From Podarcis bocagei (Eukaryota): a stretch of DNA of 64,000 bases. Made by a program: the position numbers and the translations under genes. The notes under the pieces were generated by a model. It saw only the letters and a list, made by a program, of their open reading frames with translations. It was not told the origin of the DNA and ran no database searches. Of the stretch, positions 1 through 64,000 are shown in pieces; within the stretch, counting starts at the first letter, position 1; each line of letters opens with the position of its first letter. The stretch lies in assembly GCA_964188305.1 (NCBI GenBank), contig OZ076886.1. One strand, given 5' to 3'.

Positions 1-531
1 ATAGTTATACAGTAGTTAACAGTTATTTCAGACGAATTAAGAAGAATGACAAGGCTATACACATAGTCTTGAGTCCCCCATCAGTTTGCTTCCTTTCTCG
101 AAGGGTTTTCTTTACAGAATCCTCCAGGCTTCCTCTTTTCAGTTAAGTAATGGCCTAGCCGTATTCATAGCAGGTCACCTTGCTAATTTTGCTCAGTTTT
201 CCTGCCCAATGGATTACAAAAAGGACCCTGGGTTTAAATAAATCCCTACTGCTGTACTCCTGCAGAATACCATTTAAAATTCTTTAGTGATTCTTCACGA
301 TCTTTTTCTTGAGCAGCCTAAACGGAGGATCCTCTCCGTTTCCTCCCACCGTACGACCTCCCTTTTCATTTAGACCTCACGAATCCCACTCTCTCCATAT
401 AGGCACCTCCTAGACCGCCGCGCCTCTCAACCTTCCGCACAACCTTCTCCATTCTTCGGCGCCAGAACCCAGAATTTAGTGGGACACCCTAGCTTTCCCC
501 ATAACACCCGTGCAGACGCAGACCGCCTTAC

Positions 532-609
532 CTGGTAGCCGCATGTCGCCGCAGCTGCCGCCACCAGCGCTGCCCCCATCAAGAACCCCAAACCCGAGCG
601 GAGCCCCAT
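532..609 (-). CDS. MAN2B1: First coding exon (signal peptide) of a probable lysosomal alpha-mannosidase; gene continues left out of the window
   Basis: Kozak gctATGG at 609 gives MGLRSGLGFLMGAALVAAAAATCGYQ, then a strong phase-0 donor CAG|gtaagg. The hydrophobic leader ending xGY(Q/E) matches where MAN2B1 exon 1 ends (human ...AGGYE|TCP, recalled). An in-frame upstream ATG lies at 648. CLEAR-like boxes are adjacent, and MAN2B1 is linked to CACNA1A on human 19p13. Confidence 0.68.
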
Positions 610-643
610 AGCTGAAGCTCCTGCAGCAGTTGCCAGAGAGGCG

Positions 644-862
644 GTCATGTGACCAGCCACTCACATGACAACTAGAGCAGGGTTCCGGGCAAGCCACGCC
701 TTCCGTGGCTGGGGGGAAAACGAAAGCGATTGGTGGGCGGCCCTGCTGTGAAACTCATTCAATTAACTTTGCGCGATGCTGACGGAGCCCTTGCAATTGG
801 CTGGCTGGGAAGAGTGGGCGGTGACTATTAATTGAGCGCCTGTTTTGTCGAGTGCAGGAAGT
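644..862 (-). promoter_or_regulatory. CpG-rich promoter of the putative MAN2B1, with CLEAR/M-box E-boxes, CCAAT boxes, GC boxes and an ETS site
   Basis: GTCATGTGAC 644-653; CTCACATGAC 660-669; ATTGG 729-733 and 796-800; GGGCGG 735-740 and 816-821; CAGGAAGT 855-862; CpG-dense 410-870. Confidence 0.65.
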
Positions 863-1241
863 AGGAAACGTAAAACTGCAAAGCTTGCTGCTTTTCCTCT
901 AGGTCTCATCATTGCCAAGGGAGAGAGGCCAACCCATTTGTCCTCTGGCACAGAGTGGTCCCCTTTGGTCCCTTAATGACCTTAGAGGGCTTGGCTATTC
1001 CAAGAATTAGAAGGAGGCTTCAAGCATTAGAAGGGTCTCCGTCTGCAGCCTACTCCTCCACCCAAACGCATAACAATATATACATCTTTTAAACTGAACC
1101 TGCCAATGCAAATGTAAGCCCTGCCCCATGTTATTAGTATATCTGTACTGTAGTGAATTGCTTTGTGGTTGAGAAAGTGTGGGTTGCGTTAGCCCTGCTG
1201 CGAAACTCAGTACTGCTGTAGTAATATTGCTGGGTGTGTGC

Positions 1242-1242
<1 letters not shown>

Positions 1243-1305
<63 letters not shown>
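1243..1305. repeat. (GTT)21 microsatellite
   Basis: Perfect trinucleotide run. Confidence 0.97.
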
Positions 1306-2029
1306 AGACAGTAGTGTATGACAAACCTTCAGTGTAGTCCAGTGTTGTTATTCTGTCTCTTAGTATAGTGGGGTCTTTTGTGGATTATATGGGAAGGGAA
1401 TGATAAATTGCTTTCCCACCCATCAAGAGGAAATAGGGATATTCTTGGGGATGGGTTTTTGCTGCTAGATGTTAAAATACTTAAATCCTCTTTCCTATAA
1501 AAAAAGGGGGGGGGAGCCCAAGTTTATGTTAAACATTTTTAATATTTTTACTTTGGTATCCTCAGTTTCCCAGGCAACCTACATACAGCTAACAGGATAC
1601 AGGTTCCATCCAGGTTGTTTACAGCGACACAAACGCATACAACTCAATCCTATGCATGACTATGCAGAAGTAAGTCATGCTGAGTTTAATGAGATATATT
1701 CCCATAGGATTGCAGCCACAGTGTTTGCATCTGTACCAGTTCTAAGACGTCACTCTCTCTTGTTTTTAGGAGGTAATGGATGTAGGATGTAGGATTTAAG
1801 AGGTGTCTTTTTGGCTAGGCTTGACAGTTTCTTTTTTGTTTTTCATCCAAACACCAGATGATGCTTACGACAAGTATTATGGGGACAGCCAGCACACCAC
1901 TTTACCGCTTTGGAAGTGTGAACTTGCACATCCAGACTGCTAGCATCTTCTTTTCTGCTGAGATACCAAGTAACGGAACTTTGTCTCCGCTACCAGCTTG
2001 GTCTTTATTTTCTGTGTAGCTTCATAGAA

Positions 2030-2900
2030 TCTGTCAGCATGTGACAGCAGCCATATCCCGTGAAATGGCTTTGATTGACTGGCTAAACCAAGTGAGGGAA
2101 GCCAATGGGTTTCAAACCTTCAGTGAGTTAGGGACTTTCCCTGCATGCGAAGACAGGCTCTGGCAGATCAAGCGGATGAGATCAACAGTGGGTCCAAGAG
2201 TCCAGAAGGCAGTTACTGCACATGCTGTAGAAGGAAATGAGGAGGGAGGGGCTCATGTACATGTGAAGATAGCCCATCTAGGAGAAGGAAAACGCTGATC
2301 CTAAACCTCCGATACCTTGTGGCTATACTCATTCATGATAAAGGCTTCAGGGGCAAACCCCAAGGAAAAAGCCATACCCACTGCCTTGTGGGACATCTCT
2401 GGGAGAAGAAATGGCTAAGGAGTAAATCCTACACAAATCCATGGAGTCCCTAAGACGGTTGGATGGTGCCTTGTACGTCTCCTTTCAGCAACTCCTGCAG
2501 CCAAGCTCGTCCCAAATGTCTTTCTCTGGTTTCTTTTAGAGCACATCAGTGATGCTGAGAATGAGGTCTTGTTGTCTGGCTGGCCCAGGACCTCCATACG
2601 CACAGCCCAGGCTTGCACCAAAGAGGTCACTTCAGTTCTGGTCATTCAGCAGAAACAACGCGGGAGGCAGCAGTTACGAGTTACCAGTCTCTGCAGACTT
2701 CACCCCTGGAGGCACATTCCATTGTCTCTCAAGACAGATGGAGGCCAACAACAACCTGCATTGGTAGAGAGGGCTGTGATCTCTGTTGACTCACCATGCA
2801 GCAAATGATGCTGAAACTTACCTTTTTCAATGACAGAACTGCACTTGTGAATGCAGAAACGTATGTCCAGGCTCCCAGACTGAACAGTTTCCCCAGGTGC
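2030..2900 (+). mobile_element. Degraded RTE-clade LINE-like fragment
   Basis: Motifs such as ctaggagaaggaaaacgctgatcctaaacctcc and ggagtccctaagacggttgg resemble RTE-clade 5' regions. No intact ORF; boundaries approximate. Confidence 0.35.
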
Positions 2901-5739
2901 TTGAATAGTAATAGGGTGACTGATGAGGTGGATATGCAGTGAACAATGTGTGTAGTTGCTACGCAGTTGCCATAGTTTATGACTTCACTCCAACTTTAGG
3001 TAAACCATTAGTGCTGAAGTATGGTCAATTAAGGCCTTGTAAAGCAAGTTTAGATTTCTGCAGCCATCATACAGGCAGTGGGGCTTACTACCTTCATGGA
3101 AAACATTTCAAATTAAAGGTATGCAAGTGCTATAAAAGGAAATGTAGACACACTGCCCTTATTGCCAACTCTAAGTGGGGCTTTGTTAGTTCCAGCGTAT
3201 GTCAAAGGCAGCCCTACTAGTGGCCATTATTTGGGATGTTACTGGCTTCTTTCATGAACATCAGGAGCCCACGGCCATCTCTCCTTGCTCCCATATTAAC
3301 ACACCTACAGGTGCCAAACTGACGGCATCTTAAAGCACTGCTAGAATCCAGGGATTGCCACTTGGTCCCCTGCACACCAAATTTGGTCCTTGAAGCAAAT
3401 TAATCTGGCCAGTATCCCTATATTTTAAATCAAGGAATGATAAACATTTTATTCACATTCTTAATGGAAATAAGTGAATGTGTGTGAGAGAGATGCCATA
3501 CCTTAGTGATACATCTTGCTTTTTTAAATTTAACACTCTGGTTGACAGCTCCTTGGAGACTTCATTATAGAACCTGAACATCCATGAGGAAGTTGGGTGG
3601 TGTAGCAAAATTCCCTTCTAGTCCTTAGATCAATGTCTGCAGAATAATGTGCTGTCCCCAGAGAATACTCACATTAGTTCTTCCTGCCATTCTAACTTTA
3701 TTCAGAAGATACCACCCATATTTTGCTTAACACTGGTGTCTGTGTTCAGCATGGTCAAGTATCTGCCAAGGGCCCACCCCCTAGGCAGGCTCCTGCACCT
3801 CTTCTCCTATTCACCACTGCAGCCTGCTTATTTGCCCACTTCTCATTCTCACCCAGATGAGAGCAGTAATGAGGCAAAGCAATAGATTGCTTGCTAACTT
3901 GCTGGCTTTTGACCTGGCAAGCAAGGAGGTGGCAGCAATACCAAGAAAGAAGAGCAGCACAAGCTGGTGCTAATAGGGATGGGGTGGTATATTCACTATG
4001 GGAGCAGGGACCATGGAAGAGGTCTTGCTCATGAGCTCTCCAAGTCCTGAAACCTGGACAACACAGGAGCAGGGGCATGCTGAATAGTCCTACTCTCAGT
4101 CTTCACACAAACAACACAAGCACCATTCTGCACTCATGTGATTGGGGCTCCAGATCATGAGGAAGCATTTGGAATGCCCCATTGGTGCAGGCTGCCATGC
4201 CGCTCATACAGAGACTAGTTACTATTTGCTCATGCGTTGAGCAACACAGGAGCAGTATCTTCTGAAGAGTCTCTTGCATGTTCTAGCCTTCCACTTTTAC
4301 AAGCAATGGAGAGAACATGCAGCTGCTGGTCCCAAGACCGATCCTTACACAGTGCTGATAAACAGTGTCAACTAAGCCCTGCTGCATTGCTGAACGGTGA
4401 GCCAAACTTATTGTACTTTGCTGAACTAGCAGACATTACTCAAGGGTCCATCAGTGTTGAGGAAGTGTTATACAGTATTATTTTTTAAATAAACTCTTGA
4501 TAGGATAGGCTTTTCTGGCATAGATAAAAATGTTCCATTATGGTGCATTATATTTGAGATTAACTGGTTGAATCTTTAGCATGTATGTTTTACCTACAAG
4601 GGATCTTGCCTTCGGATTGTGCTCAATGGGCCCCTGTTATTCTTTTTTCAAAAGCTAGAGTTGGGGGTATTAAAGGTTAGGGGCCCAAGATGCTGACCCG
4701 CATGTGGCCCACTTATATGGGATTTGCCTGAATTCAGATACAGGGCTAGACCTGTGACCACAATTGTCTCTAGTAATAATGCTATTCTTGAGTGTTTCAG
4801 TCACAGCTGCTGTACACCAGCTGGTCTTTCAGTGTAGTAGCTTTCTCTTCTGTTACAAAGAAGTTGTTAGTGATAATCAGTTTTTTTGCCAATTTATAGT
4901 TGGGGAGTAACTGCTGAAATAGCCTCAAATACAGTCCATAAGAATGTTTCTATGTGATGACCCTGAGAACCACTCTTGTATGAATGTACATGTAAACATG
5001 CATTGCTTGTACGTGGAAAATATTTGTTTGCAATCTTTTCTGTCAATTGGGTACAGACAAGGAAGCCAGGAATGGCCATGTCACTCCATCACATATACAC
5101 ATAGTGGCAAATATGCATTGTTCACCATCACATGTGTGAAAGTAACATATGTAAACTGAACACACACCCAATTCCATTTTTGGCCCTGACATTACTCTAA
5201 TATTGACAGACAGTGTTATAATGGGGAAATAGGTTTGGAGACCATATGACACTTTCATTATATATTCAATAGCGAATTTCATCCACCAATCCTTGTGATG
5301 TGTCTAGCAGCTGGGTCAGTGATGAAGAGAGAAGACAAAGGGCTTCATTCTCTGGTGCTTTCAGCATATCACTCCAGATGTTGACTACAGGGGCCTCAGG
5401 TATGGTATAAAAATATACAGACAACCAACTAGGTGTCTGTCAGGGTGAAGAGCTAGGTAAGAGATCCCGTTGTGGTTGAACACAGACATATAGGTGTACT
5501 TGGGAATGATCAGATTATAGAAAGACCCACATTCTATTCAAGGTCTCTTGTTGAACAGCTTCTGCTTAATGATCTGATTTGTTGTTCGTTCTTTGCAGCT
5601 CAGACAGCAGCAACCAATACTTCTCATCAACCATACATAGCTGTACATTTTGCTTTATGTAGCATTATAAATGAAAAAGATGAAAGGGAAGGAGGGAGGA
5701 AGAGAGCAAAGTAGGAGGAAACTAACAATAAAGCACATT

Positions 5740-6911
5740 TCAATTAAAAATTCATTTTTTTAATATTTTTGTTTTTTTTAAAGGATTTTTAAAATTTTTC
5801 ATCATTTGTCTTTTTACTTTGTTTCATGCAATATTTCACAGTCCCAATCCCACAGGTTTTTTTTTCAACTTTTTTTTTCAAACAAAGTAGGAAAAAAGAA
5901 ATAAAGAAGCTGAGGAATTAGTAATTTTTTGATGTCATTTCTTTTTCTTATTTTTCAAGCAGGACCAAAATGTCAGAAGAAAATGCTTCATTTTTATCAA
6001 TTGTTTTTGTCCTTTTTTGTTTTTTTCTGTTTAGTTTTATTATTTCTTTTTTTTTATCTCTGCAGGCAGTAATATTAGGGTTTGGTATAACCAGCAAGCA
6101 CTCCTTTTGTTTGTGTGTGTGTGTTTGTGTGTTGGGTGTGTGTGTTTGCGTGCGTGTGTCCCTCTTAAAAGGTCAGGCCACAAACTTTTTTAAAACTTTT
6201 TTTTTTAAGTTAACCAGGTAAACTGAGATGATAAAACTCATCAATAGAAGCCCAGAAAATTTTTTTTGTCTTTTTGCTTCATTTTACGTTTTTTAAAAGG
6301 TTTTTGTTTCTTAAACTTTTCCAAAACGTCTTTGCTGAGGTTGACAGACTCCTTCCTGTTGCTCCCACCCGTCCCTAGGTATAGTGGCTTCTGGTCTCGT
6401 TTCTCAGAGGCATAGTTAGCTGTAGCGTGGGGCTCTTGGACTGCACAATTTCCCCACACCTGAGTGCATTTTCTTTTGTAAATTCTGAGTAACGTCCCCC
6501 CCTCCCACCCTCAAATCACCACACACGACTTGATCTGTAAAAGATAAACATGCTCTGATCTCCCAGACCCTCTCTTCCCTAGCCTCCCCACCCAACCCCC
6601 AAACCCTTGCCCCCCACCCCCCTCCCCAAGCCCCCCCAACAAAAGATAAAAAGTTTCTTTCCCTTGCCCACGTTTGCAGGGTTCTCTTCCGGGATGCCTT
6701 CCCCAAATCAGTTGAGTTCGCGGCTATTCATCCATCCACCCACCCATTCTTCCTTCCTTCCTTCTTTCCTCAAGCGCGCTCTCTCTCTCTCCCCCTCCCC
6801 TCACAGCTCCCCTCCCCCCTCCCCCAACCGGGAATGCCATCCCTCTCGGGTGTGTGTGTTTCGTGTGTTTCGCGCGGGCGCGCATGTGTTTAAGGTGAAA
6901 CCACTTCTCGG
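5740..6911 (-). other. CACNA1A: CACNA1A 3' UTR (long isoform)
   Basis: Between the TAA at 6912-6914 and the putative polyA site; contains G-rich tracts, CA repeats and A-rich tracts. Confidence 0.65.
5759..5764 (-). terminator. Candidate CACNA1A polyadenylation signal (ATTAAA)
   Basis: ATTAAA on minus at the end of an A-rich 3' UTR, followed ~20 nt downstream by GU/U-rich tgtgctttattgttagttt. Confidence 0.5.
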
Positions 6912-7592
6912 TTAGCAGCAGTCGTCCTCATCGGTTTCGCTATAAGGTTCGTGCAGTCCTTTGCGTGATCCTGTCCCACGCGACTTGGCTGGTCCATGCG
7001 AGTGATAGTACCCATTGGGGAGCCGCCGCGCATGCCTGGAGGGGGAGAGAGAGGACGAGCCGCTGCCCACCCGGGAAGTTCTGGGCGAACGTCCTGAGCT
7101 GCTCCCGTGCTGCTGCTGCTGCTCCCGCTGCTGCTGCATTGTCTCATAGGGGAAGGCTTCCTCGCCGCCGGGGCCCGCGTAGTCCGGACTCCGGTAGTAG
7201 CCGCTGCCGTGCCGGGGCCCCGGGTGCGGCTCGGAGACGTGCGGGGCCGACCAGCGGCTGCTGGCGTGTCGGTAGGCCCGCGGCGAGTCGTTCCGCGGCG
7301 GGACCGTGTGCCGCTCCATAGCCGGAGACCTGCTGCGACGCTCGGAGACGTGGTGCTCGGCGGGCAGCGACGGGTAGCGCCTCGGGGCTGGGCTGGAGAT
7401 CCGGCCCGAGTGCACGGACGGCTGCTGCTGCTGCTGCTGGGGCCCCGTGTTGACGGCCTTACGGACCACGGGGGAGTAGGAGATATGTGGCCGGGGTGTA
7501 GAAGGGGTCTGTGGGAGCTGGCGGCGTCCTCGCCTCGGGGTGCTGGTGCCAGACGTTGAGAGGACCGGACTCCCACTTACGGAACTACTGCC
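6912..7592 (-). CDS. CACNA1A: CACNA1A exon 47, long form (226 aa + stop): [35 protein letters not shown]...QQQQQQ...[12 protein letters not shown]
   Basis: Acceptor ttcgtgtag|GGCAGTAG; open frame to TAA 6912-6914; RIM-BP SH3 ligand RQLPQTP; polyQ. The alternative acceptor 5 nt downstream (start 7587) gives an immediate TAG (short form). Confidence 0.95.
7422..7439 (-). repeat. (CAG)6 polyglutamine tract at the SCA6-equivalent position
   Basis: ctg x6 on +; [21 protein letters not shown]. Confidence 0.9.
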
Positions 7593-10500
7593 CTACACGA
7601 AAATCGAAACAAAGGAAATCAAAAAGAAAAAATATACAAGGAAAATCAACCAAGAAGAGACACGAGGAAAAGTGGCGGGGCAGGAGTGAAAGTGACACAG
7701 ACATGGACAAAGTTGGCAAGAGGAGTGGGGGGGGGGAATGGAGGCAAAGGAACGAAAATAATTCGGCGGGGAAAATAATAATTAAAGCGACAGCCACATC
7801 AGGGGGGAGGGAGAGGAGGGCAAGGGGGACAACGAAGAAGGGTAATAATAATAATAATAATAGGAGGAGGGGGGAGGATCCAACACAAAACAAAAGCAGA
7901 AAGAGAAATGAGAAATGGAGTTTTTATAAGTTCCAGGGTTTAAAAAGCAGCAAAAAGCTTTAAAAATTACTTGCACGTTTTTTTTGGCGGGGGTGGGGAG
8001 GGGAAGGAAACAAAACAAACAAACAAAAAAGGGTGATGGTCAATTTATTTAAGAAAACAAAAACTGAAGGAGAGGGGCGGGGCAGGATTGATTTTGCAAA
8101 GCACGGGTCATATTGCATGTTATCAAAGTGGTTAGGAGGGGAAAATAAGAAAAGAAAAATATCGAGTTGAAAAAGGAAGGAGGAGGTTGGGACAGAGTGA
8201 CGGGGTAGAAGTGGGAATCTAGCAAGGAAAGTGAGGGAGAGCACTGGGTCTGGAAAAGTTTGGAACAGAGCCGAACTCTTGAGGGAGGCTGTTGTGTACC
8301 TGTGAAATGTTTAAGCTCTTGGTGTAAGGCCTGTGCGTGCATGTTCTCAGTTCAGGCAGGCAGGCAACAGTGTGGGCTCCCCAGTCTGGTGGAGCCCTGG
8401 ACCAAATGAGAGTTCACCTCAGAGGCAGTTTCCCACTTCGTGCACACTGAACTCTACATTATTTATGGATGATAACTCCTCCACCCACATACAGTTAAAG
8501 TGGCCTCCTTGACCAGATTGCCTGATGGATTGCAGTACAACAGACCAAAGCTCCACCCAGTCCTTAACCCTACTTGAATAACATGTGGAAGACAGTAACA
8601 AAGCAAAACAAAACCCTAAATGCAAAAGACCGAGACCTTTATTATATTGCCAGTACTGAGCAGTTTACTCCAGTTGTGAAGCTGAAGGGCTCATGTCTTA
8701 CTAATTGTCTTACTTCACCAATTCTTTGGACTGTTAGGCTCAAATGAGTTTTTATGAGTTATGTCATACTATTTGTTCCACAAATGAATCTTGTTAATAT
8801 GAAGAAATAAAATATGCATTCTGAGCACTGTATATGTCACATTAGATTGATTTAGTAACAGATGTAAAACTTGTGTGTAAACCCCCACCCCCATTAAGTC
8901 TTGTGCCAGACTATAGCAGCTAGAAAAAGAGAACTACTGAATGAACTTCAAAAAGTACACATTTTTAGTAAAATGACTGCAGATCAGACAGACCGGCAAG
9001 ATAATGAAAGAGAGGGATTTTCATCTGTCTGGCTTGGATAGGGGCTTTGTTCCATGGCAAGTGAATGAGGAGGTGTGTGTTGAAAATACTGATACTGTAC
9101 TTCCCTCGCTGTCAAGAGAATGGAAATGGGTAAGCTGGGTACCAGGGTATGTACTATATGTACTATATGATGCGACCTCCAATTATCACATTGTCACTAA
9201 ATCTAACAGTAAAGCAAATGACACAGAGCAGGCAAGGAAAATTTTCTGACTCTAGCACAACTACCTCTGTCTAGGAATATGGATGAGAGAATAAGTTTCA
9301 GTATGGTTTAAAATGAGGAACAAAGAGGATAGTCACTGATATTTTTCCATCAGGAACACACACACACTTGGCTGTGCAGTGCTATAAGGTTCTATGGCAT
9401 ATTAGAAATAATTTCATATTAAATAGGTAGTGCTTTTAAAGTTAAATTTGATTAGCAGTTTCTTAAGGCAGGAAACAATATGTTTTAACATCTGAACTGC
9501 AAAGTACTGAGCAGCAAAAAATGCAGTGTTCATTGAAGCCAGCAGCAATGTCTCTTTGCATCTTGGTCAAATATAGGCTGCACTACATTTCCAGGTGCTT
9601 CTAATGCCCCTTTCTTGAGAGTTTATATGGTGCCTTTGGCTCTATAAGTAAGAAATATGAAGTTCAAAGTTGAGGAAGGCTAAAAAAAGAGAATTGGGGG
9701 TAGCTTTCTAAGAAGCACCTGGCAGAGCTGAATCCCGAACTAACAACTTTCAGATCATATCCTTCACCTCACCCCAACTAAAAGAATAATTTTTTGTTGC
9801 TGCTATCATTAGGTAACCATTGGTAAGTTGCTTCTACCCTTCCTGTTGTCACTTTCCCTGTAAGCAAAATTTTTATCAGTTTCCTTCAAAGAGGCTGAAC
9901 TCATTGTGATGGGTCTCTTCAGATAAAGCACACTCAGAAAGCAAACTTTGTGTGATTTTTAAAAAAAGTTCTATAACATGGCTGAATGGTTCGGTGTTAT
10001 TGCTATGAGAAGCGTCTGATAGTGTCTAGTATTGGCTGAACCAACAAAAAGTGAAAAGACAATGATGTAGCCACACATGCAGAGGCAGCTGTTTCCTTCA
10101 TGGGAGTTGGCACCTCTCTAGTGATAGAAGACCCCACTTGGATGGCCCTCAACAGGATAATAAGGCCCCTAAACTCCAGCTGTTGATGATAAAAAGTGAT
10201 AGATGTATACACATAGACTCTGTAAATCACCCAGGAAGGTGAAGCCAAGTTGGTCATTCAAATGGAATCATTTTGCATCTGTGATCAGCCAATTGGGACA
10301 AGAGAACTTCAGAAGAGTAGTTTGAGAGTAGTGGAAATCTAGCTTGAGTTCAGCCTTATAGAACTAGAATGCTGGAGAGAGGCTCCTGAAAAACCTGCAA
10401 TGTGGTTGCCCTGGGTCTTGCACCACAGAAAGTTGTGAGAAGAGGCTTCTGTGGCATCGTTCAAGTGATCAGCCACTCTTTGCCAGCAATGAAAAGGAAA

Positions 10501-11533
10501 TAGCTCCATAGCTGTGAATAAAGTGAATCTGTGAGCCAGTCAGCAGTCACTCCTCAAAAGGTGGAGCATGGTAAAAGCTGCTCTTCAAGTGCAGCAGGAC
10601 AGTGTCACAAGACTATATCACAATATCCAAGCAGGAACTGTGGAAACTTCTTTAAGAGAGATCTGAACATTACCAAAACCCAGATGTGCAGGCATTGCAA
10701 TTTACATAAGCCTGGCAAAAGGTGACAAGAATCTGAGATAAATGAAGAAGGTCCAATTAGATGTATAAACTAATCTGCTTAGGTGAGCAGTTGTGTCGCA
10801 CACATGGTGAATAGTCTTTGGGAAGAATCTAGGCTGAACTGGAAACCTATAGACCTAAGAAGATCTGAAGAAGAAAGGGGAGACTGCATCTCAAAGAGCT
10901 GAGAGGTTAAGTCCATTGTTGTTGAAAGTTATCTCTGGATATATACTTTTTTTAAAAAGGAAGAGAATGAAGTACTTACCTCAAAGGGGAGCTGGAGGTG
11001 GTCTTGAGGTCTGTTCAGACAGGAGGACAATAATGGTTCATGGCATAGTAAAAAAAAGAAGAAGGCCTTACTGTAGAAGTCTGAGAGAACTCCAGCCCAT
11101 GAGAGTTAAATATGAAGGACAAGTTAAAATAGAAGAGAATACTGCTTGCTGGTGGTTTTTTTTTAATTTATAATTAACCTCGATCTAATATGGAAACATA
11201 TTTTAAGGGAGAATGTGTTGCTAACCACTGAAGCAGCTCCATGCTGCTTGGTACTTGAAAGTGGCTGCCATGCTACAGTTTTCTTGGGCTGATGATCAGT
11301 GATTCATGGTCAGAAGAAGACCAGGTGAGAGGGGGAGAGAGAGAGAGAGAAACCAAGACAGAGAAAGTAATTGAAGTAGCACCAGGAAGGAAAAGCCTAC
11401 CAAACCAAACAGGAATCATAATTAGGAAAGGTATCCTAGGTTTACAAAGCAAGTTTTTGTATGCTCTGAATGTGCTCATGTGTGTGCACATATATGTATA
11501 TAACCACATTGCTGGGAATTTCACACATATGTA

Positions 11534-11887
11534 CAGTGGTGCCTCGCAAGACGAAATTAATTCGTTCTGCGAGTTTTTTCGTCTAGCAAATTTTTCGTCT
11601 TGCGAAGCACGGTGTCGGAAAAGTTTTGGAAAAGCTTCAAAAATCACCAAAAACCTCAAAAAAGGCTACCACACCGCATTCTATGAGTTGCTCCTCGAAG
11701 TCAAGTCGCAACTGTATTAACGGTGTTAAGAAAAAGGAAACAAACTTGCAAAAAACGCAAGATGTTTTCGTCTTGCGAAGCAAGCCCATAGGGAAATTCG
11801 TCTTGCGAAGCAGCTCAAAAACCGCAAAACCCTTTCATCTAGTGAGTTTTTCGTCTTGCGAGGCATTCGTCTTGCGGGGCACCACTG
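11534..11887. mobile_element. Tc1/mariner (Tigger/pogo-like) non-autonomous DNA transposon
   Basis: TIRs cagtggtgcctcgcaagacgaa / ttcgtcttgcggggcaccactg with TA target duplication; internal ttcgtcttgcga repeats. Confidence 0.85.
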
Positions 11888-13286
11888 TATTTCAATGAAA
11901 TATCTCTTTCTGTATCATGTTGCACCATACATGCATCTATGAATGCCTATGTATGCCATACAAACCTGCATATTATTTGTTATGCCATGCCTGTACTGTG
12001 TATTTTAGTATGCTGTGAATATTTACTTACACAATTTATATGCATCCTTTTGTATTAAAAACACACATGCATGCCCTGCATCTCTCAGTATTAGCTGTAC
12101 TTACAACTTTTTGTATGCCATAAGACTCAAAATCTGTATGGGGTGTCTGTGTGTGTGTATCATATGTGTCTGTATCTAATTTTGGTATGTGTAGCTGAAA
12201 ACCACCATCTACAAGAGACCATCTACAGCTGCATGCCACAGAACTTAGATCTCTAGAACCAAATATAGGTATTCTGCAAGAATCCTTTGATTCTCAACTT
12301 CTTATTTTGGGGATGTACAAGAGGAATCCCTCAGAGCTGCAGGAAGAACTTTAAAACACAGGGGCAATTTTCTATTGACAATTCAAGGGGGTCCCACTGA
12401 TCATAGATTGTATCTCCATTCCCAATATAGCTTCTTATCCCAGTTCAAACTTCATAATACGTATTCTACATAATGCTTTTAGTGTCCTCTTTTCCTTTTA
12501 ACTTACTAAATTTTGCAGAAGAACCAGAATTTGCAGTCTGAATACATTACTGAAAATCAAGTCAATTTTATGAGAAGATGCCTAATGTTCAAAATATATT
12601 ACTGCATAATTTGAAATTTCCTAGGATAGAATTTTAGGGCTAAACTGGACTAGGTCAGGAGATCTGTGACTGTATATCCTGATGCTTCTTTAAACAAATA
12701 AGCAGTTGTAGAGACATAGCTTGGGCCCATTACACTAGAGGAGGGGATCCAACACTTCACCATTCCAATTTAAATATCTCCTGAAACTGCTATTTGACTG
12801 ATCCCCTGCTGGAGAAAATCTATCAGTACCTCAGAGTCTTGTCACACCCTTGGGCATCCCTCTCCCATATACCAGGGATGAGAAATATGAAGCCTTCCAG
12901 CTAGTGGTAGACAACAACTTCCATTAGCCTACGCTAGCATGGCCCATGGTCAGGGAAGATGGGAGCTGACATCTGCAAGGCCACATGTTCCCCGTGCCTG
13001 CCATATATCCTGTGTTCTATATACGCTCATTGCATGCATGCCTACAGTTTATGCATGTATTTCTGCTTTTTTCTTGTTTTGCTTGGATGTGACATGCACA
13101 GCTTACATGTGTGCCTGTCTCTTCAGGTGCAGCTTCATTCCAAACTTTCCAGATTCACAAACCCCAGAGAGTTCAGTGCCACCAGCGTAACAATAAAGGG
13201 GTCACACCACAGACACTGGAGAAATAGGCCAGCGAGCTAGGCAGGGCCATCCGCTGGATTGGTTTGAATTTTTGTTCTCTGCTCAC

Positions 13287-13310
13287 CAACCATCTTACCT
13301 GCGCCCGCCC
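13287..13310 (-). other. CACNA1A: Candidate in-frame microexon (GRAQ / GRAQVRWL / VRWL) or recursive splice site in intron 46
   Basis: 128-nt AG-free pyrimidine-rich zone, then gag|GGGCGGGCGCAG|gtaaga, with a second donor TTG|gtgagc 12 nt further on. Confidence 0.5.
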
Positions 13311-14234
13311 CTCGCCGTGACAGCAGAGCCAAGCACAACGGATACAGAAATAAACATGTAAATAAAGGCAGATTGGCCAGGAGACCCCGAGTAAAGCGTC
13401 CAAATTGTCCAAAGGAAACAAATAGGAACAAAGAAAATGACTTCGTGTGTGATAACGGAGGGGCGGCGTGCAGCAGTGGGGGGAATAAATGGAAAACAAA
13501 GGAATAAAGGACCTTAAGAAGAGTCTCATCGAGTAATTGTATTCTCATTCACCCAATAAAATTTTGATGCAGTTCACATAAAGCTGGGCACAACCGCTGT
13601 CTTGAGGCTCTACCCTTATGTTGTTCAATTTTCTCTATAATTAAAGTGGTAGGCTTTATTATTTCTTTGGCTTTTGTACCACACTATGAAGATAAATAAG
13701 GAATGTAGTTGTGAGCTTCAGTGTGAGTTTGATAGCCTTTGTTTTCTTGGCCCATTACAGGATATAATATTTGGCATGGAGATGGGGTAACATGCTGCAT
13801 TAATATATGGAGGGAGCCAACTGCACTACTAAATTGGCAGTCCTGGCATTGCTCCAGTTCCAAAGCTGTAGACATACAAACACTGCAATAGAATGAATCC
13901 AGACTAAGCCCTGTGAAAATCAAACCCTGCAAACCCATACTTCCTTAGGTGTGAACTCAGCTTTGAATGAACTAATTTTTTTTGATACTATTCAATTGTC
14001 TTATTTTGATCAGAGGATGTACTCCAGTAATAAAGGTGACAGAATTTTCCACCCATTTTCTCTATATAAGTGCCATTAAATATGCTGTCCATGATATGTA
14101 TATAATTAGCAGGAACATAGCCTAAGCAGCCTTGTCCAAGCCACAGGAACTTGTGGTATCCTGTTGTGATACCTCAGGGATATTGTAAATGGGTTTCACA
14201 GACATTGCAATACTTGTCTGTGCACACACATTGT

Positions 14235-14237
<3 letters not shown>

Positions 14238-14270
<33 letters not shown>
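14238..14270. repeat. (GT)n microsatellite
   Basis: Dinucleotide run. Confidence 0.95.
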
Positions 14271-14272
<2 letters not shown>

Positions 14273-15684
14273 CTCAATAGGTGATCAGAATCAGACAAGA
14301 CTCTGTGTGAAATGCCTTCTGTGTCTGTGAAGAAGGGTGGACAGGTATGAAGCGAGAGGGTATCTTTTGAGGAAGCAATTCCTGAAATGGGAGGAAAGGA
14401 GGATATCACTTGGGGCAAAATGCAATAGGGAGTTTTTCTCTGTACCATTTACTGGAAATGAGCCCTTGTATGTAGTTGTAATGTTGATCCAGAAGGGATC
14501 GTCATCCACGCCCATCTTTTCTGGATCTCAGCAATGGAAGCTTCTGCTTATATAAACATATCTATACCAAAGTCTAAACTAGTTTAAATGTCTCTTCTTC
14601 TCTCCTTTTTAGAACAGCAAAACCCAGATGGTGAAGAGTTCAAAAAAGGTCTCTCCAAAATGGGTGAATGGGCAACAGAATGCTTATTAAACTCATTACA
14701 AATAAGTCATAAATTGTGAACACAGGAGGGGAAAATCTGACTGCTGATACGTATGCTGATTGAGTTGAATTGGCTGTGACTGCTTTGCAAAGAGATTTTG
14801 GAGCTATAGTGGAAAGCTTACAGAAAACATCCATGTGCCATGGTAATGTGCCAGGAATAATTAGGAAAGGAAAGGAATAAAAATAAAATAAAATAAAATA
14901 AATATTGAAATGCCATTATATAAATCTATGGTATGTTTTGAATTCTGTGAAGAGTTAGGGTCTCCCATGTCAAAAGATTATCCTAGAGATGTAAAACAGA
15001 TAGAAAATGGCAAGTTGGCATTCCTTATAAGAGGAAGCAAATGAGTTTTGGGGCCTTTTTAGTTTAGAAAAAAAAATACTATAGTGGAAATTGTCAAAGT
15101 TCACAAAATCACAACTGATGTGAAGAAAGACAAAGCTTAGACAAATGCATGGGGGATTTGTCAATAGCTATGATAGTTAAATGGAACCCCTATGTTCAGA
15201 GGAAGTTTACCTCTGAGTACCAGATGCTGGAGACAAATCACACAGGGTGGCTACCATCTTCCTACTTTGCACGTGAACTTTCAGAGAAATCTGGATGGCT
15301 GCTGTTGGACAAAATGCTGAGCTAGATCACGCTTGGTCAGACTCTGCAAGTTCTGATGTTGGTTAAATTCAGAAGTGTGCTTACAATGGTGCAGCCACTT
15401 CAGTGCAGGCATGCTCACCCAGCATTCTCACTGCAATATGTTAGTAATGTGGTGGTCCCTTAGCAATACATGGGATGTCCATTCATTTGCAGTTGCTGTA
15501 TGTATAGAACCTACAGGTCTTCCTTGGGCCAGTCAGGATCATAAAGTTCCATCAGAGAGATCCAGAAACTAATAACAGGGTGGGTAATTGGAGCTTGATT
15601 CCCTAAGAGTAGAGACTCTCTCCATACTGGACACACCTGGATCGATCCCTAGGGGCACAGCATGGAATGGAAAGCCACACCCAC

Positions 15685-15932
15685 CTGCCTGTGAGGCATG
15701 TGGTCTCGGCCCTCACTGGGTGAGCGAGACCAACGTCGATCTCTGGAGCGAGGCCGGCTATATTCGTGCCTCTCTTGTGAGTACCGCTCTTTGTCAGAAG
15801 ATGTGTGGTGGTGATGATGGTGGTGGTGGTGGTGATGGTGTTTCCGGTCCTTTGGCCTGCCTCGTTCTTGGTCTCTTTCTTTGGGAGGTAGGTCACCTGA
15901 CTGTGTGGTCATGCTGAGGTCCGTGCCCAGCC
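15685..15932 (-). CDS. CACNA1A: CACNA1A exon 46 (248 nt): [31 protein letters not shown](H)12TSSDKERY...HMPHRQ
   Basis: tggcag|GG acceptor (phase 1); CAG|gtgggt donor (phase 0); poly-His 15805-15840. Confidence 0.96.
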
Positions 15933-16352
15933 CTGCCAGTAAGAAGAAAGAAGGCAGTTCAAGGTTGAATGTTTCAGTTAGAAATATTCTGTATATGTCA
16001 ACATATGTCCCCATCCTTCCCTGGCATCTAAGCAACAAAGGAGAAGGCAACGTTTTGCATGGCTGATGTTGTGAACCTGAAGGAACATGTGCCCAGGACT
16101 CAGATACCAAAGTATATTGCTTTTCTAGTCTTTTCAAAAGCTCAAGCAGCTACTCAGGGCTAAATCAAGACTGATGGAGGAGATCTGTGAACAGTATCTT
16201 CCACAGCTGATTAAAATGTTAACAGCAGCCATGGAAGAGAGTACGATAGTACTGGTGTTGTGGTGGTGGTTTAAAACCTTATGATGCCATTTTCTTGATG
16301 AAAATTGGACTCTTAAAGCTACTATTTGCCTTCCTGGGCAAAACAGAATATA

Positions 16353-16594
16353 CAGTGGTACCTCTGGTTACGTACTTAATTCGTTCCGGAGGTCCGTTCT
16401 TAACCTGAAACTGTTCTTAACCTGAAGCACCACTTTAGTTAATGGGGCCTCCCACTGCTGCCGTGCCACCGCTGTGCGAATTTTGTTCTCATCCTGAAGC
16501 AAAGTTCTTAACCCGAGGTACTATTTCTGGGTTAGCGGAGTCTGTAACCTGAATCGTATGTAACCTGAAGCGTATGTAACCCGAGGTACCACTG
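16353..16594. mobile_element. Tigger/mariner-type MITE (family copy 1)
   Basis: TA|cagtggtacctc...gaggtaccactg|TA; near-identical to copies at 20463 and 35100. Confidence 0.9.
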
Positions 16595-16857
16595 TACATG
16601 TTTTGCCCTGCAGTGCAAGTATCAGCTTTGGAGGTTAACAGCAACTTTAGAGCAGAGGGCAGGAGGAGGGGGGGGTAACAGAACTGCAGCACCGAGGAGG
16701 CTTTAAAAACCCCCTCATGCCACCACTCCCCCAATTAAAATTGTCCTCCCCAAGCTATTTGCCCCATGGGGGCAAGATTAATTAAGCCTTTGCACTGCAT
16801 GGCAAGCAAAATTTCAGTTTGCTGATATTAATCAGAAAAACAATGCTAAAGGGTTTA

Positions 16858-16861
<4 letters not shown>

Positions 16862-16895
<34 letters not shown>
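16862..16895. repeat. (AC)n microsatellite
   Basis: Dinucleotide run. Confidence 0.95.
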
Positions 16896-16897
<2 letters not shown>

Positions 16898-17779
16898 CTA
16901 GTGCTGCAGTTGCAATATGAACAACCCGCCTATTGCTGTTATTAACACTTAAACTGTGGAGATCCAGTTCATGGAATCACCCACATCATAATTATTTTGG
17001 CTTGCAGAAGTCCCTTCATAGAGGGATCAGAATTTGTTTCCAGCGAGTCCTCAATTTAAAGTAGGCTCTCAGCTGACAAAATGCTCCAAAAGTACTTCTG
17101 GATCCCATACACAGTCTTTTGACCTACAGTTTGGGGAAGGACTGATCTGCAAAGAAAGCAAGAATGAAAGTACCTGAGACATATCTTACATTTCTCACAA
17201 ACCTTATGTGCTATTATAAAGCTCTATTATGCAACGCCTCTAAAAGAGCACAAGTATGCATTTGCACATTTCACATGCTGCAATAAAATCAGTTTTGTAA
17301 CACTTTAAAGACTAAGGCCCCTACATACTTTCTGTTTGTCTGTGTAGATGTTTTCTGCAACATGTCTTTGACACAGTAATAGTGCATCTGCGGCAGATTT
17401 ATAGTGAACTCACTACATATTTCCTCTTTATTAATTACCGTATGTGATTCTTCTCAGTGTTACCACATTACTGCCACCTGGAGGGGCACCCTGGAACTAT
17501 AGTGCAACAAAAAGAAAACCTGCATATACCTGTACAATTATACTGTGTACATCAAACATATTCACCAGTTATTGAGAGACTCACACCTTAAGATGCTTGC
17601 CAATAAGCCTTAGATCTTTACATATATACTTTGACCAGCTACCATAATTCTAAGGCTGCCATATAATTTACTCTCTGGAATTGTGACAGTAGCAAAGATT
17701 GCAGCTATTCTGAAGTAAGTAACTGAAGGACTGAAGCCTCTGTCTCTAGCGTTTACTCCTGCTGGTCCTGCAATCTGAC

Positions 17780-17972
17780 CTGTGTCCACATCAGTATATC
17801 GGCTGAGTGAGCGCTCTGATGTCCGGTGGCCTCGTTCCCGCCGCCGGTGATGCCGTTGGTTCTCCTCTGGGATTACCCTTTCCAAAGAGTAGTCATCCAA
17901 GCGCATGCCTTTGGAGCGTGAGTGGCCCAACATGGAGGCAGAGCGTTTCATGGGGCTTGCATCTGTGATTGT
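17780..17972 (-). CDS. CACNA1A: CACNA1A exon 45 (193 nt): [16 protein letters not shown]...[13 protein letters not shown](G)
   Basis: ttccag|ACA acceptor; ACAG|gtcaga donor; phase 0 to 1. Confidence 0.96.
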
Positions 17973-18749
17973 CTGGAAAGGGACAGAAACCCAGCACAAT
18001 AACTGAACTGGCACTTTATGAGAAGGCAAACCCCCATGGATTTGATAGACAATGGGATACTATGCCTCTTTCTAGGCAACTACTCTGTCATGTATAGCTC
18101 AGCTAAAGAACTATGGGCACATCTATCCATCCTCCCGTCCAAGTTGCTACCCAAGCCATCTTTCTGTGCCCATAGTTATTAAATTAATGATGCATATATG
18201 AACCTCTCTCTCAAGATATACCCATTTGCCCCAAGTGCTAGGAATGGTTGTCTAAAGAGTTATGGAGTGTGAGGTTTTTATTTTGCTTGCAAACCACCAA
18301 ATCTTCCTTCCCAATCTGCTGAAGAATGAATGCATGGGTTTAGCTAGCATACAGAACAGTTGCCATGTTGTCTTTCTCCCACAGATGATACAGAAAAGGG
18401 CCAAACCCAGATTTCATTAATCATGTGACTGTTACATATAATATTTTTCTTTCACAAATAGCTAGCGCAGGGTTGTCAGTTGGGACTGGGATCCTGGCAT
18501 GGGGTAGGTTTGGTTTTAATCCGTTGCCTACTGATGTGTTCCTGATCCAGATCAACTAATAGGAACATTCCCACACATGCAACGGGCAGGTGCTGCAGGT
18601 CCCCTGAATCAGACTACAATTGGGGTGGGTGGGTCACAGCCCTCTATACCAGGGCACTGAACTAAACTAGGTTCCCCACACTGGCCATTTGAGAAAGAAA
18701 AATCCTGCATTTAAGAGCAATCCACATGATTAATGTGGACTACATAAGA

Positions 18750-19201
18750 CAGTGGTTTTCAACCAGGGTGCCATGGCACCCTGGGGTGCCTTGAATGGTG
18801 GTCTCTGTGCCTCTTTCCTTCCTTCCCTCCTCTGATGCCCTCCTGCAACTCTGCCTCTCAAAGGCTTGCACAGCTGTTTGTTGCAGCAGCCCTGGCTACA
18901 AGCTCTGCAGGCAAATGGTGCCTCTGGGGCTGGCCAAAGGGTACTTCCCAGGCCCCTGTGGGACAGTATGAGGAGGTACCTCTCTTTGGGGCAGGGGGGA
19001 AGCTCAGAGACTAGGGGCGGCGGCAGCAGCTGCCCGGAGGACTTCCAAGAAGAGGGGAGAGAGGAGGCTGAGGGAACACTCCACAAGGGAGGGTGTTTGA
19101 AAAAGGGTGAGATAACTGGGCTCCTGAGCCTCACAGGGATGCCGCAGAAAGAATGTAGTTGCTCAAGGGAGCTGTGGACTCAATAAGGTTGAAAACCTCT
19201 G
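18750..19201. mobile_element. Non-autonomous hAT DNA transposon
   Basis: TIRs cagtggttttcaacc / ggttgaaaacctctg; 8-bp TSD acataaga / acatatga (1 mismatch). Confidence 0.8.
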
Positions 19202-20462
19202 ACATATGACATAGATGTGTTGTTTTTTTAAAAAAATTAAATGCCAGGTGTGGGGGGTAGGGAGTGGAATTGTCCTCAGAAATGTAGTGTGCTTGGAGAA
19301 GAGGCATAAGTTTTCTCCCCCACCTGTCCCCACTGCCCAGTAATTAGCATTAGGGGAAAAATCTCCCTCGTTAAGTAATTTGTCAAATGCCATTCATTGT
19401 TCTTTTATTACGGAACGTGAAGGTACACCTGATATTATAGTACTGGACAACAATAAATCTCATTGTATGTTAAGATTGGTGCCAGTAACAACTCCCAAGA
19501 TTCTTATATGGTTTCCTCAGCTTTGCTCAAATCATTGTCTGGCACCCCTCTTCTTGAATAGGACACAAGACGACTGGGTCTTGGAGCTGAATTGAGACCT
19601 CTCGTTACTTCTTCCTTCTTAGGTTTTGGGGGTCATGCTCATTATCTACATTTATAGGCAGCTATCTCTAGGAGTAAAGACATTTCAAGGTACAGTACTC
19701 TCAGAAACCAGAAAACCTGCAAAGGCTCTTGGAGGCCATCTTGTGATCAATAAAAGCAAAAAATGGAAGGCAGTGATTTAGTAGAAAGGAGGCCATAGAA
19801 AAATCTGAATGCTGCCAAATGCCCTGTGACTCCCACCCCTACCCTATGTTACCTTGTGCTTACTCACAACATCAATTTCAAAAACTACTGGGTTGGGCTG
19901 ACACCATGATATATTAAAACAACTTCAAGGAATCTGGGTTTGGTATTTCAGATTTGCTCAGCCAGAAAGATCTTGGTTTAAAGTAGAGATGGCTAAACTG
20001 TGGTTCTCCAGAGGTAGTTGGACTGCTCATCATCCAAGACCATGGCCATGCTGACTGGGGCTAATGGAAGTTGAGTCCAGCAACATCTGTACAGCCCTGG
20101 TTCAAAATATTACACAACAACAAGCCAGAACAACAAGAATAACAAAAGGCCATCTACAAAGTCTTACAGAATAAAAAAGCTTTTAAAAATTCATCCAACT
20201 TCTTCTGAATTACATTATTATTGTATGAGAAAACCACTATGTTGAAATTAAACCTAGAAGTCACAAATTACACATTGCTTGTACAGGTAAAATAAAACAC
20301 ATTTGTGTCAACTTTGATTTAATATGGGTGAAAATACAAACATGTAACTGTTTTTATTAATCTTGTGTACACAGAGTTCTGATTTGTAAATTTAAATGTG
20401 ACCAAAAGATATTCACATGCAGTAATCTGCAACAGACAGTAGGAATATAGGACTGCCCTATA

Positions 20463-20696
20463 CAGTGGTACCTCGGGTTAAGAACTTAATTCGTTCTGGA
20501 GGTCCGTTTTTAACCTGAAACTGTTCTTAACCTGAAGTACCATGTTCGCTAATGGGGCCTCCTGCCGCCGCCGCCGCATGATTTCTGTTCTCATCCTGAA
20601 GCAAAGTTCTTAATCCGAGGTACTACTTCTAGGTTAGTGGAGTCTGTAACCTGAAGCGTCTGTAACCTGAAGTGTCTGTAACTTGAGGTACCACTG
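20463..20696. mobile_element. Tigger/mariner-type MITE (family copy 2)
   Basis: TA|cagtggtacctc...gaggtaccactg|TA. Confidence 0.9.
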
Positions 20697-23600
20697 TACT
20701 GAGTCAGAGCAGCAATCTAAGTATTGTCTATATTGATTGGCAGCAGATCTTCAGGATTTCAGACAAGCTTCTCTTCCTCCTCTACCTGGAATTGAACACA
20801 GGACTTTCTACATGCAAAGCAGATGCTCTGCTACTGAGCTATGGCCCTTCCCTGCATTATAGGGCCGTTCTATGGTCCTTTATAGTATGTTACAGATTAT
20901 TTCATTTGATAGATGTGTCATCCTGAATATATAATTTGGGTCTGAAGTAGCAATCACACTTGAGTTGGGATGCATACTTAAAGTTATACATCATTATGTT
21001 TTGTGACACAGAGATTTAATCATAGCTCATTTGGGATGGATGTTGATATATATCATCCAAACTTTTGGTCAAGAGATATTGGAGACATCTGGATCGAGAA
21101 AATGAAAAGGGACCAAATTAACAGAAAAGTATGAGGGATGTTTTTGGAGATTATGCTGCTAGTGGTTTTAACACATCCTTTCAGAAACAATATAGGACAC
21201 AAGTCATAAATTCAATTACATATGTATGGACAGTAGTCATTTTCAAATGATATCATCTGTGATGGTTTTCTCATGAAGAACACTCCATAACTGCACTGAA
21301 GACTACCTTGTCTCCAAAAACATATCTAATGCACCCTGGACCACATTCCAGGCTGAACAGCTTCAGAAATGGTTGTGAAATATGACTTGATATATTAACT
21401 GTAGGAATGGTACTGTGAGAAACATTCAGTCATGTCCTTTCCAGCAGCAGTGAGGAACCTGTGGCCCTCTAGATGTTGTTGGACTCCAGCTACCATGAGC
21501 CCCAGTCAGCATGGTCAATGGTCAGAGATGATGGGAGTTGTTGTCCAATAACTTCCTGAGGGTCACATTTCCCTCACAATGCCTTACAGCAAGCACTGCC
21601 AGAACTGGCCGTGTGTAGTATCAACCATATTTATTTAAAGCACCACCAGTCATATACTTTTAAAAAACATTTTTTTAAACAGCCATGAAATTTGTCCAGA
21701 AATGGCTATACAGTTTCCGGTAGCTACTATGTAACTTGAATGCCTTCCTAAATGCCTAGCTGGAGTCTTATAAGGTGAACTGTAAATGTTGCTCACAAAG
21801 AAAACGTTATCTTATATCCATTCTGGGAGCGAAATTACATTTTCTACCCTTTTTGTGCATACCCCAAAATATTGGAGTTCTAGAGTATCAGGAAAAGATC
21901 AGTCACACACACATCACTGTATTCTGCCTAACAAAGGTTCATTATTGTTTTATTTTATTTTAATTTAGGTAAATTTAGGGAAAGACAAATTAATATTGCC
22001 ATGTGCAAACAAACATGTTTCTTACCACTTGAAAGCAGTATATTCCATTGCAGAGCAGGGATCAAGGTTCCACACACTATCCCTGCCTTGGACAGGTTAA
22101 CACTTCTCCATTATACTAAGACATTGTTCCCTCCCCTTGAAATCACACTAACTCAGAAAGAGGAAATGCTAAAGAAAGAAACCAGGACTCCCAACCCCAC
22201 AGTCATACTGCTCTGACCAAATAATCCCACGTCTCAGTATGCAACCCAGAAATCCTAGTAGTCAACTCGCCCATATTTAACACAAAGCCAGAAATAACAC
22301 TCTTGCTTACAATCCCCTCCCTGCTGGAGCCACCTGACTCTTCCTGTTTCACAGGACAAGAGAGAGAAAAATTACTCACTTGTAACTGATGCTCTTTCAG
22401 TTGTCCTTCCCCTTTTCCCACCTATATATAGGTGCAGATGCATATACAACCAGGCCTTCCAGAAACCTCTCTCCAATAGATTATTCTTGGAGTAACCTCA
22501 GCATGGGGCTGCTTGTGCATGGTGAACCACAATTAAAATCAAACAAGTTACCACAAAGTTGCAGATAACTCTCAAAAAGGAGTTAAGCTAATCCAGTCAC
22601 CTCAGACATGTAAGACTCCTACCTCACAGTTTCATCAGAATCTATTTGGGTGGGTATTCTGAGACTGAGACTGAAGGGAACATGCTGTAGTAGACATCTG
22701 GGAAAGGGTCGGAAATGGACAGAGATAATTTAAAATAGCATCACATATAAGCTAGCAACCATTTCTTAAAGAGGCTCGGTCAATTTTGAAAAAAGTAAAC
22801 AAGAACAATGGTATCTTCTACAACATGGCAGTTTCAGCAAGTACATTCATTGAAAACGACAGCCATTCATAGCTCTTAAGGGATCCTGCTGTAGGAAGTA
22901 CAGCCAGTCATATCCAGATTGTAAGTTTTTCCATCTTGCAATCCCCTCCTCTAACTAGATGTGCTTCAGAATTGAAGGAAAGAGGCACAGAAATTTCTCT
23001 GGGAGATTGCTAAGAAAACCACAGACATTTCTAATTAAAATGGGAAGTTTTCTTGATAGAATGCCTCCTTTTGTATCAAGTAAAAATGAATAGAGCTGGT
23101 TGGAGAAACTATCCCTCTTAGGTGCTCTCTGCACAACATTATTGTGGATCTCAAATATGCACATTCAAGTACAATCAAGACTTGGTCACACCGTATCTGT
23201 CAATTCAGCAAATTCAGAAAATGGTAGGCTGTGCTTCGGCTGCACAGTCCACACATGGGAAGCAGATAAATGGACACAAAAAGCTCAGTGTCACACCATC
23301 ACTTTGCTCAGGCAACACAATTCTATACCAAAAGCATGTGCTAGAAAGTAAGGAAAGCTTCCCATGTGCCCTAACACTCTCAGCTCAGCAGATGAGTGCT
23401 TTTGCAGTGAAATAAAAGGCAATTCCTGCTCTGGTGGCTCACTGCTGAGCAGTTGTTTCTGGAAGGCCTGGTTGAATGCACATTGATTCAACAACTGCAA
23501 ATGGGCAGATCATATTAGAGAAGAAAGAGAGGAACATGTTGGACACACAGAATCCAGGATTTGGTGGAGTGAGTGTGAGAATGGATAGCTGGTCCAGATT

Positions 23601-24498
23601 GAGAAAGAATTCCCATCCACCCCACAAAACAGATGGAAAATGGAAATAAGTAATTGGGCATCTGACAGACAGAAGAAGCAACAAGGCATTTTGTGGCACC
23701 TTAGAGAGCTATAGACTTATAGTGTAATTCTATCCATGCCTACTCAGAAGCCCCACTGAACTTACACTTCCTTGGACTACAGCCCACTTCATCAGATGTG
23801 TATGTACACACACCAATTGAAGGCAACACTTACCATGTCTAATAAAGTGGGTTTTGGTCCATTAAATCTTTAAAATGCCCTTGGAAGGTACAGTAGGTTA
23901 CCAGCTAAGTTTTTCACAGCCCAAGAAAAAAGGCAACAGAAATGAGGAAGGAGCAGAACTATGGTTAGAATGAGTGTGGGGCTGTGGACACGCATATAAC
24001 TTTCCCCCCCAGCAGGCCCAGTAAATAGACAAAACAAAAACTTCATCTGGCCCAAAGGATGTTTTGGCCACATGAAAAGCTTCAATTGGTGTGATGACAG
24101 AAAACCAGCCTGTTACTGGGCTAGAGTGCTTAAAGAATTATTTTAGCACCCGCTAAAACTAACATGGCAGACAACAGAGGCAGGAGCAGAAAATCAAGTC
24201 TATGGCTTGAAGCAGAGAGAGTGAAAGCAGGAAGAAGGTATGCAGAAAGGGACAGTGAATGAAAGGAAGAGAAAGCCTAATGAAGACAAGATGAGGACAG
24301 AATGGACTGGAGAGAAAGTTTTTTGCCTGCATAGCTTTGAATGCAGCAAAAGCAATTGGGAATAGAGTAAGAGAGAGAAAGAGGTGTGCATGAAGATAAA
24401 CACATAGGAGTTGGCAGCTTGCTAGTCTGAGGAGCCCAGGGGAAGGGAACTGGAGGCAGCGAGCGCGCAGAGCCAGGAGCCCAGGCTGCAGTACATAC

Positions 24499-24534
24499 AC
24501 TGAGATTATTCCCTCGCGGTCGCGCCTTCCTCCA
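24499..24534 (-). CDS. CACNA1A: CACNA1A cassette exon 44 (36 nt): WRKARPRGNNLS
   Basis: gcgacag|TGG...AGT|gtatgt; phase 0/0; homologous to mammalian RRRGRPRGNNLS. Confidence 0.93.
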
Positions 24535-27500
24535 CTGTCGCAGCCATACAAGACGGTGCACACAGAAACGGGAAAGAGAGAGAGAGAAGGAAATAAATAT
24601 AAAGGCAAAGGGAAATATAGGACCAAAGGGGAGGGTGGAGGAACCAGAATATGGTAAAGGATTGAAGGGAGGAGTGTAAGGAGAGAACAGTCAGGTTAAT
24701 GTTGGTCATTTATGCACAAGGCCAGCCCAGCCCAGCCCAGTGCTGGAAGCTCATATTCTCAGATATTTGGTTGCTCTTGACAACCAAGATAAACAAAGAT
24801 AGACGCCACGAAGGGACGGACAGTTCTCAGTAGGGATGAGTTGAGCAGCACAGCGGAGACAACAGCAAGGCCACACACTCCCCCCCCCCAACCCAAAACA
24901 TGCGGCAACAAGCCTCAGCCACTGTTAAAAGCTGCAACATTGTGCACGGCCCAAATGGGGACAGTCACCCCTACACACAGAGCTGCTCTCACTGATTGGC
25001 TGGGCCCCCTCGTCTTCGCGACTTTGGCCTTGCCAGCGCAACCCAGCCCAAAGGAGGCAGAGTAAGGCAAGGGGAAACTGCAGAGGAAGCCCTGAGCAGG
25101 ATTTGATATGTGGAGAAATAGAGGTCTGTAGCCTTGGACATACCTACAATGTTAGGAATTCCAAGAAATGAATTTCTTGCCATTTCTTTGGATGGAAGCA
25201 AAGTTTGGGAGATTCTTTGTATGCTAACTCTGAAGCCTAATGAGAAAAGTGTCATGCTGAAAGGGACTAATGAATAGAGTATGAATGGCTGTACTGCCTT
25301 TTTTATTTGGTAAATGATGTTGGTAGGTGCTGCTGCCATGGGTGTTCTCTCTTGATCAGAGTAGCTTCTGGTCAGACATGTGACTGCTGAAATGGAAACA
25401 TTCAGCGTCTTGATTCTTGCATTGTTTCAAACTGGTATAAAGGCTATGAATCACCATTTACCTTGGATGGAGAGAAAGGCAACTATATTTGTATATGTGG
25501 GTGTGGATGTGGGAGAGAATTAGGGGAGGAATTTACCATAGGTGGTCACAGAGCTGTTTGACAGTGGAACAGGGTGCATTGGAAAGTGATGGGCTCTGAT
25601 TCACTGGAGGTATTTAAGCAAAGGCTGGCTGGGCCTTTGGCAGACATGCTGTAGCTGCATCCCTTGCAGCGCTATGGTTCTAAAAACATTCCCACTAACC
25701 TGACTTTTTCAGAATGCCTTATTTTAGACCTTTGGTTCTCCAAAATCTGTCTTCCTTAACTGATAAGAAAGGCATCAGTTTCCACCAAATCACCCCAGCT
25801 TAGTATTCTTGCCCAGCAGTCACACAACCTACACATATTTCTGATCTAAAGGCTGTTGCCACTTCTCATCACGACAGGCCAAGATTTCTGAGGAAGAATC
25901 AGGAGTTTTCTGATTGGGTATTGGGAACTGTTATGGGTCCTCCTCAAAAAGACCCAAACAACAATAATTCTCTTGCAGAGTTCAGCACTGAGGCCACCTA
26001 GGCAGCCAAGGGACACGATTATCATGGGGATGTTTTCTGCAGTGTGACATCCATAAGAGTGTATTACTGAGAGAGAGGAGTCACACTGAATAGGCTGCCT
26101 CCAGACAAAACTAACTTTGGAGATTGGAAGACAAGTCCAAGACTGCTCCAGTCATCTGCTCCTCTCCCCGAAACCCAGAGCTAAGTGACAGGAGGAGGGC
26201 CAGGACAACCCCAGCAGTATGCACATCTGGAGTCTGGAGGGAAGTGCAGGAAAGGGATGACCTGGTGGAAAAGGTACATGGCTTCTCCTATAAAAGGTTT
26301 CCTGTACTCATGGTTGACTGCTACAGCAACAGAGTAAGACCACCGCACAGGAATCTGGCATCTGGACACAAGCTGAGAGTAAGTTTTGCAATGGAAAGTG
26401 GCAGTAGGAAGGTGCATGTGTGAGAGTACCAAGGGAAAGGGCAGTGCTACAAAAGGGCTGGCAGAATGTTTATAGGAACACCAGCATCATGACAGCACTG
26501 CGACAAGAAAGGTATGTAAGTGCCTGTGCTAGGACAGGGACAGAAATTGCCAAACTGGAGAAGGCAAACTACATGCAATGTGGCAGTTATCACCCAGTGT
26601 TACATTACTTTGTTTAAAAATGTTATGGCCTTCTTCTAATCTGTAGGGATAAAGAAGGCTATATGTCATAGGCCTACAAATGGCAGCGGGGGAGGTTTGT
26701 TTCCTACTTATACAGATCGGCTGCAATAGGCTTGGTGAACTGAGACAGCATTGCTTATTGGAGTAGGGCAGGGTGGGGAGCCTTCCATTTTGACCTCTCC
26801 CCATTGGCCACACACAGTCTCACTCAGAAGAACTGGAACCAGGTACAGAGATGGAAGGCTCTAGGACAGGTACAGAGAACCTGCAGTCCTCCAGATGTTT
26901 TGGGGACTTCAACTCCTACCAATACCAGCCAGTATAACCAACTGTTAGGTATGATAGGAGTTGTAGTCCAACAGCATCTGGAGGGCCACAAGTTCCCTAC
27001 TCTGGTTTTAGGAAGTTCTAGCCTGTCCGTATTTTGGGCAGTAGATGTGCAGCATTTAGCAGCTTCATCCCGCCATAATTCCCTCTGTCATTTTGAGGTT
27101 TGATTACCAGATGCAAAGCTCATGCAAAAAAGTAAAGGAGAACCAACGCCATTCACCTCCTTCCCTGCAAACAGATGCCCCCTTTCTGCACTGTAACTCA
27201 TCATCACAGCTGTACTGAAAGCAACACTTTCTATTACATACTGGATCGTCTTCTAGGAGCTGTGCTGATGTTGGATCCAGACTGCACAGAAGGTCTTATC
27301 AGTCCAACTCCAGCAGACAGGCATAGCAGGCAAGCATCCGGCAGCGATAAAAAGCCTAAGATGCTTTAAAGCAGAAGTGGCCAACTTTTTTTTTGGCAAG
27401 TGTACAACCACAAATCAAATCTAAAGAATAATACAGTACTACTCAGCCTCACTCTGCAGTACATAATAAAATGTTCTAGTGTCTTGGAACTATTTTGCTT

Positions 27501-27930
27501 CTGTCTACTGGAGTAGACAATAGCACAGCATGAGAGAGCCAGGTAGGAGCACTGTGATTCCAAGCCACTGTTAGGTCCAGAGGTCCTCCATTTCCCATCG
27601 ACATGTACTACAAACTCCGATGCTTGTGTCAGAGGTTGGCAACCTATGCCTTAAAGCCATTGTTTCAAGTTCTTCGCCTTCAGAGAACCCTGATCACATT
27701 GACCTTTCTGATAAGGAGCATCTGTATATTGCAAAAAATTGTGCTGAGAGTTTTAGGGAGAACATTTAGTTCACATAGTGCACTTCTCAGACCAGCTGGG
27801 TTGCTTCACAAAGCCCACATATGAGGAAAATGTGCTCCTTAGAATTTCCCTCAGGCTCTGTACTGCAAAGGAAGATTGCTAGTGGCTGGCAAGTCTTCTT
27901 TAAGGTCTATCTGTCATTACTATTCTTCTA

Positions 27931-27998
27931 CTGAGGAACCCATTGAGGAACCCGAGTTCTTTACTGAGGAACCCATTGAGGAACCCATTGAGGAACCC
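27931..27998. repeat. Short tandem repeat of a ~12-nt unit (tgaggaacccat)
   Basis: Five tgaggaaccc cores visible. Confidence 0.85.
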
Positions 27999-29664
27999 AG
28001 AACAGGTTTGAAAACAACTATCTTAAGAGTAATAAAACCTATTGTTGAATCAAAGGGAGAAACCTTTGTTGAAAATGCAGTGTGGATGATGCCAAGCAGC
28101 CTGCTGCTGGGACCTTTCCAAGACCAGTGGGCCTACTAGGTTGAAGGACAGCTTGCACAGGGAGATGTCCAGGATGCTGAGCTTTGGTGCGAGACCATGA
28201 TTTATGTACCTCTGACTTAAAGGGAAGGTCTGTGTTTGGTAGCTAGGCTGCCATAGCTGATGTTTTTAACAAGTTGTGTCTGCTAAGATGCTTATGAGTT
28301 ACAATTTAGACCCTACTCGGTAGAATTGGGAGGCACAGTTATAAACTAATTGTAGCAGATAATGTATTTATTTTGTCCATGGTCTTCACCTCATAATATG
28401 CCCAAGCTCTCACTTGCACACATATACACAGAGACACAAATATGCTTAGCCTGCTGGTACGGCAGTAAATGCTGCTACACAGCGGAGCATGCTAAGAGCG
28501 ACTGCTGCTGGGCACATGCTTAGCAAAGAGCACTCACCCCCAGCCCATTATCCCACCCCCACCTTCCGCCTTGCACAACACCGGCTGCTGGAATAGCATC
28601 TCACAACCCTGTAAAGTTTGCTACTATAAAGCATGCTTCATGCCAGATCAGGAAGCGTACATTACTAGCTGGACAGTAGCTGCAGAAGGACGCGGGCTTT
28701 GCTTTGACAGCAGCTGTGCTGTGACAGGCCACAGTTTAATTTAGCCTTTCCCTCCACTCCCCATCAGAGAAGTGAAGAGTGAGCACAAGGCTAGCATACC
28801 AAAACAGCCCTCCAGAGGCCAAGGAAGTAAAATAAAATTCCAGCCTGGTCAAAGCAACAAGTTAGCAGAAATTATGCCTTCAAAACAAGACCACTTAAGA
28901 CAACAAGAGGTGATTGCCCTAAGTGAAAACCCAGTGGGAAAGCAGAAGTGAAAAGACAAGATCAGAAACCTGATTCCCAGATCCCAGGTCTCAGAGCAGA
29001 AATAGGGAAGCTGCGGCTCTCCAGAAGGCCTTGGGACTACAACTCCCATCATCCTTGACCACTGGCTAATGGGAGTTGAAATCTAACAACATCTAGAGGC
29101 CCAGTGTTCCACATTCCTGTCTGATAGGGTGCTCTGTCCCATGGCTGGGATTCGTGGCATATGTTACTTACTCAGAGGACCCTCCTGCCACCTTCCTTGA
29201 CAAAGAGGTGCAATTTCTCTTCTCAGGAAGGATTTGTTGCTTTACTACATTCACATGCCAATATTTCATTGCTTCTTAAGGGAAATGTCTCATTCTCCTC
29301 CTTAACATCTCCATCCTTAGACACAGCGGGCTGGATCTGCTAATGGAGAGCTGACACGTGTATTGCAGCAAATGCTGCTACTGCTGTGCACCTGCTACTG
29401 ATGCAAATTGAAAGAAATGTGTAGCAGGCACTCAATGCCCACAGGGCATAAATGCACCATGGTATAACTCCATGATCTTAGTTGGACTGGTGGCAGCGAG
29501 GAGGCCAAACAGCCTACACACATCTGCTCTGACTTTCTTTTCATCATGTGATTCTGACTGCCACAAAGCTGGAAGAAAATATCCACTTCAGTCTTGCTGC
29601 TACCCAGCTGTTTAACTGAGCTGTCTGGATTACTTGGTATTCTACTAACTAGATGCTAAAGATC

Positions 29665-30414
29665 CAGTGGCGTAGCGTGGGGGGGTGCCAGGGGTGCCAG
29701 CCGCACCGGGCGCAACTTCTGGGGGGGCGCGCTCGCTGCCTCCGGAGTCGCCGAAGAGCCTCGGGCGCAGGCTGTAGCTGGCAGCGGCTCTCAGCGCTCG
29801 CCGCGGTCCCCGCGCGTCAGGGCCACGGAGGGCGCGCCAGGCAGCCCCTCCTCACCGACGGGCAGCGTTCGCCTGCGGGGCTCGGCCAGCGCGCTGGGCT
29901 GGCCGCGTGGAGTCGCCGAGGAGCCGCCGCCGCCTGCCATGCCGCCCTGGCTGCTTCAACCGCGTCCGACAGCCGGCTCGAGGCTCCTTCCGGCCGGGTC
30001 TCCCGACGGGGCGCTGCGGGCGGAGGCTCCGGCACCAAACGCCACGCCGCCCAGGCTCGGGGCGCTGTCTGGACGTGCGCAGCCCGCCAAACGCGCCATC
30101 GGCGGCGCTCTAGTGCCTGCGCGCCAAGACCGCCCACCCGCCCCGACGGGGCCCCCCCACCCGCGCCGGAGGCCGGCCGACGCACTGGCCCCAGAGCCGC
30201 CCCCTCCCCGCGCCAGAAAGAAGCCGCGTCGGGACTAGCCGGGCCGGGGAGGGAGACCGAGAAGGCTGCGCCGCGACGCCCAAAGACACGCGTCTTGGCG
30301 TATTAATGACCATGGTTAGGTGTTAGGGGGCGCAAATTACTTGCCTTGCCCCGGGTTAGGGGGCGCAAATTACTTGCCTTGCCCCGGGTGCTGATAACCC
30401 ACGCTACGCCGCTG
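29665..30414. mobile_element. Young non-autonomous hAT element (750 bp) with CpG-island-like cargo
   Basis: TIRs cagtggcgtagcgtggg / cccacgctacgccgctg; perfect 8-bp TSD taaagatc (29657-29664, 30415-30422); 33-bp subterminal tandem duplication 30322-30387. Confidence 0.92.
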
Positions 30415-31239
30415 TAAAGATCAGAAGGTTGTAAAAGTATTGAGGGAATTCGCTGCCTAAAGGGACTTGGAGTGGACCCATTACATTGGAATCACTGCAG
30501 GAGAAGGCAGTGGTAGCACTGGAAATATAAGTGATGACTTCTACAACAGAATGCTGACTTTAATGAGAAAGCCTGATAGCTTTCCCCTAATATTTGGACC
30601 AATAAATTGTGATGACAGGCACCTGCTGTCTTGTATGTAAGACATTATTCTGTGATGTATTGCTAGGAAGTATCATCTCATGAGCATCTGTGAATTTAAA
30701 GGGTTTAACATGAAGTGGGTGGGGAGAATCTGCAGGATGAAGAGGTAATGCAGGAAAGGTAGTATTATAAAGTCTAGCCCTTTCTTGGGGGGGGGGGGAT
30801 TCAGTATGCCATTTAGACCTAAACTACACATAATGGGGAGATGCACACATGCCATTGACCTGCATCTCCCCTGCAGAATACGTAATATTCTTTGTTCAGG
30901 TGCCCCTTTGTGGAACCTTCATCTTGCCCAGGGCTTTCATTTCCTGTGTGAAAGCAAAGCCTTCAGCACATGTTAATAAGCTGAAATGATTCCTGGAAAG
31001 AGCATGCTGTTCCTTAGAGTGATATACACACCCTAAATAAACAGATGTGTAACAGGAAGACTCAAGGATTCTTTCAGTTTGCATCAGTACCGAGTAGCAC
31101 TAAGCCAAAGATTGCTACCTCCTTGATGTGCAGGTGACAATGAGGATCACTGCTACCCCTATGAGCAAAAGAGAGTGCAAGGAAGGGGAGGTCATCACAG
31201 CCCTCAAGTTCAAAATGGGCTGGATAAAAAAACCCTCAC

Positions 31240-31353
31240 CTGGTTTTCAGCAGGCAGTCGTGGCATGGAAGCAGCACGTCCATGACCTTCCATGGGCAGG
31301 TACTGGTCACTGTCTGAGTAGCCCTCCCTTGGCATCTCCCGCATCTCTACAGA
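31240..31353 (-). CDS. CACNA1A: CACNA1A cassette exon 43 (114 nt): [38 protein letters not shown]
   Basis: atccag|TCT ... CAG|gtgagg; phase 0/0. Confidence 0.96.
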
Positions 31354-31737
31354 CTGGATTAGGCAAAGCAGATGGATTTATTTAAAACATTTATAAACCT
31401 CTTAGTATTTGAAAAGCCTCTAAGAAGTGCACAACATAAAAAACAATAAACAACATAATTAAAATAGAAATACAACATAAAACAAGTAAAACAGTACCAA
31501 GAAAAAACAAGAATTCAGAGAATTCATGTAAGTAAAAAAAGGGGGCAATCTTATGGGTCAGAGAAAGCCTGGGCAGAAAGATACATTTTTATACCATGTC
31601 TGAAGCAATGGGGTCATGACACATGGGATGCCAGATCTGGGGGAGCTGAGAGGGACAGATGTGGAACAACTGACCAAAGATTAAAGGACTCAATGGACTT
31701 CAAACACAGAATCTACTTCAAACACAGAATCTACTGT

Positions 31738-31810
31738 TTCCTGCTTGGCAGGGGGTTGGACTCGATGGCCCTTCTGGTCTCTTCCAACTCTATGATTCTA
31801 TGATTCTATT
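31738..31810 (+). mobile_element. CR1 LINE 3' end
   Basis: gggttggactcgatggcc...ttccaactctatgattctatgattctat, the typical CR1 tail with (ATTCTATG)n. Confidence 0.75.
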
Positions 31811-31840
31811 CTGGCCTCATGCTGCTGGCAACCTCTAGTC

Positions 31841-31976
31841 CAGTGTTTCCCAACCTTGGGTCTCCAGCTGTTTTTGGACTACAACTCCCATCATCCCTAG
31901 CTAGCAAGACCAGTGGTCAGGGATGATGGGAACTGTAGTCCAAAAACAGCTGGAGACCCAAGGTTGGGAAACACTG
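31841..31976. mobile_element. Palindromic hAT MITE (young copy); decayed relatives near 19990, 21450, 26870, 29010, 37895, 43450 and 60000
   Basis: Near-perfect hairpin cagtgtttcccaaccttggg...cccaaggttgggaaacactg; perfect 8-bp TSD ctctagtc. Confidence 0.92.
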
Positions 31977-33381
31977 CTCTAGTCATTAAGTATTCTTCTG
32001 CTAAACATGATTCGACCTCTCACTCTCTAGCTCTCATAAATATATTTCCTACCCAAATCCAGGAATACAAGACAGAGGCAATGAGCATTTTAGATTCTGG
32101 ATCTGCAGGCTGTTGTACTGCTGCTGTGTCCTGTGGAACCCCATATACAAGTGGTGACTGGCGTGGACTGGTGTGGTAGAAAGCAGAGAAACCAAATGCA
32201 ACTAGACCCAGAACAAACTAATTCTGGTTTTTTCCTCAACCTCCTTCCTGGTGAATACTACAAAGGCAACACTGAGAGGAAGAAGCTGGCAGCCAGTGCC
32301 ATTCTCTGGACTGGTTGTAAGGAGGAAGGCAGGCAGATGGGGGCTGGCTGAGGGCAGATAGACATTGGTGGGGCAGCATCCCATTTGCCTTAATGGAGCA
32401 GCCTCCATTGATATACAAATAGTTCAAATATGCTATGCAAAGTCTTTGGAGCCTGCAGGACACATCAAGAGGCAGGGGTGAATTCTCCTAAGGCGCTTTC
32501 TCCTAAGGCTGCCAGATATAAAATCATGCAAGGAAAGAGGGCATTGCTAGTATTCTTGGAGAAATCACTCCTATTCTCCCAGTTCATAGGCTGAGAGCCA
32601 AATGCACACTACAGAGGAACATCTGTACCAATAAGGTAGTAGACTTATGACTGTGGAAAGAAATCAGTAGATTGTGACTGAAAATGACATGTAATGTGCC
32701 AGGATGGATTTACCTCTCAAATGACACTGTGTTCATGATACAGAGCATAACTGCAATTTTATCTTTAGGACAAATATTTTGAGAACAGCCATATGAACAC
32801 TGAGCATCAAAATTCATACTTCTCCATTTAACTCATTTGGAGCCCCTACAATCTAGGTGGTGGTGAGGTTTTGCTTCACCTTTGGAGTCCCCTCCTCCTT
32901 TGTTTAAGGTAAGGTGAATTCATATGATCAAATTAGCATGGCAAGAAGGCAATATGAGCAAGCACAGGCTGAATTCAGTTTATGGCAAAAAGATCTTGCA
33001 GCTGATTCACCATAAGTACAATTTGCAACTCATCTCCCTTTTGTCATGCTACCAAAACTTCATACAGTAGGTTGCTCAGGGTGCTGTAAATGTGGACTGT
33101 CATGAGATCCAAGTGTCACACGATTCCTTCACCTTCAGTTGAAGCTCAACCCATATTGGCCTGACCCACATCTCAACTATTTGCTCCTCTGAACTGGACC
33201 TTCCTGAGCAACTTTCCTATGATTCTGGAATTTTCAAAACATGATGTCTGATTCTAGTGAAAGACTGCATATTGTAACAGACTTTAAAAAGATTTCAAGA
33301 GGACAAACTGGGTCCGAGAAGAGAGAAAGACTGAGAGATAGGCAAGTGCCAGTCCAAGCACCTAGCTGGCACACAAACCAC

Positions 33382-33520
33382 CTGGGAATTGGTCCGGCTA
33401 TTGGGTATCTCTTCCGGGCGCCCTGGCTCTGGGCTCCAGGTTCCTGTCTTCTGGAACATTTCTTGCGCTCGTTGTGTGACCCAGGATTCACTTTCTTTCA
33501 TTCCTCCTTCCTGCATGGTC
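33382..33520 (-). CDS. CACNA1A: CACNA1A exon 42 (139 nt): [46 protein letters not shown]
   Basis: ctccag|G ... CAG|gtggtt; phase 2 to 0; [20 protein letters not shown] CaM-binding region. Confidence 0.95.
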
Positions 33521-33972
33521 CTGGAGCAGAAAGAATAGTCAGACTATAACAAGTTGCTGCACAGTCACAAACAGAGTCTGATGACACAGAATCATTAGCG
33601 TTGTGGAAATAGCTACAATAGCTGCCTTGTCAGGTTCCCTGCTATTCAAAACCCTAGAGTTTCCCAGCTAAGTAAACACAGCCAGAATCTGGTAGTTTCA
33701 GGAACTCTTATACAGTACCTGGAAAGCATACAGCAGGGAGCAATCATATACAGAACCAAATCAGGAAAAAACCCCACTCAAGTTGACATACTGAAAACCA
33801 GAGACATAAACTCCCTTGAGAATATTTAGTAAAGGCTTGTATGCAAACATCTAAAGCAGAAAATATCTATAAAAATACACTGTAGTGTTTCTGGGCTGAA
33901 GAGTCCTGTTATATCTATTGATGTGATAATCATTGTGAGGGTTTCTAGTAATCTATGATGATGGTTCTACAA

Positions 33973-34294
33973 CAGGCGTCAGCAAATTTTTTCAGCAGGG
34001 GGCCTGTCCACTGTCCCTCAGACCTTGTGGGGGGGCCGGACCATTTTTTTTTGGGGGGGGGGAACAAATTCCTATGGCCCACAAATAACCCAGAGATGCA
34101 TTTTAAATAAAAGCACACATTCTACTCATGTAAAAACAGTAGGCAGGCCCCACAAATAACCCAGAGATGCATTTTAAATAAAAGGACACATTCTACTCAT
34201 GTAAAAACACACTGATTCCCAGACCATCTGCGGGCCGGATTTAGAAGGCGATTGGGCCAGATCCAGCCCCTGGGCCTTAGTTTGCCTACCTATG
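33973..34294. mobile_element. Non-autonomous hAT element with internal ~70-bp tandem duplication
   Basis: Termini caggcgtcagcaaa / tttgcctacctatg; perfect 8-bp TSD ttctacaa; duplicated cccacaaataacccagagatgcatttt...gtaaaaaca. Confidence 0.85.
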
Positions 34295-34383
34295 TTCTAC
34301 AAGGTGCCTGATTCTGCACATTCTGTTTCTGAGATGTCTTTTTGAATGTAGCAGGTCTGAAAGCTATATTGATTAAGACTCAC

Positions 34384-34493
34384 GTTCCATCCCCTTGATC
34401 CAGTTGTGAGGAAGGGAGAGCATTCTGTCCTGGGCCACCTTCCTGGGATGGAGATGCTAGATCCATGCGCTGGAACATAAGTGGTGTCCGATT
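34384..34493 (-). CDS. CACNA1A: CACNA1A exon 41 (110 nt): [36 protein letters not shown](T)
   Basis: ctgtag|AAT ... AC|gtgagt; phase 0 to 2. Confidence 0.95.
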
Positions 34494-35099
34494 CTACAGG
34501 AAAGCACAGAATGATGCACAAGTTGGTATTTAGATATCTGTTGGAAAATACATGCAGCTATTAAATAGCTTCTTTTCCTCGAGTAAAAGTTCAGACCATT
34601 TGAAAAGCTGTCAGTGACAAGACAATCCCTGCATGCTTTGAACTGTGAGTGAAACCTTGCTCACAGACTGACACATTGCCTATTGGCTTTACTGAGAAAC
34701 CAGGCTCTTCCCTCTATCAACTGTCAATTGGCAGCAGTCATTTCATCAAGCTGTAGCAGGGAAGGTGGGGAGAGAGGAGTTCTAGGGCCACTCCACTGAT
34801 GCAGCTGAGAGTCTAGCAACCATTGGCTCTTCCTTGCCTTGAATTGGGCATTATAAGAACTTGTACTTAAGAACTGGCACTGAAGTTTGAGTATTTCCTC
34901 CTTGCCAGGGAGTTCCCTCCCCTGATTTTACTTAGCTCCAGTTCCTTCACAATTCCAAGAAGGCATCTCAAGATTCTCCTCCAACCCTGCCTTTGATGCA
35001 CATTGCATCAAAATTATTTGGCACATGTACATCTGCATGACAGCACACACACAACTGCACAAATACAGTATCATACATCCCTCATCCCCCCTTAAAATA

Positions 35100-35339
35100 C
35101 AGTGGTACCTCGGGTTAAGTACTTAATTCGTTCCGGAGGTCTGTTCTTAACCTGAAACTGTTTTTAACCTGAAGAAACTTTAGCTAATGGGGCCTCCCAC
35201 TGCTGCCGTGCCACTGCTGTGCGATTTGTGTTCTCATCCTGAAGCAAAGTTCTTAACCCGAGGTACTATTTCTGGGTTAGTGGAATCTGTAACCTGAAGT
35301 GTCTGTAACCTGAAGCGTATGTAACCCGAGATACCACTG
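35100..35339. mobile_element. Tigger/mariner-type MITE (family copy 3)
   Basis: TA|cagtggtacctc...gagataccactg|TA. Confidence 0.9.
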
Positions 35340-35346
35340 TACATTA

Positions 35347-35553
<207 letters not shown>

Positions 35554-36084
35554 TCAGCTTATTTTTCCCTTAGGTTTGGGCTGAGATTTCTTGGCTGGTG
35601 GGGTGCCATCACTGTAAGTCTATGTGTGTCTGCATGTAAAATTGTTAATTCCTTCATGGGTTTTGCAGTTGCAGCTCAGGTAGACATTTGAGGGTAAGTT
35701 CCCAAATTTAAATTGCTAGTCTCAGACACCACATGGAGAGTTGAACATGGCCTCATTAGACCTCTTTTGGCAAAGTAAACACAAGGGGCATATCGGTAAG
35801 TGCATTAGCTCCACCCTCTTGCAATCATTCTGATCACCCTCCACAAGTTGGAGGGTAATAGTCTGAAAGGAGGAGCCTTTTCAAGAAGGCATATTTTAGA
35901 ACAGGTCTTTCTCCTCTGTAATAAAATAATAGGAAAGGGATTTATTTATTTATTTGCGGAATTTTTATTCTACCCTTTACCATGTGGCCTCAGGGCAGGT
36001 TCCAATAAAATCAAAGTACACAACAACAATGCAGATAAGTGTATGTGTGCATATGTGTGTGTGTGTGTATAAAATAATTAATCA

Positions 36085-36830
36085 ATATTATTTTTTATTT
36101 TATAAAATTTATATACCACTTGATTGTAAAAAACCTCAAAGTGGTTTACAAAAAAGATGAAACAACAAATAATCAATAATAATTAATAACAATTTAAGAC
36201 TTTCAAAAAGTAAAATTAATAAAAAATCACAATATACAAGTTCCTTTACCTGAAAACACCTGCTGTCTGAAGGCTAATTAAAGAGAAATGTATTTACCTG
36301 ACATCAGAACCTGCTCTGCGTTGATACCTGTCTGATCTCGAGAAAAGTCCTCCAGAGTTGTGGTGCTGCGATCTAGAGCACCTATCTCCAAGTTTCAGTC
36401 AATCAGGTATCCATTAATGGTGCTACTACCAACACAGCCTCCCTGATACATCTCAGCATATGGGCAGGACAATATTGGGAGAGATGCTCTTTTAGTTAAT
36501 TCGGGCCCAAGCCACTCAGAGATTTATATGTCAAAGTCAACTGTCTGAACTGGGCTTGGTGACATATCGCCAATGAAGATGCTTTAAAAAACTAGCATTC
36601 TGAACTAGTGACAATCTTTGAACTGTGTTCAGGAGTTGCCCTATGTAAAGTGCATTACAGTAGTTAAACCAGGAAGCTACTAGGGTGTGAATTAGTGTGG
36701 CCAGGCTATCCCTGTCCAGACATGGTCATATGTGATGAATCAGCCATAGCTGCCAATAACCACTACCTCAGCCACAAGGTGGCATTACAGAGTAACTTCT
36801 GACTATGCACTTGATCTTTTACAGTGGGGT
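36085..36830 (-). mobile_element. Degraded L2-clade LINE 3' fragment
   Basis: Same diagnostic blocks as the 41.1-41.6 kb copy (gggcccaagcca, gcattacagtag) but decayed; boundaries approximate. Confidence 0.5.
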
Positions 36831-37173
36831 GGGGTGGGGAACGTCTGGACCATGAGGAACTCTTGTCCCACCATGGGATCTAAGTTTATCCATGAGGCTG
36901 TTTTCCCCAAACCATGCCCATCTGTCTATCAGTTGACATCACTGGGTGACAGCTGATGAGGATGGTTCAGTCCTGCTGAGTGCTGCTTTACCATTGTGTT
37001 CCCTGTGAGACTATCCATGTGGAAATAACACAGTTCTCTCCATTGCCAAGATGACATTGCAACAGTAATTTCCATAAAGTTATTTCCATAAAGAAGTGAG
37101 TATATGTATGAACTCAGTGTGGACAGAATGAATGTCACAGACAGGGACAATAATGACAACTCTTACATTGTCA

Positions 37174-37464
<291 letters not shown>

Positions 37465-37467
37465 TTA

Positions 37468-37679
37468 GGGCAGATCCACGCCATACCTTTAAAGTATATT
37501 CAATGCACATTTAAAGCATATGACTTCCCTCAAGGATTCCTGGGAACTGTAGTTTTCCCTTACAGAGGTACGATTCCTGGCAGCCTTAACAAACTACAGT
37601 TCCCCGGATTCTCTGGGGGAAGTTGTGTACTTTAAATGTGCATTGGATGTGCTTTAAATGTATGGTATGGATGTGCCCC
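37468..37679. mobile_element. Palindromic MITE (PIF/Harbinger-like termini)
   Basis: gggcagatccacgccatac...gtatggtatggatgtgcccc long imperfect inverted repeat. Confidence 0.6.
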
Positions 37680-38513
37680 GTTGCTGTTACAGCCACTCTA
37701 TATCAGAGTTGAATGAGTCACACTTCACATTGTAGGTGTTAGTTGGTGTGTTTGACCATTACTGCCCTCAACATTTCCAAGAACAGTTTTCTCCTTGACA
37801 TTCTAAAGTTCTGTTCTACATCATCATCATTATTTTTTTTGGTCAGGGTGCTTTCCATACCACTCAGTAAGATGACTCCTTGCATGTAGATCAGAGATGG
37901 GGAACCTGTGGCCCTCCATATGTTGCTGGACTACAACTCCAATCACCCCTGACCATTGGCCATATTGGCTGAAGCTGAGTCAGAGTCCAGCAGCATCTGG
38001 AAGGCCACAGGTTCTGCAACCCTTATCTACACTTTGGGAGAAGTCTTCCTGAAAGATGTGGAATGCACCCTGGGGCATTCTGCTCCATGGGAGGTTTCTG
38101 TGCTCCCTGACCTCACCTGTGGGGGGCAAGCAGACAAACTACTATGGCAAAATAACCAGAAAGATCTCCAACCCAAGAGAGTCAGAAAAGGGGCCTTGGA
38201 GCTTTTAATAATGACAAGTACATTTCATCCTGTGTAAACCTCTACAGTGAAATGTTCATTGGTTTTAAAGGCAGCATCACTCTTCTGATGGGTCTTTAAC
38301 ATAACTTCTTTCTTCATGCATAGGCTGGTACTGGGATGTTTGACCAATTTAAGAGGCAGAATGCCTACCCCTTACTACTCCTTCCTGGGGAATATCTGGT
38401 CCAGGGAGCCTTGTTTCTCCTATAGGCATTTGCATACATATTTCTGTGCAATGTATCATCTATATAAAAGAACTAGCAGGTACTATAATTGTGCAGTGGT
38501 AGTAGTGTAGCTA

Positions 38514-38793
38514 CGGGACGCGGGTGGCGCTGTGGGTTAAACCACAGAGCCTAGGACTTGCCGGTCAGAAGGTGGGCGGTTCGAATCCCCGCGACAGGGT
38601 GAGCTCCCGTTGCTCAGTCCCTACTCCTGCCAACATAGCAGTTCGAAAGCACGTCAAAGTGCAAGTAGATAAATAGGTACTGCTCCGGCGGGAAGGTAAA
38701 CGGTCCCCTCAGCCAATAAAGCGAGATGAGCACCGCAACCCCAAAGTCGGCCACGACTGGACCTAATGGTCAGGGGTCCCTTTACCTTTACCA
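38514..38793 (+). mobile_element. Sauria/Squam1-type tRNA-derived SINE, apparently internally deleted
   Basis: gggacgcgggtggcgctgtgggttaaacc head, B-box ggttcgaatcc, (ccttta)n tail; perfect 14-bp TSD tagtagtgtagcta (38500-38513, 38794-38807). Confidence 0.9.
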
Positions 38794-38949
38794 TAGTAGT
38801 GTAGCTAATGAGGTTAATCTGAGGCAAAATTATTGCTAATTGAAAACTTTTCCCAGGCTTTGCTTTCCAATATATAATTTAATTTCCCAGAATTCTCTAA
38901 TCTGTCAGGAAAGAAACTGCTCTCTCTTGCTGTGTTTATGGTGGTGTCA

Positions 38950-39090
<141 letters not shown>

Positions 39091-41103
39091 TCACAACTCC
39101 CTACCACCCAGGTTATCATGCACAGAGGAGTATATGAGCTCTGGGGAGAACTCTGAGTTCAATAATTTTGTCCTGCATCAAATCCTTCTACTCATGGATT
39201 AACCTCACTTCCCACCCAGTATCATGAGGACCAGAGCCCAGTTGCAATATGTTAATATCTGGATACTCGGCTCTTATCACACCTTATTTTGCTTTCACCC
39301 AACTGCTTTCAGATACTGGTATGTGGATTCCACATCAGCTACTAGAAGATGGGCCTGGAAAACCCCCCACATAATAACTGTATGGACCTGGTTGCACTCC
39401 TAAACGTGTTGCTTAGAAATTCATCCCACTGAGATTTACCTTAAACATTCTGCAAGATTATCTACTGGGTTTTTGCCAATGACTTTAGCCAGAGATGACT
39501 GTAGTCTGAAGACCTCTGCAAGGAGACCCTTCTATTGTCTGCATTAGACTTGGAGGCAGTTTCGTGGCTTCTGTTCTAGCCCACTGTATCCCAATCAGTT
39601 TTCAGAAATAGGAATATTCTAGACTCCTAGCTTGGGTCACTAGAGCTACTCTCATCCCCTAGCTGTAGATGAGTCCCATGTGTCCTATCCAACTAAGTCT
39701 CTCATGATGTAATCTCTCCTCTCCAGAATGTATCCCTTTTAAGGTCCTCTTCCAAACTTACACAGAGTTCTCCCCAAAGAGCTCATTGTCTATATAAAAG
39801 TAAAAAAGTGTAAAACAAAGGAAAAACCCAAATAAAATCCCAACTATCCAAGACAGCAGTAGACAGCAGTGGTAAAGGGACGGGGTCCAAGGAGAATGCA
39901 CACAAACATTCAACAGAACAGGTTTCATCAAATGCGCAAGACTAGAGCATGCAAAAAGAGCATGCAGCATGCAGCACAGTGCAAAAGCATGCACAGAGAA
40001 CACGTTGAGACTCATTCATAGCTCTGGTATAGATTGCTCTAAGGGAGAGATCCGGATTGTGGGCTCTTGGTGCAAAAAATGGGTGCATCCTTAAGGTAGA
40101 AAAGAAAGAAATGAAATTGACAGACTATGGGCCATGTGCCATTCCTGAGCCAAGGCTGTGGGCTGGAGATCACACAAGATGCTCAGGGTGGGGCTTGACC
40201 AGCTAGTGCATTAGCTGAGATAGGACCAATGGAAATGGGGGTTAGACGGTCAGGGTCCTTGGGGTTCATTAAGTGGATGTCACTGAACAGAGGTGCACAG
40301 AATGACAGATGAGATCAAAAACTCTGAAGGAAGAGGAGAAAGAAAGAAAGAGGGAGACACACATATAGATGATGGTGATGATAATGATGATGACACATTA
40401 AGTAGGAAGATCCCTCAGGAATCTGATGTCCAGAAAACCTGTAAATCTTGGGAGAGCAGCCTGCATTAGACTGAACAGATCTTCCTCAGTGCTTCGTACT
40501 TGGGTACTCAGAATTTCCTCCTCTTTGGCAATTTGGTAAGAATGCTGCCTGTGCCCTCACATTACCTTGTGTTCCTGAGCTGTCCATGAACAAGGCACAT
40601 GGCCTGTGCATCAAATCCATTTCTGTCACATAACTTAATTCAACCTGTCAGAAGATCTTGCAGAGTCAAGCCTTTCTTTTGGGCCATATGCAGGATCTGT
40701 TGTGGATCCCAAAGGTGAGGCACCTCATAAAACAAGATGAAGCAACCTTATTTTCCTTCTCATCCCTTAGACCTTCCTTTTGCATTGCATTCAGAATTCA
40801 CAGAGGACTGGGGATGGACTCTCTGGACTTTTTGGCAGTTGACCAAAAGTTTAACAGTAGTTGTAGAAATTATATTTTTGCTTTGCAACCAGAACTCAAT
40901 AGCCACACCTCTTGGTGACTGCCTCACTCAGGGCTTGTCGACTTTTCCACTTGTGCCGTGCCTAGAAAGCATGGGTCCAAGAAGTTTTCCCTTGCCCTGT
41001 TCCTTTCCAAGGGAAAACATGCTCTTTAGTGATAGATTGGAACAAATGGCAATTTGGGGGGAACCTGAATTGTTATTACCTCTGATTATAATATAATCAT
41101 AAT

Positions 41104-41632
41104 AATTTATTATTTATACCCCGCCCATCTGGGCAGCTTCCAACAAAATATTAAAATACAATAGTCTATTAAACATTAAAAGCTTCCCTAAACAGGGCTG
41201 CCTTCAGATGTTTCTAAAAGTTTGGTAGTTGTTTTTCTTTTTGACATCTGGTGGAAGGACATTCCACAGGGCGGGTGCCACTACCGAGAAGGCCCTCTGT
41301 CTGGTTCCCTGTAACTTGGCTTCTTGCAGTGAGGGAACCGCTAGAAGGCCCTCGGCGCTGGACCTCAGTGTCCGGGCAGAACGATGGGGGTGGAGACGCT
41401 CCTTCAGGTATACTGGACCGAGGCCGTTTAGGGCTTTAAAGGTCAGCACCAACACTTTGAATTGTGCTCGGAAACGTACTGGGAGCCAATGTAGGTCTTT
41501 CAAGACCGGTGTTATGTAGTCTCAGCGGCCGCTCCCAGTCACCAGTCTAGCTGCCGCATTCTGGATTAGTTGTAGTTTCTGGGTCACCTTCAAAGGTAGC
41601 CCCACATAGAGCGCATTGCAGTAGTCCAAGCA
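41104..41632 (-). mobile_element. L2-clade LINE, 5'-truncated (ORF2 C-terminus and 3' tail)
   Basis: LHWLPVRFRAQFKVLVLTFKALNGLGPVYLKERL...RAFSVVAPALWN is the characteristic L2 ORF2 end; (TAAA)-rich tail. Confidence 0.88.
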
Positions 41633-41746
41633 AGAGGCAACTTGAGCCCTAAAGAGCGGTTTTCCTTGGAGGAAAGCAGCAGGACAAGAGAAAGTGTGGA
41701 TAAACCCTCAGTGGATACCCCAGGATTCTGGCAGTCTACAAGACTG

Positions 41747-42062
41747 GGGGCTTATCCACAGCTACCATTTCTCCTGCTCTTTCCAGACACAGGTTTGCAC
41801 TCAAAAGCTCCACGTCCAAGAGTTGTTGGATCTCCGCCCCCCTTGAAGCTTTCCCTGTGAAAACCTGCTCTTCAGAACCCAATCGGAGCAAGCATCAATT
41901 TGGGTTTCCCAGCAGATTGCTGTTTGCTCTGATTGAGCTTTAAAGAGTGGGTTTTTGCAAGGAATGCGATGGGGCAAAAAAAGAGAGAGAACTTGAATGC
42001 GGTGTTTTAAAGCGCAGACTGTGCCTGGAAGAAGTAGAGGAAATATAACTGTGGGTAAACCC
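41747..42062. mobile_element. Palindromic MITE-like element
   Basis: Termini ggggcttatccacag / ctgtgggtaaaccc; a related terminal piece lies at ~41650-41707. Confidence 0.5.
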
Positions 42063-45000
42063 TGAGTGTTACTTTGCTTTTATGAATGGCATAGGAACCG
42101 CTACAGCATGGCTGACCTCTAGTAACAATGGATTCATGTGGCTGGGGCCAGCAGCATAGTTACCTCCCATAGGAGCAGTGACCTGTCCCAGGACCTGCAG
42201 AACTGTTATGGGTTTGTAAACTACCTTGCTGCCTCCACCCACAGAATTGTCTTCCTTCAAATGTTACCACACTGCAGCTATTATTATATCACAAACTGTG
42301 ATATTAGGCCTGAGTGTAACAGTTGCTTGTGGCTTCCCTCCTCCCCACTCCCATGCCACATGCCCTTCTTCCAGAGTCATTCTATACCCACTTTCCCCCT
42401 ATTGTTTTGCTGCATTCAATTCCCTGAAGCATTTCTTGTAGTGACCCAAAATATCTCAATGCCAATCAAAACAAAAACATAATGTTATAGAAATATTCAT
42501 ACAGATTTGTATTGTTCATTAAAAAAATCACTTATAGCTTGTAGTTTCTGCTTACTGAATTTGAATTTCTGTATGTGTGCATGTGTGTGTGTTTCAATGG
42601 CACAGAATTCACAGTGCGCTTATTTGGGGACAGCACCCTAGCTTTTCCATGCACTGGAGCAAGCATGGATTGCAACAGTAAGGGAGATGAAAGAGCCAAA
42701 TCATGTTAGCCATAGTGTATGTAGGCTAATGATTATGAAAATGCCAATTCTGTCGGAGAATTGGGTCCCTTGGATTGCTGTCTCATGCAGAATAAACCCT
42801 GGGATCTCTGTATGATTAGGGACAGTGAATAAGGGATAATGGTGGGGGTAGATGGATACAGGCAGCAATTATTTACCAGGGCAGATAGGGCGGTCAGAAA
42901 TCCCAATTCTCTTCCCCACAAATATGTAAGGGAACTGCAGAACAAATTTATCTCTCTCTGGTTTTCTGGACAGCTGATGTCATGGTTGAATGAACCAAGG
43001 GATATATGGACAATGGTAGCGAATGGGAAGGACATGGAAGATTTACAGAGGAGTGGGCCATTACAGAGGAGAGAGATTATTATAGTGTATTGCACTGAAA
43101 ACAATATTTTTACTCAAAGGGTTTTGTAAAGCTGGGATGTAAAGCACAGATATGGAAATGGCACAGCTAGGAATGAGGCCTATGAGTCTTGACACCAAGG
43201 CCTCTAGCCTAAAGTTCATTTACCTTGAGCTCCACACACCACATTCCTTCTCCCATCTCTTCATCCTCCTTTCACCAAGTCTATGCTAACCTGGGATTCC
43301 TGACAGCCAATGCAAGCCCCTGCATACAGTCTCCTTTGAAACCAGATGCCTTACCAGGGTCTAAGGCACAGGTAGCTATGTGCATTTCCTTATGTAAAAA
43401 GTCAACATGGTACAAACAAAGCTTTTCTACACCAAAGCTAGTCAATGCAGTACCCTCCAGATGTTTTTGGGCTACAACTCCCCAAGGCAGCATTGCTAAT
43501 AGTCAGGGATGATGGGAACCATAGTCCAAAAAACATCTGGAGGGTACTAGATTTTTTACCCCGCCCTACCTAATTGCTTGGCCTTACATGATGAGCCTAA
43601 TACTGCCAATAACCACTTTTAACAATTCCATCTGCATTAAGGCTAATTCGATTTTTGCCCCCATTCAGAAACGATTCATCAGTGTGCTGCTCTTCTCCAG
43701 CCATAACATGATCGTTGCAGATCATCCCATGACAGAAGGCATGGACTGCAGTGTGGACTCACAATGGTTCCATATCTTCCTGTGACTCTCCACAACTTAG
43801 GACTAGATTTCAATATTTCATTGAGAAGTTAGCATAGTGGTGGCTTTTTCAAAACATGGTCACTTGTGCCTCCTGTCTGAAGAATAGCAAAATGCAAGAG
43901 GTATTCTGTGAATGCAGCCTGCACCCTAACAGCAATACCACCAAGTCTCTTCAAATTCCCCCTAAGGAATTTTATTCTTCTCTGACCAGCATGTACTTAG
44001 TTGAGTTGTTGTTTTTCTTATCCTGGTGTTGTCACAATTAACTGAGGCATGAAAGTAGTTAGATACCAAGGATGACTTTCCCTCTAGGTGGGAAAAAGGG
44101 CTTAGCTTAGCAGTACAACAAATTGTTTGAAGGTCTTGGATTCAATCTCTGGCATCTCTGGTTGAAGGGTCTCAGGAAACAAAAGCTGGGAAAGGCATTA
44201 GATAGATAGGCTAGATAGACTTGATTTACTGCAACTTTGCATATTCTTATAGAATTGTAGAGTTGGAAGGGACCCAAAGGGTAATCTAGTTAAACTCCCT
44301 GCAATGCTCCTTTTTGACATTTGTGTGCAGCAAACGGCAGTTACTATGACTGTCACAGCATATTTAATTTGTATCGAGGGCCTCCCATCTGTACCAGCAC
44401 CTTAGCAAGTATGGCAATACAGTATAGTTTGTTGGTACTCACAGGCTTTAGCTTTCGACTGTTCCAGGAGACAGGATGTAGGTCAGTGGTGGAGTATATG
44501 CTTTGTACATAGAATGTCCCAAATTCATTCACATGCATATGCAGTTAAAAGGATGAGGAAGCAGATGATGGGGGGAAACTTCTGCCTAAGACCTCAAAAA
44601 GCCACTTCCAATCAAAGTAAGTGAGCAAACAATACTGGGCTTCAGGTAAGCAGATGAAATCCAGATTGTTCATAGATATATATTCAACACTGGGCTGACT
44701 ATTAATGTGTATGTGCCTGACAGGGCAGGACAACATTTTCTTTGTAGCCTTTCAAATCTTCTAGTTGTTAACTGGTGGTTGGGTTTTTCCAAGCACTTTT
44801 TTTTTACCTTTCACCTGCCCTCTTTCCATATCTTCCATATCCACTATCCAATGTATTGCTTCTTCAGTTAGATAGTATTCAAGCCAAATAACTCGCGTTT
44901 CTCAAACAGCTACTGTTTTAGTAGCATATAGTCATACTCAAATTATAACAAATGATTGCAGATCTCTAAGAAACTGTAGCCGATTTTGCGTTTTCATTGT

Positions 45001-48000
45001 CATATTCGTATTCAGCACCTCAAAATCTATAAGAAATGGCTACTTTTATCTCAGAGGCATGACTTTTGTCAAAAGTTGTTATGCAGTGTTATCAGCCTAT
45101 GAACTCTTCTGCCTCTTTGGCTGCAGGAACTGAGCGAAAGGAGATGAGAGGCAATGCTGAGAGTGCCTTTCATTATCCAAGAACTCAAGAGCTGTGACAA
45201 AAAGATGAGTAGAAAGAGAACACTTGCTTTCCCACCAATGATAGAGGAACTGAATTTGGAATTTCAACAGTAACAATATCAGGTTGCAGTCCTTCTTACA
45301 GTGGTCCTGTTGGTGGAAACTTTCTTTAAAAGTTTTGGCAGGGGTTTTTGTTTTTGTTTTAATAAAAAGAAGTGTGTATGTTCTAATTTCTTCAAATCTA
45401 AAGCAATAATCAATGGCAGTTAGTACAGCAAAAAATAATAATGGAAATTTGCATTGAAGAGAAAGTCCGTTTGCCCTTCTGGCATGGGCGGCTTTGCAGG
45501 CAGGCCCCAATAGGCTCTTGTGAACCAGCATATGGCAGGCCGGATTGTTCTCTGCTGCCAAATTGACCAATGGTGGCAGGGCCTTGTGGGTGTTCCCCTG
45601 GGCATGGGAACAACTGCCCAATGGAGGCACTTGACCCTGCGCTCAGTGCCAAGATAAATAGGCAGCCTGTCAGGCCATTTGGCCTCTTCTTCCTTTTAAT
45701 CAAACTGTAGGAAGATTGAGAACCTGATTTTCTATTCAAATATAGGTTGGCAAAGTAGTCTGGTGGTGCAAAGCAGTGACTGGATAATTTATTTTCCTGC
45801 GGAGCAACTACCATGGAGATTCTTCACTTGTTTAAGCCAGCTAATTGACAAGTGACTGGCAAATACATTTTCCAACAGCTTTCATATGAAGATTTAATTG
45901 TCTGACCCACATCGCAGATGTGCTGAGATCAACATAAGACAAAATCAAACTAGAAAGCATTTTTGCAACCTCCATGTGCAGGGTCAAAATATTAGCATCA
46001 GTTTTTGAACCAATCATTAAGAACTGGGGTAGTTGTTAAGAACCAGTATTAATGTGACAAAGCAATGCCTGCAGCAATTCAGATTCACTTTTAGCCCAAA
46101 TCGCAGAATCAGTCATGGTTCAACGAAAGTCAACATACAATTCCTTATGGAGTTGCTGGCAGACTTGCATCCTTTTGGAGATTACACAGAGACATTGGTT
46201 TATAAATCAGGGTCTTCTCATGGAGCCTATTCACACGCCCATAATTAACAAAGCAAGACAATTTATACTACAAGTGGGTGTGAATCTTGAATTACATGGA
46301 AATCACATGCTAATGGCTTCTGCCACTCGAAAAGTGACAGAAAAAATCAGTGTGAAAGGTACATACCTGCATTACCTTTGTTCCTGTTACAATGGATGAA
46401 CTTAATTAGCTTAAAATCTATGATCTGCATATTTATCATGTTCAGCAAATTTTTGCTTTTTAATAATGTTGAAGATGTGTCATTGGCACAGCAGTCACTC
46501 CAACTTATAGAAGAAGATATTTGTGTTTACAGACAACATATCTTCCCTGTATCTGTGCAGGATGAGAGCATTCTCCATGTCAAACTCTGCATTAGCAGCA
46601 TTGAAGTGAGGTCCCTGGGGCGCAAGCCTGGGCAGTGTGTATGGATGAATGACAAATGGTTTGTGTGAGGAGTGTTTCTACAACTTCCTGTAGGCAGACA
46701 GTGTGGTCACATCTCTACTGCACTGAAACTTTACAGTTATTTTATCTGCTATATTATAATGTGATGAATGAACTGCAGGAATGAACTGCTTGGCTCACTT
46801 TTAAGAAAGCTGAACTTTAAAGACAAACCTAAAGTCACTGGACAGATGAGAGCCTGACATCATATCCAGATTTTGCCTGTCCTGCAAAGATCAGGCAGAT
46901 TTTTGTGCATGAAACATAGCTGAATATATAGCTGAAGTGAACACTTCATTGTAAGATGAACTCAATAATTTTTAGTCCTTGATTCTGTATTTGATCGTAT
47001 TGTTTTTAAATGTAATTATAATTTTTTGTGACTTTGCAATTGTCTTAACTTTTGACACAGCTTATAAAATCTAATAAAATTTTGGTTAACATTTCTTGAT
47101 CTAGATGGTTCTACTTACTAGGAGGCTGAGAAGAATGAGAAGATCACATTGATTTTGGTGTCTTCCTTGATTCATCAGGATGGAACGATCCTTGTTGAAA
47201 TGTCCAGCTCACAAAGTTTTTATTTGGTTCAATATGCAGACCTGGCTTTGGAATTTTGTATCTCTGACAGAACAGTTTGATTTCAATGATCATCTTTATG
47301 CAAACGACATTCAAGTTTATCTTTCTGTTTCTGCCTTTTTGCTTTTTCTGGTTGGAACACCCAGAGACAACTTAAAAAACACTATACAGAATTTATTGTC
47401 TTGTCCTGTAAACCTTCTGTTTCTTCATCTGACAAATAATATACTTGTCATTCTCCCCAATTTCATTGTCTCGAGTTTCATTCTCAAATATCCTGTTTCT
47501 AATTCAGGCAGGTGTTATATTTTAACCTCACCAAAATTTACACCTGTCTCTCAGTTGATGCTTTAACTTCTCAGCAACACTCTTCACAGTCTTATCCATC
47601 CTTATTTAACTTCTTTATATGTCATAATGCTCTGGATAATTATCTTATTTTGTTTTAAGTCACAGATAGCCTCGGCTATGTCTTGTCTTTGATTCTTCTC
47701 ATTTGCTTCCTCCAATGAATGGAATTCTCTTTCTCCTCTTGCCCATTACACCTCTCTCTGCTTCTCAAAAAAATCGCATCCTCCTCAAGACTACTGTAGT
47801 AGTCACAGTAGTATCAAAACATCAGAGTGATTATTGTTACTTCTTCAAGTTTAGTCTGCATGCAATATTCTCCATCAGACTTACTGCTTTAATAGTAATT
47901 TTTCATTTATACATACTGTTTCTATTAAGCATGTTCAACTCATAAGATACAGTCAAACTGGCTGAGAAATCCATGTTTTCTCACTGAGTAAGATTATGAC

Positions 48001-50029
48001 CATTCCAAAAGAAGAATAACACCCTTCCCCTGCTCCTAAACCCAAATTAAAACATATCACAAAAAGGACCTACCAAGAGGTTGAAAGAGCTGTCCTGTTT
48101 ACTTCAGTAGCAAGATGCAGTTGGAGACTGATCACACTTCTCTTATGGCTTCCACTTTGGTAACCTAAAAGCGCAGGGACCATGTGGGAGGGGTAGAATT
48201 ACATGTGAAGAACCACACAAGCACCAGAGATCGGAAATGTGTGGTGGCACTTGCATAGCTGTGCAATTCACCCCTCTCACAAGGTTCTTCCATTGGCAGA
48301 GCAATGTGAGCAAACTGACCTCGTCTCTCCCAGCACTCTGATCATTTCACATATGTTTCAGTACAACGACTGGTCTGATATTATAGTCTGAAGGAAGTAT
48401 TAGTTGCTGGCTGCCATTAGGATACAGTAGTATAATCTTTCATCTGAAAAACCTATTTCAGTTACTGCCTCCTACTCACCATGGCCCTTTCAAACATTCA
48501 TCTTTACTTACTGCTCTTGCTTGGGTGGATTTGAGTACCCTCTCCCCAAATCTTCCTACATTTCTCATCCTATAGTGGCATGTTCACTACACAGTTTCTG
48601 TGGCATCAGACTGCACTGAAACCTTTACTACAGAGTCTATCCCCACTGATAAAACTGGCAGAGTTTTATATCTTCCCCCTTCTCCCCACACTAAACTTGC
48701 AGAATCCAAGGACCCTTTCAAGTGAGAGTGAGCTTTTCAATATCTGTGCCATGAACCAGCAATAGAAACCCAATGGTTCAGAAGGGTGAAAGAGAGATCA
48801 CACACATAACACAGAAAATGTGAGAGGGGAAGCTCTGGGTATGAGTGGTAGACTTAGGGAAGAAAAGGAGAAAGAAGATGTAGCTTGATGATCAGCTGCT
48901 GAGATGCATAAAAGGTTTAGGGTTAGAATATGAAGTTATGGAGGAGCAGAAGGGAAAAGCTTCTGATAGGTTAGAACTGCATTGACAGAGAAGGAGGCAT
49001 GGAGCAGCAGAGAGAAGGGGGCAGAGAAAAAGGTTAGTTGCTGTTAATTCGTCTCTGGTTAAGAGTAGTGAACTACTTCCCCTTAGGTTGTGTTCTTTTG
49101 TAGGAAGTTACACCGTTATGGAGGCAGAAGCACTGAAAAGGCATGGGTGTCTGTTTTAAGTTATGCAAAGAGATCAAAAGAGCCATTAGAACAACTACAA
49201 GAACTTCCCCACCTCCCTTATTCTTTTATGGGAGGCCGGAAGGGCATGAGAGAGCAATCCCAACTGCAGAATGAACTGCAACCCATAGGCAAGTTGGTGG
49301 ATGGAGCCCAAGACTTGAGTCTAACTTTTACCCAGAAGGAGCTCTACCTGGGCATGCGCTCTGTTGCTAGCCTGTACATGTGTAAGAGGTAATGAGTATA
49401 GTCCTGCACTTCTAGGCTCTTGTTAACTGGCAGCTGAAGGTGAATACTGTCTGTCTTGCACAAAAGTCTGAACTAATAAACTGGAGCTTAAACCATAGTA
49501 AAACTCTGTGAAGACCCTCATAATACAAGCCCAATTCTACCAGTTTCAATTCATTTCCAGATAGATGGTTTTTCAAGTGCCAAGCACACTAACACCTGCA
49601 AGTCCTGTGCCATGTGTTCTAATCCGGACAATGATTCCCACAAGCTCAAATGGCAGGTTGGTGACTGAGCAGGCTTAACATGGGTAGCATACCCTAGTGT
49701 ACTGAAAAAGGACCATCATTCAAAATCCTATTTTTCATTATTCAGTATTGTTTCCTAAATTTATGCTTCAGTACTAAATTGCATTATCAGCTGCTGCCAT
49801 ATGAATGAAGCACCAAGTGGCCATGCCTATGCCATGGTTACAGAAAGTGGTGTAGATCAAACATGATCTCTAGGATACATACAACAGAAAAACTTCACTT
49901 ATGAAAAAAATGCATAGCAAGTGAGCACTCTAATTGCATACTTGTTAAATACTGAATCAAATGCTCAGAACGAGCTTTATAAATCATTATCAGCACCAAA
50001 CTAGATGTGATGTTATTTATTTTATTTAT

Positions 50030-50650
50030 TATTTATTAATTAAATTTATACCCTGCCCTTCCTTTCAAAGAAGCCCAAGGCAGTGAACCACAAGGGATAA
50101 AATAATAAAACCATCTTTAAAACAATTCAAGTACAGATGCAGACTGGTAAAGATCTCATCTTAAAAGGCCTGATGAAAGAGGAAGATCTTCGTTAGGTGC
50201 ACCTATCTACTATTTAAGGAAAGGGAATTCCAAATGGTAGGGCCCAATTCTGACATTGTACAGGATGGACCTTCTGAGGAGGCCCTCACCTGCAAAGCAC
50301 AATGATCGACTAGGTATCTAAGGTGTAAGACAATCTTTTGGGTATCCTGGTCCCATGCTGTATAGGTCTTTATACAGCAAAACCAGCAGCACAAACAGCC
50401 TGGTAGCTAAGCACCAGATTTTGCAACAGCTGCAGCTTCTGGACCAACCCCAAAGGCAAGCACACTGAAGTAAGTAATCCAGCCTGGAGGTCAGGATATT
50501 CTGATCCAGAAATGGCTGTAGCTGTCTTACCAGTTGAAGCTTATCCAGCTCCTAGACCAGGTACCAATCTATAGCTTGCACAGTCTCTCCTGATGTTACA
50601 GAGCAGAGCTGGGTAGCATCAGCATACTGATGCCACCTTACCCCAAATCT
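50030..50650 (-). mobile_element. Degraded L2-clade LINE 3' fragment
   Basis: (TTTA)n tail, ggaattcca...ggg, cagcatactgatg blocks typical of squamate L2. Confidence 0.55.
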
Positions 50651-52213
50651 CCTAATGGCCATTTGTGTACCAAGGTGCAGAACAGGCTCCACAAAGCCTG
50701 GGAGGACACTCAGGGGCAACTAAGAACCCATATCCTTGGGAGGGGTGGCAAAGAGGACCATGGGGTAAATTGCATTGTCCTCACCTTCCTTGGTGACCTA
50801 TCACTTTCCCATGGCTTTATCTCCCTCACTGAAACTGAAGGTGACTTTGTCTTATCATTGCATAGGCTCTCATCATGTGCAGGAAACCACACATGCATTC
50901 TGGTCCCTTAACACTATCCAATGTCTCCAGGATGCAGTGGGGTGGGGTTAGATGGGGGCACTTTCTTATTATCTTGTTTACATTTAATTTCCTGCTGTTT
51001 TGAAATATTGTTAAATTTATCTGGAATTTATCCAGATAATCTAAACCCAGATACAAGGAAATTAACTCATCCCTGCAAATTACCTCATGGAGTCTGAATA
51101 ACGTGCTTCTGCCCTTGTGCTACCTGTGCTACCCCCACATTTCACATTACTTACAGGAGGTTGATCAGGAATTCCTGGGAGAGCTCTGTTCATGCCATGA
51201 AAGACACCAGGGGATTTTGGGTCCCGGATACTGCTGAACATGTGAGGTGCATTCAAGAAAGTTGGGAACCACAGAAACTTCATCTCATTGGGGGGATTTT
51301 GTCTGAAATGGATGAGTGTGGGCAAACTTCTAGTTATATGCTACATTGTTCACCTGCATATATGGGCAGTTCAAGTGCTTCATATGCTTTCAACTAATGG
51401 GTATAACATTAATTTTCTCTGCAGTGTTCCCTATATTGACACCAAAAAGCTCATCAACAGTCATATGTACTATGCTGCAACCTACCCCTGCAATGTGGTT
51501 AACTGGATTTTAACAGAGTTTCAGGAGCTCTACTAGTGTTATGGGTCAAAGGGAAAGATTGCCCAGGTAGAGGAAAACTGATGAATAGATGCACAAGGCC
51601 TTGCATTTTACTTATTTAGAAAATATTTCAATCCAATGGCATCAGTTCTTTCTGGAGAGTGCAGGTAATGGTGACTAATATCATTGTGACTCCCCGCACT
51701 AGAAGCGGACACACTGGCCTGATCAAAAGTACTCATAGCGCCATTAAATGTGTTTTGGATCTTTGGTCTCTCTTCCCCTTCCGGCTTTGTTCTTCCCAGT
51801 TCATTTGGGGTATCTGTATTGGCTGGATAGTTTCAGAGCAATTACAGCTGTTTAAATTGTTTGGGGGGCGGGGGCAAAGGGAATGGGAGGTGAAACATTT
51901 TAAAAGCAATGTCTCTTCTGCTAGATGCAGCAGGACAGGGTGGTGGCACTTTGATGGAGGATTTTGAGTAGGATCATGCACCTTGGAGTTGTTTCTTACC
52001 CACCCAACATTTACTGGCCATAATGGAGTCTCTGAAACATGAAACGCTAACGGTACTGAACGGACACACTGTTACTGCTCAAGAAATTGTATTGAGAAGG
52101 GGGAAGAAATGTACAAAAATTATAGCTTTTGTATTTTTGTTGTTGAAAAAAAAATAATTAAAAATGAAGCTAACTTGAAATATGCCTTGTTTATTTCTTA
52201 AAAATTATTCTAC

Positions 52214-52310
52214 CTTATAAGCAACACGGGCAGGGCATTTCTTCCCTAGCCCCAGGGGTGGAGACATGTGTCTCAGCATCTCATACATGTCCATGAAAGT
52301 CATCCGGCCC
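52214..52310 (-). CDS. CACNA1A: CACNA1A mutually exclusive exon 37b (97 nt): (W)[32 protein letters not shown]
   Basis: tcccag|G ... AAG|gtagaa; phase 2 to 0; 163-nt AG-free zone upstream. Confidence 0.96.
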
Positions 52311-53250
52311 CTGGGAGCAAAAAATTAAAAATAAAAACAACCAAAAAAAATTAATAATAATTAAAAAAGGAAAAAATACACAGAAAAATAGAAAAGAGAG
52401 AGAGATGCAAAGAAGAGAAAAATATTGGAAATCAATTGGAAAAGAAAAAAATGGAAGATAAAAATGTAAAGATTACTGTGCTGCTTATCAGCCAAGAGTT
52501 CAAATATGCTTGATCTTCATGGACGACTGGGAGTAGAAAGATGGCTCCTCAAACTGGCTGTGATCCAGCAAAATGCTTAAGTGCAAGCTCCATACTTACA
52601 GAGCTAGCGTTCCCATTGCAAATGGGACAGGTTTAACTTAAGCATGTGCCTCCATCTAGTTTACTCAGCCTCAGGTTATAAATGCAGACCACAATCCTCC
52701 ATGGGCTTATAGGGCCAAGGAGTACAGAGTCAGGTCCTCTTAGTAATGATGAGCCACAGAAAGAAGGAGAGAAAGAGAAAGACAGATTGAGATGAGAAAG
52801 CCCCTCTTTGCCAATGTGGGAGGAGGGCAGAGTGCAGGAAGAGAAGGTGGAGGGAAAGGGGGGTGGAAAGAAGTGGGGAGGGGAGGGGGGGAAATGGCAG
52901 AGGTGTCAATGGAGTCTCTGTCCTCCCCAAATGAAGTATTAATGTGCAGAGAGTGGTGGAGGTGAGTAGAGAGAGAGAGAGACTCATAGAACCCTCCAGG
53001 CCTAGCTCCAGCTAACAGCAAGCAGAGATGGTTCAAGGTAACCGGTATGCTCCATGCGTTACTGGTCTGGGTGGCAGCATCATTTCACGCATTCTGTTGG
53101 CTAATTACATTAAATTACTCTTGAAAGTGCAATATATATAGATAGGTATGTGTACAGATATATATAGATATATATATATGAAATATATATATTAAAGAAA
53201 TCATAAGCAACATTCATTCCGTTGATGCTAGCAGGTTTTAGTGTAAGTCA

Positions 53251-53412
<162 letters not shown>

Positions 53413-54479
53413 TCATGAACACACAGAACATAGCAGGACTGCTGGCTAGAGACCTTCAGTCCAGCCATACCACCCCCCACAGGGCTTATGGAGAAACTGT
53501 ACATTCCCATTGGTGGCAGCAGGGGAAAGGGGCTTCTCAGAGCTGTGCAGCCCAGGTTTTGCTGCAGCTCTATTGGGTTCTCCATCAGTACTGGGAAAGA
53601 AGATGAGCCAGTACCATTTCCATTAATATATAGGGTGACAGGAAGATAGGGGAATGACACACAACTACGCAGCATGGTGAGATTTATCAAAGATCATGTG
53701 TCAAGTGTGAGCTGAGGTCCCAACTTGGGTATTTCTTCCATTAGGCATTGCTGCCTTTCTGTAACTCACAATGGACGCTTTAAAACCAGTCATTGTGCCA
53801 TGGACTCTAGGAGCCCTGGGCTTCCCATTCCAACATTTTTCTTCCTTATTATTAAATGCATAGAAACCAGTGCTCAGGCAGGGGCAGACCTGGTTTTCCT
53901 GCCCCTGCATGGCACAGGCTCCCTGATGAACACTCCCTCAGCTGGGCTTGGCAGGTTTTGCCAGTTAGGGCTGGCAGCGTAAACAAACACATTAAACCTG
54001 GACACAACGGGCATTCATTCTCAACAGGGCACAGGGGTGACAAACGATACCAAGAGAACGCTGGGTGGACCTTCTGTTAGGTGCCAATTATCACAACTCT
54101 GCTCACTGTGCCTGCTTGCAGCAGCAGAGTGCTTGGCCTCCTCCCCAGCAAACCATAAAAAAATTACAAGAATAGTTACACACCAGAATGATAGGCACAC
54201 ACATACACATGCTCTCTCTCTCTGTCTCACATACACAAACAATCAAACAAACAAACAAACACCTCTCTACAGGCCAACATTTCAGAAGTGTGTCATTTAT
54301 AACTAACAAAGCTATTGAGCACATTTCTTTGATGGCTGAACAATACATAACACTGGTAGGTTCTGTGACGGCTTCCAAGTCAGTACCACAATAACCCTTT
54401 TTTAGCTCACATACTACTAACAGGAAGCATAGCCGCTACCATCAGGGGCTTCACTGAGATAAGTGTCTGGCTCAATAAA

Positions 54480-54577
54480 TAAATAAAAATTAAAATTGTC
54501 CAATAGCACCTTACAGACCAACTAAGTTGGTTCTGAGTATAAGCTTTCATGTGCATGCACACTTCTTCAGATACACA
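54480..54577. mobile_element. Possible Penelope-like element terminal remnant
   Basis: gcaccttacagaccaact...agctttcatgtgcatgcacacttcttcagatac resembles PLE ends; a similar remnant lies near 23690-23880. Confidence 0.4.
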
Positions 54578-54725
54578 TGTCTGGCTCAAGTGACACTAGT
54601 GATGTTACTCAGTTTTCCTACAGTAGGGGCTACATAGCCCACTAGGTAGAATAGGGAAATGGCAACAGGTATCCCTGGGCACAAGGGGCCATACATCATG
54701 CCCTTTTGGACATATGGGATAATGT

Positions 54726-54727
<2 letters not shown>

Positions 54728-54765
<38 letters not shown>
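54728..54765. repeat. (GT)n microsatellite
   Basis: Dinucleotide run. Confidence 0.95.
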
Positions 54766-54767
<2 letters not shown>

Positions 54768-55487
54768 AGTTGACAGAGTCCAGCTGCAAAAACCTAAAAT
54801 TAAAAGAGGAAATGTTAATCAGAGATAAACCCCCCCCCCATATCTGCTTCTTGCAATCTCTTGTTCCTAGTGAGACCCACAGAAATTAGCCAACAGGAAT
54901 GGGAATGGCAGAGTGGCAGTGGCCACAGATCCACACTGACTGGAACTCAGCTAAGGTGGGTGACTCACAATGGAGCTGCATGCAAACAGGGGCAGTGGCT
55001 CCAGTCTCTGCCTCAGATTAGGCTTCTGCCTTTCTCTCACATCATTACAGATAAGGACTGTATCTACCAATGTGACATCATATCTTCGCTCTGTTAGAGT
55101 AGAACAAGCATAAGACTATTTTTCTTTTGTAGTCCTAAATACTGTTTTCCTTCCTGAGATGAACAAAAATGCAGGAGTCGATGCTCCTACCAGCCAATGC
55201 ACTTCTTGTGTGAAAGTAATGTAGAGAGCATAGGTGTCTTAGCTTTCACACTGCTAAATCTCTTTCCTAATAGAGTTGGAATCAGCAGAACCCAGGAATC
55301 TTAAGCTGTAGCCTCCCTGCCCAGCTTCTAAGGCCTAATTCTTCTCCATCCCCTGCCCCTGTTTTCCTTACTAAGGAGAGTTTCCCCCAAGCATGGATCA
55401 ATTTGATCCACTTTCCCAAGCTTATGCTTGGTGTGGGGCAATGGCTGTGAGTACAGTATTGGGAACGGCCAGGTAGGCATGTCCTTA

Positions 55488-55655
<168 letters not shown>

Positions 55656-58183
55656 TTAAGTAACTGGTGAAATGCTCAATAATGCTGAGAATTATCATCT
55701 TGCTGCAAACCAAGGCTTAGGCCCAGAGTCTATGTGACCTCAAGTAACTAGAGAGAGGGACCAACATGGCAAATGGTGGCACACCCCTTCGCCTCTCCCC
55801 CCCCCCATTGCATATTAGCAACGGTAACATGAACAAACTTACATATGCAGATATGCAGGCACAAAAGTAACATTTTAAAACTTGGAATGAGCATACCTGT
55901 GAGTAGAACAATACAACTTACCATTTACCTGCTGACATTCTCTCTTACACATACATACAATTTGCCACAAAGCAAAGCTGCTGCCTACCTCAAGCCACCT
56001 CCTGTGGTTGCAACCACCACTGCCACACTAGATCATGCTTGGGAGCTGCAGGTCCTTCTTGCAGCTACCAAACAACCTGTTCCTCATTTGAGAAATGAAG
56101 CTGCAATTCACTCAAAAGCTGTCCTTCCCTGACTCTAGAGTGCAAATGGCAGAAAATAATATACTAACAGCTAACTGAATTCTCTGAATATTGCCTTATG
56201 AAGCCAAAACGGTATAATCCACACACAAGCAGGTGTGACAGAAAACCCCAGGTTTGCAGAAGGACAAAAAAGCTTCTTTTTTTAAACCATAATTTCCCAT
56301 TTTTGTGTTCTCCCCCAGGCCTGCAACAACCACCAGCTAGCATTCCTGAGCAAGCATAGCCCTCAGTGTGTGTTGCAGAGGACTCAACAGTTCAATGAGG
56401 ACTAAGCTTGCTCAGTAGCCATGGAATGTTGCCTGATGGTGGGAGGAAAAACAACATGGAAAATCAGAGGGGAGGGGAAATTGAATGGGGTATCCTCAAA
56501 GAGCTCTTGGCTAGCTAACTAAAATCCTGAACTGGAAGACTCCATATTGCAAGTACTACTTGTTACTGGTACTACTTGTTCGCTACAAAATACAGCAGCT
56601 CTTCATTCGAGTGGAGATACCACACTGGGTTTTATTGCTTCAGAGCTTCAGGTATCCTCTCCCACTAGTACCACTAATTGGTGAGAGAACAGATGTTGAC
56701 CAATGTTGGAGCCATTCCCCAAGCTCCTCCTTCACCAGTCAGGACTGACCAACCATAGAGGCAAACTAAGCAACTGCCTAGAGTGCCTATATTTCTGGGA
56801 GACAGATAAAGATACTTGAGTGTTCCTGCTGGAATTGCTCAGTATCTACAGCAGTAAAAACACACACTTAAAAACCATTAAAAACAGCTCTTTTTACAAA
56901 TGCAGAGAGAAGGGGGAATATAAGTAAATTTTATGATCTGATTCAAGATACAGAACAAACAACCAGTAATTTTATGGAAAAAAATTAGAAAGCATATGGG
57001 TATGAAATAAATACATATAAATGGAAATAAATATGAGCTCATAGTCTTCAAAGGTAATCAGCTGATTTAAAGTAAAATTATTATAAAAATCAGTATTAAT
57101 GGGACTGTGCCCCTTATAAGCTGAATTTGATATAGAATACTGATGAGGACAAACTGTTGGAGATGTGGGGAAAGAAAAGCAGACTTTATACATATTTTTG
57201 GTGTGTGTCCTATTATTCAATCTGTTTTGAAAACAATCCTTAATACTACTATGGATTATCTTATGCCTCATTATCTTAGGACTGTATTTTTAGGATTTTT
57301 TAAAAAATTAATTTCATAAAATAACTTGGAGGTGGTAGTTAATTTATTAACAGCCACAAAAATAACAATTGCCAAGTATTGGAAAAGCAGAATACACCAT
57401 CTTTTTTAGAGTGGATAGAGAAGGTATGGTCTATCATAACAATGACTTAACTTATTTTAACAGAACACATGTAAACCAATCAAACAAAATCATGGAAAAA
57501 TGGGCAATGTTCATTATGTTCTAGAATTATAAATAACAGGGCAATGTATATATGACGCTTTCAAGTGACTGTAGTTTTACAAGATATGTCAATAAAAATA
57601 CTAATAATTAAAAAAATCAAACTCTCACATGGTACAAGACTATGTGGGGAGAAGTGTATTGTTCATCACCAGGGATTGTACAGGTACCAGCTAATAAAAG
57701 TATATGATAGTTGCACAACCACAGAAGTGCTCGCTGGAGGGAAAGTTGCATTCTCCATGTGATTAATATTTGAATGCTAGAAAAAAGCGATCTTCCTCTG
57801 GCAAAACACCCAAATGTTTATAATGCTATTAGGAATGCCTTCTCTGATTGACACTTATGGCACTTAAAAATACGTGTGTGCCAATCTAACACACTAAAAG
57901 CACACAATACCTATTTACCCACCTTCCCCATTCATCCCCTTTGCTCATTCTGTTACTGTACAGTTGATAATAATGAAAAACATTGTCTCTAAAAACAAAC
58001 AGCCCTGTAACTCCTGCATCATGTTGTGGAAAGATGTCCTAATCCCCACAACAAGTGTTTACTACTGCATAATGAAACTGTCACCTTAGAAAGGTGGTCT
58101 GCTGGCATCCTGGTTCTATCAAACTGTGTATCACAGTCCTATGCCCCCCCCGCCCCCGCTCCCCTTTATGAATTTTGACTCAC

Positions 58184-58334
58184 CAGGAAAGAGCACAAGA
58201 AGATGAAGGAAACAAAATAGAAGTATGCAAATTCATTGCCACACTCTTTGCCTTTGAGGTCTGCTTTCTCATCACAGAGCTTTCCACTCAGACAGGAGAG
58301 CATGATCTCATGCCAAGCCTCACCTGTGGCACTT
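58184..58334 (-). CDS. CACNA1A: CACNA1A exon 35 (151 nt): [50 protein letters not shown]
   Basis: ttag|A ... CTG|gtgagt; domain IV selectivity-filter glutamate (TGEAW). Confidence 0.97.
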
Positions 58335-58761
58335 CTAAGAAAGCGAGAAGAGAAAAAGAAGACAGTGAGCATTGGGGATCCACCACAGCTGGGATGGCAG
58401 CATCTCCATATCAATAAAGGTCCATAACAACCAATAAAGGTCCATAAGCTTTTGGGGTCTCACAACAGAACTGTAGCTACCTCCAGAACACATGGGTGGT
58501 AGGTACAGAAAAACCCCTTGACTGTGATGTAGAAGCTTGTTAATACTGGGATTTTTCATTTAGTCTGTTGATTCAGTCACTTTTTGGATGAGCAAAAGAA
58601 GTACTGTATAGTGCAATCTCTGATCCTTTAATGAAATATACTCAGTTTGTTTTAGGTACAGCTACTGCCCTGCATCTAGGAGACTGTGCATCTTTTGCAT
58701 TGGGCAGGGCCTTGGCTAGATGAAGTGGGCTTCCTGCGCATGAATAAGGTCTGGGCCTCAC

Positions 58762-58877
58762 CTAAAGAGAAGCATTAGGGCTTGAAAGAATGTGCGGAAA
58801 TTGTTGTGCTCGGTGATGGCAGGTTTCTCATCTTCGGACATATCTTCATCAAACTCAATGCTAATGTTACCAAAGAC
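58762..58877 (-). CDS. CACNA1A: CACNA1A exon 34 (116 nt): VFGNISIEFDEDMSEDEKPAITEHNNFRTFFQALMLLF(R)
   Basis: tctcag|GTC ... AG|gtgagg. Confidence 0.97.
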
Positions 58878-59758
58878 CTGAGAAGACAAACAAATAAAAA
58901 CAAAATGAAGAAAAAGCCTTGAAATACAAAAGATCCAAAAAGAAAACTTCAGGAAAGAGTAGGTTTCCAAACATTGCTATCTAGTGGTGGTAGAGCCATT
59001 GCTTGTAGCAATGGATGTAGGTCACCTATCAGCGAGGCTAGGTGGGGCTCATTTTCATGTTTGGAGAGGAAATGAAAAGGTAATCTGTTCCTGACCACAG
59101 CCTACATGGACTAGGGACAACAAAAGGCCAGAACAGGCTGCCAGCAGTTGAAACCAACCCCAGGCAGTTTACTGTGGGGCTGGTTACAAGGACAGACTGA
59201 ATGTAAGATATCCCAGCAAAAAACAACTTGCAGAATTCTTCCAGTACCAGTCACCTTAAATAGTCCTGCAGCAAAGTGGGTGCTTCAGGATGAATACTTA
59301 AAGGGGATGTGTCTCATTCTCTGACATCAAATCTCTTCTGATAGCAGGAGTGGGACAGTGCAGTTGTACACTAAGCTTTTATAAGGCAAGGTAAGGCAAT
59401 ACTACAGGGACAACACTCATCCTAACCTGGAATGCTGTTATAACAATGAGGATGACAGGCACCAAGCTGTCTGTCTTCAGCTTGTACTAGGGTTTATTGT
59501 ACAAGCAGGAAGACCTCAGGCATGTTGCAAGGGTGAGGTAGATGTTCTTAACGTTGACACTACAATGTGCTAAAGTGCTCCATAAGTTAAGTCTTCTGCA
59601 GTTTGGGGGCAGCTCCCAACTAGGCTGGTCCTCACTTTACAAGTTCAAAGGCTCCAGCACAAAAACAGCAGTATGTTATTGTACCTAAGCTAAGCACTAG
59701 AGACATTGCAGCATTCATGGTGAAACCCAGCATGGGATAGTAGCTTACTGGCACTTAC

Positions 59759-59824
59759 CTGCATTCCAATAATCGCATAAATGAAGAAGAGCATTGCAAT
59801 CAGCAGACACACATACGGAAGGGC
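59759..59824 (-). CDS. CACNA1A: CACNA1A exon 33 (66 nt), IVS5: [22 protein letters not shown]
   Basis: ctag|GCC ... CAG|gtaagt. Confidence 0.97.
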
Positions 59825-60380
59825 CTAGTGAGGGAAAAACATGAGCATACATTATTCTTTTTTTAAGTTTCACATTTTGTGTGTGTGTACCACACTTGTT
59901 TTACTGGGAATATGGCTCCCTTCTTCTTACAAACTGATTGCTGTCACTGAATCAATGAAAGAGATTGCTTGTAGGCCAGTCTTCCCCACCCTGCTGCCCT
60001 ACAACTACATCAGCCTCAGTCAGTATGGTCAATGGTCAGGAATGAAGGAGGATGGGAGTCAACTGGAGGGACCATGTTGAAGAAGGCTGTTGTGGACTCT
60101 ATCACTCCTTCCTCTAATCCCTGCCACATCGTGACTACAGAAATTGTGCAGTGATTACTTACCCATGCAAAAGGGTGAGTTAATGAAACATGATTCAACT
60201 TCAACAACATGAAAGAAAGTATTCATGATTCAAAGTGCATGATAAGAGGTGGTGAATGAACAGAGAAATAAACAGGTAGATGGATGAGGTTGGATGTCTC
60301 TAGCTATAATCTCCTAAACTTTCTGCACTCCTACTACTTCCCTCCCTTTCTCTCTCAACCACCCACAACTTCAAATCTCA

Positions 60381-60659
<279 letters not shown>

Positions 60660-63600
60660 TCACTGAATAGCAAAGAAAGGGAGAGGGATCACACACATGA
60701 AGAAAATTAGCATGATAATAAGGCCACCCCTCTACTTGGAAAATCATCCATTTGGAAAATCAGTGATAATTCATTAGCACATGATTACATTTTTTTAAAA
60801 TATACCCACAACCAAATGCACTGATATTTTTTGACACAAGCAGGCAGAACATTATTGTGTGGCCTCACATCACACATGTTCTGTGCACACAAATCTGGAG
60901 AGAGGAGATAGCAAGACAAGTGCCAGTGAGGAAGAAGAGAGCTGAGAAATGTCTGGAGACTTGCACTCATATCATTCTCGATGGAAAATGCATCTGTTCT
61001 GTGCACCCAACAGGTGTTGGGCCACACCCCAAGCCCTGAAGGAAGAGCTTAGTTCAACAAATTTGTAGCTAAAAGAAGGATTTGTGATTCTGGCAAGATA
61101 GGAAAAACATTCTCCTGTTGGGTTCACCAAGATGCATTTTTATCTGTCTCCTTCAGAGGAAATGGCATATAAGCTTCTGGGATAAAACGAATACATTGAA
61201 GTGTGACAATGTACTGCTTAGTTGCAAAGTGTTCTATGGTCAGACACCCACAGCCCCTGAGAGCGAAAGATGCCCAAGGTTTCTGAGGGTTAGGATATCA
61301 CCTGAGTTTGGACAATAGAATATTGATGTATGTGTTTGTGTATCTCTAGTAACTACCACTGAGACCTTCAGACACTTTCTAAAAAAGAGTTCCAGTAAAG
61401 GTTGGAAGAAAGGCCTAGCACAGAAAAAGATAAACTTAGATACAAAATGCCAACTTATATTTAACTCATGTAAGAAACACATGAGCTTTATCCCTGGGCA
61501 AAAGCCCTTGAACAGGAACCTGTATTTTAGCCCCAGTATGAATGGTTAAGTGCTTTAGTAATCTATGCACCATGGATCCTTCCTGGGTTTTGATATTGAA
61601 CTCAATGGAACCACACTTTGATCTCACTGGAACCCGAATTGCATGTTCAAGCAATGAGAACACTGTAAAGGGACAACCTGGCTGGCTCTAACGGTTCCAA
61701 AGAGAATTACCATGTGGCTTCACCATAGTACACTAAACAGTGCAAGTGATCTGGCGGATTGAGTGTGTAGGGATATCTATGCAACATACATCACAGGAAT
61801 GAATGTAGTTGCACCAACATCTCCCTCAAGACTCATGAAAGTACCTGTGCTACAGCGCCCCTCATACACAAACTCCAAAGAAAACTGCACAAAAAAGACT
61901 CAGGCAATACACATGCCAAAAGATTGGTGTGACCACTCAACATGTACCGGCTTGCTACATGCCTTGCTATATAATTATAAAACAAAGACTGAGGAATTGC
62001 CATGCAGTTACACAGTGGACATTATAAGTGTGTGATAACACAGTGGACAGTGTGGTTCTTGCAGCCAAATATATCCATGTACTGTAATAGGATTTATTTT
62101 CTCTTCTGAAAAGAACCTAATTGCTGCATCTTCACTCTTTGTATGCATGTGCTTGCATGTGTGTTCCCAGAAGCTATAAGCCCATCCTTCTCCAACCCTC
62201 CAAAAAGGCTGTTCCTCTAATTGGGATTTCAGTGGACATGCATGGTGGCAGTAGTGGAGGTGGCTCTGTGACACATACAATGGGGTGAAACCAGTTTGTT
62301 AAAACTGCCATGCTCAGATCATGCAGGACAAACAAAGAATGATATTCATGCAGAGGGAAAGAGAGACAGGCAGGGGACCCACACCCATTTCCAGTTGGAA
62401 ATATATGCCCACACAGACCATTAGGAATGGTGCCACACACCATTCTCTCTTTCCTATTAACCACCTGTATTCCAAAGTTCACTTCCTACATTACTTTTTA
62501 AGCCTATTCTAAGGTCAATATCTTAAGTGGACAATCTTTCAGCCAACACATTTAGCTCTTTTGTTTAAACCAATATATATATTTCAGCTCTGCCCCTTGC
62601 CTTTTGAATCTTATTCTAGGACACAATGATGCAGTGAAAGTAAACTATTTAACCGGTGGAAACCTGTGTCAGACTAGATCTAGAAACACCCCCCCCCCCA
62701 GTTCCACTGTCTCTAGTCCTCCAAACCTCTTTTGCCTGCCCATTTCCTTTCAGACAAAATCCACAGTCCTAGCTCAGCTTTCTTCTTGTATCCTACTTTC
62801 TTCAGTTCCATTCCATGTCTCCACCTACAAATTTTATTGCATTTTTTCAGTCCACTCTACTTTGCCCCACACTTTTTATTCATCCTGTCTCTTTTGGCTA
62901 ACAGTCCTAGCACTCTCCTGCCCCAAACATACACCATACACCTGCATCTTGATCTTACACATTGTAGAATTTCTTCACTGCCGCCTCCTCCTTTTCTTTT
63001 TTGTCTCAACTCCCGTTGCTGCTTTTTCCTAGCTCACCTACCCTTCCTTCAGATTCCCTGCTTTCAGTCCATTTCCTACTCTGTACCATTCATTCTGCCT
63101 CCCTTCTTCTGAACACTTTATCACTAAGCTTCACTACAGGCCACTGTCAATTTACCCTCCCTCAGAAAAGCTGGACTTTAAGTAGCAATGTCCTTTCAGC
63201 AACTGAATATTTAGATCATTGTACCAAGTCAGCCAACCAGTATAGGAGGCATCACTGTGTCTGTGATGTGTGTCTGTTTCAATTTGATTTATATTTATTA
63301 TATATATGTCTGTTTCATTTTGAAGAAGTTTTCTCAACAGATTCCTCTTGAGATTTTGTTAAATATGTGAAACGGACGTACATGCAATCTTTCAAAATTA
63401 ATGTCTACCCTAATCTTAAGAGGAGTATCGGTGTGTGTTAGAAAAGTAAGACTGAAAGTGGCTCAGAGAAATAAAATTGAGGATTTCTCTTTGACTCACC
63501 GTCCACAACTGACTCTCAGGAAAAGGGATGTTAATATCCCTCTCAATACTCCTAAATGGGCTTGGGCTAATTTCCATAGTTATAATGATATTTTACTTCT

Positions 63601-64000
63601 TCTAAGGGATTGTTCTACCTCAACTGACCAAAGCAGAGATTGTCTGTGCAATGCTGAAAGTGTATGGAGAATCTTAATATCGCTGAGAGGACCTTAGGGT
63701 CAGTTCATGTGTGAGGAAATGTGTTTGCGTGTGTTGTGTTTAGGTGGTAAGTGGATACCCAGCTAAAGTTGTATGCATTAAGGGAAGGTTAAATGTGAAA
63801 AGTTTTGAGTGAATGGGCATGCCTGTGCATGCAGAATGAAGCTGGGGGTGCAGGGCTTTTCTGTACTTGTTCAGATAGCTATTGACAAGTGGGATTTTTA
63901 GGTCTTCTATTTGACTGCGCACACACTGCAAAAAGTATGTGCTTGGAGGTGATGCCAGATGATATGCAAAGTATCTGCAGTATTTCAACTGTGGTGGATG

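Follow-up and report, generated by a model that had tools for sequence, protein, structure and literature searches.

The junction between exons 46 and 47 of CACNA1A sets the presence of the long C-terminal tail of Cav2.1, which in human includes the polyglutamine stretch of spinocerebellar ataxia type 6, and a tandem GGCAG acceptor of exon 47 selects between the long (polyglutamine-bearing) and the short C-terminus. The only microexon already described in the gene is the 6-nt NP exon (PMC4317164). Microexons that depend on SRRM3/4 are marked by a pyrimidine tract and a branch point that lie far from the AG, by a UCUCUC...UGC enhancer and by a strong 5' splice site (bioRxiv 10.1101/2024.09.17.613571), and the median distance that separates the branch point from the 3' splice site amounts to 45-47 nt for the neural microexons of human and chick (PMC12871342). 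Vertebrate recursive splice sites with RS-exons have been reviewed and extended as well (PMC6224609, PMC10156609).

Here we describe a site within intron 46 that shares many features with the former systems and some with the latter, and we consider it likely, going by the sequence and its conservation, that the intron holds a splice module of the SRRM3/4 type, limited to sauropsids and acting as a microexon or a recursive site. The window, i.e. the whole stretch of 64,000 nt from Podarcis bocagei that was analysed, carries on its minus strand the 3' part of the squamate CACNA1A orthologue (features given below from high to low coordinate lie on that strand). Exon 46 (15932-15685) ends in phase 0 (...HMPHRQ) at the donor CAG|GTGGGT and encodes a protein segment that is 100% identical to that of Gekko kuhli and 94% identical to that of turtle; the turtle protein places 15 more CACNA1A exons in the window. 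Exon 47 (7592-6912) is preceded by the tandem acceptors tag|GGCAG|TAG|TTC, which give 7592, 7587 and 7584 as first exon bases, and it runs to ...DEDDCC with a stop codon at 6914-6912 (protein identity to the gecko Sphaerodactylus 81%). The tag|GGCAG|TAG acceptor is common to the window, Gekko, birds and a rodent; the triple AG is found in birds too, and its third AG is in use in the annotated isoforms X6 and X7 of Grus americana. The intron that separates the two exons measures 8.1 kb in the window; for Gekko, Rissa and Pezoporus the figures are ~10.9, 4.5 and 2 kb, respectively.

Read directly, the minus strand of intron 46 contains the sequence gag|GGGCGGGCGCAG|GTAAGATGGTTG|gtgagc. An acceptor-like AG (gAG|G, 13312-13311), situated within the invariant stretch GCTGTCACGGCGAGGGG and unchanged in five species (the window, Gekko and the birds Rissa, Bubo and Pezoporus), is followed by a 12-nt candidate microexon, GGGCGGGCGCAG (13310-13299), that translates as GRAQ. 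Next comes a first donor, CAG|GTAAGA (13298-13293), which can alternatively be read as a recursive site in which a CAG acceptor abuts GTAAGA. It opens a second unit of 12 nt, GTAAGATGGTTG (13298-13287; VRWL), that ends at a second donor, GTGAGC (13286-13281). The distance between AG and GT, which is 12 nt, or 24 nt with the second donor, lies within the 3-27 nt taken as microexon size, and in the window GRAQ, VRWL and GRAQVRWL all hold the frame between exons 46 and 47. Upstream of the AG lies an AG-free, pyrimidine-rich tract (AG exclusion zone, 13440-13313) of 128 nt and 67% pyrimidine, which includes a branch-point-like UUUAC (13362-13358) with its A at 13359, which is 49 nt upstream of 13310. 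Between the pyrimidine tract and the AG, UGC is found twice (13335-13333 and 13325-13323), and the TGC triplets of the AG-free tract as a whole stand at positions -60, -25 and -15. Downstream of the donors there are two UGCAUG motifs (13098-13093 and 13038-13033), a mildly unusual occurrence for ~270 nt given a density of 0.58 per kb window-wide. The preliminary description had placed the AG, both 12-nt units, the donors and the UGCAUG motifs at exactly these positions on the minus strand; the U/C-rich, AG-free zone of 128 nt with UGC before the acceptor, which it had likewise pointed out, is as described, and so is the SRRM4-type layout that it had recognised in the long AG-free tract, the UGC and the strong donor.

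The strength of the splice sites was assessed by means of an approximate weight matrix built from consensus frequencies rather than MaxEnt, and on that approximate scale CAG|GTAAGA scores 11.0, which ranks it second among the 399 GT sites of the intron and no lower than tenth among the 3503 in the window, the second donor scores 7.3, and both acceptors are weak (-3.1 for the gAG, the final 8 nt of which are purine-rich, and -8.2 for the CAG). Gaps of 128 nt or more without an AG number eight on the sense strand of the 64-kb window versus two on the antisense strand. Three of the sense-strand gaps lead up to real alternatively spliced exons, namely exon 47 (gap of 365 nt), exon 44, which measures 36 nt (gap of 208 nt, acceptor at 24536), and exon 37b (gap of 165 nt), so that these serve as positive controls within the same gene. 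We also scanned the window for the complete layout, i.e. an AG followed after 3-30 nt by a good donor and preceded by at least 60 AG-free nt with at least 65% pyrimidine. The sense strand gave two matches and the antisense strand no match, and at a donor score of at least 10 the candidate microexon site is the single match in the window.

A further property of the region, noted early on, is that it retains CpGs unlike its flanks: there are 13 within 13201-13500 and none in the 500 nt to either side, with a local observed/expected ratio of ~0.95 (over 200 nt) versus 0.24 window-wide. The CpG cluster, together with a nearby GC box, would also fit an element acting at the DNA level, and in that respect weighs against a splice module.

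For the comparison between species, loci were taken from partial gene models that had been matched by a protein search with exon 47. The whole feature is contained in a conserved intronic block of 385 nt (13464-13080) that shows 86.3% identity over 388 nt to the Gekko kuhli locus L002:5855-6241 (E 7e-127), and the candidate splice site sits at the conservation peak of this block. By comparison, exon 46 with its flanks shows 91% identity to Gekko kuhli versus 86% for the block, and the remainder of the intron yields only a few short patches of 71-76%, an 82-nt patch of 87% (8291-8211) and the stretch adjoining exon 47 upstream. The core of the block (TTGGC..GCTGTCACGGCGAGGGG..CAG|GTAAG) is present in intron 46 of Rissa, Bubo and Pezoporus, which represent three bird orders, and is also kept, at the protein level, in Anolis sagrei. 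Among the birds, three-way identity is 0.94 and 0.82 over the core, versus 0.33 over the whole intron. The preliminary description had suggested aligning intron 46 across vertebrate groups and had named a lack of cross-species conservation among the things that would speak against it. The block proves to be kept from geckos to birds, but no trace of it was detected in the 552-nt intron of the kangaroo rat or the 1.65-kb intron of the bowfin, and two metagenome scans for the core gave no match. A general feature of Cav2.1 it is not, given its absence from this one mammal and this one bowfin.

The conservation is position-specific and follows the anatomy of a splice site. A UUCAC is found in the birds at the same distance as the UUUAC of the window (-49; 1 nt longer in Bubo), and Gekko has the weaker UGUAC with a UUAAU just upstream. 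Over the 23 nt that follow UUYAC, 46% of the positions are invariant in the five species, the pyrimidine fraction stays between 0.70 and 0.83, an AG is never gained, and the sole indel of the pyrimidine tract is one base in Bubo. The length of the AG-free tract itself varies (128 nt in the window, 60 in Gekko, 68 in Rissa, 76 in Bubo and 170 in Pezoporus). All five species have UGC motifs between pyrimidine tract and AG, and the positions -25 to -1, which comprise these motifs and GCTGTCACGGCGAG, are 76% invariant. In the interval from AG to GT (11-12 nt) 9 of 12 positions are invariant, CAG|GTAAG is unchanged in the five species, and five of the six donor positions +1 to +6 are invariant (the window and Gekko have CAG|GTAAGA, the birds CAG|GTAAGC), whereas beyond +6 only 3 of 34 columns are. 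The Gekko counterpart of GGGCGGGCGCAG is GGGAGGGCGCAG, which likewise encodes GRAQ, and the three birds have the 11-nt GGGTGGCCCAG in place of the 12 nt. Within the candidate exon the sequence is less constant than in the flanking positions, and together with the difference between 11 and 12 nt this argues against selection on an encoded peptide. Selection seems to act on the signals instead, which would leave room for a recursive (zero-length) or decoy use of the site.

Further downstream the picture changes. The second unit and its donor (GTAAGATGGTTG plus GTGAGC) are identical in the window and Gekko, but in the alignment of Rissa, Bubo and Pezoporus the second donor has no counterpart, so the VRWL unit and the 24-nt form that had been proposed apply to the window and Gekko and not to birds. 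Both downstream UGCAUG motifs had been read as part of the arrangement; the distal one is kept in Gekko but the proximal one is UACAUC there, and the two fall outside the part that is conserved in birds. A separate conserved element, CTGGAAAGTTTGGAATGAAGCTGC (13152-13126), is 92.6% identical in Rissa and 88.9% in Bubo and near-invariant in the five species.

The sequence of the site, its rarity and its position-specific conservation are observed directly, and with such a pattern the site is almost certainly functional. That something functional and related to splicing is located at the exact spot named in the preliminary description is very probable in the light of the alignments, and the pair of signals, tiny and exon-like, is probably used by the splicing machinery.

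A function of the site could in principle also be exerted at the level of DNA: the block may be a conserved non-coding element (enhancer, silencer or insulator-like) in which the splice-like motifs are incidental to a protein-binding sequence, e.g. the GC/GT box GGGGCGGG or GGGGTGG. To this explanation we assign a small but real likelihood, as the conserved block is 385 nt long between the window and Gekko, a second conserved island follows 100-170 nt downstream, the CpG ratio is locally raised and the annotated isoforms lack an insert. However, the CpG cluster is not itself conserved, because Gekko has TG or CA in the place of many CpGs that the window carries outside the core, and the combined architecture occurs about once per 64-128 kb, on the sense strand only. 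In addition, splice signals, unlike a protein-binding DNA element, predict a pyrimidine tract that keeps its composition and its spacing but not its sequence, an avoidance of AG (over 60 nt or more in each of the five species) and a limit of conservation placed exactly at +6 of a consensus 5' splice site.

When the candidate is set beside the SRRM3/4-dependent (eMIC) microexons, it shares with them a length of 11-12 nt, a weak 3' splice site combined with a strong 5' splice site, a putative branch point (~49 nt) and a pyrimidine tract that lie far upstream, UGC between the pyrimidine tract and the AG (in birds with a tract rich in UCUCU), a strongly conserved flanking intron and a host that is a neuronal ion-channel gene. 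It differs from them in that its length is not a multiple of three in birds and varies by lineage, in its gAG acceptor, and in that it is nowhere annotated as a cassette exon. Moreover, most neural microexons are shared across vertebrates, whereas the candidate is limited to sauropsids.

The comparison with vertebrate recursive sites is more mixed. As in those, a CAG acceptor abuts GUAAG, and joining to exon 46, which ends in CAG, would rebuild a strong CAG|GUAAG donor; the second donor 12 nt further on, in the window and Gekko, resembles that of an RS-exon. On the other hand, the CAG is preceded by 20 G-rich nt and faces competition from a GAG 11-12 nt upstream, the host intron of 2-8 kb is short compared to the tens to hundreds of kb of introns with recursive sites, and 12 nt is far shorter than the RS-exons that have been described. 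Of the recursive-site plus RS-exon layout that had been put forward, CAG|GTAAG stands in all five species, but the second donor is missing in birds, and the features of a classical recursive site appear to be only partly present. Like the GGCAG acceptor of exon 47, the candidate would act on the same junction and via the same choice of frame, yet it forms an element of its own that lies 5.7 kb upstream of exon 47 and is absent from the rodent intron.

The splice module that we favour would work as follows. A weak 3' splice site, composed of the UUYAC ~49 nt upstream, the long AG-free pyrimidine tract, the UGC motifs and the gAG, would be followed after 11-12 nt by the near-consensus 5' splice site CAG|GUAAG, and the spliceosome would most likely treat the two sites as the ends of a tiny alternative exon that lies between exons 46 and 47. 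That the site is spliced at all, in some tissue, is our inference, and the 11-12 nt may end up in mRNA; within the splice-module reading, inclusion as a microexon is quite conceivable, if somewhat doubtful. Alternatively, the module could be removed again from its own GUAAG, i.e. be used as a zero-length, recursive site, and such recursive use, or use as a decoy, we regard as unlikely.

The predicted outcome depends on the lineage. Translation of all combinations shows that the 12 nt of squamates add GRAQ to the long or the short form, so inclusion would be in frame, extending the long C-terminus by four residues or producing a short form that ends in GRAQ*. With the 11 nt of birds the frame would shift, and it would be the TAG or TTC acceptors, rather than the GGCAG acceptor, that give the long C-terminus: in translation, 11 nt joined to the GGCAG acceptor yield a shifted frame (GWPRAVVR* in Rissa), and joined to the TAG or TTC acceptor they restore the long frame (GWPSSSVSG...). 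The earlier statement that every combination keeps the frame therefore holds for squamates and fails for birds. It is tempting to speculate that the one-base difference in length between squamates (12 nt) and birds (11 nt) alters which of the three tandem acceptors of exon 47 leads to the long tail of Cav2.1, and that a neurally regulated microexon thereby acts jointly with the GGCAG acceptor as a coupled frame switch, rewired from one lineage to the other, though we rate this as quite unlikely. If the module is real, it would constitute a second, lineage-specific control point on the choice of the Cav2.1 C-terminus in reptiles and birds, and an example of a microexon overlooked by standard annotation. 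Its interest would be mainly evolutionary and mechanistic; direct medical relevance is limited because the rodent lacks the element.

An insert between exons 46 and 47 is found in none of the ~160 annotated CACNA1A proteins of birds, turtles, mammals and fish that were inspected, a set that includes the multi-isoform NCBI sets of Grus, Strigops, Mycteria and Taeniopygia and the Ensembl turtle isoforms; in these proteins exon 46 is joined straight to exon 47, or the protein ends at exon 46, or the differences are unrelated artefacts. The absence lowers the chance of a frequently included exon but is not conclusive, because exons of 11-12 nt often escape standard read mapping (PMC4317164). We found no paper that describes an exon in CACNA1A intron 46 and no annotation of a cassette exon at the candidate site, in agreement with the original remark that no Cav2.1 exon was known here.

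A single annotated model, that of Anolis sagrei (XP_060615822.1, P0076, 295 aa; MFISVIRCAWLCCHGEGRAQ|GSSSVSG), makes use of the CAG|GTAAGA donor. It joins ...IRCAWLCCHGEGRAQ to GSSSVSG, a junction that has CAG|GTAAGA as its donor and the GGCAG of exon 47 as its acceptor; the 15 residues before the junction (...GEGRAQ) equal the translation of the window upstream of the donor, and the model treats this donor as the end of a first exon. In a search with the Anolis N-terminus the GRAQ|GSSS junction was found in no other protein. The model might be taken at face value, in which case an internal promoter would give rise to an alternative first exon that starts upstream of 13299, is spliced from CAG|GTAAGA to exon 47 and encodes only the C-terminal tail of exon 47. 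Besides the fact that the only annotated use of the donor is of precisely this kind, the GC box and the CpG cluster adjoin the donor; the GC box, however, lies at most 10 nt from the donor, which is too close for a promoter element. In the window and in Gekko the Anolis ATG does not share the frame of GRAQ but reads MFISVSVV... and then meets a stop, so a coding first exon is not conserved. Nor does a first exon need a conserved branch-point-like motif, a pyrimidine tract, an AG-free zone or an acceptor AG, all of which are present. Finally, the models of Gekko kuhli and Sphaerodactylus townsendi set other, non-conserved first exons before exon 47, from which it follows that such models are often prediction artefacts. 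Altogether a genuine first exon appears improbable. The first exon of XP_060615822.1 may be an ab initio extension by Gnomon, the NCBI gene-prediction program. A read with an unmapped 12-nt microexon would also yield a truncated model of this type, so that XP_060615822.1 could be a pipeline product of microexon-bearing reads that were aligned only from the microexon onward. The splice module could account for the odd 'alpha-1A-like' gene models that consist of exon 47 alone.

Mere chance, i.e. a coincidence of motifs in neutral intron sequence, as might be thought in view of the many AG...GT pairs of any 8-kb intron and the poor acceptor scores, is highly improbable and already contradicted by the cross-species alignments, since the core does not vary between geckos and three bird orders, the block reaches 86% identity amid an otherwise almost unalignable intron, and the architecture is unique in the window at a donor score of at least 10.

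Among the properties of the site, the weak gAG acceptor and the difference in length between lineages weigh against a splice module. As for other kinds of element, an RNA gene was discarded after a search of 12800-13700 gave no Rfam match at a permissive threshold, and a structured RNA after consensus folding of two and of five species came out without covariation support. The block is not repeated within the window, and the nearest squamate repeat copy (12879-12979) lies outside it, which disposes of a repeat or transposon. Open reading frames do cross the block, but a protein-coding exon on either strand was rejected in view of four 1-nt indels between the window and Gekko downstream of the donors and a frameshift upstream in Anolis. 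Among the individual gene models, the first exon of a Gekko kuhli model (P0002, L002:10002-10121) is not conserved in the window, and a Bubo model that ends in RQP* uses an unrelated acceptor 250 nt downstream of the core.

Besides the candidate module in intron 46 of CACNA1A, the window holds a single other microexon-like layout (a short AG-to-donor interval behind at least 60 nt of AG-free, pyrimidine-rich sequence), namely tatag|TTGCCTTTCTCTCCATCCAAG|gtaaat on the minus strand, which encloses 21 nt (25462-25482), follows a 69-nt AG-free tract, has a donor score of 8.7 and lies inside the intron preceding exon 44. Exon 44 is itself only 36 nt long (about 24535-24500, minus, within the region 24500-24744; ...WRKARPRGNNLS), and the 208-nt AG-free tract that precedes it is the second longest on the window's sense strand.

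In gene models of notothenioid fish (e.g. P0077, the Dissostichus eleginoides protein, in a 33-sequence cluster) seven residues are inserted at the exon 46/47 junction, HRQ-VGSKDTE-GSSS, and because VG corresponds to GTGGGT read through, the insert looks like the use of a donor 21 nt inside intron 46. In the models of Gekko kuhli, Sphaerodactylus townsendi and Bubo scandiacus (the Gekko locus L002:10002-10121; protein P0084; genomic locus L006:20341-20346), exon 47 or exon 46 is joined to small exons that are not conserved, and these have the appearance of prediction artefacts.

Exon 47 begins at a triple tandem acceptor, tag|GGCAG|TAG|TTC (7584-7595, minus; L003:15510-15525 in a further genomic locus), of which the third AG is used by the Grus americana isoforms X6 (P0215) and X7 (P0219). 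These isoforms read exon 47 in the third frame, which gives a 148-aa tail; in the window the third frame would yield a tail of about 41 residues. The acceptor is preceded by an AG-poor stretch of some 400 nt (7593-7976, minus; AG-free runs of 365, 94 and 155 nt), and this stretch is kept in Gekko and partly in a rodent (locus L004, ...AACCCTGAGACTTACAAAACTCCATCTCTCATTTCTC...). A further block of 82 nt (8211-8291, minus) is 87% identical to Gekko. At its C-terminus the encoded protein carries DDCC instead of DDWC (6912-6935, minus), an ending that is not unique to this genome and is common to turtles, birds, geckos and Anolis; DDWC is found in a lungfish and in transcript P0041.

An interspersed repeat of squamates (...GGAACCTGTGGCCCTCCAGATGTTG..GGACTACAACTCCCATCA...) has copies at 12879-12979, 21451-21551, 31846-31946, 37898-37949 and 43475-43532, one of them immediately downstream of the conserved block in intron 46 (13080-13464, minus).
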